Source: an uncultured Thermomicrobiales bacterium (GTDB lineage: Bacteria > Chloroflexota > Chloroflexia > Thermomicrobiales > UBA6265). Taken from it: DNA of 64,000 nt. Both the position numbers and the translations under genes were made by a program. The stretch is from contig CADCWF010000276.1 of NCBI GenBank assembly GCA_902806345.1, positions 596-64,595 on the forward strand, read 5' to 3'. Position 1 is the stretch's first letter. The number at the start of each line of letters is the position of its first letter. Positions 1-64,000 of this stretch are shown in pieces. The notes under the pieces are model-generated. The model was not told the origin of the DNA. It searched no databases and saw only the letters and a program-made list of their open reading frames with translations.

Positions 1-279
1 ACCGGCCAGACCTGGGTCGTCGACGGCGGATTTCTCCTCCGCCACCCAGGCATGACGGGCGCGGATGAGGGATGATGCCGCCTCGGGGTGCCGCCGGTGG
101 CGGACGCGGGCGTGCTCGCGGAGCGGGGACGCGGGGTTCGGCGGCGGTCATCGCCGAAGCGACGTGTCCCTTCGGGGCGGGGAGCTGAGGGAGGGCAGGG
201 GCGCCGCCGGGCGACCCGGACCCATCAGCCGATCGATCCCCCGGAGGGCGGCGACAGAACCAGAAAGGAGCGAACCATC

Positions 280-1608
280 GTGGACGAGCAGACGCGAGCC
301 AGGACCACTCGGCGCGGTCTGATCAAGGTCGGGGCGGCGGCCGGCGCGGCGATCGCCGCGGCCTCCCGGCGGGGCATGGTCGAGGCGGCGCCCGCCACTT
401 CGGCGACCGTTGGCCGGCGGGCGGGCCGCGCCCAGGGCGACACCCTGACCGTCGCCTACATGGAGTCGGGCACCTACGACGCGGCGGCGCGGGCGATCGC
501 CCCCGAGTTCGAGGCCGCCCACGGGGTGGCGGTCGAGGTCGTCGCCTTCCCCTACCAGAACCTCCACGACAACGTCGCCACCGACCTCGTGACCGCCACC
601 GGCGCCTACGACGTGATCGACGTCGCCTTCCAGTGGGACGGCGAGTTCGCGCCCTACCTCGTGCCGCTGGACGACCTGGTCGCCCGCGACGGGATCGACG
701 GCGAGGCGTTCATCCCCAACCAGTGGCAGCTCTCCGGTCTGTGGGATGGCAAGCGGATGGGGATCCCCAACGCGAACGACGCGATGGGCATCATCTACCG
801 GACCGACCTCTACGAGGCCGCCGGGGTGGCGCCGCCGGAGAGCTGGCAGCAGTACAACGACAACGCCGCCAAGCTGACCAAGGACGGGGTCTACGGGGCA
901 TCCTGGGTCGGCCTCGGCGAGCAACTCCAGGGCTACTGGATCAGCCGCTACTGGGAGCAGGGCAAGCCCCTCTGCGACGAAAATTGGCGACCCCTCTTCA
1001 ACGGCCCCGAGGGCGTCCAGGCGATCGAGCTGCTGCGCGAGGCGCTGGCCTACACGCCGGAGGGGATGCCCGGCTGGGGGATCCCCGAGCACAAGAACGC
1101 GGTGCTCAACGGAGAGGTGGCGCAGGGCGAGCTGTGGCCCAGCTTCATCCGCGCCGACGCCCGCGACGAGGCGAAGTCGAAGATCGTCGGCAAGTGGTCG
1201 CTGACGCCCTTCCCGGGGCCGTCCGAGCTGAGCGCCTGGAACCTGGCGATCCCCCAGACCAGCGACAAGCAGGATCTGGCCTGGGAGTGGATCAAGATGT
1301 ACACCTCGCCCGAGAATGCCCGCCGCTTCGCCGACGAGTTCGGCATCGGCTCGCCGCAATTGGCGACCTGGAGCGACCCCGAGCTGGTCGAGAAGTACCC
1401 CGAGTACCCGGCGATCCTGACTGCCATCCAGGCCGGGAAGCCGATCTGGCGGATTCCGCAGTTCCCGGCCGCCTGGGACGTCCTCCAGAAGGAGCTGGAG
1501 CGGACCGTCTACCAGGGAGCCGACCCCCAGCAGACGCTCGACACGATCGCCGCCGAGTGGAACCGGCTGCTCGACAGCAACCCGCCGACGGCCCCCTACG
1601 TCGAATAG
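280..1608 (+). CDS. ABC transporter solute-binding protein (family 1, sugar type) with Tat signal
   Basis: In-frame part of track ORF 88..1608. GTG at 280 is preceded by AAAGGAG (264-270). N-terminus TRRGLIKVGAAAGAAIAAA looks twin-arginine. Followed by MalF/MalG-type permeases and a MalK-type ATPase. Confidence 0.85.
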   Translation: MDEQTRARTTRRGLIKVGAAAGAAIAAASRRGMVEAAPATSATVGRRAGRAQGDTLTVAYMESGTYDAAARAIAPEFEAAHGVAVEVVAFPYQNLHDNVATDLVTATGAYDVIDVAFQWDGEFAPYLVPLDDLVARDGIDGEAFIPNQWQLSGLWDGKRMGIPNANDAMGIIYRTDLYEAAGVAPPESWQQYNDNAAKLTKDGVYGASWVGLGEQLQGYWISRYWEQGKPLCDENWRPLFNGPEGVQAIELLREALAYTPEGMPGWGIPEHKNAVLNGEVAQGELWPSFIRADARDEAKSKIVGKWSLTPFPGPSELSAWNLAIPQTSDKQDLAWEWIKMYTSPENARRFADEFGIGSPQLATWSDPELVEKYPEYPAILTAIQAGKPIWRIPQFPAAWDVLQKELERTVYQGADPQQTLDTIAAEWNRLLDSNPPTAPYVE

Positions 1609-1741
1609 CAGCCCGACGCCGTGCGGAGAGCGGCGGTGGGGCGTCCGGGGCCGATGGCGGTTGCGCCCGTGATGCGGGCCTCGGCCGCCAGCGAACCGAG
1701 GCGAACGCCGACGGGCCGAAACCGCGAAGCCCGATGATGGA

Positions 1742-1867
1742 GGTTGCCTATCTGATGCGGCCATCGGGGTCGGCCGGGGCCCAGCCCCATTCATAGGGCT
1801 TCGTTGCCTCAGCCCGAGGATTTATCCTCGGGTCCCCGCCGCCGATGGCCGCATCAAGAAAGCAACC
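1742..1867. repeat. MITE-like element with 26-bp terminal inverted repeats
   Basis: Left arm ggttgcctatctgatgcggccatcgg (1742-1767) matches the reverse complement of 1842-1867 at 22/26 positions. An internal hairpin cccgaggat-tta-tcctcggg is present. It sits in a 484-nt gap inside an ABC operon. Confidence 0.55.
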
Positions 1868-1910
1868 GCCATAATCGGGCTGAGAACGGTCCGCCGATGG
1901 CGCTTTTCAC

Positions 1911-1964
1911 GAGGGGTGTGACACCCCTCGTTCCGTCATCCCTCGGCTCCGCTCGGGATGACGG
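1911..1964. repeat. Two adjacent perfect hairpins (REP-like)
   Basis: gaggggtgt-g-acacccctc (1911-1929), and ccgtcatccc...gggatgacgg (1933-1942 / 1955-1964). Confidence 0.5.
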
Positions 1965-2092
1965 CGCAGGCGACGACGTCATCGCTCGCCGCTCTCGGTC
2001 CCGGCTCGTCGGTACCGCCGTGAGGCGCACCAGGTGGGCGAACGTCAGCGACGGGGCGCGCCGCTGGCGCGCCCCGCGGGAGACCGATCCGT

Positions 2093-3037
2093 ATGGCCAC
2101 CAGCACCACCACGCTGGCCGCACCGACGACGGCCCCGGTTGTCCGCCGCCGGCGGCGGCGCTTGCGTGACGCGCCGACGTTCGCCCTGTTCCTCCTGCCC
2201 GCGGTCGCCTTCCTGGCGCTGACGAGCGTCTACCCCCTGCTCTACACCCTCCGCCTCAGCTTCCACGAGTGGTTCCTGAACCGGCCGGGGACGGCGCCGG
2301 CCTGGGTCGGCCTGGGCTCCTACCAGGCGACCATCGGGGACCAGGTATTCCGCACCTCGGCCCTGAACACCGTCGTCTTCGCGACCGGCACCGTCGCCGC
2401 CGAGCTCCTCCTCGGGCTGGCGCTGGCGCTGGCGGTCAGCCGCGAGGGGGCGGGGATCCGGGTCGTCCGCTCGGTCCTCCTGGTGCCGATGATCATGACG
2501 CCGGTGGTGGTCGGCGTCCTCTGGCGGATCCTCCTCTTCGACGACGGCCTGATCAACTACCTGCTCCAGGCGGTCGGGCTGCCGCGGATCCTCTGGTTCG
2601 TCGATCCCCGGTGGGCGTTCCTCGGGGTCATGCTGGTCGACGTCTGGCAGTGGACGCCGTTCGTCCTGATCGTGCTGACGGCGGCCATCGCCGCCCTCCC
2701 GAGCGAGCCGTTCCGGGCCGCCCAGATCGACGGCGCCTCGCGCTGGCAGGTCTTCCGCTACCTGACCCTGCCGATGCTGGCGCCGGTGCTGCTGGTGACC
2801 GGCCTGCTCCGGTTCATGGACGCGATCAAGGTCTTCGACACCATCTACGTGTTGACCAACGGCGGCCCCGGCTACGCCACCGAGATGCTCTCCTCCTACA
2901 TCTACAAGCAGGGCCTGCGCTACTTCAACGTGGGAGGGGCGGCGGCCGCGTCGTGGCTGTTCCTGGCCGTGGTCGTCGCCCTCTCGGTCGTCATCGTCAA
3001 GGCCCGGGCGCGGGCGTCGCGCACGGCGGCGGTCTAG
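2093..3037 (+). CDS. ABC transporter permease (MalF/UgpA-like)
   Basis: Track ORF of 314 aa with multiple TM segments and binding-protein-dependent permease sequence character. High GC3. Lies between the SBP and the second permease. Confidence 0.85.
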   Translation: MATSTTTLAAPTTAPVVRRRRRRLRDAPTFALFLLPAVAFLALTSVYPLLYTLRLSFHEWFLNRPGTAPAWVGLGSYQATIGDQVFRTSALNTVVFATGTVAAELLLGLALALAVSREGAGIRVVRSVLLVPMIMTPVVVGVLWRILLFDDGLINYLLQAVGLPRILWFVDPRWAFLGVMLVDVWQWTPFVLIVLTAAIAALPSEPFRAAQIDGASRWQVFRYLTLPMLAPVLLVTGLLRFMDAIKVFDTIYVLTNGGPGYATEMLSSYIYKQGLRYFNVGGAAAASWLFLAVVVALSVVIVKARARASRTAAV

Positions 3038-3049
3038 GAGGGGGGCGAG

Positions 3050-3943
3050 ATGGCTGCCGTTTCCTCGGTCCCGGCCCGGCCGGCGGCCAGATCCCGCCGC
3101 CGCCCGTCGTCGGTTTCGGCGGTGAGCTGGGGGCTCCTGCGGTGGGGCACGATCGCGCTCGCCCTGCTCGCGGTGCTCGTCCCGTTCTTCTGGCTGGTCT
3201 CGACCTCGTTCAAGCGGGAGGTCGACTACCTCGCCGACCCGCCGCGGTTCCTTGTCGAGAACTGGACCCTCGCCGGGTACGAGACGCTGTTCAGCCGCAA
3301 CGACCTCGGCCACTTCTTCCTGAACTCGGTCGTGGTCACCCTGGCCTCGACCGCGCTGGCGGTGACCCTCGGCTCCCTGGCGGCCTACACCCTGGCCCGG
3401 GCGCGTCTGCCGTTCAAGCTCAACGGCGCCCTCGCCTTCTGGATGCTGCTGACCCGGATGTACCCCGCGATCGCGACGGCCATCCCCTACTTCCTGATCA
3501 TCCGCGACCTCCAGTTGCTCGACACCCGGTGGGCGCTGATCGTGACCTACACCGCGTTCAACCTGCCGTTCGTCGTCTGGCTGATGATCGGGTTCTTCGA
3601 GGAGGTGCCGGCGGAGCTGGAGCGGGCGGCGATGATCGACGGCTGCGGCGCCTGGCAGCGGTTCACCCGGATCGTGCTGCCGATCTCCGGTCCCGCCCTG
3701 GTGGCGACGGCGATCCTGTCGGCGATCCTGGCCTGGAACGAGTTCCTCTTCGCGGTGATGCTGACGCGGACCGAGGCCAAGACGCTGCCGGTGGTGATGG
3801 CCGGGTTCATCACGGACAAGGGGATGCTCTGGGACCAGATGACGGCCCTCGGGGTGGTGACGGTCCTGCCGGTCCTGCTCTTCGCCCTCGCGGTCCAGCG
3901 CTACCTCGTCCGGGGGCTGACCCTGGGCGCGGTCAAGGAGTGA
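3050..3943 (+). CDS. ABC transporter permease (MalG/UgpE-like)
   Basis: Track ORF of 297 aa. GGAGGGGGG lies upstream of the ATG. TM-rich, with an EAA-loop-like region ELERAAMIDGCGAWQRF. Confidence 0.85.
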   Translation: MAAVSSVPARPAARSRRRPSSVSAVSWGLLRWGTIALALLAVLVPFFWLVSTSFKREVDYLADPPRFLVENWTLAGYETLFSRNDLGHFFLNSVVVTLASTALAVTLGSLAAYTLARARLPFKLNGALAFWMLLTRMYPAIATAIPYFLIIRDLQLLDTRWALIVTYTAFNLPFVVWLMIGFFEEVPAELERAAMIDGCGAWQRFTRIVLPISGPALVATAILSAILAWNEFLFAVMLTRTEAKTLPVVMAGFITDKGMLWDQMTALGVVTVLPVLLFALAVQRYLVRGLTLGAVKE

Positions 3944-4032
3944 GGCGTGAGTCGTCAGTCGTGAGTCGTGGAGAACGACAACCCGCCCCCCACGCCCGAC
4001 GCCCGACGCCCGACTGACGACTCACGCCTCAC
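3940..4032. repeat. Perfect 22-bp inverted repeat spanning the permease stop codon (intercistronic stem-loop)
   Basis: gtgaggcgtgagtcgtcagtcg (3940-3961) is the exact reverse complement of 4011-4032, with a 49-nt loop. The TGA stop of the permease (3941-3943) lies in the left arm. Confidence 0.7.
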
Positions 4033-4071
4033 GCCTCACGACCCACGACCCACGACCCACGACCCACGACT
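3992..4071. repeat. Heptanucleotide tandem repeats
   Basis: (ACGCCCG)x3 at 3992-4012. (CACGACC)x4 plus one variant unit at 4037-4071. Confidence 0.75.
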
Positions 4072-4086
4072 CACCCAGGAGTACCC

Positions 4087-5169
4087 GTGGCCAGCGTCGA
4101 GTTCGTCCACGTCTCCAAGCGCTACGGCCGGGTCGAGGCCGTGAGCGACCTCTCGCTGCGGATCGCGGACGGCGAGTTCATGACCCTCGTCGGCCCCTCG
4201 GGCTGCGGCAAGAGCACCACCCTCAATATGCTCGCCGGTCTGGACGAGGTCAGCGCCGGCGAGATCCTGATCGACGACGAGGCCGTGACCGGGATGCCCG
4301 CCAGCGAGCGCGACATCGCGATGGTGTTCCAGAGCTACGCCCTCTATCCCCACATGAGCGTCCGCGACAACCTGGGCTTCGCCCTCAAGGTCCACGGCGA
4401 GGCGAAGGCGGCGATCGCGGCGAAGGTCGACCGGGCGGCGGCGATGCTCGGGATCGCCGACCTCCTGGACCGGAAGCCGCGCCAGTTGTCGGGCGGCCAG
4501 CGGCAACGGGTAGCGCTGGGACGGGCGCTGGTGCGGGAACCCCGGCTGTTCCTGCTCGACGAGCCGCTCTCCAACCTCGACGCCAAGCTGCGGGTCCAGA
4601 TGCGGGCCGAACTGCGGCTGCTGTTCGACCGGCTGGAGACGACGGTGGTCTTCGTCACCCACGACCAGGCCGAGGCGATGACGCTCTCCGACCGGGTTGC
4701 GATCTTCGACCGGGGGGTGGTGCAGCAGGTCGGGACGCCGATGGAGCTGTACGACGCCCCGGCCAACACCTTCGTCGCCGGCTTCCTCGGCTCGCCGCCG
4801 ATGACCTTCCTGGAGGCGACGGTCGCCGATGGGGCGGCCGGCCCGATGCTCGCCGGCGAGGGGTTCGCCCTCGCCGCGCCGGCGCCGAGAGACCGGCTCC
4901 GGCGCGGCCAGCCAGTGGTCGTCGGCATCCGGCCGGAGGACATCGAGGTGTCCCGCGATGCCGCCGGGCACCCGGCGGCGACGGCGATCTCGCTCGTGGA
5001 GCCGATGGGGTCGACGACGATCGTCTACGCCCCGCTCGGCGGCAAGCTGATCGCCATCGAGACCGACAAGGGGACCGACCTCGCGCCCGGCGACCCGATC
5101 GGCATCGGCGTCCCCCCCGACCGGCTCCACCTGTTCGACCCCGAGACGGGGCGTTCGCTGTCGGCATGA
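4087..5169 (+). CDS. ABC transporter ATP-binding protein (MalK/UgpC-like)
   Basis: Walker A GPSGCGKST, signature LSGGQRQR, Walker B LFLLDEPLS, and a C-terminal MalK-type regulatory domain. Confidence 0.9.
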   Translation: MASVEFVHVSKRYGRVEAVSDLSLRIADGEFMTLVGPSGCGKSTTLNMLAGLDEVSAGEILIDDEAVTGMPASERDIAMVFQSYALYPHMSVRDNLGFALKVHGEAKAAIAAKVDRAAAMLGIADLLDRKPRQLSGGQRQRVALGRALVREPRLFLLDEPLSNLDAKLRVQMRAELRLLFDRLETTVVFVTHDQAEAMTLSDRVAIFDRGVVQQVGTPMELYDAPANTFVAGFLGSPPMTFLEATVADGAAGPMLAGEGFALAAPAPRDRLRRGQPVVVGIRPEDIEVSRDAAGHPAATAISLVEPMGSTTIVYAPLGGKLIAIETDKGTDLAPGDPIGIGVPPDRLHLFDPETGRSLSA

Positions 5170-5368
5170 TGCGGGAGCATCCCACCCCCGTCACTCTGAG
5201 CCCGCAGGCGAAGAATTTCGCTCCGACTCGTGCACGCACCATCCGGAGAACGCCGCTGCGGCGGGTCCTCCTCGGGTCCCCGAGGAGAGGTCCTTCACTC
5301 CGTTCAGGATGACGGTCCGGCGGCCGGTGACCAGGGGCAACCGGCAGCCCGCTCGCCCGGCTTCAGTC

Positions 5369-5480
5369 TCACTCCGCTCGGCTCACTCTTGCCGTCGCGT
5401 CCGGCCCCGCCCACCGCTCCCGCTCCAGCGCGATCCCGACGCCGCCGGCTTCCGCGCAGCGCCGGCCCCCGGCCATCGCC
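5369..5480 (-). pseudogene. Orphan 3-prime fragment of an enolase-superfamily paralog
   Basis: The tail translation ...GIALERERWAGPDATARVSRAE-stop parallels the C-terminus of the intact neighbour (...GTELKPELWTRPDATVRMSRAE-stop at 5773). The first ~46 nt are about 80% identical at nucleotide level, and frames scramble further upstream. Confidence 0.5.
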
Positions 5481-5772
5481 CCGGCGGCGAGGTGCCGCGG
5501 CGGCATCGCTCCAAACCGTCCCCGCGGAATCCGCGAGATCTTGCCCGGCCGAGCCGTTCTATAAGGTAGGGGGAGGCGAACCACGGGCGGGGACGACGAC
5601 CGCCGCCGCGCCGTAGCCCCCGCCGGATTTGACCTACGGGTGACAGGCAGTTCGGAACGGTCCGGCAATAACGCATTGGCGGCGTTGGCACCCTTGGCGC
5701 GGCGTCCCCGGCAATCCGGTGCCGCAGCTCGCGTCCTGGCCCCGCCCTCCTCACCGCCCGCCGCCCGCCGGC

Positions 5773-7002
5773 CTACTCCGCCCGGCTCATCCGCACCGTC
5801 GCGTCCGGCCGCGTCCACAGCTCCGGCTTCAGCTCGGTCCCCAAGCCGGGGCCGGGGGGCGGCGCCACGGTGCCGCCCGAGACGTCCGGCAGCGCCGTCA
5901 GCAGCTCCCGGTACCAGCCGGCGTAGAAGGCCCGGACGGTCTCCTGGACCAGCGCGTTCGGCAGATTGATCGAGAGGTGGGTGCTGGCGGTCAGGACCAC
6001 CGGCCCGGTGCAGTCGTGGGGCGCCACCGGCAGCTGGTAGGCCTCGGCCATCGTCCCGATCTTCTTGGCCTCCCCGATGCCGCCGCACCACGAGAGGTCG
6101 AGCATCGCCACCCCGGCCGCCCCCCGCTCGAACGCCTCCCGGAACGACCACCGGGTCGAGAGCGTCTCGCTGATCGTCGTCGGGATCGCGGTGCCGGCGG
6201 CGAACGCCGCCAGGGCGTCGAGGTTGTCCCCCTTCAGCGGGTCCTCGAACCAGTAGGGCTCGAACGGCTCCAGGGCGCGGGCAATCCGGCGGGCCATCGG
6301 CAAGTTCCACAGCGAGTGGAACTCGACCATGATCTCCATCGCGTTGCCGACCGCGTCCCGGATCTGGCGGAACGGCTCCAGCGCCCGGTCGAGGTCGATC
6401 GACGAGATGTCCTGGCCGTTGGAGGCCTCGGCGTAGGGGTCGAACGGCCAGATCTTCATCCCGGTGATGCCTTCGGAGAGGAGGTTCCGGGCGAGGTCGC
6501 CCGCCCGGTGGAGGAAGGCGTCGAGGTCCTCGTACGGCCCCTCCGCCGCCTCGATCGTCTCCTCCGGCAGGCCCCAGTTGTCGACCGCCTGCCGGGGCCG
6601 GGAGCGGACGTAGCGGTAGCCGGCGCAGGTGTTGTAGGTCTTGATCCGGTCCCGGCTCTTGCCGCCCAGGAGCTGGTAGACGGGCTGCCCGGTCGCCTTG
6701 CCCCAGAGATCCCAGAGGGCGATGTCGAGCGCCGAGTTGCCGCGCATCTCGACGCCACTGGAGCGGTAGCCGACGTAGCCGTAGAGGGCGCGGGCGTGGT
6801 GGTCGACCCGCAGCGGGTCCTGGCCAAGGAGGTAGGGCGCGATCGTCTCGTGGACGTAGGCCTCGACCGCCTGGGCGCCGAAGAAGGTCTCGCCCAGGCC
6901 GACGACGCCCTCGTCGGTGTGGACCCGCAGCCAGAGCAGGTTCGGGAACTCCCCCAGCCGCAGCGTCTCGACCCCGGAAACCTTCACGCCCTGCTCTCCC
7001 AC
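5773..7002 (-). CDS. Mandelate racemase/muconate lactonizing enzyme family protein (enolase superfamily sugar-acid dehydratase candidate)
   Basis: Track ORF of 409 aa. N-terminal capping-domain sequence VETLRLGEFPNLLWLRVHTDEGVVGLGETF and barrel-domain character. Last gene of the GntR-ABC cluster on the minus strand. Confidence 0.85.
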   Translation of the reverse strand: MGEQGVKVSGVETLRLGEFPNLLWLRVHTDEGVVGLGETFFGAQAVEAYVHETIAPYLLGQDPLRVDHHARALYGYVGYRSSGVEMRGNSALDIALWDLWGKATGQPVYQLLGGKSRDRIKTYNTCAGYRYVRSRPRQAVDNWGLPEETIEAAEGPYEDLDAFLHRAGDLARNLLSEGITGMKIWPFDPYAEASNGQDISSIDLDRALEPFRQIRDAVGNAMEIMVEFHSLWNLPMARRIARALEPFEPYWFEDPLKGDNLDALAAFAAGTAIPTTISETLSTRWSFREAFERGAAGVAMLDLSWCGGIGEAKKIGTMAEAYQLPVAPHDCTGPVVLTASTHLSINLPNALVQETVRAFYAGWYRELLTALPDVSGGTVAPPPGPGLGTELKPELWTRPDATVRMSRAE

Positions 7003-7031
7003 GGGGCCTGGTAATTTGGCCCCCTCCCCCT

Positions 7032-7059
7032 ACCCCTCCCCCGATTTCTAGGGAGGGGT
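7032..7059. repeat. REP-like hairpin (variant of the GGGAGGGG family)
   Basis: acccctccc-ccgatttcta-gggaggggt. Confidence 0.5.
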
Positions 7060-7251
7060 GAAACGTTCAACCCGTGTCAACCGGTCGTCGACCGGCGGTA
7101 GTTGGCCCACAAAACGCCCCCGACCGGGCAAGCCGGCGTGAGGTGTGGGGGACGGCCACCGGCGATGGGCCACGATCTCCCCGGAGGCCGACCACCCCCA
7201 TTCCCTCATACGGAATCCGGTTGATTCGTTCTGGTTGGATGGCCGCTTCGG

Positions 7252-7294
7252 CCCCCTCTCCCGCGCATCGGGAGAGGGGGTTGGGGGTGAGGGC
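7252..7294 (+). repeat. REP-like element: hairpin ccccctctccc/gggagaggggg plus tail ttgggggtgagggc
   Basis: Perfect 11-bp stem (7252-7262 / 7270-7280) with a 7-nt loop and a G-rich tail to 7294. Related copies at 17907, 32218, 32346, 41234 and 63181. Confidence 0.75.
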
Positions 7295-7334
7295 TCGGCA
7301 CCGGATACCGGGACCGTCCAACCGGATGCCGAAC

Positions 7335-8396
7335 TTACTCGGCGAACTGCGCCTCGCGCTCCATCACGGCGTCGATGTTCTCGGTGGTGACCAGGTCGGC
7401 GCCGATGATGTGGTCGGACGGCTCGTAGCCGTTCTCCAGGTTCATGTGGATCAGCGCCGCGGTGACCCACCCCTGGGCGAACGGGTTCTGGCCGACGGTC
7501 CACTGCGCCTCGCCGCTCTTGATCGCCGTCAGCACGTCCGGCAGCAGGTCGAAGCCGCCGTTGGCGAACCTGCCCTGGAGGCCGTTCTCGCGGATGAACT
7601 GGGCAGTGAACTGGTGGCCGAAGTCGGCATGGGCGAAGGCGACGATCTGGTCGCCCTCGGCGGCGAACTTCGCCTGCTGGGCGGCGATCGACTTGGCGCC
7701 GTCGGTCGAGGTCTCCAGCGCCTCCGTCGTGTAGGAAGTCCCGTTCTCCTCGTTGTAGCGGGCGATCCCCGCCTCGTAGCCGCGGTGCCGCGCCTCGAGC
7801 GCGCTGTGGCCGGGCTGGATGATCCCCATCACCACCTTGCCCTCGGTCTTGCCGGTCAGCTCCTGGGCGTTCCGGGCGCACTCGTAGCCGCCGACCTCGG
7901 CCGCGGCTTGGTGGCGCTGGCCGACGAACGCGACGCCGAGGTCCTCGTACCCCTCGCTCTCGGTGTTGAACAGGATGACGAAGATCCCCTGCCGCTGGGC
8001 CTCCCGGATGTTCTCGTCGAACGAGGTGGTGTCGATCCGAGTGAAGCCGACCGCGTCGGGCTGCGAGGCGATCGCCTGCCGCTGCAGCTCCACGGTCTGG
8101 ACCGTGTCGCCCACCGCCGGCCCGGTGAACTGCGTCTCCCAGCCGGCCATCCCCGCGAACTGCTCGAGCCCCTTGCGGACCGGGACGAAGAACGGGTTGT
8201 TGTCGTGGTTGACGAAGACGACCTTGCGCGCCGTCCCCTGGGTTGCCGAGGCCGTCCGGGTCGCCCCGGGCAGGGCCAGCCCGCCGGCGAGGCCAAGGCC
8301 GGCCGCAACCCCGGCCCCGAGGCCGGCGCGTTTCAACGCGTCCCGCCGCGACAGGCCGGAGCGGACAAGGTCTGCGTGCCGCTGCTGAGTCATCAT
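7335..8396 (-). CDS. Sugar ABC transporter periplasmic binding protein (RbsB-like, PBP type I) with Tat-like signal
   Basis: Track ORF of 353 aa. N-terminus SRRDALKRAGLGAGVAAGLGLAGG. Adjacent to a ribose-type permease and ATPase. Confidence 0.85.
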   Translation of the reverse strand: MMTQQRHADLVRSGLSRRDALKRAGLGAGVAAGLGLAGGLALPGATRTASATQGTARKVVFVNHDNNPFFVPVRKGLEQFAGMAGWETQFTGPAVGDTVQTVELQRQAIASQPDAVGFTRIDTTSFDENIREAQRQGIFVILFNTESEGYEDLGVAFVGQRHQAAAEVGGYECARNAQELTGKTEGKVVMGIIQPGHSALEARHRGYEAGIARYNEENGTSYTTEALETSTDGAKSIAAQQAKFAAEGDQIVAFAHADFGHQFTAQFIRENGLQGRFANGGFDLLPDVLTAIKSGEAQWTVGQNPFAQGWVTAALIHMNLENGYEPSDHIIGADLVTTENIDAVMEREAQFAE

Positions 8397-8537
8397 GATC
8401 CTCCGTGGTCACCCTCGACCGCGGGCGCCGTCGCCCGCTTGGTCCGTTGCCGCGCCGGGGTGCCTCCCCGCCGCCGGTGCCCGCTCCGTTCGCACCTCCC
8501 TCCCGCGCCGGTCCGACCCGGGCGCCGCGGCCCGTTC

Positions 8538-9608
8538 CTACAACCCCTGCCGTCGCCGGATCGTCACGTCGAGCAGCACTGCCAGGATGATGACCGCGCC
8601 CTGGGCGATCGGGATCGTCTCGATCCCGGCCCCGAGCAGCACCAATCCGTTGCGGATCAGGCCGGCGATGGCGGCGCCGAGGAACGTCCCCAGGATGCTG
8701 CCGGAGCCGCCGAACAGGTTGGTGCCGCCGATCACCACCGCCGCGATGACGTCCAGCTCGAACGCCTGGCCGGAGATCGGGTTCCCGTTCTGCAGCCAGC
8801 CGGTGACGATCACCCCGGCCAGCCCGGTCAACGCCCCGGTGACGACGAAGCAGGCGATCTTGACGCGGCGGGTGGCGATGCCGGCGTTGGCCGCCGCCCG
8901 GGCGTTGTCGCCCGTGGCGTAGACGTGGTAGCCGAAGCGGGTCTTGGCGAGCACCCAGCCGCCGATCAGCATCGTCGCCAGCAGCCAGATGATCTGGGCA
9001 GGGATCAGGCCGAACAGCTCGCCGCTCGTCAGCGCCTGGAACGGCGGCGCGGCGATGCCCGAGATCGTGTTGCCGCCGGAGACGACGAGGGCCAGCCCCC
9101 GCAGCGCGCTGAGCATGCCGAGCGTGACGATGAACGACGGGACGCGGAAGAAGGTGGTGATGACGCCGTTGAACAGGCCGATGCCGGCGCCGAGCCCGAC
9201 CGCCGCGACCGCCGCGGCCGGCCACGACCATCCCTGGCGGACGATCAGGTAGGCGGTGACGACCGAGAGGAGGGCAAAGCCGGAACCGACCGAGAGATCG
9301 ATCTCGGCGGCGATGAACAGGTAGGTCATGCCGACGGCGACGATGCCGACCAGCGCCAACGAGCGGACCAGGTTCAGCAGGTTGAACTCGGTCAGGAACG
9401 TCCCGGGGCGGAGCACGGCCAGCAGGGCGAAGATCGCCAGCGCCGCCAGGAAGATGCCGAGCTCGCGGACGCGCAAGAGTTGCGAGAGCCGGGCGCCGCG
9501 GAGCGCCCCGGGGGGCAACTCGTCGAGGGTGAGGCCCTCCAGCTCGTCCAGCTGCTCCGGCACCGCGCCGGCGTCGGTCCGTGACGGGGAACCGGTCGCC
9601 ATCCTCAC
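8538..9608 (-). CDS. Sugar ABC transporter permease (RbsC-like)
   Basis: Track ORF of 356 aa, polytopic. Its start overlaps the upstream ATPase stop by 4 nt. Confidence 0.85.
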   Translation of the reverse strand: MRMATGSPSRTDAGAVPEQLDELEGLTLDELPPGALRGARLSQLLRVRELGIFLAALAIFALLAVLRPGTFLTEFNLLNLVRSLALVGIVAVGMTYLFIAAEIDLSVGSGFALLSVVTAYLIVRQGWSWPAAAVAAVGLGAGIGLFNGVITTFFRVPSFIVTLGMLSALRGLALVVSGGNTISGIAAPPFQALTSGELFGLIPAQIIWLLATMLIGGWVLAKTRFGYHVYATGDNARAAANAGIATRRVKIACFVVTGALTGLAGVIVTGWLQNGNPISGQAFELDVIAAVVIGGTNLFGGSGSILGTFLGAAIAGLIRNGLVLLGAGIETIPIAQGAVIILAVLLDVTIRRRQGL

Positions 9609-10396
9609 TCCCTGGCCGGCACGATCCGGTCGGCGCCGACGATCAGGCGCACGATCTCTTCGGGCGTCGTCTCCGCCTTGGTGCGCTCGCCGGCGTTGCC
9701 GCCGCCGCGCATCACCACGATCCGGTCGGCGATGGAGAAGACGTGCTGGAGGTTGTGGCTGACGACCACGACTGCGGTGCCATGGGTCCGCAGGTCCTCG
9801 ACCAGGCGAAGAACCTTGGCCTGCTCGCGGACGCCGAGGGCAGCCGTCGGCTCGTCCATGAAGATCAGCCGCCCACCCTGGTCGACGGCGCGGGCGATCG
9901 CCACCGCCTGCCGCTGGCCGCCGGAGAGGAGGCCGACCAGGGTGTGGACCGAGGGAATCTTGATCTTGAGCGTGTCGAGCACCCGGCGAGCCTCGCGGTC
10001 CATCCGGGGCTTGTCGACCGTCATCCCGCGCGTCGGTTCGCGGCCGAGGAAGACGTTGGCCGCCACGTCGCGGTGGTCGACCAGCGCCAGGTCCTGGTAG
10101 ACGACGGCGATCCCGAGCGCCATCGCGTCGCGCGGCGAGCGGAACGCGACCTCCTGGCCGTCGATCAGGATCGTGCCGGCGTCGGGCTGGTACGCGCCGC
10201 AGAGGATCTTCATCAGGGTCGACTTGCCGGCGCCGTTGTCGCCGACCAGGGCCACGGTTTCGCCCGGAAAGACGCGGAACCCGACATCGTCGAGCGCCTG
10301 GACGTGGAGGAACCGCTTGGTCAGGTTCCTCGCCTCGAGCAGCGGCGCCGCCGCGTCGCCCGGCGACCTCGCCGGCCGGCCGTTACCGTGGTCCAT
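9605..10396 (-). CDS. ABC transporter ATP-binding protein (single ABC domain)
   Basis: Internal ATG at 10396 of track ORF 9605..10480 gives MDHGNG...LLEARNLTKRF. Walker A GDNGAGKST, signature LSGGQRQ, Walker B LIFMDEPT. The start overlaps the gntR-like stop by 14 nt. Confidence 0.85.
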   Translation of the reverse strand: MDHGNGRPARSPGDAAAPLLEARNLTKRFLHVQALDDVGFRVFPGETVALVGDNGAGKSTLMKILCGAYQPDAGTILIDGQEVAFRSPRDAMALGIAVVYQDLALVDHRDVAANVFLGREPTRGMTVDKPRMDREARRVLDTLKIKIPSVHTLVGLLSGGQRQAVAIARAVDQGGRLIFMDEPTAALGVREQAKVLRLVEDLRTHGTAVVVVSHNLQHVFSIADRIVVMRGGGNAGERTKAETTPEEIVRLIVGADRIVPARE

Positions 10397-11186
10397 CGTC
10401 CCCCTCCGCCGGCAGCACCGCCAGTAGCGCGTCGAGGTCCATCCCCGGATCGAGCAGGCGGGCCACCTCCCGCCGGGCAACGCTGTCCAGGCTGCGGTCG
10501 AAATCGGCCCCGTAGGTACGGGCCGCGACCTTGAGATGATCGGTCATCGCCGCCCGCGCCAGGGCCGGGTCGTTGCCCCGGATGGCGTCGAAGACGGCGC
10601 GGTGGTAGGGCAGCGAATCGGGCGTCGTCAAGGGGTCGGCCAGGCTGCGCAGCATCAGCTCGGCGGTTAGCCCGGCCACCGCGCCGAACATCGTCTCGAC
10701 GACCGGGTTGTGGGCGGCGCGAGCCACCGCGAGGTGGAAGGCGAGGTCGTGGCGGACCTGGTCGAGCAGACCGGCGGCGGCATCGAACGCATCGAGCGCC
10801 GCCGCTATTGCCGCCAGGTCGGCCGCCCCCGCCCGCTCGGCGGCCAGGGCGGCGGCGGTGCCTTCGAGCATGAGGCGGGCCTCGACCAGATGGCGGGGCG
10901 TCGGCTGCCGGCGCCGCAGGAGGGCGTCCATCCGGCCAGCCGCGTCGGAGGTGCGGGCGTGGCGAACGAAGGCACCCCGGCCCGGCACCACCTCGATCAG
11001 GTCGCGCTCGACCAGGCCGCGGATCGCTTCCCGGACGGCGGGGCGGCTGACGCGGTGGCGCTCGGCCATCTCGCGCTCCGACGGGAGCTTGGCACCCGGG
11101 GCCAACCGGCCACCAAGGATCGCCGCTTCCAGCGCCGCCGCCAGCCCGGCCCTGGTGGCAATGGTCGAACTGGTCTGACCGGTCAT
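10383..11186 (-). CDS. GntR family transcriptional regulator (FadR/FCD subfamily)
   Basis: N-terminal winged HTH LPSEREMAERHRVSRPAVREAIRGLVERDLI, followed by an all-helical C-terminal domain. Confidence 0.85.
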   Translation of the reverse strand: MTGQTSSTIATRAGLAAALEAAILGGRLAPGAKLPSEREMAERHRVSRPAVREAIRGLVERDLIEVVPGRGAFVRHARTSDAAGRMDALLRRRQPTPRHLVEARLMLEGTAAALAAERAGAADLAAIAAALDAFDAAAGLLDQVRHDLAFHLAVARAAHNPVVETMFGAVAGLTAELMLRSLADPLTTPDSLPYHRAVFDAIRGNDPALARAAMTDHLKVAARTYGADFDRSLDSVARREVARLLDPGMDLDALLAVLPAEGDDGPR

Positions 11187-11253
11187 GGCACGATACGATA
11201 GGGACTCGGGGTCGTGCCGTCAAGAGGGGTTCCCGCATCGGGAGGGGGCAAGG

Positions 11254-12012
11254 ATGACGCGCCTGGATGGACTCAACATCGCGGTCACCGGCGGCGCCGG
11301 CGACATCGGCGCCGCCATGGGCGCCGAGTTCCGCCGCCTCGGCGCCACCGTCACCCTGATCGACCGCAAGACGCCGGAGGAGGCGCGGCCGTGGTTGGAG
11401 CGGGCGGCCGCCCATGGCCCGGTCGCCTATGCACAGGCGGATGTCCGGGACCGCGCCGCGCTCGATGCGGCGCTGGCGGCGATCGATCCGCTCGACGTGG
11501 CCATCGGCAACGCCGGGATCGGCCACGGCATCCCCTTCCTCGATATCTCCCTGGAGCAGTGGCAGGAGCACCTCGACGTCAACCTGACCGGCTGCTTCCA
11601 CCTCGGGCAGGCGGCGGCGCGGCAGATGGTGCGGCAGGGACGCGGCGGCCGGATCGTGTTCACCGGCAGTTGGGTGCAGGAAGTCCCCTGGCCGGAGATC
11701 GCGGCCTATTCCGCCTCCAAGGCCGGGGTCCGGATGCTGGCCCGCTCGATGGCGCGGGAGCTGGCGGCCCACAAGATCCTCGTCAACGTGGTCGCGCCGG
11801 GCATCGTCCGGGCCGGCCTCGCCAAGCACCAGATGGAGACCGAACCCCAGTACGCCCGCCGGATCGAGCACGTCATCCCGCTCGGCGAGCCGCAGACGGT
11901 CGAGCAGGTTGCCCGCTCTGCGGCGTTCCTCTGCTCCGACGGGGCGGAGTACATGACCGGTGCCGTCCTGCTGGTCGACGGCGGCTGCTCGCTGTTCCAG
12001 TTCGAGGAGTAG
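11254..12012 (+). CDS. SDR family oxidoreductase
   Basis: ATG at 11254 follows GGGAGGGGG. Cofactor motif TGGAGDIG and catalytic YSASK. Divergent from the GntR operon. Confidence 0.85.
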   Translation: MTRLDGLNIAVTGGAGDIGAAMGAEFRRLGATVTLIDRKTPEEARPWLERAAAHGPVAYAQADVRDRAALDAALAAIDPLDVAIGNAGIGHGIPFLDISLEQWQEHLDVNLTGCFHLGQAAARQMVRQGRGGRIVFTGSWVQEVPWPEIAAYSASKAGVRMLARSMARELAAHKILVNVVAPGIVRAGLAKHQMETEPQYARRIEHVIPLGEPQTVEQVARSAAFLCSDGAEYMTGAVLLVDGGCSLFQFEE

Positions 12013-12022
12013 CAGAGGCGGT

Positions 12023-12325
12023 TCAACCCTCTTGCGGGACCATCCCGAGGCGCTCGAGAACCCAAGGGTAGGCGAGCGCCCCTGCACCAACGCCCGCCTT
12101 GGCGGCTGCCGCGTCGAGCGCCTCCAGCGCGTCGCCTTTGAACACGACTTTCAGCACATCGTTGTAGCGGTTCGCGACGAACGTGTGATCGTTGACGACT
12201 TCGAGTTCGTCGGCAAACTCTTGGAAGGAGTGCGTGTCCCAGAACGCCGCCTCCTCTTCGATGGAGTTGAAGGTCGGGATGCGGCTTTCGACAACATGGG
12301 TGTTCGAGCGGTTCGTTGTGGTCAT
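12023..12325 (-). CDS. BrnA/CopG-type antitoxin (100 aa)
   Basis: MTTTNRS...IPTFNSIEEEAAFWDTHSFQEFADE matches the N-terminal signature I associate with BrnA-type antitoxins. The ATG lies 7 nt after the upstream toxin-frame stop. Confidence 0.6.
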   Translation of the reverse strand: MTTTNRSNTHVVESRIPTFNSIEEEAAFWDTHSFQEFADELEVVNDHTFVANRYNDVLKVVFKGDALEALDAAAAKAGVGAGALAYPWVLERLGMVPQEG

Positions 12326-12332
12326 CTTGGTG

Positions 12333-12602
12333 TCACCTTTGTCCTGACCGGAACCATCGCTGCTCCGCCGGCGAAGCGTCCCTGGCAGTGACCAGCGCGA
12401 AGACGTTGCCTCCGCGGGGGGCAACGACAACCGCGAGCAAGCGCCCGCCGTCGGTCTGGCCCAGGAGGATGTACCGACCGTCTCGTACGCGCCGCCACTA
12501 TGGCCTGCCGAACACGATCCGATCCTCCTCGACCAACGAGACGTTGTGCCGGGCGATAGGGTCTCCACGGTCCGGTTCCACGACCTGGTCGTCGATACGC
12601 AC
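12333..12602 (-). pseudogene. BrnT-like (DUF497) toxin interrupted by an in-frame TAG
   Basis: A frame not in the track reads VRIDDQVVEPDRGDPIARHNVSLVEEDRIVFGRP-TAG-WRRVRDGRYILLGQTDGGRLLAVVVAPRGGNVFALVTARDASPAEQRWFRSGQR. The amber codon is at 12498-12500. The C-terminal half resembles the BrnT core (G.t..GRlL.VV...R....r.iTAR.A...E). The start codon is uncertain. Confidence 0.55.
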
Positions 12603-12794
12603 CTTGCCCGCCTTGCCTCGCGCCCTGCCACCTTCGATCGCCCCCAGCCATGCTGTCTCGGCGGGGGCGCTACCGGGCGATGCCCGCGCTTGCGTCGAGA
12701 GACCCGCTGCGGGACGATGCCCGGCGGCACGAACCCACCAAACCGTCCGGAACGGCGCTCGGCGACCCGTTGACCATCAGCGAAAGGGCACTCC

Positions 12795-14408
12795 GTGGCA
12801 GAACCGATTGTCCCGAAGGATTGGCCCGCCGACGGTGGTCGCTACGACGCGATCGTCGTCGGCGCTGGCCACAACGGGCTGATCGCCGCCGGCTACCTCG
12901 CCAAGGCGGGCAAGAAGGTGCTCGTCCTGGAGCGCCGCGAGATCGTCGGCGGGGCGACGGTGACCGAGGAGTTCTGGCCGGGCTGGATGCTCTCGACCTG
13001 CTCCTACGTCTGCAACCTGCTGCTGCCGGAGGTGGTCGAGGATCTGGAGCTGCGCCGCTTCGGCTACGACATCCGCCCCTTCGACCCCCAGTACTTCGTC
13101 CCCTTCCTCGACGGCTCCCACTTCATGAGCTCGCTCGACGGCCGCAAGACCCGTCAGCAGATCGCCAAGTTCTCGCAACACGACGTGGTGGCCTACGACG
13201 CCTACTGGGCAATGTGGGACCGCATCCTGGAGCGGATGAAACCGCTTCTCCTGAAGCCCGCCCCCGGCTGGGCCGAGATCGAAGAGCGGTTCGGCGGGGC
13301 GCAGGGGCTGGAGGACTGGCGGACGCTGACGATGAAGTCGATCGTCGAGGTGCTGGAGGAGTACTTCGAGTCGGAGCAGATCAAGGCGCCGCTCTCCACC
13401 GGCGGCGTGATCGGGGTCAACGCCGGGCCGCGCACCCCCGGCACCGCCTACGTCAAGTACCACCACCTGATCGGCAGCGTCGGCGGCCACCAGGGCGCCT
13501 GGGGCTACGTCCGCGGCGGGATGGGCAGTATCGCCAACGCCCTCGCCGGCTTCGGCCGGGAGCGCGGGGTCGAGATCGCGACTGGGTCGGAGGTGGCCGA
13601 GGTCGAGATCCTCGACGGTGTCGCCCGCGGCGTCCGCACCGTGGACGGCCGCACCTACCGGGCCGACGTCGTCCTCTCCAACGCCGACCCCCAGCGGACC
13701 TTCCTGAGGATGGTCGGCGAGGGCCGGCTGCCGGAGGCGTTCGCCGCGAGCGTCAAGCGGATCCGGGCCAAGGGTTCGGTCGTCAAGGTGCTGCTCGGGC
13801 TGGGCGAGCTGCCGGACTTCACGGCGATGCCGGGCACCGCGGTCGGACCGCAGCACACCGGTGGCATCGTCATCAACCCCTCGGTCGACTGGCTGGAGAC
13901 GGCCTGGGACGACTGCAAGCGCGGCCATCCCAGCCGCCGGCCGTTCATGGACTGCTACATTCAGACCGCGACCGAGGAGGGGTTGGCCCCGGCCGGCAAG
14001 CACACGATGTCGCTCTACGTCCAGTACGCGCCCTACGACCTGGCCGAGGGGACGTGGGACGGGCGGCGGGACGAGATCGGCAAGACCATCATCGACACGC
14101 TGGCGCTCTTCGCGCCGAACATCTCGGGCGCGATCGAGCACATGGAGGTCCTCGGGCCGCCGGACATCGAGCGGATCGTCGGCATCACCGGCGGCAACAT
14201 CTTCCACGGCGAGATCATGCCGGACCAGATGTTCCAGTTCCGCCCGGTCCCCGGCTTCGCCGACTACCGGACCCCGGTCGACGGGCTCTACCTGTGCGGC
14301 GCCGGCGCCTGGCCAGGCGGCGCGGTCTTCGGTGCCCCCGGCCGCAACTGCGCGCTGGAGGTGCTGGCCGACCTGGGAAGCGAGGCGGGGGCCCTGGCGG
14401 CGGATTGA
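12795..14408 (+). CDS. FAD-dependent oxidoreductase, phytoene desaturase (CrtI)-related family
   Basis: Dinucleotide-binding motif YDAIVVGAGHNGLIAAGYLAKAGKKVLVLE. 537 aa. Confidence 0.85.
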   Translation: MAEPIVPKDWPADGGRYDAIVVGAGHNGLIAAGYLAKAGKKVLVLERREIVGGATVTEEFWPGWMLSTCSYVCNLLLPEVVEDLELRRFGYDIRPFDPQYFVPFLDGSHFMSSLDGRKTRQQIAKFSQHDVVAYDAYWAMWDRILERMKPLLLKPAPGWAEIEERFGGAQGLEDWRTLTMKSIVEVLEEYFESEQIKAPLSTGGVIGVNAGPRTPGTAYVKYHHLIGSVGGHQGAWGYVRGGMGSIANALAGFGRERGVEIATGSEVAEVEILDGVARGVRTVDGRTYRADVVLSNADPQRTFLRMVGEGRLPEAFAASVKRIRAKGSVVKVLLGLGELPDFTAMPGTAVGPQHTGGIVINPSVDWLETAWDDCKRGHPSRRPFMDCYIQTATEEGLAPAGKHTMSLYVQYAPYDLAEGTWDGRRDEIGKTIIDTLALFAPNISGAIEHMEVLGPPDIERIVGITGGNIFHGEIMPDQMFQFRPVPGFADYRTPVDGLYLCGAGAWPGGAVFGAPGRNCALEVLADLGSEAGALAAD

Positions 14409-14684
14409 CCCGCCCGCGCCGGGTCCTGGTCGGTGTCGCGTCCGCCCCTGCGCGAATGGCGGCAAGGAGAGATGCGGCATTGCACATGGCCGCATTCCGG
14501 ATCGCTTTGCGTCGGTTCTCCGAGGATGGGTCATCCCGCCATCTACGCCGTAGTTGACGGGCGTACGCCGGGAAGCGTCCGGTACCTCGCCGACGCCACG
14601 GCCGCAGCCATGGCGGCGGCGCTGAGGTGCCGACCGCACGCCGGGTCACCCCCAAGGGTGATCCGACCACGTCGGGAGCTGGCG

Positions 14685-15104
14685 ATGGATCCGGTTTCGA
14701 CCAATGACCTGCCGCGGGTCGCGGTCAGCGGCGACGGGGTGCCCGAGGTGCGATGGGCGGGTGCCTTCGTCACCTACAGTGGCCACGGGGCGGCGCAGGC
14801 GACGACGATCGTCTCCGAAATGGAGCCCGGCTGCCGGTTGAGGTGGCCCACCGACCAGACGGAGGAAACGCAGTACATCATCGCCCGCACCGGCGAGCTC
14901 CAGCGCGACGACGGGGTTTACCCGGTCGGCCCCGGCAGCGTGTTCGCGCTGCCGACAGACGTCCGCCACGACCTCGTCACCACCCGCAGCGAGACGCTGC
15001 GGGTGGTCGGCTTCTTCGGGGCGGCGATGTTCGCCCAGCGCTTCGACCAGGTGATGCAGCAGGTCGCCGGCCATGTCCTGGGGACGCCAATCCGGGCGGG
15101 GTGA
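14685..15104 (+). CDS. Cupin domain protein
   Basis: ATG at 14685 follows GGGAG (14674-14678). 139 aa with beta-barrel character (PVGPGSVFALPTDVRHDL). The upstream part of track ORF 14433..15104 is Arg/Pro-rich noise. Confidence 0.6.
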   Translation: MDPVSTNDLPRVAVSGDGVPEVRWAGAFVTYSGHGAAQATTIVSEMEPGCRLRWPTDQTEETQYIIARTGELQRDDGVYPVGPGSVFALPTDVRHDLVTTRSETLRVVGFFGAAMFAQRFDQVMQQVAGHVLGTPIRAG

Positions 15105-15221
15105 GGCGGGGGTTGGCTGTTGGCCTGCCGCCGCGAAGTAACGGTAGCCAACTGCTCGCAACGAGACAAGTTGCCGCCTAGCGAAGACGTGGGTGGATTC
15201 GTCGCACCCGCTGGAACCTCG

Positions 15222-15247
15222 GGGCCGGTCGACTGATTGACCGGCCC
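15222..15247. terminator. Hairpin between convergent genes
   Basis: gggccggtc-gactgatt-gaccggccc, a perfect 9-bp stem with no U-tract. Confidence 0.4.
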
Positions 15248-15354
15248 GCGGAGCGTGAGCCGAGGCGGCCACGGGCGCGGCGATTACCGGACAGGCGGAA
15301 GAACCGCACCCTCTTCCCTGCCGCCCGCATGCGGAGACCGCCCGCAGCGTTCAT

Positions 15355-15561
15355 CTAGGCCAGTCGTCGATCGTCGTCTGGCAGGAAGATCACGCTCGCT
15401 CCGTCGGGGATATCGTCGAGCAGGGCGGGGTTCTCGAAGATCGAGTCGATGAACCGACCGGCCAAGCCGATGTTCGCCGTGATCCGGCGCTCGGAGGCGG
15501 CACCGCCGGCGACACCCGAACGGGCTTTGCGCGGGGTGGCGACGATCTGGTGCCCACTCAC
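15355..15561 (-). CDS. Small protein (68 aa), third of three coupled mini-ORFs, possibly DUF5647-like
   Basis: Track ORF. High GC3. C-terminal motif FENPALLDDIPDGASVIFLPDDD. The GTG start overlaps the upstream stop (GTGA). Confidence 0.55.
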   Translation of the reverse strand: MSGHQIVATPRKARSGVAGGAASERRITANIGLAGRFIDSIFENPALLDDIPDGASVIFLPDDDRRLA

Positions 15562-15737
15562 TTCAGCCCTCCGTAGTACTCCCGCCGGTATCGGTGCCAG
15601 TTTCGTTTCATGTCGGCAATCGCCTTGCTGAGGGCTTCCCTATGAGGAAGATCCTCGTCCCACCAGACGCACGTCTCGTTCCCGAACGCATCGTAGCGGT
15701 CGAAGTGCGGACGATGGGTACCGTCCGGCCGTTTCAC
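15558..15737 (-). CDS. Small protein (59 aa), hypothetical
   Basis: Below the track length cutoff. VKRPDGTHRPHFDRYDAFGNETCVWWDEDLPHREALSKAIADMKRNWHRYRREYYGGLK. GTGA overlaps on both sides. Confidence 0.45.
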   Translation of the reverse strand: MKRPDGTHRPHFDRYDAFGNETCVWWDEDLPHREALSKAIADMKRNWHRYRREYYGGLK

Positions 15738-15892
15738 CGGCGCGTGAGACCGGCCATCGCGTCGACGGCCGTCTCGTACTGGACGACGCAGTCGATGACT
15801 TCGCCCGCCACTCTGTTGAGGCGCACCCGCAGCCGCTCGCCTCCCGGTTCCTGGCCGCGCGGATCCCGTGGGTCGAACGGGTCGAGCGGCAT
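15734..15892 (-). CDS. Small protein (52 aa), hypothetical
   Basis: Below the track length cutoff. The ATG at 15892 has AAGGAG 6 nt upstream. MPLDPFDPRDPRGQEPGGERLRVRLNRVAGEVIDCVVQYETAVDAMAGLTRR. GC3 is about 85%. Confidence 0.5.
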   Translation of the reverse strand: MPLDPFDPRDPRGQEPGGERLRVRLNRVAGEVIDCVVQYETAVDAMAGLTRR

Positions 15893-15950
15893 GAAGAACT
15901 CCTTCCAGGGCAACGCATGTTCCTCGCCCGATCGTTCGCTGTGGCCCGGC

Positions 15951-16853
15951 TCACTTCATGCTGCCCAGGGTGACGCCCTCGACGAAGACCCGCTGGAACA
16001 TCAGGAAGACGACGACGACCGGCAGCACGACCAGGGCTGAGGCGGCCATCAACAGGTTTAGCTTGATGTCGTACTGCGACTGCGACTCGAAGAAGGTCAG
16101 CCCGATCGCCAGGGTGTAGGTGGTTTCGTCCTGGAGGAAGATCAGCGGCCCCAGGAAATCGTTCCAGGCGTGGAGGCCGGCGAAGAGGCTGACCGCCGAG
16201 AGGGCCGGCCACGACTGGGGCATGATGATCTTGAACAGGATTTGGAGCTCGTTGGCGCCGTCGAGGCGGGCGGCGTCGGAGATCTCCTGAGGGATCCGCA
16301 GGAAGAACTGGCGCATCAGGAAGATCCAGAAGGCGCTGCCGAAGAAGAACGGCACCACCAGCGGCAGGAACGTGTTGATCCAGCCGAGGCGAGCGAAGAT
16401 GTCGAAGAGGGCGATGATCAGCACCGGGAAGGGGACGAAGACCGTCGCCAGCACGAGGAAGAAAACCTTGTCCCGGCCCGGCCAGGGGATGCGGGAGAAG
16501 CCGTAGGCGACGATCGGGTTCGAGATCGCGGCGCCGAGCACGGTCAGGGCGGTGATCGTCGCCGTGTTCTGGAGGAACCGCCAGAAGGGGAAGATCTCGA
16601 CCGCGGCGGCGAAGTTGGCCCACTGCGGCGACCGCGGCCAGAGCGTCGGCGGGTAGGCGGTCAACTCCTCGTTCGTCTTCAGCGCCGTGATCAGCATCCA
16701 GTAGAAAGGCAGGACGAAGACGAGGCACATCACCACCAGGACGATCCGCGGCACGACCTCCGAGCGGACCCGCCGCCGCAGCCACCCGCCGCGCGCGCCT
16801 ACCTCGGGCGCGGCCGGAACCTCGGCGACGGGAGCGGCGATCGCCCTCGCCAT
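15951..16853 (-). CDS. ABC transporter permease (MalG-like)
   Basis: Track ORF of 300 aa, polytopic, with EAA-like loop EISDAARLDGANELQILFKI. Confidence 0.85.
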   Translation of the reverse strand: MARAIAAPVAEVPAAPEVGARGGWLRRRVRSEVVPRIVLVVMCLVFVLPFYWMLITALKTNEELTAYPPTLWPRSPQWANFAAAVEIFPFWRFLQNTATITALTVLGAAISNPIVAYGFSRIPWPGRDKVFFLVLATVFVPFPVLIIALFDIFARLGWINTFLPLVVPFFFGSAFWIFLMRQFFLRIPQEISDAARLDGANELQILFKIIMPQSWPALSAVSLFAGLHAWNDFLGPLIFLQDETTYTLAIGLTFFESQSQYDIKLNLLMAASALVVLPVVVVFLMFQRVFVEGVTLGSMK

Positions 16854-16916
16854 GACGCCCTCCTCCCTCTCCTGCGGGACACCGACCGACCGTCGAACGG
16901 CGGTGCCCCGGTCGGA

Positions 16917-17876
16917 TCAATCCGTGTCGTAGTGGACCCAGCGCGACGACCAGCGGAAGATGACGACGGCCAGCACCAGGGTGATCAGGAAGAGAACCCA
17001 GGCGAGCGCCGCGGCGTAGCCCATCTGGCTGTAGCGGAAGCCGTTGTTGTAGAGGTAGGGCACGTAGGCCAGCGTCGAGTTGGCCGGGGCGCCGGGCGGG
17101 TCGTTGCCGAAGATGACAAAGATCTGGGTGAAGATCTGGATGCCCTGGCTGAGCCCCAGGATCAGGTCGTAGAGGATGACCGGGGTCATCATTGGCAGGG
17201 TGATGTTGAGGAACTTGCGCCAGGTGCCGGCGCCGTCCAGCATCGCCGCCTCGTAGAGCGGCTGGGGGATGCCCTTGAGGCCGGCGAGGAAGATGAGGGC
17301 GGCCTGACCGGCGCCGAACTGGGCAAGGATCACCAGCGCCAGCTTGGAGACGCCGGGGTCGCCGAACCAGTTGACGTTGGGTAGCCCGAGCGCCAGCAGG
17401 GCCTGGTTGAAGATGCCGCGGGCGGGGTCAAGCAGGGCGACGAAGACGAACGAGAGGGCGAAGGCGGGGATGATCGAGGGCAGGTAGAGGATGGCCCGGT
17501 AGACCGGGACCTCCGGCAGCGGCTGGGCCATCGCCAGCGCCAGTGCCATCGCGACGACGACGCCGACCGGGATGGCGAGGCCGGTGTAGAAGAGGGTGTT
17601 GTAGAGCGAGGTCCAGAAGAGGTCGTCGCGGAGGAGTTGCTGGTAGTTGGCCCAGCCGATCGGGAGGGAATCGCCGAAGCCCGAGTACTGGGTGAAGCTG
17701 ATCTGGATCGTGTAGATGAACGGGTAGAGCAGGAACGCAACGAAGCCGACGATCCAGGGGCTGATGAAGAGCAGCCCCAGCGCCAGGTTGCGCCGCTCGG
17801 TGCGGCCGAGGGCGAAGCGGCGGGCGGTTGGCGGGCGGCGCGGCGCCGGATAGGCTGCCGCCGTCTGGGTTGCCAC
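16917..17876 (-). CDS. ABC transporter permease (MalF-like)
   Basis: Track ORF of 319 aa, polytopic, with loop LYEAAMLDGAGTWRKFLNITLP. Confidence 0.85.
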   Translation of the reverse strand: MATQTAAAYPAPRRPPTARRFALGRTERRNLALGLLFISPWIVGFVAFLLYPFIYTIQISFTQYSGFGDSLPIGWANYQQLLRDDLFWTSLYNTLFYTGLAIPVGVVVAMALALAMAQPLPEVPVYRAILYLPSIIPAFALSFVFVALLDPARGIFNQALLALGLPNVNWFGDPGVSKLALVILAQFGAGQAALIFLAGLKGIPQPLYEAAMLDGAGTWRKFLNITLPMMTPVILYDLILGLSQGIQIFTQIFVIFGNDPPGAPANSTLAYVPYLYNNGFRYSQMGYAAALAWVLFLITLVLAVVIFRWSSRWVHYDTD

Positions 17877-17906
17877 GGGACGGTCTCCGCGACGTGGGGC
17901 GACGAA

Positions 17907-17950
17907 GCCCTCACCTCCCGCCCCCCTCTCCCGACGCGCGGGAGAGGGGG
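17907..17950 (-). repeat. REP-like element (GGGAGAGGGGG family, inverted orientation)
   Basis: gccctcacctcccg tail, then ccccctctccc-gacgcgc-gggagaggggg (17922-17950). Lies between the SBP and permease genes. Confidence 0.75.
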
Positions 17951-18020
17951 AGAACGCCGACCCTCACGTCCGGCCCTTCCAGACCCATCGGAGAGAGGGA
18001 CGGACGCGCCGGGGGCAGGC

Positions 18021-19406
18021 CTAGCCCTCGATCGTCACCGGACAGAAGCGGCCGAGCTGTGCCTGCACCCGCTCCTTGGCCGCCGCCAGGGCAGCCTCCG
18101 GCTCCGCCTCGTTCAGGTAGACGGCCTGCCAGGCAGCGGTCAGTTCGTCCCAGTACTTGGCGCCGACCGGCAGCGGTGGCCGGGTCTTGGCGATCGGCAG
18201 GAGGTCCTGGCTGAAGAAGCGGTGGCGCTCGGTAAAGAGCGCATCGTCGGCGAGCAGGGCCTCCCAAGTCGGCAGGTGGGCGCTCTCCTTGGTGTAGATC
18301 CGCTGCCCCGGCTCGCCTGCGACCCACTTCATGAACTCGAACGCCGCCTCGGGCTGCTTCGCCCCCTGGGGCATCGCCAGCGACCAGCCGCCGGCCCAGG
18401 TCGCCGATTCGTCGCCCTCGTTCGGTACCGGGATGAAGGTGATCCCATAGTCCATCTCCGGGGCGTAGGTGCGGAGTTGGTTGATCATCCAGTCGCCGGT
18501 GATTTGCATCGCCAGGTTGCCGGTGATGAAGGGGTGCTGCTGGGGCGGGAAGCCGGGCTGCATCGTCGGGCTGCCGAAGGCGCTGACCTGCTGCGCGCCC
18601 AGCTCCTGGCAGTAGTCGTAAACCCACTGGAAGGCGGCGACCACCTGCGGGTTGTCAGGGGTCACCTCGCAGGCTGCGGCGTCGAAGAACTCGCCGCCCC
18701 AGGAGAAGCCGTAGGTGTAGTGCCAGCCCTGGTTGACCCAGGGGACAAAGCCCATCGTCGTGTAGTTGCCGTCCGGCCCCGTTTCGTTCAGCCCGTTCGC
18801 GATCTCCTTGACCGCATCCCAGGTGGCGGGGCCGTTGGCGGGATCGAGGACGGCGTGGTCGACTCCCGCAGCTTCCAGCATCCCCCGGTTGTAGTAGAGG
18901 GCGCGGGCGTCGGTGTTGTGGGGCAGGGCATAGGGTTTGCCGTCGTAGGTCGCCTCAGCGCGGGCAAAGGGGAGGTGGTTCTCGAGCAAGGTGTAGCCGC
19001 CCGGGAAGGCGGTCAGATCCTGGAGGACGCCGTCGGCGGCGCGTTGGGCGACGATGAAGCGGTCGAGGAAGTAGACATCGGGGCCGATGCCACCGCGGAC
19101 CGCGGTCATCAACTTGGAGGTGTCGGTCACCTCGGCCGGCGGGATCTGGACCAACTCAGCCGGAACCGCCGGCGACTCGCCGTTGTAGGTCTCGACGATC
19201 CCCTTCATGACGGCCAAGTCGGGGTCGGTCATCGCCGTCCAGAAGACGACCGGCTCGCCCTGGGCGCGGGCCGGGACGATGGTCCGGGCGCCGGTGATGG
19301 CGGCGGCGCCGAGGCCGGCGGCGCCCCTGAGGACGTTACGCCGGCTGGCGCGGCGGCCGGCGGTGCGGTCGGCGGGTCGTGGGAAGGCGTCGCTGCCAAA
19401 GCCCAT
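18021..19406 (-). CDS. ABC transporter solute-binding protein (family 1) with Tat signal
   Basis: Track ORF of 461 aa. SRRNVLRGAAGLGAAAITGARTIVPARAQ. GGAGG lies upstream of the ATG. Confidence 0.85.
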   Translation of the reverse strand: MGFGSDAFPRPADRTAGRRASRRNVLRGAAGLGAAAITGARTIVPARAQGEPVVFWTAMTDPDLAVMKGIVETYNGESPAVPAELVQIPPAEVTDTSKLMTAVRGGIGPDVYFLDRFIVAQRAADGVLQDLTAFPGGYTLLENHLPFARAEATYDGKPYALPHNTDARALYYNRGMLEAAGVDHAVLDPANGPATWDAVKEIANGLNETGPDGNYTTMGFVPWVNQGWHYTYGFSWGGEFFDAAACEVTPDNPQVVAAFQWVYDYCQELGAQQVSAFGSPTMQPGFPPQQHPFITGNLAMQITGDWMINQLRTYAPEMDYGITFIPVPNEGDESATWAGGWSLAMPQGAKQPEAAFEFMKWVAGEPGQRIYTKESAHLPTWEALLADDALFTERHRFFSQDLLPIAKTRPPLPVGAKYWDELTAAWQAVYLNEAEPEAALAAAKERVQAQLGRFCPVTIEG

Positions 19407-19504
19407 CGGTGACCTCCATTTCGGTTGGGCGCCAGCGTCGCTGCCGGCACGGTCTTCGCGGCACCCACCCCCTCGCGGATGCCCGGACCCCGTTGCGTGC
19501 GAGC

Positions 19505-19532
19505 ACTATATTCCCGTGACGAACGGTGTCAA
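19505..19532 (-). promoter_or_regulatory. Near-consensus sigma-70-type promoter for the 19406-15951 ABC operon
   Basis: The minus strand reads TTGACA-N16-TATAGT, about 95 nt upstream of the SBP ATG. This is an AT-rich island in a 70% GC context. Confidence 0.5.
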
Positions 19533-19647
19533 GCGCGCCGCGATGCCGCACCACGAGCGCTGCCGGGTTGATCCACGTCGATTCTGGCGCTGGCGATGTC
19601 TGGCCGTTCCGGCACCGGCATCGGCGGCGGGTCGGCACTCCCGCGTC

Positions 19648-20349
19648 CTACCGATAGCCCGTCATGCGCTTCGCCCCGTCGAGGTCGAACGCCTCGGAGC
19701 GGGCGAACGCCATCAGTTCGCCCTCCTGCTCGCGGACGCGGCGGACCGCATCCGGCAGGCCCGGCAGTGCCGCCCGCGGCACGACGACGATCCCGTTGGC
19801 GTCCCCGTGGAGGAGGTCGCCGGTGCGGACCGGCTGGCCGGCGATCACAACATCGGCGCCGATTTCGTCGAGCCAGAAGTTGGCGTGGGAGACGCAGAGG
19901 CCAGCGGCGAAGAGGGCGAAGCCCAGCGGCCGGACCTGGTCGATGTCGCGGACCATGCCGTCGGTGACGAAGCCGACCGCGCCGAGGCGGCCGGCGACCG
20001 AGGCCATCACGTCGCCGGAGCAGGCATAGCGGCCCGGCGTCGCCGAGCGGTCCTGGGCGACGATGACGGAAGGCGCCGGCATCCGTTCGAGGGCGTCCAT
20101 CATCGCCCAGAAGCCGACCATCCCGACGACCGGCCCGGGCGCGTTCTGTGCCGCCACGGTCAGCGCGTAGCCGACGGTCGGCGGCCGCTCCGGGTAGAGG
20201 CAGCGGACCTGTCCGCCGACGAAGCCTTCGGTGCGGTCGCGGAGACCGAGGAGCTCGATCGCGTTGGCGACGGTCGGGCTGTCGACCGACCTGAGGAATG
20301 CCAGGTCAGACGCTTCGACCGGTTCGCCCGTCACCGTGGCTCGTTCCAT
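19648..20349 (-). CDS. RraA-like family protein (RraA/HMG-CHA aldolase/demethylmenaquinone methyltransferase-like), paralog 1
   Basis: Internal ATG at 20349 follows GGGGGAG. The product MERATVTGEPVEASDLAFLRSVDSPTVANAIE... is about 65% identical by eye to the 25696-26391 product. Confidence 0.75.
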   Translation of the reverse strand: MERATVTGEPVEASDLAFLRSVDSPTVANAIELLGLRDRTEGFVGGQVRCLYPERPPTVGYALTVAAQNAPGPVVGMVGFWAMMDALERMPAPSVIVAQDRSATPGRYACSGDVMASVAGRLGAVGFVTDGMVRDIDQVRPLGFALFAAGLCVSHANFWLDEIGADVVIAGQPVRTGDLLHGDANGIVVVPRAALPGLPDAVRRVREQEGELMAFARSEAFDLDGAKRMTGYR

Positions 20350-20633
20350 CTGCTCCCCCGAATCGGCGTCACCGCGCATCGCCGTCGTCCCCGTCCGCAT
20401 CGTGCCGTCGCGTGCCACGGCGTGGCCCCGCCGGCGGGTATGCGTCTCCACCCGCCGCAGGGATGCACGGGATCATTCTCGCCGCCGCGGTCATCCGCTG
20501 CGGGACATTACCACCGGGGAGGCCCCGGGCGCGCTTTCATCCGAAACGGGTGATCCGGTGATCCGTCTGCGCTCGCGCCTGACGCACATCCCCCATCATT
20601 CCGAGCCCGCGGCAGAGCATCTCGCTCCAGTGC

Positions 20634-20674
20634 GGGGATCCGCCGAACGGGCGACGCCGATTCGGCGGATCCCC
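20634..20674. repeat. Perfect 14-bp stem hairpin
   Basis: ggggatccgccgaa-N13-ttcggcggatcccc. Downstream of the 20759 regulator stop, with no U-tract. Confidence 0.5.
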
Positions 20675-20758
20675 CGAGCGGAGAACCTTCGCTTCGCCCC
20701 GGATGAAGGAGTTGGCCGGGACGACGGGGGGAGGCAAACCGGTGTCCCGGATTCCGCG

Positions 20759-23194
20759 TTATTTCGTGGCGGCGAGGGGCCGAAGCGCTCTCCGGTGGCA
20801 CGGTTCCACGGTCCGGGTGCCGGCTTCGTCACGGCGCTCCCGGTCGGCCGCCGCCCGCGCGATCGCCTCCCCGTCTCGGAGCCACTCGGCGGGACCGGAG
20901 GCGGCCCCCAGCTTGCACGCGGCGGCGAACGCCGCCGGGCCGATGGCCGACCGGCTCGCGGCGGCAGCCCGGTCGTACAACTCCTTGACGGCTCCGCCGA
21001 GGTGTTGCCCCGTCTGCTCGAGGCTGCGGTCGGCCGCGCCGATCAGGCGACCGGCCGCTTCGTGCGACGCGATGTTGGAGGCGACCACGGCCAGACCCAC
21101 GAGCCCCAGGTGCTGGATCATGGAGGCCTTCTGCTCGGAGGCGATGCGGACGCTGTCGGAGAAGTGCATCGCCGCCTCGGCGCATCGCCCTTCCGTGATC
21201 GAGAACCGGCCCCGAATCCATCTGGTCGATGCGAGCCAACCGATCCCGCCCATCCCGGCCAGGATCTCGTCGGCCTTGTCTTCCAGCGCGCGTGCCCTGG
21301 TGAAATCTCCTTGTTCGAAGGCGAAGACGCCGAGGAACATGAGCGCGAAGCCGGACAGTCCCTGGACGCCCGCCTGCTCCCACAGGCGAAGCTCTTCATC
21401 GAACAGCGCTTCCGCCTGCTCCGCCTTCCCGCATTTCACGCGGATCATCGCCAGGCAATGGACGATCGCGGCGCGCCACCCGGTGTCGCCGAGCGCCTCG
21501 GCAGTCGCGAGCGCCTCGTTCGCCAGCCGGTCGGCCGTTTCCGTCATCCCCAGGTGCGAGGAGAGATGGCTCGCCCAGTACAGCCCTTGCAGCCGCACCT
21601 CCGGCCGGGGCACGGGAGCGTCGAGTGCCTGCTCGAACCACGACCAGGCTTCGTCGGCCGGACCTCGGTTGTAGAGATAGTGGCCGAACGCCGTGGCGAA
21701 CTCGAACAGGCCCTCCCGATCGTCGTCGGCCGCCAGGTGATGGTAGGCCGCCCGGATGTTGCCCCGCTCCCGATCCACCATCGCGACCCACGGTTCCGGC
21801 ACGATGCAGTTCGGGATTCCGTCACCGTGGATCGCGAGGCTCCGGCAGTAGCCGGCGAGCAGATCGTGCGCCGCCCGTAGTTCCCGGCGCTCGATCAGCT
21901 GCGCGATCCCGTACTCCCGGATGGTCTCGAACATGGAGAAGCGCATGCCGTCCGGCGAATCGCTGGTCCGGACGACCAGGTTGTTGTCGGTCAGCGTCGC
22001 AAGCGCGTCGATCGCTCCGACGCCGTCTGCGGGGTGCCGCGCCACCAGCCATTCGACGGTATCGAGCGTGAACCCGCCCACGAACACGGTCAGCCGGCGG
22101 AACAACCACTGCGCATCCGGATCCAGGAGGTTGTAGCTCCAGGCAATCGTGTCGGCCATGGTCTGCTGGCGCCGGGGCGCATCCCGAGAGCCTCGGGTCA
22201 GGAGCGGGAGACACTGCTCGAGGCGATCGAGGAGCAGCTGCGGCGATAGGACGTTTGCCCGGGAGGCGGCGAGCTCGATCGCCAGCGGGAGCCCGTCGAG
22301 GCGCCTGCAAATCCGCGCCACCGCCTCGGCGTTCTCGGCGGTGAGGACGAAATCACGTTGGACCGCCCGCGCGCGCTCGACGAACAAGCGCACCGCATCG
22401 ATCTCCTGGATGTCCCGGATCGTGGCGTCGGGCGCCGACAGCGTCAGCGGGGCGACGGGGTACTCGCGCTCCGCCGACACTCGCAGCCGGGCGCGGCTGG
22501 TCGCGAGCACGGTAAGGGACGGAGCCGCGGCAAGGAGTTCGGAGACGGCGGGCGCCGCATCGATCACCTGCTCGAAGTTGTCGAGGACGAGGAGAAACCG
22601 CCGATCGGCGAAGAGGCGACAGAGTGCTTCGATTCCGGGCCGGCGATCCGTCTCGACGATGCCGAGCCCGTCGCAGATTGCCTTGATGACCGCACGGGGG
22701 TCGAGGAGCGGAGCGAGATCGATCCACCCCACACCACCAGGGAAGCAGGCGTCGGTCCCGGATGCGACCGCCAGCGCGAGCCGGGTCTTGCCCACGCCCC
22801 CCGGACCGGTCAACGTGACCATGCGCGCCCCACCAGAGGCCAGTTCGCCTGCGAGATCCTCGACCTCGTGGTGACGGCCGACCAACGGGGTTTGGGGGGC
22901 CGGCGGTGACCGGCGAGCAAGCGGGGCAGCGAGGGGCTGGCGAAGCGTGATCTCGATCAACGGGGTCTGCGCGGCCCGGGCCAGCAGAGCCCGATCTTCC
23001 GGCGGCAGATCGAGGGCATCGGCCAGCATGCGCACCGTTTCGAAGCGGGCGCAGGCGCGCTGGCCGCGCTCCAGGTCGCTGATCGCGCGGGCGCTGGCGC
23101 CGGAACGAGCCGCCAGCTCCTCCTGGCTCAACGCGGCCCGCTGACGTAGGCGACGGAGGATGCGACCGAGAGGTTCCGGCGCTGGAATCGACAT
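20759..23194 (-). CDS. XRE-HTH / NB-ARC-type P-loop ATPase / TPR transcriptional regulator (STAND class)
   Basis: N-terminal HTH LSQEELAARSGASARAISDLERG, Walker A GPGGVGKTRLA, and a long C-terminal helical-repeat region. 811 aa. Confidence 0.8.
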   Translation of the reverse strand: MSIPAPEPLGRILRRLRQRAALSQEELAARSGASARAISDLERGQRACARFETVRMLADALDLPPEDRALLARAAQTPLIEITLRQPLAAPLARRSPPAPQTPLVGRHHEVEDLAGELASGGARMVTLTGPGGVGKTRLALAVASGTDACFPGGVGWIDLAPLLDPRAVIKAICDGLGIVETDRRPGIEALCRLFADRRFLLVLDNFEQVIDAAPAVSELLAAAPSLTVLATSRARLRVSAEREYPVAPLTLSAPDATIRDIQEIDAVRLFVERARAVQRDFVLTAENAEAVARICRRLDGLPLAIELAASRANVLSPQLLLDRLEQCLPLLTRGSRDAPRRQQTMADTIAWSYNLLDPDAQWLFRRLTVFVGGFTLDTVEWLVARHPADGVGAIDALATLTDNNLVVRTSDSPDGMRFSMFETIREYGIAQLIERRELRAAHDLLAGYCRSLAIHGDGIPNCIVPEPWVAMVDRERGNIRAAYHHLAADDDREGLFEFATAFGHYLYNRGPADEAWSWFEQALDAPVPRPEVRLQGLYWASHLSSHLGMTETADRLANEALATAEALGDTGWRAAIVHCLAMIRVKCGKAEQAEALFDEELRLWEQAGVQGLSGFALMFLGVFAFEQGDFTRARALEDKADEILAGMGGIGWLASTRWIRGRFSITEGRCAEAAMHFSDSVRIASEQKASMIQHLGLVGLAVVASNIASHEAAGRLIGAADRSLEQTGQHLGGAVKELYDRAAAASRSAIGPAAFAAACKLGAASGPAEWLRDGEAIARAAADRERRDEAGTRTVEPCHRRALRPLAATK

Positions 23195-23506
23195 CGGGCG
23201 GCTCCAAGCGTGCTTGCCCGATAGCGGAGATGAGGTCGATCCATCTTAGCAGATAGCCTTAACGCTGCCGGCGGCAAGTCGCCGCTGCTCAAGGCTGAGC
23301 GCCGGGCCGTCGTCGAATCCGCCGAAACGGTGAGCGAACGGTGAGTCGCCGTCGTGGATAACGCCGATCGCGAAGGGCAGGATACGGAACCAGGGATCAG
23401 GACGATCCTTGCCGTTCGATCGGAAGCCGTCGTCGGCATCGTCCGAGACGGCGAGTCGATTCGGCGACATCACAACCGGTCGTCCCCCGCGAACAGGAGG
23501 GAATCG

Positions 23507-24418
23507 ATGCGCTCCCGGCTCCGGCTCCTTTTTCTCGGACTGGCCATGGCGGTCATGGCCGGACTCCATGGCGGCACGCCCGGGCACGCCCAGGATTCCG
23601 CCGGCGAAGGGTATGCCCATCCCGAATGGTTCGCCGAGGCCGATTGGCTTCGGCAGAATCTCGCGGCCGATGACGTGGCGATCGTGGCGCTGACCCCCGC
23701 CGAGGAGTTCGTCGCCGGCCACATCCCGGGCGCGGCCCAGATCGATTGGAAAGCCCTCGAGGTCGTCGAGACGTCGGATGCCTCGGTGGCGAACTGGCGG
23801 GCCGACGTCGAGGCGACGCTCTCCGAGCTCGGGATCGAGCGGGACGACACCGTGGTGGTCTACGACGGGGGCACATTCATCGCCGCCCGGCTCTGGTGGA
23901 TCCTCCACCAGCTCGGCCACGACGATGTCCGCGTCTTGAACGGAGGCTTGGCGGCCTGGGTCGCCGAAGGCGGCGACGTGGAAGCGGGCGAGAGCACCGT
24001 GGAGCCGTCCGCCGTGCCCTACGTCGGCGAGCCGAACGCGGAGTCCCTCGTCCAGATCACGGAGGCCGAGGCGGCCCTCGACCGGGCAGACACGGTCTTC
24101 GTCGATGCCCGCAGATTCGAAGACGAGTACGCCGTCGGCCACATCCCGGGGGCGGTCAACGTGCCCTTCATGGCCAACGCGGAAGCGGACGGCCCGAAGC
24201 TCTGGAAACCCGCCGCCGAGCTGCGGGCCATGTACGAGGAGGCCGGCATCACCCCCGATCGCCCCGTCATCGCCTACTGCGCGACGGGCGTCCGATCGTC
24301 GGTGACCTACTTCGCCCTGCGCCAACTCGGCTATGAGGATGTCGCGGTCTTCACCGGATCGTTCGTCGAGTGGAGCAGCGACCCGGCGCGGCCGGTGACG
24401 ACGGGCGAAGCGCCGTAA
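23507..24418 (+). CDS. Secreted tandem-rhodanese sulfurtransferase (SseA/thiosulfate sulfurtransferase-like)
   Basis: ATG at 23507 follows AGGAGGG. Signal peptide MRSRLRLLFLGLAMAVMAGL. Two rhodanese domains. Active-site loop YCATGVRSS. Confidence 0.8.
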   Translation: MRSRLRLLFLGLAMAVMAGLHGGTPGHAQDSAGEGYAHPEWFAEADWLRQNLAADDVAIVALTPAEEFVAGHIPGAAQIDWKALEVVETSDASVANWRADVEATLSELGIERDDTVVVYDGGTFIAARLWWILHQLGHDDVRVLNGGLAAWVAEGGDVEAGESTVEPSAVPYVGEPNAESLVQITEAEAALDRADTVFVDARRFEDEYAVGHIPGAVNVPFMANAEADGPKLWKPAAELRAMYEEAGITPDRPVIAYCATGVRSSVTYFALRQLGYEDVAVFTGSFVEWSSDPARPVTTGEAP

Positions 24419-24629
24419 GCGCGGGGCCGCTCCGACGCCGGAGCGTCCAAGGGGGGGTGATGAATGCAAGCGGCCCGCACCGTGACCGTCGAGGGACGCG
24501 GGCCACCGGGAGAACCGGTTGCCTGTCACCGGCGGCCATCGGCATCGCGTCCAAGTAGGGAGGCGGGGATCCGCGCGGTTGCGGTCCCCCGGTCGGCAGA
24601 GACGTTGTTGGATTGAAGGGACAACCGCC

Positions 24630-25241
24630 ATGGACATCAGAGACACCATTGCCGAAGCGATCGCCCCGGTGACACGCCCCGACTTCTCCCGTCGGGCGGC
24701 GGTCCGCGGCTTGGTCGGGGGCGGGCTCGCTGCGATGCTGCTCGCCTTTCAATCTCGGCGCCTTGCCGCCCAGGATGCCACCCCCACCGGGGCGACGGGC
24801 ACGACGGCCCAGATCCTGGGCGGCGGCCAGCTGACCGCGGCGCCGGGGATGGAGCTCACGCTGCGGCGGATCTTCCCCGCGCCAGGGGGCCGGGTTCCCG
24901 CCCACAGCCACCCCGGCGCCCTGGTCATCGCGGTCGAGGCCGGCACCTGGGGCTACACGCCGCTGGGCGGCACGGCGGTGCTGACGCGAGCGGGAACCGG
25001 CGCCACGCCCGCCGCCGGCGCTGCCGCTGCCACGCCCGGGGGGCTGACGTTCGGCGGGGGTGCTCCCGCCGCGGGCGAGGAACTGCCGCTCGGGGCGGAG
25101 GTGCTCCTCACCGCCGGGGACTGGCTCTTCGTCGAGGACCCCGAGGACGATGTCCGCAACGCCGGCGACGACGACGTGGTGCTGCTGGTCGCCGGCCTGA
25201 CCCGCGTGGGCGAGCCGTTCACGTCGTTCTTCGCGCCCTGA
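24630..25241 (+). CDS. Tat-exported cupin-like protein
   Basis: ATG at 24630. SRRAAVRGLVGGGLAAMLL twin-arginine signal. His-containing beta-barrel segment VPAHSHPGALVIAVEAG. Confidence 0.6.
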   Translation: MDIRDTIAEAIAPVTRPDFSRRAAVRGLVGGGLAAMLLAFQSRRLAAQDATPTGATGTTAQILGGGQLTAAPGMELTLRRIFPAPGGRVPAHSHPGALVIAVEAGTWGYTPLGGTAVLTRAGTGATPAAGAAAATPGGLTFGGGAPAAGEELPLGAEVLLTAGDWLFVEDPEDDVRNAGDDDVVLLVAGLTRVGEPFTSFFAP

Positions 25242-25619
25242 GTAACCCGCTGTCAATCGCATTGTCAGCAGCAGAAGGAGGGATGGACCACGCGTCGTCC
25301 CTGAATCCCGCTCGCCACCACCGCCGCCGTGCGGCCTGGGGCGGGGTCCGGGCGGAACTTGGGTTCCGTGACCGCCCGGGACGGCGCATCCATCACCAGG
25401 CAGCCAACTGCCGGAGCATGGCGGTGAGTCGACGATCCCACGGACCCGGCGACCGGCAGCTCCGCCGTCGTCCACACCGACGGCACCTCCGTCGAGGTGC
25501 GCACCTTCGGCGCCGTCGCCGTCGGCGTCGGGGAGGCGACGGGGGAACGCTCCGTCGATCTCACCTTCGCGAGTGGGCCGGGGCCGTGTCATCGTCCCGC
25601 TTCGGCGGGCCCCGACGCT

Positions 25620-25647
25620 CCAGCCCGGCCGTCAACGGCCGGGCTGG
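25620..25647. terminator. Strong hairpin between convergent transcription units
   Basis: ccagcccggccg-tcaa-cggccgggctgg, a perfect 12-bp stem, 49 nt beyond the RraA-like paralog 2 stop. Confidence 0.5.
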
Positions 25648-25695
25648 ACTGCGTAGACGCGGGTCCGCTCACGGCGATCCCGGCTTGACGCTCCG

Positions 25696-26391
25696 CTAAC
25701 GATACCCCGTCAGCTTCTTCGCCCCCTCCAGCGTGAACCCCTCCGAGCGGGCGAAGGCCATCAACTCGCCCTCCCGCTCACGGACGCGGTTCACGGCGTC
25801 CGGCAGGCCGGAGAGCACCTCGCGGGGGACGAGCACGATCCCGTTGGCGTCGCCGTGGAGGAGGTCGCCGGTGCGGACCGTCTGGCCGTCGAGGAGGACG
25901 TCGACGCCGACCTCCTCGATCCAGAAGTTGGCGTGGGAGACGCAGACCCCGGAGGCGAAGTAGGCAAGGCCGAGGGCGCGCACCTCGTGGACGTCACGCA
26001 CGGTGCCGTCGGTGACGTAGCCGACGGCGCCCAGCCGCTGCGCCATCGTCGCCATCACCTCGCCGCAGAAGGCGACCCGCTCCGGGTGGCCGCTGGTGTC
26101 CTGGACCACGACGACCGACGGCGCCGGCATCGCCGCGAGCGCCTCAAACATCGCCCAGAACCCCTCGCGCCCCTTCACCGGCCCCGGCTGGTCGTTCATC
26201 GTCACCGTCAGCGCGTAGCCGACCATGGGTGGCAGGTCGGGGAACAGGCTCTTGACGTGGCCGCCGATGAACCCCTCGGTGCGGTCCCGCACCTGAAAGG
26301 GCTCGACCGCGTTGGCGACCGTCGGGCTGTCCACCCCGCGCAGGAACGCGAGGTCATCCTCGGTGATCGGCTCGATCGTCGGCAGACCCAT
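25696..26391 (-). CDS. RraA-like family protein, paralog 2
   Basis: Internal ATG at 26391 follows GAGGGGGAG. MGLPTIEPITEDDLAFLRGVDSPTVANAVE... Shares the C-terminal tail REGELMAFARSE..L.GAK..TGYR with paralog 1. Confidence 0.75.
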   Translation of the reverse strand: MGLPTIEPITEDDLAFLRGVDSPTVANAVEPFQVRDRTEGFIGGHVKSLFPDLPPMVGYALTVTMNDQPGPVKGREGFWAMFEALAAMPAPSVVVVQDTSGHPERVAFCGEVMATMAQRLGAVGYVTDGTVRDVHEVRALGLAYFASGVCVSHANFWIEEVGVDVLLDGQTVRTGDLLHGDANGIVLVPREVLSGLPDAVNRVREREGELMAFARSEGFTLEGAKKLTGYR

Positions 26392-26571
26392 CTGCACCGC
26401 TCCCCCTCGTGGTTCGCCAATCCGCGCCACGATTGTCGCCCGCCATGGCCGCGCTGGGAAGTCACGGCGGCAGGATGGCGAGGCGGTGGGGCCGACACGA
26501 GAAGAAGGGAGGCGCGATTCGGCTCCGCGCCTCCGAGCCCCCGCGATCGCTCGATTCCTTCCCGCTCCGCG

Positions 26572-27453
26572 CTACGCGACCGAAAACACCTGGACCATCC
26601 CCAGCATCACGTGCGGCGCCCCCGTCTCTTCGTCGGGGAAGAAGCAGACCGCTCCGTAGGTCCCAACCGCCAGGTCGAGCGCCAGGTAGAGCGACTGCCC
26701 GGTTGACAGCGTCGAGCAGCCGCCGACGGTCGACGGTCCCGCCGGCCCGCTCTCGTCCGTCGGCGGCGGTCCGCTCATCGTCGCCGCCAGCTCCTCCAGG
26801 AACTGCGCCTGGGTCGTTCCCTCCGGCAGCTGGCCGACGGTCATGAGGTGCGGTTGCCTGCCGGCGTTCGTCACCCTCCAGATCTGGGGCCCGGCGACAA
26901 GCGGCTCCTCCAGACCGACGAAAGCGAATTCCTGCATCGTCACATCGACGGCGGCGTTCACGGTCGGCGGCGCGGGCGGCGTGCCGTCTCCCCCGCTCAC
27001 CGTCAGCACCGATGGCGCCAACGGCGCCGGGCTGAAGACCCCCCAGTCGCCCGCCGTCAAGAGCACGACCGCCTGGGCCGACGTCCCGGCCGGCACCCAG
27101 GGCGCGCCGGCGAAGGTCGACTCGAAGACCCAGGCCGGCGGCGCCGCGGTCGGTGTCGCGACGGCGGCCAAGAGGCCCTCGATGGTCTCGCCGCGCGGCA
27201 ACAGCATGATGTCGGCGCCGGTGTCGCCCGCCTCTTGCCGATTCTCCAGCGTGACGAGGGTCCAGCCGGCGACGGCAGTCGGCGGGGTGAGCTGATACCC
27301 CGCGTCTGTGATCGTCACTGTCACCTCCGGCAGCCCCAGCCCGCCGAGGTCCGCCGCCGCCTGCGCCTGCACGGCGCGGCCACCTACCATCACCCCGGCG
27401 AAGGGGACGACCACCGCACCCCCGATGAGCCGCGCAAACGCTCGCCGATCCAT
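26572..27453 (-). CDS. Tat-exported two-domain cupredoxin-like protein
   Basis: ATG at 27453 follows AAGGAG. MDRRAFARLIGGAVVVPFAG signal. The second domain has QPH...C-x10-H-x4-M (AVCFFPDEETGAPHVMLGM), reminiscent of type-1 copper ligands. Confidence 0.55.
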   Translation of the reverse strand: MDRRAFARLIGGAVVVPFAGVMVGGRAVQAQAAADLGGLGLPEVTVTITDAGYQLTPPTAVAGWTLVTLENRQEAGDTGADIMLLPRGETIEGLLAAVATPTAAPPAWVFESTFAGAPWVPAGTSAQAVVLLTAGDWGVFSPAPLAPSVLTVSGGDGTPPAPPTVNAAVDVTMQEFAFVGLEEPLVAGPQIWRVTNAGRQPHLMTVGQLPEGTTQAQFLEELAATMSGPPPTDESGPAGPSTVGGCSTLSTGQSLYLALDLAVGTYGAVCFFPDEETGAPHVMLGMVQVFSVA

Positions 27454-27774
27454 CACGATCTCCTTCTTGCCACCCCGCCGACCGGCCCCGCCACCCGAGT
27501 CAGGACCGGCTCTTGGCCGCGATGGCACGGCTCATCGCTGGCGACAGTCGGCGCCGCCGTGATACGCCCGGTCAGGAGCTCACAGGACGACCATCGCGCC
27601 AGCGAACCCAGCCCGGTCCGCTGCCGATCTGGCAGCAACCACGCTAACGGGGAGCACCAGGCCTGTCGTGAGCAAGATTCCCCAGAGACCCGGTCCGGTG
27701 GTGGCGCCAACACCCGGTTACCGAACCCGCACGAGTTACCGAACCTCCTGCCATACTGCGGGCGGAGCTGCGGC

Positions 27775-30657
27775 ATGACCAAATCCACGGCGTCGGTTCG
27801 AGACGGCGTGCTCACCTACCGTGACGGCGGGGAGGACCGCTCCATCGCGGTCGGCAGCGCCGTCTGGGAAGGCTGGCTCGATCAACCGGGGACGACCGCC
27901 TTTCGTTTCGAGTCCGGGGCAGGGCACTTCTCGGCCCGCCGGGAGTCGCAACGCGGCGGCCACTACTGGTACGCCTACCGTCGCCAGCACGGCCGGCTGC
28001 GCAAGGCGTACCTGGGCCGCTCCCGGGGGCTGACCCTGGAGCGGCTCGAAGCCGCCGCCTGTCGCACCTCCGCGCCGCTCGGCGGTGAAGCCCGCGAGAG
28101 CGTCGCGTCCGCCGTGGGGCCGAGCGCCGGCCGCGCCCACCACAACCTGCCGAGCGAGATCAGCTCGTTGTTCAGTCGTCAGGCCGAGATCGCCGACGTG
28201 CGGCGGGCACTCGCCGCGTCGCGCCTGGTGACCCTCACCGGCGCTGGTGGCATCGGCAAGACGCGGCTCGCCCTGCGTGTGGCGGCCGGGCTCCTCGAGG
28301 ATGAAGCCGACGCGGTCTGGCTGGTCGAACTGGCCGGGCTCAGCGACCCCGCGCTCGTGCCGCAGGCCATCGCCCAGGCCGTCGGCCTCCGCGACGTGCC
28401 GGGGCAGCCGCTGCTGGCGACGCTAACCGCCGGGCTCGGCATCGGGCGCACCCTCCTCCTGCTCGACAACTGCGAGCATCTGATCGAGGCGTGCGCCCTC
28501 GTGGCTGCCCATCTCCTTCGGACGTGTTCCAACCTGCGCGTGCTGGCGACCAGCCGCGAGCCGCTCGGGGTGGCGGGCGAACGCACCTGTCGCGTCCCGT
28601 CACTCGGACTCCCGCCCCCCGGCGAGACGACCGACCGGGAAGGTCTCGCCCGGTCGGCGGCCGTCCAGTTGTTCGTCGCCCGCGCCCAGGCAACACGACC
28701 CGACTTCGTCCTCACGGTCGAGCACGCGCCCGCGGTGGAGGAGGTTTGCCGCCAACTGGACGGCATTCCGCTGGCGATCGAACTCGCCGCCGCCCGGATG
28801 CGGGTCCTGGCCCCCGGCGAGCTCGCCGCCCGTCTCGACGACCGGCTGCGCCTGCTGGCCGGCGGCGACCGGGGCGGGCCGTCGCGCCACCGGACGCTGC
28901 GCGCCGCCATCGACTGGAGCTATGACCTCCTGACGGAGCCGGAGCGCCGCTGCTTCGAGCAGTTGTCGGTCTTCGCCGGCGGGTTCTCGCTGGAGGCCGC
29001 CGAAGCGGTCAGTGCCGACGGGGAGACCGAGGCCGTCCCGGTCCTCGACCTCCTCGCCCGACTGGTCGATCGCTCGCTGGTCGTGGCGGAGCTGCCCGAC
29101 GGCACCGAGCCGACCCGCTACCGCCTGCTGGAAACCCTTCGCCTCTACGCGGCCGAGCGCCTCGCCATGCGCGGCGGAACCGAGGCGGCGCGGGCCAGCC
29201 ACGCCGCCTGGGTGACCGCCCGGGCCGAGCAGGCGGTGGCTGCCTACCACGGCCCGGACCAGGGCCGCTGGTTGCGGTGGGCTGAGCGGGAGTGCGACAA
29301 CGCGCGGGCGGCCCTCGCCTGGGCGCTGGCGCGCGGGGAGGCCGATGTCGCGGTTCGGCTGGCGGCGGCGCTCTCCTGGCCCTGGCTGGTCCACCAGCGC
29401 TGGAGCGAGGGGCTTGACTGGGCACGGCGGGTGCTGGCGTTGCCGGCCTCAAAGCCGACCCGGCAGCGCGGCTGGCTGCTGGTCGGTGCCATTCAGTTCA
29501 TGGCCTTTCGCGGCGACCTGGCGTCGAACCGACCCGGGGGCGACCTCCAAGAAGCGCAGCGCCTTAATGAGGAGTGTCTGGCGATCGGCTCGGCGCTCGC
29601 CGACGGCGAGTTGCTTCTCGCCGGTCGCGGCATTGCACAGTTGCTGACCGAGTTTGGGATCGGGGTCGAGGGCGTGGCGGAACAACCCGAGGAGGACCTG
29701 CTCGCCGAGGCACGGCGAATCGGGATGCGCTGGGGCGAGCGCCGTGCGCTAGAAGCCCTCGCCCGCCGTGCCCTGCGGCGAGGCGACCTGTCCGCCGCCA
29801 AGACCCACCTGCGGGATGCAGTCGAGTCGGCACGGCAGGACGGCGATGGCTGGAGCCTCGCGATCGCCCTCAATGCCCTGGGCGATGTCGAACGGGCGGG
29901 GGGGACCGCGCGCCGCGCCCGGCCGCACTACGAGGAGAGCATGGCCGTCTTCGCCGACCTCGGCCTGGGCGAGCAGCCGTCGCTTGCCCACAACCTCGGC
30001 TACGTCGAGTTCGCCGCCGGCGATCCGGCCCGGGCCGCCGCCCACTTCCGGCAGGCGCTCGGCCAGTTCTGCCGCCTTGGCGAACGTCGGGGCATGGCCG
30101 AATGCTTGATCGGGCTCGGCGTCGTCGCGGTGGCCGAGCGTCAATTGGAGGATGCCGGACGGCTGGTCGGGGCGGGCGAGGCGGCGCTCGCGGCGCTGGG
30201 GATGCGCCCCTGGCCCGCGAACCGTCTCGAGGTCGACCGATCGCTGGCCCGGGCAAAGGCGAGCCGGTCGGGCGTCGTGTTTGCCGCAGCGCGGGCCGAG
30301 GGGTGCGTGCTCCCGCTGGAGCGGGCCGTCGCCTCGGCCCTCGCCGAATCTCGGGCCGACGCGCCGCCCGCCCGCCCGGGCGCATCGGGTCATTGGCTCA
30401 CCCCGCGCGAACGGGAGGTCGCCCAACTTGCCGCCCAAGGCTTGACCAATCGCGAGATCGGGGTGGCGCTCGGCGTCGCCGTGAAGACCGCCGCCAACCA
30501 CCTCCAACGCGTGCTTGAGAAGCTCGACCTCCGGACCCGGACTCAGCTCGCCGCCCACGCCGACGCCCTCGGACTCTTCGCGCTCGACTCCTCGTCGTCC
30601 CGGCCAGCCGGCACCACCCCCCGCGACACCTCCCGTCCCCGAACCGACCACGCTTGA
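27775..30657 (+). CDS. LuxR-family transcriptional regulator with P-loop ATPase and TPR-like repeats (MalT/STAND class)
   Basis: ATG at 27775 within track ORF 26848..30657. Walker A GAGGIGKTRLA. C-terminal LuxR HTH LTPREREVAQLAAQGLTNREIGVALGVAVKTAANHLQRVLEKL. Confidence 0.85.
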   Translation: MTKSTASVRDGVLTYRDGGEDRSIAVGSAVWEGWLDQPGTTAFRFESGAGHFSARRESQRGGHYWYAYRRQHGRLRKAYLGRSRGLTLERLEAAACRTSAPLGGEARESVASAVGPSAGRAHHNLPSEISSLFSRQAEIADVRRALAASRLVTLTGAGGIGKTRLALRVAAGLLEDEADAVWLVELAGLSDPALVPQAIAQAVGLRDVPGQPLLATLTAGLGIGRTLLLLDNCEHLIEACALVAAHLLRTCSNLRVLATSREPLGVAGERTCRVPSLGLPPPGETTDREGLARSAAVQLFVARAQATRPDFVLTVEHAPAVEEVCRQLDGIPLAIELAAARMRVLAPGELAARLDDRLRLLAGGDRGGPSRHRTLRAAIDWSYDLLTEPERRCFEQLSVFAGGFSLEAAEAVSADGETEAVPVLDLLARLVDRSLVVAELPDGTEPTRYRLLETLRLYAAERLAMRGGTEAARASHAAWVTARAEQAVAAYHGPDQGRWLRWAERECDNARAALAWALARGEADVAVRLAAALSWPWLVHQRWSEGLDWARRVLALPASKPTRQRGWLLVGAIQFMAFRGDLASNRPGGDLQEAQRLNEECLAIGSALADGELLLAGRGIAQLLTEFGIGVEGVAEQPEEDLLAEARRIGMRWGERRALEALARRALRRGDLSAAKTHLRDAVESARQDGDGWSLAIALNALGDVERAGGTARRARPHYEESMAVFADLGLGEQPSLAHNLGYVEFAAGDPARAAAHFRQALGQFCRLGERRGMAECLIGLGVVAVAERQLEDAGRLVGAGEAALAALGMRPWPANRLEVDRSLARAKASRSGVVFAAARAEGCVLPLERAVASALAESRADAPPARPGASGHWLTPREREVAQLAAQGLTNREIGVALGVAVKTAANHLQRVLEKLDLRTRTQLAAHADALGLFALDSSSSRPAGTTPRDTSRPRTDHA

Positions 30658-30951
30658 CACGCCAGGTCGTAGTCCGACAATGCGACCCATGTGCGAGACG
30701 CCGACCGACGTAGGCATCGCTCGGAGGGCTAGCTGCGGCTTTCTTGCCGCGACAGTCGGGACTCGTATGGGACCTGGCCGAACTCTCGTGGCAAGTCCGA
30801 GCAACGTCGCCCCGCCCTGCACGAGGGGAAAGGGTTTGGGGAGGGGGCAGTTGACCGGGCAACCGCGGGGTTCATCGGCCGGAGGCGGGCGGGCGGCGGA
30901 CTCCGCGTCCCCGGCGACCGGCGACCTTCGAGAGGGGGGAGGGAGCGGCGG

Positions 30952-32109
30952 ATGGCCTACCGGGTGCGCGCGATCGTCGTCGGGCCGGGCTACATCGGGC
31001 CGGTCCACGTCGACGCGCTGCGGCGCAACGGCGTCGATGTCGTCGGCCTGGTCGGCTCCGGGTCGGACGCGGGGCTGGCGCGGGCCGAGGCGCTAGGCGT
31101 CACCGCCTATGCGTCGCTGACCGACGCGCTCGCCGCCGGGCCGGTCGACTGCGTCCACATCGCGACGCCCAACTACCTCCACGCCCCCCTCGCCCGGGAG
31201 GCGATCGAGGCCGGCAAGCACGTCGTCTGCGAGAAGCCGCTGGCGATGGACGCCGCCGAGGGGGAAGAGCTGCTGGCGCAGGCCGAGGCGGCCGGGGTGG
31301 TCCACGCGGTCAACTTCAACTTCCGCTTCTATGCCCTGCCGCGCCAGGCCAAGGCGATGGTCGAGGCGGGCGAGCTCGGCCCGGTGTCGCTGATCCACGG
31401 CGGCTACCTCCAGGACTGGCTGCTCCTGCCGACCGACTGGAACTGGCGGCTCGACCCCGACCTCGGCGGCGGCCTCCGCGCCGTCGCCGACATCGGCTCC
31501 CACTGGCTCGATCTGATGGGCTTCGTCACGGGCCAACAGCCGGTCGCCGTCTGTGCCGACCTGGCGACCGTCGTCCCGGTCCGCCAGAAGCCCCGGCGGG
31601 CGGTGGAGACCTTCGCCGGCAAGGATGCCGAGGCGGGCGCGGGACCGGCGGACGCGGAGGACCGTCCGATCCGGACCGAGGACTACGCCGGCGTGCTCCT
31701 CCACTGGGATGGCGGCGCCCGCGGCGCGATGACCGTCTCGCAGGTCAGCCCCGGTCGCAAGAACCGGCTCTGGTTCGAGATCGACGGCGCCAGGGCGGCG
31801 GCAGCCTGGGACGCCGAGCGGGGCGAGGAGCTCTGGATCGGGCGGCGGGACGGGCCGAACGTGCTGCTCCAGCGCGACCCTTCGCTGCTCGCGCCCCAGG
31901 CACGGGCCGTCTCGGCCGCACCGGGCGGCCACGCCGAGGGGTACGTCGAGACCCACCGGGCGCTCTTCGCCGCCGTCTACCGGGCGATCGCCGCCGGCGG
32001 TTCGCCGGACCATCTGGACTACCCGACCTTCGGTGACGGCCTGCGCTCCCTGCGCCTGGGCGAGGCGATCGCCCGCTCGGCGGCCGAGGGGCGGTGGATC
32101 GGGTTGTGA
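30952..32109 (+). CDS. Gfo/Idh/MocA family oxidoreductase
   Basis: N-terminal Rossmann fold VRAIVVGPGYIGPVHVDAL and the EKP motif HVVCEKPLA. Confidence 0.85.
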   Translation: MAYRVRAIVVGPGYIGPVHVDALRRNGVDVVGLVGSGSDAGLARAEALGVTAYASLTDALAAGPVDCVHIATPNYLHAPLAREAIEAGKHVVCEKPLAMDAAEGEELLAQAEAAGVVHAVNFNFRFYALPRQAKAMVEAGELGPVSLIHGGYLQDWLLLPTDWNWRLDPDLGGGLRAVADIGSHWLDLMGFVTGQQPVAVCADLATVVPVRQKPRRAVETFAGKDAEAGAGPADAEDRPIRTEDYAGVLLHWDGGARGAMTVSQVSPGRKNRLWFEIDGARAAAAWDAERGEELWIGRRDGPNVLLQRDPSLLAPQARAVSAAPGGHAEGYVETHRALFAAVYRAIAAGGSPDHLDYPTFGDGLRSLRLGEAIARSAAEGRWIGL

Positions 32110-32217
32110 GACGAGGAGACGAGGAGACGAGGAGACGAGCGAGCGCGGCGGTCTCCCCTCCCCCGCGCTCGGTCAGCGGGCACCGGTATCAGGGAGGAAG
32201 CGGCTGGCGGATGCCTC

Positions 32218-32390
32218 GCCCTCACCCCCCCGCCCCCTCTCCCGCTGCGGCAGGAGAGGGGGAGACTCGCCCGCGTCCGTGGCGCCCCCTCCCCCCTGCC
32301 GGCGCGACCCTGGGGGAGGAGAATCGGCCAGGAACGCCAACGGCTCCCCCTCTCCTGCTACGGCAGGAGAGGGGGTCGGGGGATGAGGGC
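32218..32390. repeat. Inverted pair of GGGAGAGGGGG-family REP elements forming a 173-bp composite palindrome
   Basis: Copy at 32218-32262 (tail gccctcaccccc, stem ccccctctcc/ggagaggggg) and copy at 32346-32390 (same stem, tail tcgggggatgagggc) are in opposite orientation with near-identical loops (cgctgcggca / tgctacggca). Confidence 0.75.
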
Positions 32391-32552
32391 GCGGCGCCGA
32401 CGGACCGATCTGTTTCGGACTCGATCCCTTATCAGCCGCGTTCGGAAGCCCCCGAGTCGGAGGGCCGGGGGGAGGGTGCCGCCGGTCGGGAACGCCCGCG
32501 GCCCGCGGCGGCCATAGATTCCCTCGCGACGACCAACCCGACCACGCCCCGC

Positions 32553-33512
32553 GTGCCGTGGACGGTCGGGGTCGATCTTGGTGGGACGTTCATGAAGCTG
32601 GCGCTGCTCGATCCCGAGGGGCGGATCGCGGCACACGAGCGGATGCCAACGGCCGGCTTCGAGGGGCACCGCGCCGTGCTGGCGCGGATGGCGGAGGCGG
32701 TGCGGCGCCTGGTGGAGCAGGTGCCGGGGGGGGAGGTCGGCGGGGTCGGGGTCGGTGTGCCGGGGATGGTCGAGATGGCGAGCGGGGTGACGGGCGACCT
32801 GCCGAACCTGCCTGGGCGCTGGCAAGGGGTCGCGGTCGGGCCGGAGCTGGCCGCGGCGACCGGGCTGCCGGTCCACCTCATCAACGACGCCCGCGCCTTC
32901 GCCCTGGCCGAAGCCCGCCTCGGGGCCGCCCGCGGCGCCGAGACCGCGCTCTGCGTCACGGTCGGGACCGGCATCGGCGGCGCGGTCATCGCCTTCGGCC
33001 GGGTGCTCTTCGGGCTCGGCGGCGCCGCGGGGGAGGTCGGCCACCTGATCGTGCAGCCGGGCGGGGTGGTCTGCACCTGCGGCAACCGCGGCTGCGTCGA
33101 GCCGCTGGCGACCGGGCCAGCCATCGCCGCCGAGGCGGTGCGGCGGGTCGTCCAGGGGTTTTCCACCCGGCTGTTCGAGCGCGCCGAGGGCGACCTCGAC
33201 GCGATCACGCCGGAGTTGGTCGATCAGGCCGCCGAAGCGGGCGATGCGGTGGCGGCCGAGGTGCTCGAGGACGCCGGACGGTGGCTCGGCCTGGCGCTGG
33301 CCGGGGCGATCGCAACCCTGGCACCGGAGGTGGTCGTGATCGGCGGCGGCGTCGCCCGCCCCGGCGGGGTCTACTGGCGCTCGGCCGAGGCGACGGCGCG
33401 GGGCCACGTCCACGTCATGGCGATCGACGAGGTCCGCTTCCTCCCGGCCGCCCTCGGCTACGACGCCGGGGTCGTCGGCGCCGCCCTCTGGGGGCGGGGC
33501 CGGGCAGCCTGA
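32553..33512 (+). CDS. ROK family sugar kinase (glucokinase-like)
   Basis: In-frame GTG at 32553 gives VPWTVGVDLGGTFMKLALLD (ATP-binding DxGGT). ROK zinc motif GHLIVQPGGVVCTCGNRGCVE. The upstream 150 aa of the track ORF cover REP repeats and are not coding. Confidence 0.85.
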   Translation: MPWTVGVDLGGTFMKLALLDPEGRIAAHERMPTAGFEGHRAVLARMAEAVRRLVEQVPGGEVGGVGVGVPGMVEMASGVTGDLPNLPGRWQGVAVGPELAAATGLPVHLINDARAFALAEARLGAARGAETALCVTVGTGIGGAVIAFGRVLFGLGGAAGEVGHLIVQPGGVVCTCGNRGCVEPLATGPAIAAEAVRRVVQGFSTRLFERAEGDLDAITPELVDQAAEAGDAVAAEVLEDAGRWLGLALAGAIATLAPEVVVIGGGVARPGGVYWRSAEATARGHVHVMAIDEVRFLPAALGYDAGVVGAALWGRGRAA

Positions 33513-33537
33513 ACGATAGGCTGACATGGTGGATTAG

Positions 33538-34197
33538 AACGCCGTTCAGAACTGGGCGGGGGGTGCGATCCTCGGGGGATGGCTCCCCCACTCGTGCCCG
33601 ACGCTCCGTGGGAGGCGGTCGCCCCGTCGCCGCCCCCGCCCCCGGAGCCGAGGGGCAGCCGGCCCCGGGTCCCCAACCGCGCCGCCATCGGCGGCATCCT
33701 CGCGGAAGGGGGGCGAGCCGACCGGCCCGACCCCGGCAGACCGCGGCAAGCCCGGCGCCGAGCGCCACCTGCCGGGCGACGGCCCGGCGACGTCCCTGGC
33801 CGTCGCCGGGTCCACGGCGAACGCCCCCGACTCCAAGCTCCCGGAGGAGCTAGTCGACGCCGTGCCCCCGACCAGACGCCCGAGCGGGCAGCGCCGGGAG
33901 CGGCCCGGCAAGGCGCATGCCGACACCGGCCACGACTCCCCCAGGTGCCGGCGGCCCTCCGCAGGGGGCGCATCGCCCCCCCGCACCGCCCGCCGCGGGG
34001 TCGAGCGCTCCGACCACCCGGGCCGCCGCCGCCAGGTGGTCGAGCGGACCCTCGCTCGGCTCGGCCGCCCCCGGCGGCTCGCGATCCGCTCCGAGCGGCG
34101 GGCCGACATCCACCAGTGCTTGCCCCTCCTCGCCTGCCCGCCGATCCGCCTCCGCCGCCTCGAGGGGCGGTTTCGAACGGCGCTGCTTAGCCGATGA
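33538..34197 (+). mobile_element. Decayed IS5-family (IS427-like group) insertion sequence relic with terminal inverted repeats
   Basis: N-terminal MAPPLVPDAPWEAV...GSRPRVPNRAAIGGIL (from 33579) and, in another frame, GPTPADRGKPGAERH...KAHADTGHDSPRCRR...VVERTLARLGRPRRLAIRSERRADIH resemble DDE transposases of this group. About 60 central residues are missing and catalytic-region substitutions are present. TIR aacgccgttcagaac (33538-33552) matches the reverse complement of 34170-34184 at 13/15 positions. Confidence 0.7.
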
Positions 34198-34567
34198 TCT
34201 TCCAGTACGAGTCCTTGCGGGCGATCAAGCCGTCCCGGAACTCCCAGTGGTCGCACCCGCGCACCGCTACCCGCTCGCCCGCCATCGTGGTGCCGGTCAG
34301 CAGCCACTCCGAGACCCCGCGGTCCGCGCACACCCAGTGCCGGTCGTCGGAGTAGCGGACGTCGGGGATGCCCGCGAAGCGCGCGGCCAGGCCCTCGCGC
34401 ACGGCTGCCTTGCCCACGTAGCGGCTCCCCCACGGGTCCGCTCCCCGCGGGGTGTCGAGCGTGGCGTCCTCGGCGAAGAAGGCCATGATCGCGTCCAGGT
34501 CGTGGCGGTTGAACGCGTCCAGGACTTGCTCCAACACGACGACGGTGACCGCTTGTGTGCCTGACAT
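34187..34567 (-). CDS. SnoaL-like / NTF2-superfamily protein
   Basis: ATG at 34567 follows GGGAG. MSGTQAVTVVVLEQVLDAFNRHDLDAIMAFFAEDA is typical of SnoaL_2. Its last codons overlap the right end of the IS relic. Confidence 0.7.
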   Translation of the reverse strand: MSGTQAVTVVVLEQVLDAFNRHDLDAIMAFFAEDATLDTPRGADPWGSRYVGKAAVREGLAARFAGIPDVRYSDDRHWVCADRGVSEWLLTGTTMAGERVAVRGCDHWEFRDGLIARKDSYWKIIG

Positions 34568-34667
34568 GTCGTCTCCCATCCACGAATCCGACCGTGCCTG
34601 GACCTGCGCCCATCGTCTGGGTCGTGAAGCCGCCGTCAAGCCCGGGCAACCAGCTTGCGGGAACGTC

Positions 34668-35570
34668 CTAGCTGCCCGCCGCCAGTTGCTCCTGCTCGGC
34701 CGATCGCGGCGGACTGGCCAACTCGCCGCCTCCGAAGTGATCGAAGATGAGGCGGGAGACGCGGCCGATGACTCGCCCCCCCTCGTTCTCTGCCCAGAAG
34801 CGGGTGTCGGGATCGCCCTCGGTGACGACGGCAATGACGTAGCGAGTGCCGGGCCATTCCACCAGGGCCACGTCGGCCCGCATCCCCGTCCAGCCCCCCG
34901 TCTTGTTGGCGATCCGGAGGCCGTTGTCGGGCTCGCCCAGCTCCTCCCGGTAGGGGCTGTAGGGCAGATAGCGCGGCACCAGATCGAGATAGTGCTGGCG
35001 GCCCATGATCTCCAGGATTGCCGCTCGGCTCGCCTCGCCCAGGATCGTCCCGGTTGCCAGCGCCTCCATGATCCCGGCCAGCTCGGCCGGAGCCGAGACC
35101 GCCAGGTTGCGGGGGTCCGGGCCGATCGCCGGGAAATCGATCCGCTGCTTCAGCCGCGTCCGGGGGAAGCCGAACTCCGCCATCGTCCGGTTGACCCGCT
35201 CCAGACCGACCAGGTCGATCAGGGCGTTCGTCGAGACGTTGTCGCTGACGACGATCATCAGGGTGGCATGGTCGAGGACGGACAGCTCGATCCCGTCCGA
35301 GAGTTCGCGGAGGATGCCGGAGCCGACGGTGCGGATCGCCTCGCTGAGCGGCAGTTTCGCCCCGAGGTCGACCTCGCCGGCCTCGACCTGGCGGAACAGC
35401 TCGATCAGGATCGGCACCTTGATCGTGCTCGCGGTCGCGGTCTCGGCGTCGGCGTTGACCCGGATCTCCTCGCCCGTGCCGAGGTGCTTGGCGGCGACGC
35501 CGCCGGTACCGGCGAAGGTGGCGAATTCTCGTCCGATCGCGGCGATGGTTGCCGCCGGATCCGCTGGCAT
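34668..35570 (-). CDS. Class A beta-lactamase-related serine hydrolase (no signal peptide)
   Basis: SxxK (ASTIKV), SDN (VVSDNVS) and KTG (ANKTGGW) motifs at the expected spacing. Confidence 0.75.
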   Translation of the reverse strand: MPADPAATIAAIGREFATFAGTGGVAAKHLGTGEEIRVNADAETATASTIKVPILIELFRQVEAGEVDLGAKLPLSEAIRTVGSGILRELSDGIELSVLDHATLMIVVSDNVSTNALIDLVGLERVNRTMAEFGFPRTRLKQRIDFPAIGPDPRNLAVSAPAELAGIMEALATGTILGEASRAAILEIMGRQHYLDLVPRYLPYSPYREELGEPDNGLRIANKTGGWTGMRADVALVEWPGTRYVIAVVTEGDPDTRFWAENEGGRVIGRVSRLIFDHFGGGELASPPRSAEQEQLAAGS

Positions 35571-35779
35571 CCCGTTCCCTCCTCGCGCCCGACTGCGGCC
35601 TCGCCCTGGCTTCGGCGCAGCCTACCCCGCCTCCGTCGCTGGGCCAACTGCCACCCGAAGCAAGGAGGCGGCGGGGGAACATTCCTGGCATCCGACGGCT
35701 GAGCGTCACGCCTGCCGCCACGTACCCCCGGTTAGGTGAGCGCGCTCGGCTCGCCCTCGGCGAGGCAGGGCACTCGTCG

Positions 35780-35803
35780 GCGTTATGCACGGACGTGCAT
35801 AAC
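35780..35803. promoter_or_regulatory. 24-bp perfect palindrome upstream of the formate dehydrogenase operon (candidate operator)
   Basis: cgttatgcacg-ga-cgtgcataacg. About 40 bp upstream of a TTGACG-N17-TAGGCT promoter-like pair. Confidence 0.45.
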
Positions 35804-35840
35804 GGTCCTGAACCCGCGCTTTGTTCGGTGGCAAGCGGTC

Positions 35841-35869
35841 TTGACGCCGCCCGACGCCGGCACTAGGCT
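35841..35869 (+). promoter_or_regulatory. Putative promoter of the fdn-like operon
   Basis: TTGACG (35841-35846), N17, TAGGCT (35864-35869), about 80 nt before the ATG at 35951. Confidence 0.3.
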
Positions 35870-35950
35870 GCCGCACACCAGCGGGCGGTCAGGCCTGCCC
35901 TCCCCCAGAGTTCGGGCGCCGGCGAGCGCGCGGCGCCCCCGGAGGTACCC

Positions 35951-38900
35951 ATGGACAGCGTGGTCCTTTCGCGGCGCGGCCTGCTGCGGCGAGCGGCCGG
36001 CGCCTCCGCCCTTGGCACCCTGGCGGTGCTCGGGGCCGACCTCCGGCCGACGGCCGCCCGCGCCCAGGCGCTGCGGATCCGCGGTAGCAAGACGTACCCC
36101 AGCGTCTGTCCCTACTGCGCGGTCGGCTGCGACACCGTCGTCCACACCGTCGACGGCCGGATCGTCAACGTCGAGGGCGATGTCCGCTCCCCGATCAACC
36201 GCGGCACCCTCTGCCCCAAGGGCGCCGCCATCTACCAGCTCCACGTCAACCCGAACCGCGTCACCGACGTCCTCTACCGGCGGCCGGGCGGCACGAGCTG
36301 GGAGACGCTCGACCTCGAGACGGCGATGGACATGGTCGCCGAGCGGGTCAAGAAGGCGCGCGACGAGACCTTCGTCGAGCGGACCGAGGACGGCAAGACG
36401 CTGATGCAATCGCTCGGCATCTACAGCCTCGGCGGCGCCACGATGGACAACGAATGGAACCACCTCCAGCAGAAGCTGATGCGCGGCCTGGGGGTGGTCG
36501 CGATCGAGAACCAGGCCCGGATATGACACTCCAGCAGCGTCCCCGGTCTGGGGGTGCGGCTGGGTCGCGGCGCGGCCACCACGTATCCAGGTAGCCTGAC
36601 CCACTCGAACGCGATCCTGATCGAGGGGTCGAACATGGCGGAGTGCCACCCGGTGGCGTTCCGCTACGTGATGCAGGCCAAGCTGGCCGGGGCCAAGATC
36701 GTCCACGCCGACCCCCGCTTCACGCGGACGACGGCGATGGCCGACATCCACGCCCCCTTGCGGGCGGGCAGCGACATCGCCTTCCTCGGCGGCATCATCA
36801 ACCACGTCCTCAACTCCAAGCGGTGGAACGAGGAGCCTTTCTTCAAGGAATACGTCACCGCCTACACCAACGCGGCGACCCTGATCAACCCGGAGTTCCA
36901 GGACACCGAGGAGCTCGACGGGGTCTTCTCCGGCCTCGGCCCCTACAAGGAAGGCGCCTGGGGGCTGAACGGCCACGTCGGCCAGTACGACAACAAGACC
37001 TGGCAGTACCAGGGCACCGAGATCGCCGACCAGGGCCGCTCCGCCGCCACCGCCCAGTCCGGCGAGCAGGGCGTCCAGTCCGGCCAGGAGAGTGAGGCCG
37101 CCGAGGCGCCGCCGGCCGGCGGTCCGCCCTACGACGAACTGGTCCGCGGCCTCCTCAAGCCGCCCTCCCAAACCGACCCGACGTTGGAGGACCCGAACTC
37201 CGTCTTCCAGCTCGTCAAGAAGCACTTCGAGCGGTACACCCCGGAGATGGTCGAGCAGATCACCGGCTGCCCGGCCGACCGGATGCGCCAGGTGGCGGAG
37301 ACGCTGCTGGAGAACTCCGGGCCGGACAAGACGAGCGCGATCTGCTACGCCGTCGGCTGGACCCAGCACACCTACGGGCCGCAGATGATCGGCACCGCGG
37401 CGATGCTGCAGCTGCTGCTCGGCAACATGGGCCGCCCCGGCGGCGGCATCGTCGCCCTCCGCGGCCACGCCACCATCCAGGGCTCGACCGACATCCCCAC
37501 CCTCTACCACTCGATCCACGGCTACATGCCGGCACCGACGGTGCTCAAGAAGCACGAGACGGTCTCCGAGTACCTCCAGGCGGAGACCCTGCCAAAGAGT
37601 TACTGGGCCAACATGCCCAAGTTCTTCGTCTCCTACCTCAAGAGCATGTACGGCGACGCGGCGACGGCCGAGAACGACTGGGGCTACGGTTGGCACCCCC
37701 GCATCTCCGGCGACCACTCCCACATGCCGATGGCGATCGCGAAGGCTAAGGACCGCGTCCGCGGGATGTTCGCGATGGGCCAGAACCCGGCCGTCGGCGG
37801 CCAGAACGCGATCTACCAGCGGAAGGCTCTGGCCAAGCTGGACTGGCTGGTGGTCAAGGACAACTTCGAGACCGAGACGGCCGCCTTCTGGTACAAGTCG
37901 CCGGAAGCGGTCAGCGGCGAGTTGCCGCCCGAGGACATCCCGACCGAGGTCTTCTTCTTCCCGTCGGCCCAGGTCGCCGAGATGGACGGCACCTACACCA
38001 ACACCCAGCGGCTGGTGAAGTACCACTTCAAGGCCGCCGACCCGCCCGGCGACGCCCGCTCGGACCTCTGGTTCACCTACCACCTCGGCCTGCGCCTGAA
38101 GGAACTCTACAAGGATTCCACCGACCCCCGCGATGCGGGCATCCAGAACCTCGTCTGGGACTACGAGCCCGATGAGGAGGAAGTCGCGCCGTGGGCGATC
38201 AAGGACGAGCCGAGCGCCCCCAAGATCATGCGGGAGATCAACGGCTACATGTCCGGCAACCAGGAGGAGCACCTGCCGGGCTTTGCCGCCCTCAAGGACG
38301 ACGGCTCGACGACGTGTGCCTCCTGGATCTACTCCGGCATCTTCCCCAAGCCGGGGATCGAGAACCTCCGCGCCGCCCACCGCGACAACACCCCGACGAC
38401 CGCCGAATACGACGGCCAGTCCTTGCAGGGGACCGAGCTCGACTGGGGCTTCGCCTGGCCGGCCAACCGGCGGATGCTCTACAACCGGGCCTCCGCCAGG
38501 CCTGATGGCACCCCCTGGAGCGTCGAGAAGGCGTGGGTCTGGTGGGACCCGGACAAGGTCAACGAGGCGACCGGCGACGCCGGCATGTGGACCGGCCTCG
38601 ACGTGCCGGACTTCGTCCTCGGCAAGGCACCGGACGCCCAGCCGAAGGAGGGTGGCATCGGCCTCGACGCCCACTCCGGGAGCGACCCCTTCATCATGAA
38701 GGCGGACGGCAAGGGGTGGCTCTTCACCCCGACCGGGCTCGTCGACGGGCCGCTGCCGACCCACTACGAGCCGATCGAGTCGCCGGTGCCGAACCTGCTC
38801 TACCCGAACAACCCGACCAGCCCGGTGCTGAAACGGTGGGACGTCGAGGGCAACGTCGCGGCCGCCGCCGAAGACCCGGCCTTCCCCTACGTGCTGACCA

Positions 38901-39271
38901 CCTACCGCCTGACGGAACACCACCTCTCCGGGGTGATGAGCCGCTGGCTGCCGTGGCTGGCCGAGCTGCAGCCGGAGCTGTTCGTCGAGATCAGCCCCGA
39001 GCTGGCGGCCGAGAAGGGGGTCGCCAACACGGAGTTCGTCCGGGTCATCACCCCCCGCGGCGAGATCCAGGCCAAGGCTCTGGTCACCTCCCGCATCCAG
39101 CCGATGGCGATCGCCGGCAAGACGATCCACCACGTCGGGCTGCCCTGGCACTGGGGATATCAGGGCGTCGTCACCGGCCCGGTGACGAACGACCTCTCCC
39201 TCATGGTCGGCGACCCGAACGTGTCGATCCACGAGGGCAAGGCCTTCGTCTGCAACCTGGAGAAGGCGTGA
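35951..39271 (+). CDS. fdnG: Formate dehydrogenase alpha subunit, molybdopterin/selenocysteine-containing, Tat-exported (FdnG/FdoG-like)
   Basis: Track ORFs 35951..36526 and 36554..39271 are in the same frame, joined by TGA at 36524-36526. The context IENQARI-U-HSSSVPGLGVRLGRGAATT matches the FdnG Sec site. Tat signal SRRGLLRRAAGASALG. 4Fe-4S motif CPYCAVGCD. Confidence 0.9.
36524..36563 (+). other. Bacterial SECIS element following the Sec UGA
   Basis: A long imperfect stem runs from +8 to +40. The apical stem is CCCC/GGGG with loop GGUCU, placing G23 and U24 as in the E. coli fdhF SECIS, with U17 at the bulge position. Confidence 0.8.
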
Positions 39272-40239
39272 TGGCGCAGCAGACCGACATCTTTCCGCCG
39301 CCCGGGGAAGCGATGGAGCCGCCGGGCGCCTTCGAGGCCCAGCCGATGGGCTTCTACACCGACACCACCGTCTGCATCGGCTGCAAGGCGTGCGAGGTCG
39401 CCTGCAAGAACTGGAACGGCCTGTCGGCCCGCGACGGCGGGGCTCAGCCGATGTCGGGCGACTCCTACGACAACACGCGGACGCTCGACGGCGAGCACTG
39501 GCGCCACGTCAAATTCATCGAGCAGTTCTCGGAGGACCGCAGCCAGGGCCGCTGGCTGATGATGAGCGATGTCTGCAAGCACTGCGTCCAGGCAGGCTGC
39601 CTGGAGGTCTGCCCGACCAACGCCATCATCCGCACCGAGTTCGACACCGTCGTCATCCAGGCCGACGTCTGCAACGGCTGCCGCGACTGCATCGCCGCCT
39701 GCCCCTTCGGGGTAATCGAGGTCAACCCGGTCAACAACACGGCGATGAAGTGCACCCTCTGCTACGACCGGATGCAGAACGGGCTGGTGCCCGCTTGCGC
39801 CCAGGCCTGCCCGACCGCCTCGATCCAGTTCGGCCCGATCGCCGAGCTGCGGGAACTGGGTGCCGCCCGGGTCGAGCAGCTCAACACCCAGTCGCGCGAC
39901 GCCGGCCGGCCGGAGGACGCCTACCTCTACGGCGCCGACGACTCGATCGTCGGCGGCCTCAACTCGTTCTACCTGCTCATCGACGAGCCCGAGGTCTACG
40001 GCCTGCCGCGGGCGCCGAAGCTGCCCTCCAGCCAACTGCCGGCAACGACGGCGCTGACCGCCGCCGGCGCCGCCGGCCTCGGCCTACTCGGTCTGCTCGG
40101 CTTCCGCAAGCGGCGGATGGACGACTTCGCCGCCGAGGCCCGGGCCGAGGCGGCCGAATCCGTCCGGCTGGCGCCGGGCGAGACGGTCGTCGTCGAGCCC
40201 GAACGCGGGGCGAAGGGAGGGGTCGGCGGTGAGTATTGA
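39271..40239 (+). CDS. fdnH: Formate dehydrogenase iron-sulfur subunit (FdnH-like, 4x[4Fe-4S]) with C-terminal TM anchor
   Basis: The ATG overlaps the alpha stop (TGATG). Ferredoxin motifs CIGCKACEVAC, CKHCVQAGC, CNGCRDCIAAC, CTLCYDR. TM segment TALTAAGAAGLGLLGLLGF. Confidence 0.9.
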   Translation: MAQQTDIFPPPGEAMEPPGAFEAQPMGFYTDTTVCIGCKACEVACKNWNGLSARDGGAQPMSGDSYDNTRTLDGEHWRHVKFIEQFSEDRSQGRWLMMSDVCKHCVQAGCLEVCPTNAIIRTEFDTVVIQADVCNGCRDCIAACPFGVIEVNPVNNTAMKCTLCYDRMQNGLVPACAQACPTASIQFGPIAELRELGAARVEQLNTQSRDAGRPEDAYLYGADDSIVGGLNSFYLLIDEPEVYGLPRAPKLPSSQLPATTALTAAGAAGLGLLGLLGFRKRRMDDFAAEARAEAAESVRLAPGETVVVEPERGAKGGVGGEY

Positions 40240-41170
40240 TCCGGCGTCGGCCGTCTCGCGGGTCCTGGCGCAGACGACGCTCCCGTCCGACACCTTCGTG
40301 ACGCTGTCGCCCCACTGGGGCTGGTTGATCGCCCTCTACTTCTTCCTCGGCGGTATCTCCGGCGGGGCGGCGTTCCTGGCCGCCATGCTCCACCTCTTCG
40401 GCCGGGCCGAGGACCGGCCGATGGTCCGCCTCGGCTACCTCGTCGCCTTCGTCGCCCTCCTCCCCTGCGCCCCGCTCCTGATCGTCGACCTGAACCGGCC
40501 GGAGCGCTTCTGGCACATGATCTGGCAGAGCGATTCCGGCGGGCCGATGTTCAAGTGGTGGTCGCCGATGTCGCTCGGGGTCTGGATCATCACCCTCTTC
40601 GCCGGCATCCTCCTGCTGGCGCTCATCGGTTCCTGGGCCGGCCGCGTCGGACTGCCGAAGAGGCTCTCGTCCCTCGCCGACGGCACCCTCGGCAAGGTCG
40701 TCGCCGCCGCCACCGGCCTCCTTGGGCTTTTCCTGGCCGGCTACACCGGGACCTTGTTGACAGCGACCAACCGGCCGCTCTGGGCCGACACCCCCCTGCT
40801 CGGGCTGCTCTTCCTGTTGTCTGGCATTTCGGCGGCGGCGGCGGCGCTGTTGCTGCTCGGCTGGCGGCGGACCCATCCCGCCTCGCTCTCCTGGCTCGGC
40901 CAAATCGATTCCTACGCGATGGGGCTCGAGCTCGCGGTGCTGGTCGTCATGGTCGTCACGCTCGGCGCCGTCGCGACCGCCGTGCTCGGCAATGGCTGGG
41001 GCGTCGCCCTCCTGGTCGGCACCGTCCTCCTCGGCACCCTGGTGCCGCTGGCCGCCCATGTCCGGCCACGCCTCCTGGGCCCAGCCACGATCCCGGTCGC
41101 GGCCGTCCTCGGGTTAGCCGGCAGCTTCGTCCTCCGCTCGGTGATCGTCCTCGCCTCCGAGGCGGTCTAG
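40229..41170 (+). CDS. NrfD/PsrC-family membrane subunit (quinone-interacting anchor of the FDH complex)
   Basis: Track ORF of 313 aa. HWGWLIALYFFLGGISGGAAFLA is the NrfD signature. The GTG overlaps the beta-subunit 3-prime end. Confidence 0.8.
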   Translation: MSIDPASAVSRVLAQTTLPSDTFVTLSPHWGWLIALYFFLGGISGGAAFLAAMLHLFGRAEDRPMVRLGYLVAFVALLPCAPLLIVDLNRPERFWHMIWQSDSGGPMFKWWSPMSLGVWIITLFAGILLLALIGSWAGRVGLPKRLSSLADGTLGKVVAAATGLLGLFLAGYTGTLLTATNRPLWADTPLLGLLFLLSGISAAAAALLLLGWRRTHPASLSWLGQIDSYAMGLELAVLVVMVVTLGAVATAVLGNGWGVALLVGTVLLGTLVPLAAHVRPRLLGPATIPVAAVLGLAGSFVLRSVIVLASEAV

Positions 41171-41233
41171 TGGACCGCGACGGAACGGCCGACAGATCGC
41201 GACCGAACGGCCGTCAGCCCTCCCCGCTTGAGA

Positions 41234-41278
41234 TCCCTCATCCCCCTACGCCCGTTCCCGATGCGGGGGAGAGGGGGA
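41234..41278 (-). repeat. Degenerate GGGAGAGGGGG-family REP copy
   Basis: ccctcatccccc tail plus ...gggggagagggggag. The left stem arm is eroded. Confidence 0.45.
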
Positions 41279-41313
41279 GCAAGGGCCGCATCGTCCGGAG
41301 CGGGGCTGCGTCG

Positions 41314-41715
41314 GTGGCATTGCTGGCCCTGGCAGCCTGTGGGCCCGAGGGCGAGCGGAGCCGCGGCGGTGGCGCGGGCGCCGACATCGGCAACCGGGGC
41401 AGCCCGGTCGTCCTCCTCGAGGAGACCTACGACGGACGCGTCTTCTACGAGACCCCGAACGACCTGCCGGCGGTCTCCGGTCCGGCGGGGGCGATCCCGA
41501 CGCTCGAACCGGCCACCCCGCTGCCGCCGTCGCTCGCAACGCCGGTCGGGGCAACGCCGGGGCCAGCTCCCTTCGGTTCGCCGACCGCCGTCCCGGACGC
41601 GGCCACCCCGGTCGGGGCGACGCCGGTGGTGCCGCCGGCGACCACCGGGGGCACGACGGACGCGACGCCGGTCGCGGCGCCGTTCGCCGCCCCGTTCGCG
41701 TCGCCGGTGACGTAG
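41314..41715 (+). CDS. Putative Pro/Thr/Ala-rich lipoprotein (start uncertain)
   Basis: High-GC3 frame (part of track ORF 40555..41715) with lipobox VALLALAAC-G. The only canonical in-frame start nearby is GTG 41314. An ATC at 41290 would give a better signal (MVRSGAASVALLALAAC). Confidence 0.4.
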   Translation: MALLALAACGPEGERSRGGGAGADIGNRGSPVVLLEETYDGRVFYETPNDLPAVSGPAGAIPTLEPATPLPPSLATPVGATPGPAPFGSPTAVPDAATPVGATPVVPPATTGGTTDATPVAAPFAAPFASPVT

Positions 41716-41906
41716 CGGTCGGAACTTCGCCTTTCTCGTGGATCCCCCGCTCCTACTCCTGCCGCAGTGGTGAGGAACCAGTGGAGCGGGTCGGGGGTAG
41801 GGGTTCCACGACGACCAGCAGGATTCTGTCCGCGCAACAATGAAGCGGCACCGAGGTGGCCTCACACCAAAACGAGGGATCGGTGTGCCTCTCCCATGTC
41901 CTAGCT

Positions 41907-41935
41907 GGCCCTGTCATTCCGAGTGAAGCGAAGGA
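41907..41935. repeat. Short REP-like unit gtcattccgag...gaaggaatc
   Basis: Related to 5195-5235 and 20596-20632 (shared core ..t.cgagcccgc.g...ga....tcgctcc in the latter two). Confidence 0.4.
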
Positions 41936-42064
41936 ATCCCGCCGAAGCGGCGTCGTATCTTCGGAATGTTCCCGAGTCGGATCGCTAGCGGGCGCAGAAT
42001 GTTGGGGACTCCGGCCGGCGTAGACTCCCCTCAATCCCCTAGGCTCGCATCACTCGGAGCAGCG

Positions 42065-42925
42065 ATGACCAGCGCGACGACTCAACGGCGATTGGACAAA
42101 CTCCTGACAGAGAGGCCGGAAACCGCGCCCCTGGCGACGCTCCTGGAGGCGGCGATCCGCGAAGGCAGCGAGTCGGCTTGGACCGAGGCCGCTCGCACCG
42201 CCCGCTTCCCGGTCACCCGCGACCCGGCCAACCCGATCCTGACCGGGGCGACGGTCACCGTTCCTGCTGAGGTCGCCGACCGCTGGGTGCGGCGGGTCCT
42301 GGCGATGGGCGCCAAGGGCGGCCCCGCTGCCGCCTCCCTCGGGCCCGCGGCGCGCTCCGGGGCGCTCGACGCCCTAGCCCTGCTGGCCGCTGCGGTCGAC
42401 GGCGACCAGGCGCGGCTGGTGGCCCAAGCCGAGGCGCTGGAAGCGGACCCGGCGGTGCTCGCCGTCGTCGCGGCCTACGCTGCCTGGCCGCTCCTGCGGG
42501 CGCTCCGCCGGCAGTGGGGCGCGACGGTGGCGCCGAATTGGGCAGAAGGGTTCTGCCCCGTCTGCGGCGACTGGCCCGCGCTCGCCGAACACCGTGGGCT
42601 GGAGCGCGCCCGGCGGCTGCGCTGCGCCCGTTGCGGCGGCGACTGGTCGTCCCCCGCCTTCACCTGCGCCTTCTGCGGCGAGACGGACCACGCCAAACTC
42701 GTCGGTCTCGTTCCCGAAGGGGGCGGTGAGGCGAGCCGAGCCGACGGCTGCGAGTCCTGCCGCGGTTACCTGAAGGCGCTGGCGACCCTGAAGGCGTGGG
42801 ATGCGGAAGAGGTCGCCCTGGCCGACGCCGGCAGCCTCGAACTCGACTGGGCCGCGACCGAGGCGGAATTCGAGCGGCCACCCGGCCCAGCCGTACCCCT
42901 CGGCCTGCGTCTGGTGCCGGCATGA
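42065..42925 (+). CDS. fdhE: Formate dehydrogenase accessory protein FdhE
   Basis: ATG at 42065 follows GGAG. Four CxxC pairs (CPVCGD, CARCGG, CAFCGE, CESCRGY) are arranged as in FdhE. Confidence 0.8.
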   Translation: MTSATTQRRLDKLLTERPETAPLATLLEAAIREGSESAWTEAARTARFPVTRDPANPILTGATVTVPAEVADRWVRRVLAMGAKGGPAAASLGPAARSGALDALALLAAAVDGDQARLVAQAEALEADPAVLAVVAAYAAWPLLRALRRQWGATVAPNWAEGFCPVCGDWPALAEHRGLERARRLRCARCGGDWSSPAFTCAFCGETDHAKLVGLVPEGGGEASRADGCESCRGYLKALATLKAWDAEEVALADAGSLELDWAATEAEFERPPGPAVPLGLRLVPA

Positions 42926-43407
42926 GCGCGCGGCAGCCGGGCAACGCGGACCACCCTTACCCCCAGCCCCGCTCCGGCGTATCGGGAGCGGGAAGTTCCC
43001 CAGGACTCCGTTCCGACCGGGACGGCGGCTCGGCCACATCGGCCGACTCTACCGCGCGACCGAGCATCGTCTGCGCCCGCCTCCTGGCGGCGCTGGAGGG
43101 GAGCGAGGGGCGGCGCAAGCGGCGCAAGCGCGACACCACGCCGGACACCGTCGGCCTCGGCATCAAGCGCGACCTGCTGGCGGGGGCGGAGGCTGAGGAC
43201 CCGGAGCCCGCCGACTTCGAGGGGTGGCTGCTGGAACGGTGCCTGGAGGCCGGCCCACTGGCTGGGGCGACCCGGGCGATGGCGCTGGAGGTGCTCGACG
43301 AGTGGCGGATCGCCCTCGCCGCCCCCTCCTTCCGCGCCTGGCTGGAGGAGGGCGCCCCCAGCGACGACCGGCGGCCGGGACCGGACGGCGGGCTGGACCG
43401 GCGCTGA
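42922..43407 (+). CDS. Hypothetical protein (start uncertain)
   Basis: ATGA overlap with the fdhE stop. High GC3 in the C-terminal two thirds (ADFEGWLLERCLEAGPLAGATRAMALEVLDEWRIALAAPSFRAWLEEG). The N-terminal part overlaps a small hairpin repeat. Confidence 0.4.
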   Translation: MSARQPGNADHPYPQPRSGVSGAGSSPGLRSDRDGGSATSADSTARPSIVCARLLAALEGSEGRRKRRKRDTTPDTVGLGIKRDLLAGAEAEDPEPADFEGWLLERCLEAGPLAGATRAMALEVLDEWRIALAAPSFRAWLEEGAPSDDRRPGPDGGLDRR

Positions 43408-43418
43408 CGCCCTCCGTC

Positions 43419-43730
43419 CTAGGCGACCCGCCGGGTCGCGATCTCCCGGGCCTCGTCCGCCGTGAGCGCGACGCGGGCCCCCTCGAGGTTGTAGTGGGTC
43501 TGGAGGTTCGGCCAGAACTCTGGGCTGGTCCGGAAGTCGAGCCCAAGGCGGAGGGCGGTGTCGGCGGTGATCCTTCGCCGGTTGTGGACGATCTCGGCGA
43601 TCCGGTTCGGGGAGACCCGCATCGCCTCCGCCAGGCGCACCTGGGAGAGCGCTCGCGGGACCAGGTACTCCTCCTGGAGGATCTCGCCCGAGACGACAGG
43701 GTCGAGCAGGACGTCATCCTCGGCGTTCAT
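43419..43730 (-). CDS. higA: HigA-family antitoxin (XRE HTH)
   Basis: GEILQEEYLVPRALSQVRLAEAMRVSPNRIAEIVHNRRRITADTALRLGLDFRTSPEFWPNLQTHYNL is a typical HigA/VapI sequence. Confidence 0.85.
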   Translation of the reverse strand: MNAEDDVLLDPVVSGEILQEEYLVPRALSQVRLAEAMRVSPNRIAEIVHNRRRITADTALRLGLDFRTSPEFWPNLQTHYNLEGARVALTADEAREIATRRVA

Positions 43731-44022
43731 GTCTCCGTTTCCCTCGGTGGTAATCGACGATCCGCACGGCCTCGGGTCCGTCGCCGTCCCAGCGGACGAT
43801 GACGCGCCACTGGTCGGTGATGCGGATCGACCAGAACCCGCTCAGATCACCCCGCGGCTTTTCGAGTCGGTTTGCCGGTGGTGACCGCAATTCTTCGAGG
43901 CATGTCGACGCATTGAGCACGGCAAGCTTCCGCAACCCGGGCCGAGTGATGCTGGAGAATGCCGGCACGAATCGACGCTCAAACAATGCCCGGGTCTGCT
44001 TGTCCTCGAACGACTCGACCAT
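43714..44022 (-). CDS. higB: HigB-family toxin (RelE/ParE superfamily)
   Basis: MVESFEDKQTRALFE...LSGFWSIRITDQWRVIVRWDGDGPEAVRIVDYH. Toxin-first order. A 17-nt overlap with higA is created by a short C-terminal extension. Confidence 0.85.
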   Translation of the reverse strand: MVESFEDKQTRALFERRFVPAFSSITRPGLRKLAVLNASTCLEELRSPPANRLEKPRGDLSGFWSIRITDQWRVIVRWDGDGPEAVRIVDYHRGKRRHERRG

Positions 44023-44179
44023 GGTGCGGCATACCGGATACCGGAATCCGGTTCAACACGCTTCCGTCGCTCGAGCGACCGCGTCCGTTGTCGATCCTGG
44101 CCAGCCCCGTCCGGTGGTGGAGAGGGTCAAGGTGGTCGCATGCCCACCGGTCCGGAGCGCGACCCCTAAACCAGCCCGC

Positions 44180-44208
44180 TTGACGGCTGCAGAGTTCAAT
44201 GCTAAACA
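44180..44208 (+). promoter_or_regulatory. Putative marR promoter with imperfect palindrome
   Basis: TTGACG-N17-TAAACA ends 7 nt before the GTG at 44215, so the transcript may be leaderless. TTGAcggCTGCAGagtTCAA dyad. Confidence 0.3.
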
Positions 44209-44214
44209 TGGGGC

Positions 44215-44682
44215 GTGGCCGTCACGCCGGGTCCTACCGGACGCGAAGGTGAGGTTCCCCTCGGCCGGGAGGCGCGGGCCGTCCGGTCGTGGGTCCGCTT
44301 GGCCCGCGTCTACGGGCGGCTCGTCCGCACCCTGGAGGCCCAAGTCAAGGAGCACGGGATCACCCTCGGCCAGTTCGATGTCCTCACCCACGTCGTCCGC
44401 CGCGAGGGGCTCAACCAGCAGGAGCTGGCGGGCGAGCTGCTCGTCACCAAGGGCAACATCTCGCACCTCGTCGACCGCCTGGAAGGGGCGGGCCTGGTCG
44501 AGCGGCGGCGGGGTCGAGGCCGCGCCTGCCACCTCTACCCGACCGCCGCCGGCGCGGCCCTGCGGGAGGCGGTCATCCCGCCCCACAACGCGCTGATCGC
44601 CGCGATGTTCGCCTCGCTGCCGGCGGATCGCCTCGCAGCCCTGCACGAAACCCTGCGCGACCTCGATCGCGCCCTGGAGTAG
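44215..44682 (+). CDS. MarR family transcriptional regulator
   Basis: Winged helix ITLGQFDVLTHVVRREGLNQQELAGELLVTKGNISHLVDRLEGAGLVERR. Confidence 0.8.
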   Translation: MAVTPGPTGREGEVPLGREARAVRSWVRLARVYGRLVRTLEAQVKEHGITLGQFDVLTHVVRREGLNQQELAGELLVTKGNISHLVDRLEGAGLVERRRGRGRACHLYPTAAGAALREAVIPPHNALIAAMFASLPADRLAALHETLRDLDRALE

Positions 44683-44854
44683 CGTCCCCGTCGTCGTCCC
44701 CGGTCGGATCGCCGGAGGTTCGCGAGTTCAACGGTAAACTCGCAGCACCGCCAGACCGAGAAGGAGGTTCCCTGGCGCGGCCCGACATAGCCGCCGCCGC
44801 GCCGCGCATTGTCACCGCCGCCCTCGTACCCGTTCCCCAAGGAGGGTCCGTCAC

Positions 44855-45859
44855 GTGTCCTCGATCAGAACCGTATTCGTCCTCGCCGCCCTCGCGCTCG
44901 CCGGGCTCAACCCGCTCGCCGCGTTCGCCCAGGCCACCCCGGAAGCCGCCCCCGCCGTCGTCGTGACCGAGGAGTTCGGCCCCGTTCCGGCCGGCGCCGC
45001 CGGCCCGGCCATCCCCGAGGTCGGCTACCTCGTCGAGGAGATCGACAGCGGCCTCTACTGGGTGACCGAGGGGCTCTACCAGGCCATCTTCCTGACCACC
45101 GGCGAGGGCGTCATCGTCGTCGACGCGCCGCCGACGATCGGGCCGAACCTGGCGGCGGCCATCGCCAGCGTCACCGACGAGCCCGTCACCCACCTCGTCT
45201 ACAGCCACCACCACGCCGACCACATCGGCGCCGCCCCCCAGTTCGAGAACGTCGAGATCGTCGCCCACGAAGACACCGCCGCCCTCCTCGAGCGCAGCGC
45301 CGACCCCAACCGGCCGCTGCCGACCGTCACCTTCGCCGACACCTACGAGCTGACCGTCGGCTCCCAGACGCTCGAGCTGGCCTACCCCGGCAACAACCAC
45401 GAGCCGGGCAACATCTTCATCTACGCGCCGGCCCAGAAGACCCTGATGCTCGTCGATGTCGTCTTCCCCGGCTGGGCGCCGTTCCCCGACCTCGGCGTGG
45501 TCGAGGACGTGCCGGGGTACGTTGCCGCCCACGATGCGGCGCTGGCCTACGACTTCGAGACCTTCGTCGGCGGCCACCTGACCCGCCTCGGCACCCGCGA
45601 GGACGTCGAGATCGCCCAGGAGTACGTCCTGGATGTCAGGGAGAATGCCGGCGAGGCGCTGGCGACGGTCGACTTCATGGCCATCGCCCAGGAGGTCGGC
45701 TTCGAGAACCCTTGGCTGCTCTTCGACGTCTACCTCGACACCGTCGCCCAGACCTGCGCCGACGCCACGATCCCCGTCTGGGCGGACCGCCTCGGCGGCA
45801 CCGACGTCGTCGCCTTCGGCCACTGCTGGGTGATGGCGGAGAGCCTGCGCATCGACTGA
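44855..45859 (+). CDS. Secreted MBL-fold metallo-hydrolase
   Basis: Signal peptide MSSIRTVFVLAALALAGLNPLAAFAQA. Metal motif YSHHHADHIG. Confidence 0.85.
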   Translation: MSSIRTVFVLAALALAGLNPLAAFAQATPEAAPAVVVTEEFGPVPAGAAGPAIPEVGYLVEEIDSGLYWVTEGLYQAIFLTTGEGVIVVDAPPTIGPNLAAAIASVTDEPVTHLVYSHHHADHIGAAPQFENVEIVAHEDTAALLERSADPNRPLPTVTFADTYELTVGSQTLELAYPGNNHEPGNIFIYAPAQKTLMLVDVVFPGWAPFPDLGVVEDVPGYVAAHDAALAYDFETFVGGHLTRLGTREDVEIAQEYVLDVRENAGEALATVDFMAIAQEVGFENPWLLFDVYLDTVAQTCADATIPVWADRLGGTDVVAFGHCWVMAESLRID

Positions 45860-45958
45860 TGCGAGAATCGGGAGGGAGCGCGGCGAACTGCCCCCTCCCC
45901 CTGGCAACTGGGATCGGGGTCCCCGCCTACTCGGGGAGCCCGCCGCGAGGATCGAGCC

Positions 45959-46915
45959 ATGATTGCCCGCCATTCGTCCCTGACCGTCGATGCCCTGCCG
46001 CCGCTGCCGCTGGCCGAGTGGCGCCCGACCAAAGAGACCCTCCACCGCTACGCCCAGGTCGTCGGCAAGGTGCGCCTGGAGCACACGCCCTACCAGAACC
46101 ACTGGTGGCACGCGCCGCTGCACGTGACGCCGGTCGGCCTCCGGGCGCCCCACATGGTCGGCGGCGACCGCTCGTTCGAGATCGCGCTCGACCTGGCCGC
46201 CCACGAGGCGACCGTCGTCGCCAGCACCGGCGACCGCGCTGCGTTCGCGTTGCGGGACGGGTTGTCGGTCGCGGAGTTCTACCGGAGCCTGCTGGCCGCC
46301 CTCGGCGACATCGGCGTCCCGGTCGAGCTGGCCAACCCGCGCCCGTTCGACCTGGGCGACGACCGGCCGTTCGCGGAGGACGCCGAGCACGCCGCCTACG
46401 ACGCCGCGGCCGTCGGGCGGTACCGGCGGATCCTGGTCTGGGTGGACCACGTCTTCCGGGCCTACGGTGGCCGCTTCTCCGGCAAGACGAGCCCCGTCCA
46501 CCTGTTCTGGCACGGCTTCGACCTGGCCGTGACCCGCTTCTCGGGGCGGGCCGTACCGGTCCCGCCCGAAGCCACCCTCCTCAACCGCGAGGGCTACTCG
46601 CACGAGGTCATCTCGTTCGGCTTCTGGCCGGGCGACGCCAACGTCCCCGACCCCGCCTTCTACGCCTACGCCGCGCCGGCCCCGGCCGGGCTCGACCAGC
46701 AGCCCCTCCGCCCACCGGCCGCGGCCTGGCAGCCGGGCGGGATGGCCGTGCTGATGTACGAGGAGGTGCGGACCAGCCCGACGCCGGAGGAGACGCTGCT
46801 GGAGTTCATGGAGAGCGTCTACCAGGCCGGGGCCGCGGCCGCGAACTGGGACGCGGCGGCGCTGCGGATCGAGCCGGCGCGTTGGCGCGTGGCGGAGACC
46901 GGGGCGGCCCGATGA
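45959..46915 (+). CDS. Conserved hypothetical protein (DUF5996-like)
   Basis: Track ORF of 318 aa. WRPTKETLHRYAQVVGKVRLEHTPYQNHWWHAPLHV matches my recollection of the DUF5996 N-terminus. Confidence 0.6.
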   Translation: MIARHSSLTVDALPPLPLAEWRPTKETLHRYAQVVGKVRLEHTPYQNHWWHAPLHVTPVGLRAPHMVGGDRSFEIALDLAAHEATVVASTGDRAAFALRDGLSVAEFYRSLLAALGDIGVPVELANPRPFDLGDDRPFAEDAEHAAYDAAAVGRYRRILVWVDHVFRAYGGRFSGKTSPVHLFWHGFDLAVTRFSGRAVPVPPEATLLNREGYSHEVISFGFWPGDANVPDPAFYAYAAPAPAGLDQQPLRPPAAAWQPGGMAVLMYEEVRTSPTPEETLLEFMESVYQAGAAAANWDAAALRIEPARWRVAETGAAR

Positions 46916-48117
46916 CCGCCGCCGCGGCGGCGGTCGCCCGGCCGGCGACCGCCGCCGCAAGCACGGGCGAGGCCGAGGCCGAGGGCGACGACGCAGGCGA
47001 GCAGCGCGTCACGTCGCTGGAGCTCTTCTTCGACCTGGTCTTCGTCTTCGCGCTGACCCAGGTGACCGGGTTCCTCGCCGCTCACCTGAGCTGGACGGGC
47101 ATGCTCCAGGGCGCGGCAATCCTGGCGACCCTCTGGTGGGCCTGGGCGGCCTACTCGTGGCTGACCGACGCCGTCTCGACCGAGGAGGCGATTCCCGCCC
47201 GGATCGTCGTCCTGACCGCGATGGCCGCCATGCTGGTCGCCTCGCTCGCCGTCCCCGACGCGTTCGGTCAGAACGGCCTCCTCTTCGGCCTCGCCTACTT
47301 CGTCGTCTGGGCGCTGCAGGTACTCCTGTTCGTCGTCGCCAGCGGCGACACCCCGGCGGCGCGGCGGGCGATCCTGCGGCTGGCGCCGGGGTTCCTCAGC
47401 TCCCCCGTGCTCCTGATCGCGGCCGGGTTGACCGACGGCCCGCTCCAGGCGGCGCTGTGGGTGGCGGCGATCGCGTTCAATGTCGGGGTCGCCTACGTCG
47501 GCGGGGTGGCCGGGTTCCGGGTCCACGCGGCGCACTTCCACGAGCGGCACGGCCTGGTCGTCATCATCGCCCTCGGTGAGACGATCGTCTCGGTCGGCGT
47601 CGGCGCGGCCGGGCTGCCGCTCGATGCCGGCGTCGTCGGCGGCGCCCTCCTCGGCATCCTCCTCGTCGCCGGGCTCTGGTGGGCCTACTTCGACCTGACG
47701 ACGCACTACGCCGAGCGGGACCTGGTCGCGGCGACGGGCGAGGAGCGGGCGAAGCTCGCCCGCGACGCCTACACCGGGCTCCACCTGCCGCTGATCGCCG
47801 GGGTCATCTTCGCCGCCCTCGGCCTGAAAAAGACCCTGGCCCACGTCGGCGACCCGCTCGAACTGATCCCAGCCGTGGCCCTCTGCGGCGGCGTCGCGCT
47901 TTACCTGCTCGCCCACAACGCGTTCCGGTTCCGCCTCGTCCGCTCCGTCAGTGGCGCCCGGCTGGTCGTCGCTGCCCTCTGCCTGGCGTTGATCCCGGTG
48001 GCGGGGTCGATCGCCGCCCTGTCGACCCTGGCCGTTCTCTGCGGGCTCGTCGTCGGCCTCAACACCTGGGAGACGGCGCGCGCCGGCGAAGAACGCCGGG
48101 CGATGCGGGCCCACTGA
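46912..48117 (+). CDS. ltrA: Low temperature requirement protein A (LtrA) family membrane protein
   Basis: ATGA overlap with the upstream stop. ERVTSLELFFDLVFVFALTQV signature. Polytopic. Only the tail of track ORF 44809..48117 is real. Confidence 0.8.
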   Translation: MTAAAAAVARPATAAASTGEAEAEGDDAGEQRVTSLELFFDLVFVFALTQVTGFLAAHLSWTGMLQGAAILATLWWAWAAYSWLTDAVSTEEAIPARIVVLTAMAAMLVASLAVPDAFGQNGLLFGLAYFVVWALQVLLFVVASGDTPAARRAILRLAPGFLSSPVLLIAAGLTDGPLQAALWVAAIAFNVGVAYVGGVAGFRVHAAHFHERHGLVVIIALGETIVSVGVGAAGLPLDAGVVGGALLGILLVAGLWWAYFDLTTHYAERDLVAATGEERAKLARDAYTGLHLPLIAGVIFAALGLKKTLAHVGDPLELIPAVALCGGVALYLLAHNAFRFRLVRSVSGARLVVAALCLALIPVAGSIAALSTLAVLCGLVVGLNTWETARAGEERRAMRAH

Positions 48118-48276
48118 CGCGGGTCGGTCGCGACCGTCCTTGCCGGACCGCTGGCGCCGCCCTCGGCTCGGCCGAGCCTGGCCCATAATCACCCCGGCGC
48201 GGGCCACCGCCGGCCCTCGGCTGGTCGTGGTGTCGCCCGGAGGCGGCGCCTCGCGGATGGGCTACGCGGCGAGGAG

Positions 48277-48795
48277 GTGCGATCGATGGGTGAACGCGAC
48301 GCCGACGAGAACGCGCCCGAGCGCGAAACCTCGACGCAGCGGCGGGCCAGGATCCACGCCGAGCGGGAGGCGGAGCGAGCCGAACGCCGGGCCGCGCGGA
48401 AAGCGGAACGAGCGCCCCTCCAGGAAGAACGCGCGGCCGAGCGGGCGCCGATCCGCGAGGAGCGCGCGGCCAGGCGGGAGCCGGTGCGGGCCGAGCGCAA
48501 GGCGGAACGGGAGGAGCGGGATGTCGAACGGGCGCCCGAGCGGGCGGAGCGGCAGGCGGCGCGGGACGAACGCCGGGCCTCGCGGGACGCGGCGCGCGGC
48601 TCCGGCCGGGCGCGGCGCCGAGCAGACGGGGAGCCGGGCCGGGCGGACCAGCCTGGGCCGTCGGGGGAGCAAGCGGGCCAAGCAACCGCCGCCTCGCCGC
48701 CAAGCCCTGCGCCAGCAGCGTCTCGGGAGTCGCCGGCCGAGCCGTCGGCGTCCGCCAAACGCCCCTGGTGGCGGCGGATCGTGGGCGAGCCCTAA
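48277..48795 (+). CDS. Glu/Arg/Ala-rich low-complexity protein, hypothetical
   Basis: Track ORF of 172 aa with degenerate ERAER/AERAP repeats. Moderately high GC3. All six frames are open here, so coding status is uncertain. Confidence 0.35.
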   Translation: MRSMGERDADENAPERETSTQRRARIHAEREAERAERRAARKAERAPLQEERAAERAPIREERAARREPVRAERKAEREERDVERAPERAERQAARDERRASRDAARGSGRARRRADGEPGRADQPGPSGEQAGQATAASPPSPAPAASRESPAEPSASAKRPWWRRIVGEP

Positions 48796-48911
48796 CGGTG
48801 CGTCCCCGGGGTCTCGGTGATGGCCTCCGGCTGTCAACGGTCGGGCCGAACCGGTCCAGAAACGAGTCCCGCCCTTCGATTGCCCCGTGAGCCAGGGTCC
48901 GGAAGCCCCAT

Positions 48912-49769
48912 TCAGGTCGACAGCGACAATCCCGCCCACAGGTCGGCCTCGTCCGGCAAGGCCGTTCCCGGGGTGGGCGGCGGGTCGAGGCGGACGAAGA
49001 AGTCGACCGCCATCCAGTTCCGCACCACGGTCTCCGGGAGCTCGACGAACGGGTTACCCGGCCCGTACTGGGTCTGGTGGGCGCGGAGGGCCGCCCACCG
49101 CCGGGGCCAGAGGTCGTCGACCGGCACGGCGGTCGTGATCCGCTCGTCGGGGGTGCCCATCTCCGCCGCCGCGATGCCCTGGACATCGCCGAAGTCGAGC
49201 GCGGGGAAGCCGTGGCGGACCAGGTCGGCGTTCATCCGCGCCATCGCCGAGCGCGGGTAGCCGGTCGCGTAGAGCTTGTCCGGGCGGTGACCGGCGGCGG
49301 TCGCACCGTCCTCCCGCGGCCCCGCCTCGGCAGCGGCGGCGACGGCGGCGAGCGTAGCCCGGTGGATCGCGATGTGGTCGGCGTGGCCGTAGCCGCCGTT
49401 GGCGTCGAAGGTGACCACCACCCGCGGCCGGAGGGACCGGATCGCGGCGGCAACCCGACCGGCCAGTTCGTCCTGGTTCGCCGCGGCCAGGCGGCCATCG
49501 CCGTAGTCGAGCAGGGTCGGCTCGGCGAACCCGAGGAGACGGCAGGCTTCCCGCAGCTCCTCCTCGCGGACGGCGGCGAGCGTCTCCAGCGTCGCCAACG
49601 TTGGGTCGGCGATCTGGCCCGCGTCCCCCCGCGTCGCGCACAGGACGTGGACGGTCACCCCACGCTCGGCGCAGCGGAGTAGTGCCCCCGCGGTCCCGAA
49701 CTCTTCGTCGTCGGGGTGGGCGAAGACGGCCAGGAGCACGGACGGTTTCGGGTCGTCGACGGTGGTCAT
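48912..49769 (-). CDS. PIG-L family deacetylase (LmbE/MshB/BshB-like)
   Basis: Internal ATG at 49769. VLLAVFAHPDDEEFGTAG signature and HADH motif. Confidence 0.85.
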   Translation of the reverse strand: MTTVDDPKPSVLLAVFAHPDDEEFGTAGALLRCAERGVTVHVLCATRGDAGQIADPTLATLETLAAVREEELREACRLLGFAEPTLLDYGDGRLAAANQDELAGRVAAAIRSLRPRVVVTFDANGGYGHADHIAIHRATLAAVAAAAEAGPREDGATAAGHRPDKLYATGYPRSAMARMNADLVRHGFPALDFGDVQGIAAAEMGTPDERITTAVPVDDLWPRRWAALRAHQTQYGPGNPFVELPETVVRNWMAVDFFVRLDPPPTPGTALPDEADLWAGLSLST

Positions 49770-49938
49770 CGGTGACACCCCCGGTTCACGGACGGGTCGA
49801 GCGGGCGCGTCTCGTCGCGAGCATGACCGGGGTTGGTCGCGATCCTGGTCGCGCCAAGCCAACGAGACGTCCGGCCGACCAACGACCGCCACTCCTTCCG
49901 GCCCATGGTAAACTCGCCGGCACAATTGGTTGGTATGC

Positions 49939-50009
49939 GGCGCCATAGCCAAGCGGTAAGGCACGGGTTTGCAAAACCCTGATCGGCGGTTCGAATCCGC
50001 CTGGCGCCT
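49939..50009 (+). tRNA. tRNA-Cys (GCA)
   Basis: Acceptor ggcgcca/tggcgcc. T arm ggcgg-ttcgaat-ccgcc. Anticodon loop ttGCAaa. Short D arm and 4-nt variable loop. No encoded CCA. Confidence 0.85.
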
Positions 50010-50086
50010 CCGAGACGGCACCCCCAACGGGTGCCGTCGCCGTTTCCGGCCTCCCCTCCCCGCTTGGCCACCTATCAGGAGCCGCC

Positions 50087-50737
50087 GTGGCCGGCCGTGA
50101 CGGTGACCGTGCCAACCCCCCAACCCCGATTCTGCCCGAGCCGGATCCGGACTCGGGGTCCGAGCCGCCCCGCCCCGTCACCCTCGCCAGCCGCCGTGGC
50201 TTCGACGGCAAGCACCTCCACGTCCGGGTCGATGCCGTCCGCCTCCCCTCCGGCCGCGAGAGCGTTCGCGAGGTCGTCGAGCACCCCGGCTCGGTCGCCG
50301 TCGTCGCCCTGACCGCCGCCGACGAGCTGATCCTGATCCGCCAGTTCCACCACGCCATCGGCCGCGCCCTGCTTGGGTTGCCGGCTGGCACCGCCGAGCC
50401 GGGCGAGCGCCCCGAGGAGACGGCGCGCCGCGAGCTGCGGGAGGAGACCGGCTACGCCGCCGCCGCCATCTCGCCGCTGATCGACTTCTTCGTCTCCCCC
50501 GGCTACACCGACGAGCGGATGACGCTGGTGCTGGCCGAGGGGTGCGCTCGCGTCGGCGACATCGCCGGCCCGGACGAGTCGCTGGTGCCGACCCTCGTGC
50601 CGATGGTCGAGGCCGAGGCGTTGCTGGGGGCAGGGCCGGAGCGGTTGGCCGAGACGAAGACGCTGGTCGGCCTCCTCCTGCTGCTGCGACGACGAGCTGG
50701 CCGCGACGCGAAGGGGAGCGGGACCGCCGCCGGCTGA
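50087..50737 (+). CDS. NUDIX hydrolase (ADP-ribose pyrophosphatase-like)
   Basis: GTG follows AGGAG. Nudix box GLPAGTAEPGERPEETARRELREETGY. Confidence 0.85.
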   Translation: MAGRDGDRANPPTPILPEPDPDSGSEPPRPVTLASRRGFDGKHLHVRVDAVRLPSGRESVREVVEHPGSVAVVALTAADELILIRQFHHAIGRALLGLPAGTAEPGERPEETARRELREETGYAAAAISPLIDFFVSPGYTDERMTLVLAEGCARVGDIAGPDESLVPTLVPMVEAEALLGAGPERLAETKTLVGLLLLLRRRAGRDAKGSGTAAG

Positions 50738-50887
50738 TGCATCCGTTCCCGGTCACCGGGCGTATGTCGGATAATCCGTCCCCGCGCGGCCCCGGCCGGT
50801 GCTTCGGATTGCGCCCGCCCCTCCCGTCGCACCGCTCCGTCCCGGTCACGATCTCGCCGGTCCCCGCGGCGGTTCTCGGAGGACGCC

Positions 50888-51163
50888 ATGGTCCAAGATC
50901 GCACCCGCATCCACCACCCCCGCCCCGAGGCGGTCCCCCCAGCTCGTGCCGGTGGCGCCTCCCACGCGGCGATCGATCTCCACGCTGCCGAGGCGCTCGC
51001 CGCCGCGATGACGGGCTGGGACGACGACGAGGTGGAATGCTACCGGGAGGCGGTCGCCGCCGAGGTAGCCCGCCTCGGCGCCGCAGCGCCGGACGGCTTC
51101 CTCGCCGCCGAGGTGCTGGCGCTCGCCTGGATTGACGCGGCCACCGAGGCTCTCCCTGCCTGA
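50888..51163 (+). CDS. Hypothetical protein (91 aa)
   Basis: ATG follows GGAGGA. High GC3. No recognisable domain. Confidence 0.45.
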   Translation: MVQDRTRIHHPRPEAVPPARAGGASHAAIDLHAAEALAAAMTGWDDDEVECYREAVAAEVARLGAAAPDGFLAAEVLALAWIDAATEALPA

Positions 51164-51237
51164 GCCCCGAGGACGTGCCCTCGCCCTCCGAGATTGGTCC
51201 GGCCCCGTTTGTCGCCTACCCGTCCGGCGGCTGCGCG

Positions 51238-51290
51238 GCCGAGCCCGGCGCTAGAGCACCGGCTGATGCCATGAAGCCCCATGAATGGGG
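51238..51290 (+). repeat. 53-nt repeat unit, copy 1
   Basis: gccgagcccggcgctagagcaccggctgatgccatgaagccccatgaatgggg. About 80% identical to 63651-63704, in the same orientation. Ends in a small hairpin. Confidence 0.7.
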
Positions 51291-51467
51291 AGGACCGCGG
51301 AGCGGTTGCTGCAGTCCGCACCGGCGAGGCAATCGCTAACAGGGTACCGAGGGCGACCTACGCTAGTCGGACAATCCGGCCTGACCGCGCTCATCCAGCA
51401 TCGCTCTCTCGCCCGGGAGGGGTAACACCGGTAGCTCTGGTCACGCACTCCGTAGCCCAATCAAATG

Positions 51468-52772
51468 TCACCCGGCCACAGGGACCAACTCGATCGTCCG
51501 CTCGATCCGAAACGAGAGCGCGGCGTGCGCCTGCCGCAGGGATGCTTCGGCCGCTGCCGGCGTCGCGCCGCGGGCGAAGAGGAAGCCGAGGTAGCTCGAC
51601 GCCTCCGGCAGCGCGGCCAGCGGTTGGTTGGGCTTGGCGGTGATCTCCAGCCCCGTCACCCCGGGGACGGCGCGAGCGGCGTCCTCGCCGCTCCAGCCGC
51701 GCAGCAGCCCCGCCCGCGGGATCGGGATCATCATCACCCCGGCCGCCTCCCCAGCTTGCTCCGACGGCGGCGGCAGATCCCAGCCGACCGCGTGGCGGAG
51801 GATCAGCGCCTCCAGCGTCGTCCCCAGCCCGAACTCCAGCACGCTCGAGCAGAGACCGCCGATCGAGCGGCCGGCCAGCTCGATCGGCCAGATTCCCTCG
51901 TCGTTGATCCGCAACTCGGCGTGGACGGGGCCCTCGCGCAGACCGACGGCGGCGGCGGCCTCGGCGGTCCGAGCCGAGATGGCGACCTGGGTTCTCGTCG
52001 GCAGGCGTGACGGGGTGACGTAAATCGTCTCTTCAAAGAAGGGGCCGTCGAGCGGGTCGGGCTTGTCGAAGATCGCCAGCGTCCGCAGGTCGCCCCCGGT
52101 CAGCAAGCCTTCGACGGCGACCTCGACCCCCGGCAGGTACTCCTCGACGAGCAGGTAGGCGGCCTCGGGTGGCGGCGCCTCCGCCTCGACGATTCGCCGC
52201 GTCCTCGACCAGGCGGCTGCGAAGGTGGCGGCATCGTCGGCGCGGATGACACCGCGGCTGCCGGAGAGCCGGAGCGGCTTGACCACGCAGGGAAAGCCGG
52301 GGCTGGCCGCGACTTCCCGCGCGACCTCCTCGGGGGCGGCCTCGAGCGGGAACCGGCGGTAAGCGGGAACGGGCACGCCGGCCGCGGCGAAGCGCTCCCG
52401 CATCACCCACTTGTCGCGAGCGGCCAGCGCCGCCCCCGAGTCGTTGGCGGGGAAGCCGAGGCGGTTGGCGGCGCGGGCGGCCAGCAGGGTCGCCGCATCG
52501 TCAACTGCCAGCACCGCGGCGAAGGGGTCGGCGGCGTGGAGTGTGGCGATCGTCTCGACCGCCGCCTCCGGATTGGCGAAGTCGAGCGCCGCCTCGACGC
52601 CCCACTCCTCGGCGAGGGCATTCGGCAGATCGAGCCCGCGGACCACCTCAAGGCCGAGGCGCTCCGCGGCGGCCACGAAGGCGGGGGCGCGGTAGGAGGT
52701 CGGGCCATGGAGCAGCAGCACCCGGGGCCGCAACCCCAGTCTGGCCAGCTCCCCGCCCCCGCCCCGGTCCAT
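51468..52772 (-). CDS. ATP-grasp domain ligase (carboxylate-amine/L-amino-acid ligase-like)
   Basis: Pre-ATP-grasp plus ATP-grasp architecture (PCVVKPLRLSGSRGV, LLVEEYLPGVEVAVEG, PVHAELRINDEGIWPIELAGR). The start is at 52772 (4 nt after the upstream ORF stop) or at 52808. Confidence 0.8.
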   Translation of the reverse strand: MDRGGGGELARLGLRPRVLLLHGPTSYRAPAFVAAAERLGLEVVRGLDLPNALAEEWGVEAALDFANPEAAVETIATLHAADPFAAVLAVDDAATLLAARAANRLGFPANDSGAALAARDKWVMRERFAAAGVPVPAYRRFPLEAAPEEVAREVAASPGFPCVVKPLRLSGSRGVIRADDAATFAAAWSRTRRIVEAEAPPPEAAYLLVEEYLPGVEVAVEGLLTGGDLRTLAIFDKPDPLDGPFFEETIYVTPSRLPTRTQVAISARTAEAAAAVGLREGPVHAELRINDEGIWPIELAGRSIGGLCSSVLEFGLGTTLEALILRHAVGWDLPPPSEQAGEAAGVMMIPIPRAGLLRGWSGEDAARAVPGVTGLEITAKPNQPLAALPEASSYLGFLFARGATPAAAEASLRQAHAALSFRIERTIELVPVAG

Positions 52773-52776
52773 CCGG

Positions 52777-53025
52777 TCAGGCACCCTCGCCCGAAGAAAC
52801 CGCCTCACGCGGCACCCCGAGGTCGCAGACGACGAGGGTGTAGACGCCGCCGGCGCCGTCCGGGGTGACGCTGATGTCGACGACCCGCAGGTTCGGGAAG
52901 CGGGAGCTCGCGCGATCCTTGGTCAGCCACTCGTTGACCGGGTTCATCGCCAGGCCCGGGTCGGCACTGGCGCTCGGGCTGTGGAACAGGAAGACGCGGG
53001 AGTTGGCGGGCACGAGGTTCATCAC
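52777..53025 (-). CDS. Small hypothetical protein (82 aa) immediately upstream of the ATP-grasp ligase
   Basis: Track ORF. GGAGG lies upstream. High GC3. MNLVPANSRVFLFHSPS...NEWLTKD...LRVVDISVTPDGAGGVYTLVVCD. No family recognised. Confidence 0.55.
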   Translation of the reverse strand: MMNLVPANSRVFLFHSPSASADPGLAMNPVNEWLTKDRASSRFPNLRVVDISVTPDGAGGVYTLVVCDLGVPREAVSSGEGA

Positions 53026-53218
53026 GGCAAGACGCCTCCGGGTTCACGGTTCGGGGTGCGGTCGGTCGGATCCGGCGAGGAGTATACGGGTCCGGCCGGA
53101 CCGGACCGCGGTCGGAGACCGGTTCTGGCCGACACTGGCCAGGGGTATCGATCTGACCGATCACGCCGAGCCGGCGAACGGGCTGGCCTCCTATCCCTTC
53201 GCGACGATCCGGTCGTCC

Positions 53219-53869
53219 CTAGCCGCCGGCACGGCCCAGCGCCACCGCTAGCAGGAGCGCCGCCACGACGAGGGCGATGTTCAGGCCGCGGGCGGTGGGA
53301 CGCAGCGTCTCCAGCAGCCCCATCGTCGCCTCCGGCTCCAGCTTGCGGGCGACGGGCCAGAGCGCCGTCGCCTGGCGGGCCAGGCCGAAGAGGGCGCCGG
53401 TCAGCAGCCCCCACCCGGGACCAGAAGTGAGTTGGAGCGCGAGCAGGACGAACAGCGCCGTGTGGTAGACGGGGGTGTAGAGGCCGCACCCCATCATCAG
53501 GCCCCAGATGGCGTAAATCCGCGACGGGGAGACCCCCCGCGCCCAGCGGCGCGGCACCTGCCGCTGCCGGCCGAGCTGGTAGACCGGCCGCGCCACCGCC
53601 ACCGCCAGCGCCGCCAGCGCGACGGCGCCGACGATCACCGCCCGCCAGGCACCAAGCCCAAGCAGGCTGCCAAGCAGCCCCAGCCCGAGGCCGACCGTGG
53701 CGCCGCCGACGACCGCGCCCAGCACGTGGACTGCGCCGTAGCGCCAGGCCCGGACGGCGTCTCCCCGACCGAGGAGACCGAGGCTCAGCCCCATGTTGAC
53801 CGTTCAGGGGACGTGGGCGTTCAACAACCCGACGAGGGCGGCGAAGAGGGGGAGCGCGACCACGGTCAT
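53219..53869 (-). CDS. DsbD/CcdA-superfamily (DsbD_2-like) polytopic membrane protein with an in-frame TGA (candidate selenocysteine, or a pseudogene)
   Basis: The tail of track ORF 53804..54688 (MTVVALPLFAALVGLLNAHVP) and ORF 53219..53794 (MGLSLGLL...) are in the same frame, separated only by TGA (53804-53806) plus 3 sense codons. The joined product is 216 aa with about 6 TM segments. The TGA follows Pro in TM1, and the only Cys is in TM4 (MMGCGLYTP...SGPGWGLLTGALFGLA). Confidence 0.55.
53759..53778 (-). other. Candidate SECIS-like hairpin downstream of the in-frame TGA
   Basis: The mRNA reads GUCUCCUC-GGUC-GGGGAGAC: an 8-bp stem including one G-U pair, with a GGUC loop starting 33 nt after the UGA. 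Confidence 0.35.
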
Positions 53870-54197
53870 CGGGCGGAGTACCTCAGCCTTGAGCGCGTTT
53901 GGAACCGCGGCGCCGGACCCCGCTCGACGACGAGACCGCCCCGGCCCAGCACCCGTCGTCGCATCGCCCGCCCGACCATCGGGGAACAACCGGCCGAGCG
54001 TGCTCGTCACGAACGCGGCGGCGAACGCCGGGAAGTCTAGGCGATCGGGGGACAGGAGGCCGCCCCAAGTCGTTGGCTCTGTCCGGGGCAGGCGCCTCCG
54101 GCCACGGGCTGAGTCAAACGGCCGGATGGCCTCATTTGCCGATGGGGATGCTCGGCCAGGGAGCAGACTCGCCGGCAGTCCCGAACTTCCCGCGGCG

Positions 54198-54959
54198 TCA
54201 GGCGACCGTGCGGCGGGCCAGAGCTGGCCGGTTCGGGTCCGCCAGCAACCACTCCGCCTCGGCGCCGCCCGGCGGGCCGATCTCGACCCAGCGGTGGCGG
54301 ACGGCGTGGAGGATGGCGCCGACTCGGTCGTCCACCCCCAACTTCCGGAGGACCGAGGTGAGGTGGTTCTTGACCGTCTGCTCGGTAACGTAGAGGGCAC
54401 CCGCAATCTGCTTGTTGGAGAGCCCCTGAGCGGCGCAGTCGAGCACAGCCAGCTCCCGTGTGGAGAGCGGCAGGGCCTCCAGGGCCGGAGCCTCGGGATG
54501 CCGACCCGGCAGCAGGCGGACATCCGCCCGCACCCGGTGGGCGAGCCCCGGCCGCCGTCCGAGGAGCGCCAACAGGGGCTGCTCGCCGGCGACGACCCGG
54601 TCGACCGTCTCGACGAGGGCGGCCGGCGGCAGGTCGCGCGGTAGCACCGCCGCGACGCCGGCGTGGTAGGCCTCCAGGAGCCGGGCATCGTCGGCGAAGA
54701 GCGAGACGAGGAGCAGCCGCGCTCGCGGCTCCTTGCGCCGGAGGATGCGCGCCGTCTTCAGCCCGGAGATGCCCGGCAACTGGACGTCGAGCACGATCAC
54801 TTCCGGGCTGTGGACGTCGGCGGCGTCGATCGCCTCGTGGGCGCACGCCGCCTCGGCCACCACCCGGTAGCGCCCGGTCCCCTCGAGCGCCCGCCGCACC
54901 CCCGTCCGGAAAAGCGGATGATCGTCGACGAGCAGAACCCGCCTGCCTCCCCCCAACAC
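54198..54959 (-). CDS. NarL/FixJ-family response regulator (REC + LuxR HTH), no adjacent kinase
   Basis: GTG at 54959 follows GGGAGGGAAGGGG. RVLLVDDHPLFRTG...VIVLDVQLPGISG receiver. LSTRELAVLDCAAQGLSNKQIAGALYVTEQTVKNHLTSVLRKL. Confidence 0.85.
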   Translation of the reverse strand: MLGGGRRVLLVDDHPLFRTGVRRALEGTGRYRVVAEAACAHEAIDAADVHSPEVIVLDVQLPGISGLKTARILRRKEPRARLLLVSLFADDARLLEAYHAGVAAVLPRDLPPAALVETVDRVVAGEQPLLALLGRRPGLAHRVRADVRLLPGRHPEAPALEALPLSTRELAVLDCAAQGLSNKQIAGALYVTEQTVKNHLTSVLRKLGVDDRVGAILHAVRHRWVEIGPPGGAEAEWLLADPNRPALARRTVA

Positions 54960-55376
54960 GGTCGCCCCTTCCCTCCCCGCTCTCCGGGCCGTCCCCCGGT
55001 GGTCCCGCCAAGGAGGCTCCCGGCCCTCCCCGGCGCCGCCGGGCCTCACCCCGGCCGGGACCGTTCGGCCCGTAACACCATCGTAGGGGGCGGACGGGCG
55101 AACCGCAACGGACAGTAAGGCAATGCCTCTCTCGCACCGCCAGGAAGAATTAGCTAGGGGCGAGAGACTTTTGATGACACGGTGTCACTGATCGCTGGCG
55201 TCCGAAGGCCACCAATGGCCACGTTGCCCCGCCGGATCGTGCCAGCCTGGCCACGCCGGTTGTCATAACCCGGTGACGCGCGGGAAGGACGCACCGGTAC
55301 CTCGGAACTCGGGCACGCCCCGGCGACGGCGGAGGACGGCGCGGCCGGCGATCCGGCGGCGCGGCGCGTGGCGGAA

Positions 55377-56018
55377 TCAGACGGTCGGGGAAGTGGCGTC
55401 CGGCCCAAAACCGAAGGCGGCGCGGACAAGGCGCTGGGCCAGCGGCACCACCTCGATCGGGCTCCGGTCTGGACCAGCGAGGGCATCGAAGGTTTCGAAA
55501 CCGGTCAGCACCCAGAGGACGGTCGCCGCCTCGTCGAGCGCGGCGGGGTCAGGTCGGCCATGGCACTCGGCCAGACGCCCGACCACGACGCGAGAGCCGT
55601 GGAGCCCCCGCTCCTGGCGCGCCCGGTTGCCCATGGCGATCTCGGGGTCGAGGACGGCCAAGGCGTTCAGCCGCCGGACGAGGAGCCGGTCGGCCGACCA
55701 GAACCGGCCGAACGCCGCGACGAAGGCATCGAGGGCTGCAAGCGGCTCCGGTTCGGCGAAGGCGGCGGGGAGGCGGCGGGCGAGCTCGCCCCGCTCGGCG
55801 AGGTCGTCGACGAGCGCGTCGAGCAGGCCGGCGCGGGAGCCGAAGCGGTGGTAGACCGTCATCCGGGCGACGTCGGCGGCGCGGGCCACGGCGTCGATGC
55901 TGAAACCGGCGGCGCCTGCGTCCGCCCCGAGCAGGTCACGGGCGGCGGCAACGATCTGGGACCGGGTCTCCTCGGCGGCGGCTTGGCGCTTGCCGAGGGT
56001 ATAGGGTCGTGGGGTCAC
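55377..56018 (-). CDS. TetR family transcriptional regulator
   Basis: HTH FSIDAVARAADVARMTVYHRFGSRAGLLDAL. Confidence 0.85.
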   Translation of the reverse strand: MTPRPYTLGKRQAAAEETRSQIVAAARDLLGADAGAAGFSIDAVARAADVARMTVYHRFGSRAGLLDALVDDLAERGELARRLPAAFAEPEPLAALDAFVAAFGRFWSADRLLVRRLNALAVLDPEIAMGNRARQERGLHGSRVVVGRLAECHGRPDPAALDEAATVLWVLTGFETFDALAGPDRSPIEVVPLAQRLVRAAFGFGPDATSPTV

Positions 56019-56050
56019 GGAGATCTGGGCTCCTTGCCGGCGACGTATTT

Positions 56051-56077
56051 CGTGTTACAGTATATCTAGTCAACACG
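56051..56077. promoter_or_regulatory. Candidate TetR operator/promoter in the divergent intergenic region
   Basis: cgtgtt-N15-aacacg inverted repeat around an AT-rich core acagtatatctagtc. Confidence 0.4.
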
Positions 56078-56196
56078 ATGAGAGCGGAGGCCCTTTGGCC
56101 GGGCGGAGCGGCGACGACCTCGGCCCCTTCGCCCCACCCATGGATTTGTATGGTGTGCTTGGCCAATGTTGGCCAAACGGGCGACGGGGGTCACCG

Positions 56197-56649
56197 ATGG
56201 ACGCGCTCTACCTGCTCCTGAAGTTCGTCCACATCGCCGCGGTCGTCGTCTGGATCGGCGGCCTCCTCGCGCTCGCGGTGATCACCGCCCGGCTGGCCCG
56301 TGCCGGCGAGGGCGACGCCCTCGCCGCAATGCGGCGCCAGAACCGGTTCTTCGGGCAGGTGGTCGTCGGCCCGGCGGGCGGCGTCGCGCTGCTCGCCGGG
56401 TTGGCGATGGTCGGCCAGGCCGGCTGGGGATTCGGCTCCCTCTGGGTCGTCTGGGGTCTGGTCGGGTTCGTCGTCTCGATGCTTCTCGGGGCAGTCCCGA
56501 TCCGCCGCGCTGGCGAGGCGGTGGACGCGTTGGCGCCCGACGATCCGCGCCTGGCTCCGCTCCAGAGTCGGCTGGCGACCTTGAGCGCGGTCAACCTGCT
56601 CGTCCTGGCCTCGGTCGTCTGGGCGATGGTCTTCAAACCCACGCTCTGA
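56197..56649 (+). CDS. DUF2269-like integral membrane protein
   Basis: ATG at 56197. MDALYLLLKFVHIAAVVVWIGGLLALAV and 4 TM segments. Divergent from tetR. Confidence 0.65.
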   Translation: MDALYLLLKFVHIAAVVVWIGGLLALAVITARLARAGEGDALAAMRRQNRFFGQVVVGPAGGVALLAGLAMVGQAGWGFGSLWVVWGLVGFVVSMLLGAVPIRRAGEAVDALAPDDPRLAPLQSRLATLSAVNLLVLASVVWAMVFKPTL

Positions 56650-56671
56650 TCGTCACCCGCGGAGGAACGCC

Positions 56672-57552
56672 GTGAAGCTCGGGTTGCACTTCAATGACTT
56701 CGCCTAGCCGGTCGCACCCGACCGGATCGGCCCGACCATGACCGAGACGGGCGGGCGGGCGAGGCGGCCGGGTTCGCCGCGATCGCCTTCATGGACCACG
56801 TCTAGCGGCACCCGATGATGGGCGGCGCCGAGGGGCCGGTGTTGGAGGGCTACGCGGCCCTGGCGTTCCTGGCCGCCCACACCAGCCGCGCCAAGCTGCT
56901 TGCCCTGGCGACGCCCGCGTCGTACCGCCATCCGGGCCTGCTCGCCAAGACGGTAACCGCGCTGGATGTCGTCTCCGGTGGCCGCGCCTGGCTCGGCATC
57001 GGCGCCGGCGACTACGAGGCCGAGACGCGCGGGCTGGGCATCCCCTACCCGCCCCTCGCCGAGCGCTACGAGCTGCTCGAAGACGCGGTCCGGGTCTGCC
57101 GCCGGATGTGGAGCGGCGAGCAGGGTGACGAGCGGCCCTTCGCCGGCATCCCCGCCCGGCTGGAGCGGCCGCTCAATCTGCCGCATTGCCTGTCCCGGCC
57201 GCACCCGCCGATCCTGATCGGGGGGAGCGGCGAGCGGCGGAGGCTGCCCCTCGTCGCCCGCTACGGCGACGCCTGCAACCTCCGCCCGAGCCCGGAGATC
57301 CCCCGCCAATTGGAGCTGCTCCGCGGCTCCTGCGAGGCCGAGGGGCGAGACTCCGACGCGATCGAGAAGACCGCCGTCTTCCGCTTCGACGTCGGCGAGG
57401 ACGGCGCCAGGGGGGGCGAGCTGATCGGGCGCCTGCGCTGGCTGGCCGGGATGGGCATCCAGACCGTCTTCGGCCGGCTCGTCGGCGACCACCGGTTGGC
57501 ACCAATCGAGGCCATCGGTCGCGCGGTGATGCCGGCGGGAGCCAACCTCTGA
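56672..57552 (+). pseudogene. LLM-class (luciferase-like, probably F420-dependent) oxidoreductase disrupted by two TAG codons and a frameshift
   Basis: GTG 56672 follows GGAGGA and gives VKLGLHFNDFA-TAG(56705)-PVAPDRIGPTMTE. There is a frame change within (GGGC)x3 at 56749-56760. It then reads RAGEAAGFAAIAFMDHV-TAG(56803)-RHPMMGGAEGPVLEGY..., continuing as track ORF 56815..57552. Confidence 0.65.
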
Positions 57553-57592
57553 ACCCCGTCGCCGACCTCGGCGTTCGCGCCGGGGCAGACCG

Positions 57593-58861
57593 CTAGCGGA
57601 GCGCCCCGGCCAGGGTCTCCGCCACCGCCGGCGACGGCGCCTGGAGGTAGAGCACGTCGGCGCCGACGCGGACGATGCGGGCGGTCACGTCGGCGGTCTC
57701 CAGCGACGCCTCGTCTGGGTCGGCCGCCTCCAGGCTGCCGCCGAACCGGGCCTGGATCCGCAGCGCGAGGGCGCGGGAAAAGGCGCGGGCGTCGTCCTCG
57801 CTGTCCCAGGTGCTGCGCCAGGCGAGCACCTCGGTCTGGCCGTCGGCCCAGAGCTGGTAGCGGTCGCCGTCCCAGCCGGCGGCGGCGTTGCGCGCCGCCT
57901 CGGGCAGCGCCAGCATCCCAGTGAAGGGGTCGATCCCTTCGCCGGGTCCGAGGTCGGCGAGCAGGAGGGCGACGGTCAGTTCCCCCAGGGTGTCGTCGTC
58001 GACCAGCTCCCAGCCGTCTCCCAGGACCGGTGCGAGGTCGGGCAGGGAGACGGGGGTCGGGACATCGCGCTCGGCGAGGTACTTCTCCGGGTGGAGGATC
58101 TGTTCGGTGGAGACCGGGAGGTCGGCGTAGGCGGCGTCGACGGCGGCCCAGCCGCCCTCGGCCCGCAGCGCGGCGACGAACTCGGGGCCGGCGGCGTAGG
58201 GGAAGATCAGCCAGACGACGAGGGCGCCCGGCGCCGCGTCGAGCACCGGGCTGGCCGGCACCCCGCCGAAGGCGATGCCGGTGGCGAGCTGGGGGTTGGC
58301 GGAGAGGTAGTCGAGCGAGGCGATGGTCGCGTCCCCCTCGATCAACGCGGCGATCGCCGTCGCCTCGTCGCCGTTGCGGTCGGTCAGCGATTCCGTGATC
58401 GCATCGAGGCCGAGGCGGGCGTCCTGGAGGGCGTGGACGACCTCGTGGGAGTAGGTGAACTCCTCGACCGGGCCGAGGTCGGCGTCCTCGCCGAGGACGA
58501 CCATCTCGTCGGTGAGGGGGTCGAAGTAGCCGGCCACCTGCTCGCCGAGGAGGTCCAGGTAGAGCGCCAGGAGGTCGGTCCCCTCGGGTAGCAGGCCGAG
58601 CGCGGCGTAGGCGCGGCCGTCGGCGGCGGCGTCTTCCGGTGGGTAGTCCTCGGCGATCAGGCCGGGCAGCCGCGCCCGCAGCTCGTCGGCGGAGATGAAG
58701 ATGTCGTCAATCTCGGCCAGCGGCGGCAGTTCGCGCAGGGCGGCGGTCTCGCCGGCGATGGCGTCGAGTTGGGCCTCGTCGGCCGCACCGGCGAGGGGCG
58801 TCGCCAGCAGCAGGGCGGCACCGAGCGCGGCGGCGAGGCGGGGACGGCGACGGTTCGACAC
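57593..58861 (-). CDS. Secreted HExxH-motif protein (putative zinc metallopeptidase-like)
   Basis: Signal peptide RRRPRLAAALGAALLLATPLAGA. YSHEVVHALQD motif. 422 aa. Confidence 0.6.
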   Translation of the reverse strand: MSNRRRPRLAAALGAALLLATPLAGAADEAQLDAIAGETAALRELPPLAEIDDIFISADELRARLPGLIAEDYPPEDAAADGRAYAALGLLPEGTDLLALYLDLLGEQVAGYFDPLTDEMVVLGEDADLGPVEEFTYSHEVVHALQDARLGLDAITESLTDRNGDEATAIAALIEGDATIASLDYLSANPQLATGIAFGGVPASPVLDAAPGALVVWLIFPYAAGPEFVAALRAEGGWAAVDAAYADLPVSTEQILHPEKYLAERDVPTPVSLPDLAPVLGDGWELVDDDTLGELTVALLLADLGPGEGIDPFTGMLALPEAARNAAAGWDGDRYQLWADGQTEVLAWRSTWDSEDDARAFSRALALRIQARFGGSLEAADPDEASLETADVTARIVRVGADVLYLQAPSPAVAETLAGALR

Positions 58862-59190
58862 GGACAGGCTCCTCTCGCGACGGACCGCGGTGGCGGGGCG
58901 GGTAGGCCGCGGCCGGATCGGTATCCGAGCCGCCGGCCCGAGGGCACGGCCCCCAGGATTGGACGCCGGCCGAATGATCGGCCGCGGGGTCGGCCCGAAA
59001 CAACCTCGCCCCGCCGTGGGACGGCCGAGCGACCGGGCGTTCTCTCACTCCCGAGACGTTTGGCTACCGGCGGGTCCGAGCGGCCGCAAGGGAGCGAGCC
59101 GTAGTGGCACCCCGTTTGCGTAGCCGGCACCTATATGCAATCGGCGGTGCGGGCATTCGGCACGGGCGGCAGCGCGTAGGAGGGGTCACG

Positions 59191-59886
59191 ATGAGCGATC
59201 GAGGTAGCGGGCAAGGCAGTTCGGGGTCGAACCCGCCGGTTCCGACGTCCGGCGGCGGCATCTCCGGCGGTGCGGGCAGCCTGGGAAGCACGGGCTCTAG
59301 CACGAACTTCCCCTCCCCCGGCGCTTCCGCGAGCGGTGCGGGGGACTCGGGGGCGACCGCCGGTTCCGGCTCAATGTCCGGTTCCGGCTCATTGTCCGGT
59401 CCCGGATCGACCGGCACCGGCGCGGCAGGCGGCATGGGCGCCAGCGGCGGCATGGGCGGGTCGTTCGGCTCCGGTGGCGCGGCTGGCTCGGCCGGCGGCG
59501 ACAGCGGATTGATGGGCGGCGAGAGCGGCTCCGGCGGAGCCAGCGGACTCGGCGCCGCCAAGCAGAAGGCGGCCGAGGCAGCCGGTACCGTCAAGGAGCA
59601 GCTGGCCGGCGCCGCCGCCAAGGCGACCGGCGTCACCAGCCAGGCGACCGAGCAGGCAGCGGGCGGTCTCCACAAGGCGGCCGACATGCTTCGCGAGCGC
59701 GGGGGCGAGAGCGGTGGCGCGGCCGTCACCGTGGCGGACAAGCTCGAATCGGCATCTGGCTACCTGCAGGGCGCCTCGGGCGACGAGTTGAAGAGCAGCC
59801 TGGAGTCGATGGTTCGGGGCAGGCCGGCGCAGACGTTGCTGGTGGCCGCGGGCCTCGGCTTCCTGCTCGCCAAGGTCACCCGTTAG
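59191..59886 (+). CDS. Gly/Ser-rich protein with ElaB/YqjD-like (DUF883) C-terminal membrane anchor
   Basis: ATG at 59191 follows TAGGAGGGG. About 120 aa of G/S low complexity, then a helical region and a tail PAQTLLVAAGLGFLLAKVTR. Confidence 0.65.
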   Translation: MSDRGSGQGSSGSNPPVPTSGGGISGGAGSLGSTGSSTNFPSPGASASGAGDSGATAGSGSMSGSGSLSGPGSTGTGAAGGMGASGGMGGSFGSGGAAGSAGGDSGLMGGESGSGGASGLGAAKQKAAEAAGTVKEQLAGAAAKATGVTSQATEQAAGGLHKAADMLRERGGESGGAAVTVADKLESASGYLQGASGDELKSSLESMVRGRPAQTLLVAAGLGFLLAKVTR

Positions 59887-59908
59887 GAACGGCCGAGGGG
59901 GCGCAGCG

Positions 59909-60400
59909 ATGGATCAGGAGATGCGCGGCGGCGCCCGGCCCGTCGGGGGATTCCGGAGCGACGGGGGATCAGGGGTACCAAACGACAACCCGGGCGCCCG
60001 TTTGACCGACGAGGCGCAGGGTATCGGTGCCCTCGTCGGCGGGGTGATCAAGGACCTGCAGGAACTCCTGCGGTTCGAGATCCAGTTGGCCAAGACCGAG
60101 CTGAAGGAAGACGCGACGGCGGCCGGGAAGGGCGCTGGCGCGATGGTGGCCGGCGGCCTGATCGGCCTGATCGGGTTCATCTTCCTGATGCTGGCCCTCA
60201 CCTACGGGCTGGCGACCCGGCTGCCGATGTGGGCCAGCGCGCTCATCGTCGCGGTGCTCCTGTTCGTCGTCGCCGCCGTCCTGGCGCTGTGGGGCAAGAA
60301 GGAGCTGGCCGCGACCAAGCTCGGCCCGGAGCAGACGATTGCCACCCTGAAGGAGGACCAGCAATGGGCCAAACAGCAGATCAGCTCCGTCAAGAAATAG
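59909..60400 (+). CDS. Holin-X / phage holin family 3-6 type membrane protein (DUF1469-like)
   Basis: LVGGVIKDLQELLRFEIQLAKTELKED followed by two TM segments. Confidence 0.7.
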   Translation: MDQEMRGGARPVGGFRSDGGSGVPNDNPGARLTDEAQGIGALVGGVIKDLQELLRFEIQLAKTELKEDATAAGKGAGAMVAGGLIGLIGFIFLMLALTYGLATRLPMWASALIVAVLLFVVAAVLALWGKKELAATKLGPEQTIATLKEDQQWAKQQISSVKK

Positions 60401-61341
60401 AGCACAAACGGGACGACGCAGCGGCCAAGATCGGTCAGATCGAGGCCAGGGTGCAGGATATTCCGAACCTGGCGCGGGCAACGGTCAAAGGGTCGGTCGA
60501 CCAGTCGATCGGCCAGGTCCGGGAGTCGGTCGACCAATCGCTCAGCCAGGCACGGGTAGCGGTGGAGGCGAAGGTGGAGAAGCTCAAGGAGCAGACGGAT
60601 ATCCAGGGGCAGGTCGGGCAGCGGCCGCTGGCCGCGCTCGGCGTCGCCTTCGCCGGCGGCTACCTCCTCGGCAAGGTGCTGGGCGGCGACACGTCGTCCC
60701 AGGGCAGCTCCTCCTACCAGACGGACTGGAGCCAGGCGCACTCGTCCGACCAGGCCAGCCATGGCGGCGGCCAGGAGTCCGGCCGGATGGGCATCGGCGC
60801 CGGCCAACGCTCCGGGAGCCAGGGTCCGAGCCAGCCGAACGCGGTCGTCGTGGCCCTCAAGCAGGCCGCCCGCGAGGCCGGGCTCGACAACACGCTGTCG
60901 GCGCTCTCCGGGGCCCTCGTCGCCACGCTGACCGACCAGTTCAACCGGACGATCCGCGAGACCTTCCCCGACTTCGCCAAGCACCTTGAGCAGCAGGGCG
61001 GTCTGGGCGCCGCAGGCACGGCCGGCGGCTCGTCGATGGCGGGGGGCCGCTCGGGGATGGGCGGTTCGGCGGCCGGCGGTTCGGGCATGGGCGGGTCGTC
61101 GATGAGCGGGGCAGGCTCGGCCGGCTCCGGCTCGGGGATGGGGAGCTCCGCCTCGAGCATCGGCGGCACCGGTTCCGCGGCCGGCGGGGGCACCACGTCG
61201 ACCTACGGCCAGAGCGGGGCGAACACCGACGCCGCCTCCCGCACGTTCGGGGCGGGCGACGGCGGCTCCTCCCCAGCCTCGACCGACGCGTCCGGCCGCC
61301 CGACCTCGTACTTCGGCAGCGGGTCGTCGACGGCGCAGTAA
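60364..61341 (+). CDS. DUF3618-like protein with Gly/Ser-rich C-terminus
   Basis: ATG at 60364 follows AAGGAGGA, inside the preceding gene's 3-prime end. MGQTADQLRQEIEHKRDDAAAKIGQIEARV, a central TM segment PLAALGVAFAGGYLLGKVL, and a G/S/M-rich tail. Confidence 0.65.
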   Translation: MGQTADQLRQEIEHKRDDAAAKIGQIEARVQDIPNLARATVKGSVDQSIGQVRESVDQSLSQARVAVEAKVEKLKEQTDIQGQVGQRPLAALGVAFAGGYLLGKVLGGDTSSQGSSSYQTDWSQAHSSDQASHGGGQESGRMGIGAGQRSGSQGPSQPNAVVVALKQAAREAGLDNTLSALSGALVATLTDQFNRTIRETFPDFAKHLEQQGGLGAAGTAGGSSMAGGRSGMGGSAAGGSGMGGSSMSGAGSAGSGSGMGSSASSIGGTGSAAGGGTTSTYGQSGANTDAASRTFGAGDGGSSPASTDASGRPTSYFGSGSSTAQ

Positions 61342-61366
61342 CCCCGCATGCGTCGACTCCCCGCGA

Positions 61367-61398
61367 GCGGGGCCGCCGGCTGGTGCCGGCGGCCCCGC
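61367..61398. terminator. Bidirectional terminator-like hairpin between convergent genes
   Basis: gcggggccgccggc-tggt-gccggcggccccgc, a perfect 14-bp stem. Confidence 0.55.
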
Positions 61399-61430
61399 TC
61401 CGCGTCCTCCGCGGTTCCCGGCCCGGGGAC

Positions 61431-62348
61431 CTACAGCCGCTTCGCGCCGTTGACCATCACCTTGACGCCGTAGAGCGAGGTGGTGCCGCAGATGTAGAGG
61501 TAGTTGCGCTTCGGCCCGCCGCCGAACTCGACGTTGGCGACGACCTCGGGCACCTTTACCTTGCCGAGCAGCGTCCCGTCCGGGTCGTAGCAGTGGACGC
61601 CGTCGGCGGCGCTGACCCAGAGCCGACCGCCCACGTCGAGCCGGAAGCCGTCGAAGAGGCCGGCGGTACAGACCGCGAAGACCTCGCCGCCGGTGAGGGT
61701 GCCGCCTTCGCCGACGGCGAAGCGGCGGAGGTGGCGCGGGCCGTCCTCGGCGTGGGTCGCCCCGGTGTCGGCGACGTAGAGCAGGTCCTCGTCAGGCGAG
61801 AAGGCGATGCCGTTGGGGCGGGCGAAGTCGGTCGCGACGGCGCGGAGGTCGCCGCTGGCGGGGTCCAGTCGGTAGACGTGGCAGCCGCCGATCTCCGGCT
61901 CCGCCAAGTGGCCCTCGTAGTCCGACTCGATGCCGTAGGCCGGGTCAGTGAACCAGACCGTGTCGTCCGACTTGACCACCACGTCGTTCGGGCTGTTGAG
62001 CCGTTTGCCCTCGTGGCGGTCGGCCAGGGTGACGACGACCCCGTCGTGCTCGGTGCGGCTGACCCGGCGGCCGCCGTGCTCGCAGGTGACGAGCCGGCCC
62101 TGGCGGTCGACGGTGTTGCCGTTGGTGTAGCCGGCCGGGTACCGAAAGACGCCGACGGTCCCGCTCGCCTCGTCGTAGCGGAGGATGCGGTCGTTCGGGA
62201 TGTCGCTCCAGACCAGCGAGCGCCAGGCCGGCTGGTAGGCGGGGCCCTCTGCCCAGCGGCACCCCTCGTAGAGCTTTTCCACCTTGCCGGTGGTGTTGAT
62301 GCAGCGGCGGAAGCGGCTGTCCAGGATCTCGTAGTCGGCGTCGGCCAT
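61431..62348 (-). CDS. SMP-30/gluconolactonase/LRE family protein
   Basis: Internal ATG at 62348. EGPAYQPAWRSLVWSDIPNDRILRYD and repeated beta-propeller blades (NGIAFSPDEDLLYVADT). Confidence 0.85.
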   Translation of the reverse strand: MADADYEILDSRFRRCINTTGKVEKLYEGCRWAEGPAYQPAWRSLVWSDIPNDRILRYDEASGTVGVFRYPAGYTNGNTVDRQGRLVTCEHGGRRVSRTEHDGVVVTLADRHEGKRLNSPNDVVVKSDDTVWFTDPAYGIESDYEGHLAEPEIGGCHVYRLDPASGDLRAVATDFARPNGIAFSPDEDLLYVADTGATHAEDGPRHLRRFAVGEGGTLTGGEVFAVCTAGLFDGFRLDVGGRLWVSAADGVHCYDPDGTLLGKVKVPEVVANVEFGGGPKRNYLYICGTTSLYGVKVMVNGAKRL

Positions 62349-62588
62349 CGCGCCCGTGTCCCTCCCGTCGTCGCGGTGCGGCGAGCGGAGCCGGCCGTGG
62401 CGCCGGTTCGCCCTCCTCGTTGCCGCGGTCGCTTCGATCCGGGCGGGACGGTAGCACGACGCGGGGAAGGACGGAATCCGTTGAGGTCTCCCCCGGCCCT
62501 CCGTCGTTCGGGCGACGCAGCGGCAGCCCGTTTCGGGATACAACGACCCTATCGGTCTCGTTCGGCCGCCCGCATGTGACCATCCGCG

Positions 62589-63170
62589 ATGGAGGTTCCC
62601 CCAATGACCTTGTCCGACCTTTCACTCGACATCGGGGCCGCCCGAGACGGGAAGCGGTCGCTGATCGAGCAGACCGCCGGCCTCGACCCCGCCGACCTGC
62701 GGCCGCTGACGACCGAGATCTACGACCGGGTCGAGGAGATCGTGGCCGGGGCGCCGGACGCCGCGGTCGGCTTTGTCCCGGACGACCCTGGGGCGGACCC
62801 GGAGGAGGGGCCGGGGTGGACCCTCGGCCACGTCGTCGTCCACCTGACCGCCGGGCTGGAGGAGAACGCCGCCCAGGGCTGCACCCTCGCCCGTGGCTCC
62901 GAGATCACCGGGCGGCCCCGCTACGAGACGCCGTGGGAGGAGGTCACCACCGCGGCCGAGGTCGGGCAGCGCCTGGCCGAGAGCCGCCGGATGGCCCTCG
63001 CCTTCCTCGCCGCCTGGCCGGACCGGCCGCACCTGGACGCCGTCCACGAGCACCGGGCGTTCGGCCCGATGAACGCCGTCGCCTACCACGCCCTCGGCCT
63101 GAACCACGCCAAGAGCCACCTCGCCCAGCTCGCGGAGATCGTGCGGCAGGCGGCCGCCGCCGGGAACTGA
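62589..63170 (+). CDS. DinB-family (DinB_2-like) protein
   Basis: Four-helix-bundle His pattern (LGHVVVHLTAG ... NHAKSHLAQL). The start may be the ATG at 62604. Confidence 0.65.
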   Translation: MEVPPMTLSDLSLDIGAARDGKRSLIEQTAGLDPADLRPLTTEIYDRVEEIVAGAPDAAVGFVPDDPGADPEEGPGWTLGHVVVHLTAGLEENAAQGCTLARGSEITGRPRYETPWEEVTTAAEVGQRLAESRRMALAFLAAWPDRPHLDAVHEHRAFGPMNAVAYHALGLNHAKSHLAQLAEIVRQAAAAGN

Positions 63171-63269
63171 TGCGGGCTCCGGGAGGGGAGGCGGTGGGAA
63201 TCCCCGGCCGCCCCCTCTCCCGTGCCGCCGGGTTCTGTCGCACCTGTCGCATCTGATGCACCTCTGAGG

Positions 63270-63573
63270 GCACGGGATCGGTTGCGACAGATGGGGGGCA
63301 TGGCGCTGCGTCGCCGCGACGCACCCCGCCACTGGCGACGTCCGAGACGTGGACCTGGGAGTCGCGGTCGAGCTGGTCCGCGACCGGCAAACCAGGGAGG
63401 CGGCGCCGGACACCCTGGATCGGGTGCTCGACGGGGCCAAGGAGCGCGGCATGGTTGTCGGCCATGGAGGCCTCTTCGCCAACACGCCACCGATCTGCCC
63501 GCCGCTGGTCGACTCCGAGGATGACGTCGACACGGCGGTGGCGATTCTGGACGAGACGCCGGCGGCGACGTGA
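63270..63573 (+). pseudogene. 3-prime remnant of a class III (acetylornithine/GABA-type) aminotransferase
   Basis: ...AATHPATGDVRDVDLGVAVELVRDRQTREAAPDTLDRVLDGAKERGMVVGHGGLFANTPPICPPLVDSEDDVDTAVAILDE matches only the C-terminal ~90 aa of the family. The upstream side is REP sequence. Confidence 0.6.
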
Positions 63574-63650
63574 GACAGCACGGGTGGTGCGCCAGGCCTG
63601 CTGGCCGCGCCTTACCCGCACCCCGCGAGAGGCGGTCCGGCGGCTTCGCC

Positions 63651-63704
63651 GCCGAGCCCGGCGCTCAAGCACCGGGCTGAAGCCACGAAGCCCGCTGAAG
63701 CGGG
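63651..63704 (+). repeat. 53-nt repeat unit, copy 2
   Basis: gccgagcccggcgctcaagcaccgggctgaagccacgaagcccgctgaagcggg. See copy 1 at 51238. Confidence 0.7.
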
Positions 63705-63837
63705 CTGAGCCGGTCGGCGTTGAGGCTCACCTACTGACCGGCAGCGGGCTTTTCCCGTCCGTCGCGTCGGTCGATCGCGTCGCGACGCCCCTTGTGACCT
63801 GCCCCCTTGGTGTGGTCCAGGAATCATGAGGGGCACG

Positions 63838-64000
63838 TCATTCGACCAACCGCGCCGCCATCATCAAAAGGTAGGCCATCGTGTCGTTGGAGCCGACGAA
63901 CTGGCGCAGCGCCGAGACCATCTGGGCGACGTTGGCGGGCGCCTCGGCGATCAGGTCGTCGTAGGTCTGCTCGGTGGCACGGTCCAACTGCCAGGTGTCG
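63838..64000 (-). CDS. 3-prime end of a gene continuing beyond the window, function unknown
   Basis: A high-GC3 minus-strand frame reads ...DTWQLDRATEQTYDDLIAEAPANVAQMVSALRQFVGSNDTMAYLLMMAARLVE-stop (stop at 63838-63840). Not in the track because no start lies in the window. Confidence 0.4.
   Translation of the reverse strand, partial: DTWQLDRATEQTYDDLIAEAPANVAQMVSALRQFVGSNDTMAYLLMMAARLVE

Follow-up and report, generated by a model that had tools for sequence, protein, structure and literature searches.

Membrane proteins of the CcdA and DsbD_2 type (PF13386; PDB ID: 5VKV) consist of about six transmembrane (TM) helices in a 3+3 arrangement with breaks in TM1 and TM4, carry a reactive residue directly after a Pro at the TM1 break, and require a Cys residue in TM4. 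MauE and MauD are accessory proteins of the mau cluster and mature the disulfide-rich small subunit of methylamine dehydrogenase. Selenocysteine (Sec) has a precedent in the DsbD superfamily in the form of TsoB (NF045694), a catalogued rhodanese/DsbD fusion-like selenoprotein (PMC13188914 Table 1). Metal-related membrane selenoproteins are also described, namely the MerT-like proteins, the SO_0444 Cu/Zn efflux protein, and SaoP (PMC13188914 Table 1; bioRxiv 10.1101/2022.07.06.499078).

The DNA analyzed here (the window) is a 64,000-nucleotide stretch from an uncultured Thermomicrobiales bacterium. A gene on its minus strand (positions 53869–53219) very probably encodes one 216-residue, six-helix inner-membrane selenoprotein in which the UGA at 53806–53804 specifies Sec22, a reading that is based on comparative sequence analysis. 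A preliminary description of this DNA had noted two open reading frames in one frame, split by a TGA and the codons for Thr-Val-Asn, and all of these features are present. The frame begins with an ATG at 53869–53867, and its 21 sense codons (MTVVALPLFAALVGLLNAHVP; 53869–53807), which correspond to the first half of TM1 and end in His-Val-Pro, are left out by every gene caller. The TGA is followed by ACG GTC AAC and an ATG at 53794, and the frame stays open as far as a TAG at 53221–53219, which gives a joined product of 216 residues (216 codons including Sec22) with the sequence NAHVP-U-TVNMGLSLGLLGR around the Sec. The N-terminal peptide is kept in the same frame at 31 loci, with changes concentrated at third codon positions, and its counterpart in a structural model of a homolog with Cys in place of Sec is a predicted helix of residues 2–22. 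A GAGG at 53884–53881, which lies 11 nt ahead of the true start in the sequence, is possibly the Shine-Dalgarno motif of this upstream start. GAGG/AAGGAG-type motifs also precede the upstream start at three related loci (L002, L003, and L007), and homolog N-termini begin at an equivalent ATG or GTG with GAGG-type Shine-Dalgarno motifs ahead.

The TGA is found in the same column at 31/31 homologous loci (47–88% identity) and at all four loci of distant subfamilies (L038, L039, L040, and L042), or 35/35 Sec-type loci from divergent lineages. The codons on either side of it differ solely at third or synonymous positions, and three codons, always in frame, separate it from an invariant Met. In approximately 38 long-form Acidimicrobiales-type homologs, the aligned residue is an invariant Cys: these Cys forms read RSTWSP-C-G[LV]SM, as compared with WSP-U-G[LE]SM in two of the distant Sec forms (L039 and L042). 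A single conserved reactive residue follows the Pro at the TM1 break, and the shared motif is P-[U/C]-x-x-x-M. The family is large, has both Sec and Cys forms, and is widespread in soil bacteria.

The same column bears on the competing explanation in the preliminary description, a Trp codon (TGG) mutated to TGA. In its broader form, this explanation holds that a Trp, Cys, or other codon became TGA and left a pseudogene with a truncated or inactive product, in keeping with the databases, which show only the downstream reading frame of 186–191 residues. The homolog comparisons proposed in that description, however, returned TGA at every Sec-type locus and Cys in the long forms, with neither Trp nor a TGG codon seen at this column in any homolog locus examined. 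The sequence is under purifying selection on either side of the TGA, and the only decayed copy found (L036), which has Ala at the column, looks different in that its conserved motifs are degraded. Conservation of the TGA across lineages effectively refutes a nonsense mutation, and the probability that we assign to it is negligible.

A second alternative retains the TGA as a stop codon and divides the locus into two cistrons, a single-helix micro-protein of 21–24 residues and a 191-residue protein re-initiated 9 nt further on, with the downstream hairpin being regulatory or coincidental. Split membrane proteins are known, the Met four codons past the TGA is invariant, and gene callers always begin there. 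Against this arrangement, the approximately 38 Cys-form homologs each join both segments in a single polypeptide, with Cys in place of the TGA. These forms retain the Met internally (SPCGLSM), so the Met is structural and not only a start. The spacer of 9 nt keeps the reading frame in every case and its changes are synonymous, and no purine-rich Shine-Dalgarno-like motif was seen in the 9 nt inspected before the internal ATG at 53794. The loop identity and spacing specific to a selenocysteine insertion element (SECIS) are likewise present in all subfamilies. Two cistrons are, on this evidence, a very improbable arrangement.

The GGUC-loop hairpin reported in the preliminary description, GUCUCCUC-GGUC-GGGGAGAC, is present at 53778–53759 on the minus strand, and its loop (53770–53767) starts 33 nt after the UGA. 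Consensus bacterial SECIS elements have a loop of 3–9 nt with G in the first two loop positions, a stem of 4–16 bp, a spacing of 16–37 nt, and a minimum free energy of ≤ −7.5 kcal/mol (PMC13188914 Fig. 2). The window hairpin, with a 4-nt loop, an 8-bp stem, a spacing of 33 nt, and a free energy of −11.9 kcal/mol when folded alone, agrees with all four of these features; a minority of relatives have a 5-bp core only (−6.3 kcal/mol). Folding energy was dropped as evidence because it is unexceptional: relative to shuffled sequences it is unremarkable for GC-rich DNA (z = −0.07), and, among windows taken from the same genes, the hairpin site ranks only at the 4th–50th percentile. Tests of position, covariation, and synonymous sites were used instead. 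In 30/30 sequences, the inner 5 bp are paired. Pair 7 covaries (CG 13, UA 7, UG 2), which provides the covariation support that the preliminary description had called for. The CTC-CTC-GGT codons, which contribute an arm and the loop, show zero synonymous variation, whereas adjacent Leu and Gly codons vary. In addition, 5/5 independent Sec subfamilies, whose stems are unrelated, have a SECIS-like loop that begins exactly at +36, as compared with a background of 2–4% for such a loop at a given position. In these sequence comparisons, it is conservation (TGA at 31/31 loci and the loop at +36 in 5/5 subfamilies), not folding energy, that exceeds chance. In the one Cys-form gene scored, a GG-loop hairpin is absent from +33 to +39; this gene can still fold a shifted hairpin, and the control is therefore weak evidence. 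An Rfam scan gave no SECIS-type match and is uninformative, since the SECIS of the formate dehydrogenase gene fdnG in the same window was also unmatched.

This fdnG gene is of the Sec type, with a TGA at 36524–36526 within ENQARI-U-HSSSVPG, and indicates that the organism decodes UGA as Sec. The evidence for a Sec-decoding trait is indirect but strong. The fdnG loop, GGUC at 36545–36548, is the same as that of the present gene, as had been pointed out. The genes selA, selB, selC, and selD and tRNA-Sec are not within the 64-kb window, and TGA is otherwise an ordinary stop codon, ending 17 of the 37 open reading frames. The in-frame SECIS hairpin (53778–53759) would presumably recruit SelB and tRNA-Sec, so that the UGA is read as Sec22. 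The central proposal of the preliminary description, a UGA that encodes Sec ahead of a GGUC hairpin, is strongly supported by the conserved TGA, the Cys-form column, coding that continues through the stop, the covariation of the SECIS, and the indirect evidence for a Sec trait.

The relationship of this protein to DsbD and CcdA is more distant than first described. When searched with U replaced by C, the window protein has no Pfam match even at E ≤ 10, PF13386 and PF02683 included, and the Cys forms have no Pfam match either. One distant Sec form (P0281/L042) passes PF13386 DsbD_2 with 29.2–29.9 bits (cutoff of 24.9), another (P0283) reaches 24.7 bits against the same cutoff, and a match at E = 6.5e-32 links the DsbD_2-matching distant members with the family of the window protein. 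In a model of a Cys-form homolog (pLDDT of 93.6), TM1 and TM4 are both predicted to be broken, and the top Foldseek match of this model in the PDB is CcdA (PDB ID: 5VKV), at a level that is not significant (E = 0.15, TM-score of 0.31–0.35). This model superseded an earlier one of an Ala read-through copy (P0155, pLDDT of 77.6), for which Foldseek found nothing in the PDB (best E of 0.8). Sequence-profile searches of the PDB (A3 and A6) returned nothing but low-complexity noise (prion and GAPDH matches), with CcdA absent. The distant relationship of the family to DsbD_2/CcdA is real but weak, and it is transitive, with no direct match of the window protein. As in CcdA, the model suggests about six TM helices arranged 3+3, with the reactive residue directly after the Pro at the TM1 break. 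The Sec had been placed after a Pro in the first helix, and it does follow that Pro, but the model puts it at the Pro-induced break and not buried mid-helix. In contrast to CcdA and DsbD_2, most sampled lineages have Sec as the reactive residue, and the family has invariant motifs of its own (an R-Q-V-P-R-R-W loop, L-G-x-G, and F-G-x-x-R).

A further difference from CcdA and DsbD concerns the TM4 Cys that those proteins require, which is absent from most family members. The sole Cys of the window protein is Cys128 (TGC, 53488–53486), located in the fourth helix as previously noted, and in the model this position lies between invariant Gly residues where TM4 breaks. The corresponding column holds Cys in 15/15 members of the clade of the window, Cys in 9 and Ser in 17 members of a sister clade, and Cys in only 1 of 38 Cys forms; the residues seen there are C, S, T, A, V, L, F, G, M, and I. 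Moreover, 12 full-length Sec forms contain no Cys whatsoever. The proposed pairing of Sec with a TM4 Cys is thus plausible for the window protein itself but is not a feature of the family, and only in the clade of the window might Cys128 act as the resolving partner of Sec22. Because the two-cysteine model of electron transfer does not accommodate a single conserved reactive residue, the family offers a useful test of Sec replacing a Cys pair.

In most relatives, the gene order is MauE, a MauD-like thioredoxin, a Cys-rich protein with a Tat signal, and the selenoprotein-family gene. This set is present at most loci with enough flanking sequence, Cys-form loci included, and MauE adjoins the gene at Cys-form loci as well. 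The MauD-like protein matches TIGR02661 best (45 bits, as compared with an equivalog cutoff of 189 bits). For the Cys-rich protein, no similar PDB chain was detected; an identity as a MauA-like protein was considered and dropped, since searches of Pfam, NCBIfam, and the PDB reveal no resemblance to MauA. These loci parallel the mau system, whose accessory proteins act on a disulfide-rich exported substrate, and resemble CcdA and DsbD_2 in having thioredoxin-fold partners encoded next to the gene. They differ from the mau system in lacking methylamine dehydrogenase genes, and the locus in the window differs further in lacking MauE, MauD, and Cys-rich genes, for which tblastn searches of the window (E ≤ 10) gave only noise. 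A literature search on MauF as a DsbD-like protein yielded nothing usable. The gene in the window is instead immediately preceded by a LuxR-family response regulator (55049–54198, minus strand; Pfam Response_reg and GerE), which is also found upstream at three loci (L001, L002, and L009) and is syntenic within the clade of the window. Directly downstream is a gene of high GC3 for a conserved protein of ~85 residues and no known family (53025–52777, minus strand; no Pfam match), with homologs in the same position at four loci (L001, L004, L008, and L009). Further downstream is an ATP-grasp, L-amino-acid-ligase-like gene (52808–51468, minus strand; Pfam ATP-grasp_4, LAL_C2, and ATPgrasp_N), which is syntenic at these same four loci and displaced in L002.

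The context of MauE, MauD-like, and Cys-rich genes suggests a thiol/selenol redox relay, a function that is transferred from relatives because the window is without these genes. The reactive residue would act as a membrane-embedded selenol or thiol relay, in the ancestral state together with MauE and a membrane-anchored MauD-like thioredoxin, and its task would be the making or editing of disulfides in the co-encoded Tat-exported Cys-rich protein. In the clade of the window, where these partners are not adjacent, Cys128 may instead resolve a Sec22–Cys128 selenylsulfide, much as the two cysteines of CcdA do. Taken as a whole, this proposal has a little less than an even chance of being right. 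A stronger version is somewhat less probable: a single-residue membrane Sec relay on a CcdA-like scaffold minus the second Cys, with Sec obligate in the sampled Chloroflexota, would form the fourth part of a new extracytoplasmic maturation system. If a single-Sec relay is correct, the protein would be the founding example of its kind and would help explain why aerobic soil bacteria of the Thermomicrobiales type retain the Sec machinery. The recurrent four-gene set is uncharacterized as a unit.

Alternatively, the protein could be a genuine selenoprotein that works as a transporter or sensor, with Sec as a ligand for soft metals or metalloids. Some members of the LysE/DsbD_2 superfamily export metals, metal-related membrane selenoproteins are catalogued, and a His two residues ahead of the Sec is conserved in the clade of the window (H-x-P-U). 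Having one conserved reactive residue only and, in the window, no redox partners would suit such a role, and the Cys-rich neighbor could itself bind metal. The conserved neighbors are, however, thiol-redox proteins (MauE and the MauD-like thioredoxin fold), conservation of the His does not extend to the WSP-U/C subfamilies, and no recurrent metal-transport or metal-regulatory genes lie beside the gene. A metal ligand is accordingly judged unlikely, with perhaps a minor share of the probability, and a redox relay is preferred.

The family was not found in current selenoprotein catalogues. The window protein gives only noise against NCBIfam (MamD at E = 0.03), which has no model for this family, and a 2026 list of 119 selenoprotein families includes no matching one. 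A MauE-linked or stand-alone DsbD_2-type selenoprotein is absent from the 2026 review table, BSepDB, deep-Sep, and the Haft 2022 preprint. The earlier remark that a membrane-embedded Sec is not known to have been described in the DsbD/CcdA family needs qualification, as TsoB shares a DsbD-related membrane part; the window protein, however, does not match it. TsoB is a rhodanese fusion with two Sec residues (UxxxxU), whereas the window protein has one Sec, the motif P-U-x-x-x-M, and no rhodanese domain, and NF045694 is unmatched in the NCBIfam scan by the window protein (even at E ≤ 10) and by its relatives. The MerT-like proteins (PF02411), the SaoP ABC permease, YeeE/YedE, and SO_0444 resemble the window protein in having Sec inside a TM segment or at its edge and in having database entries truncated at the UGA; they differ in their unrelated folds and families and in their genetic contexts, which concern the transport of metals or sulfur and not MauE/MauD. 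The family would thus be a new membrane-embedded one in a prokaryotic selenoproteome otherwise dominated by soluble thioredoxin-fold proteins, from a source, soil Chloroflexota, that is poorly represented in selenoprotein surveys. Among the matches listed (120 from a word-indexed search and 150 of 849 from a profile search), every homolog starts at the Met four codons past the Sec or is a fragment. Database records carry only the downstream reading frame of 186–191 residues; because these entries begin past the Sec, the catalytic residue and a whole TM helix are missing from them, and a model of the family that places U in this column would put such records right.

The candidate selenoprotein gene is read on the minus strand from an ATG at 53869, through 21 sense codons (MTVVALPLFAALVGLLNAHVP), to an in-frame TGA at 53806-53804, which is followed by ACG-GTC-AAC (TVN) and a second ATG at 53794. 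The frame remains open up to a TAG at 53221-53219, giving 216 codons in total, and residue 128 is the sole Cys of the encoded protein. The TGA, the joined frame, the single Cys and the downstream hairpin of the preliminary description were all found on this strand where it had placed them. A database search gave 132 homologs; among the matches listed, nearly all are called at 186-191 aa from the Met four codons past the TGA. In the DNA fetched for 35 loci from genomes and metagenomes, the codon is TGA in all 31 loci where the position is visible (47-88% protein identity), and no TGC, TGT or TGG is observed at this column. The same-frame upstream peptide is conserved (M-F-x-T-A-V-V-V-L-A-A-L-T-G-L-L-S-A-H-[AV]-P), and only third-position changes are seen in the three spacer codons before the ATG (ACG/ACA, GTC/GTG, AAC/AAT) and in the Pro, His and Ala codons preceding the TGA. 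Searching 1.84 billion representative proteins with a profile recovered 849 relatives; among the 150 matches listed, almost all align from their own first residue, the full-length ones to profile position 1-3. For the four distant members with DNA, an in-frame TGA lies immediately 3' of a Pro codon (ILASWSP-TGA-GSS-ATG in L038, ANWSP-TGA-GLS-ATG in L039, AAYAP-TGA-VPN-ATG in L040 and SSWSP-TGA-GES-ATG in L042). This conservation in 31/31 loci and 4/4 distant members, with third-position-only change in the flanking codons and no TGG, contradicts the TGG to TGA nonsense mutation previously raised as a competing explanation, and a mutational origin is rejected. TGA also terminates 17 of the 37 well-supported ORFs of the window and is thus an ordinary stop elsewhere, which argues against global reassignment.

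A further search, queried with the distant subfamilies aligned at full length, yielded approximately 38 proteins of 244-285 aa that are called through the Sec position; the two with source names are both from Acidimicrobiales MAGs. These proteins align with the Sec forms column for column and share the motif RSTWSP-C-G[LV]SM-L[ST]T[IV]TP, in which the Cys is invariant. A Sec/Cys pair in aligned homologs is a classical criterion for a selenoprotein, and together with the conserved TGA it bears out the earlier suggestion that the UGA encodes Sec; the window gene very probably encodes a selenoprotein. The Cys forms also argue against a two-cistron reading, in which the N-terminal segment and the body would be separate products: because they are called through the TGA column, the N-terminal helix and body belong to one polypeptide, and the invariant Met, by its place inside them, is an internal residue. 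P0155 (L036:1701-2345, L037:168-812) is the sole read-through form within the window's own family; it carries GCA (Ala) in the Sec column, a His to Arg change and a degraded RQRQVPRRW loop. Its hairpin is kept with the loop mutated to GGCC, and from these sequence changes P0155 appears to be a selenoprotein gene copy that decayed recently.

The hairpin of the window gene, GUCUCCUC-GGUC-GGGGAGAC, spans 53778-53759 on the minus strand, and its loop begins 33 nt past the UGA. Folding energy provides no evidence in this GC-rich DNA (z = -0.07 versus shuffles; the site falls in the 4th-50th percentile of same-gene windows). Synonymous change is suppressed in the codons of the 5' arm and loop: CTC, CTC and GGT stay the same in 30-31 of 31 sequences, while free variation is seen in the Leu and Gly codons next to them. 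At the two four-fold sites of the 3' arm only A and G occur, both of which pair with U. The inner five pairs are present in 30/30 sequences, covariation is seen at the seventh (C-G 13, U-A 7, U-G 2), and 86% of cells are paired overall versus 52-73% with the partner columns slid; the proposed hairpin thereby gains covariation support. A hairpin with 5 bp or more occurs in each of the five independent Sec subfamilies; its loop starts with GG or GU at precisely +36, and the stems are unrelated to one another: CUCCUC-GGUC-GRGGRG (window type), UUUGCC-GGGAGCAG-GGCAAG (L038), CCCCAU-GGUCC-AUGGGG (L039), GGUUCUC-GGUCA-GAGAACC (L040) and UCCGCUC-GGG-GAGCGGG (L042). The background for such hairpins is 2-4% per position, and none lies between +33 and +39 in the Cys-form gene. 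With its 4-nt loop starting GG, 8-bp stem, 33-nt spacing and -11.9 kcal/mol, the window hairpin agrees with all four criteria of the published bSECIS consensus (PMC13188914, Fig. 2); some relatives have a 5-bp core only (-6.3 kcal/mol). The comparison drawn earlier with fdnG also holds. This Sec-type formate dehydrogenase alpha subunit gene (35867-39271, plus strand) has its TGA at 36524-36526 (...ENQARI-U-HSSSVPG), where a plain ORF scan cuts it into a Molybdop_Fe4S4 ORF and a Molybdopterin ORF, and a GGUC loop at 36545-36548 (CCCC-GGUCU-GGGG) that starts 18 nt after the UGA versus 33 nt in the membrane selenoprotein. A tRNA-Cys (GCA) at 49939-50011 (plus strand) is the only tRNA of the window, and tRNA-Sec (selC) was not found within the 64 kb.

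The window protein has no Pfam match, DsbD_2 included, and no meaningful NCBIfam match in direct scans; profile searches found no PDB sequences. The Sec subfamily of P0281/L042 passes Pfam DsbD_2 (PF13386; 29.2-29.9 bits, cutoff 24.9) with a match starting one residue past the Sec, and P0283 reaches 24.7 bits. At the sequence level, the window family is tied to DsbD_2 transitively, through this subfamily. A high-confidence model of a natural Cys form (deep alignment; pLDDT 93.6, pTM 0.89) contains six membrane helices, with TM1 broken (2-22/24-32) at Pro24-Cys25 and TM4 broken (123-136/146-155). Its best match among 350,542 PDB chains is the electron transporter CcdA (5VKV), a weak one (E 0.15, probability 0.77, TM 0.31-0.35). 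The few positions invariant across the superfamily are P-[U/C]-x-x-x-M, the Q of R-Q-V-P, the first Gly of G-x-x-L-G-x-G, L-G-x-G and [FY]-G-x-x-R. In contrast to CcdA/DsbD_2, where a second cysteine is defining, the TM4-break column holds Cys in 15/15 members of the window's clade and in 1/38 Cys forms; the sister clade has 9 Cys and 17 Ser there, and 12 full-length Sec forms lack any Cys. The DsbD/CcdA membership claimed earlier therefore stands as a distant, atypical relationship, on weak but convergent evidence, and not as membership in good standing. Similarly, the proposed pairing of Sec with the TM4 Cys is plausible for the window's clade and is not supported family-wide. In seven N-terminal segments (L007, L012, L014, L016, L021, L029, L034), a Cys lies nine residues ahead of the Sec (LAALCGLLSAHAP-U), approximately 2.5 helical turns off on TM1; this residue, not conserved family-wide, might serve those lineages as an alternative resolving residue. 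The L015 segment has two adjacent Cys.

None of the 119 prokaryotic selenoprotein families inventoried in 2026 matches in motif, fold or context; the closest are TsoB (a rhodanese/DsbD fusion with UxxxxU), MerT-like, SaoP, YeeE and SO_0444 (PMC13188914). Neither the Sec forms, the Cys forms nor the Cys-rich partner described below is covered by a model in NCBIfam release 20, and the family goes unmentioned in BSepDB, deep-Sep and the Haft 2022 preprint. Among the matches listed, NCBI ones included, entries are unnamed or "hypothetical protein", with Sec-type entries truncated. Given these absences, this is a new selenoprotein family, an instance of a known phenomenon; unusual are the membrane-embedded Sec and its standing as the sole conserved reactive residue on a CcdA-like scaffold.

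In most sister-clade loci with enough upstream sequence, and in distant Sec-type L038, L040 and the P0240 contig, the gene is last in a cluster of MauE (PF07291), a MauD-like thioredoxin-fold protein, a Tat-signal Cys-rich protein and the selenoprotein. The membrane-anchored thioredoxin-fold protein best matches MauD among curated models (TIGR02661, E 1e-11, full length, under cutoff). The Cys-rich protein (150-200 aa; for example ..CWCSAIC..YQCCDCNCYGQQCAC..) combines a twin-arginine signal with a very Cys-rich domain; it matches nothing in Pfam, NCBIfam or the PDB and shows no similarity to MauA. It is nearly always encoded beside MauE and the family's membrane protein (L006:7367-7909; L040:1587-2048; L038:1684-2217; L002:~4890-5290; L041:4594-5988; L043:4166-4990). 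Cys-form loci retain MauE and a gene for a Tat-signal Cys-rich protein immediately upstream. No MauE, MauD or Cys-rich homologs are found in the 64-kb window; in L002, of the same clade, the Cys-rich gene is still immediately upstream. Synteny in the window's clade comprises a LuxR response regulator, the selenoprotein, a conserved ~85-aa protein with no Pfam match (52777-53025, minus strand; ..VFLFHSP..NEWLTKDR..VYTLVVCDLG) and a downstream ATP-grasp L-amino-acid-ligase-like gene (51468-52808, minus strand). The latter pair, present in the window, L001, L004, L008 and L009, may work together with the selenoprotein as a functional unit. From the genomic context of relatives and of the window's clade, we tentatively propose a selenol/thiol relay that would serve extracytoplasmic disulfide chemistry, with Cys128 as a possible resolving partner in the window's protein. 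A role as a metal ligand or in metal transport is a serious, less probable functional rival.

Several further features of the cluster were observed. The L041 Cys-rich protein carries C-terminal GYWLVASDGGIFAYGDAxFxGS repeats. In both Cys-form, Acidimicrobiales-type loci, L041 (2771-4055) and L043 (2287-3627), MauE is preceded by two more unannotated, co-oriented genes (~265-270 aa and ~165 aa), so the Cys-form cluster may exceed three genes. On the 859-kb contig of L005 (6712-7991), apparent frameshift errors garble the MauD-like and Cys-rich products relative to L006, and the caller's 202-aa product enters the selenoprotein's N-terminal segment and stops at the Sec TGA. Finally, in L044 (2159-3151; P0141), an interrupted MauE frame runs on in frame into the family body without TM1 or Sec, which could represent either a true MauE fusion, in which case it would hint at interaction in the Rosetta-stone sense, or a pseudogene produced by rearrangement.
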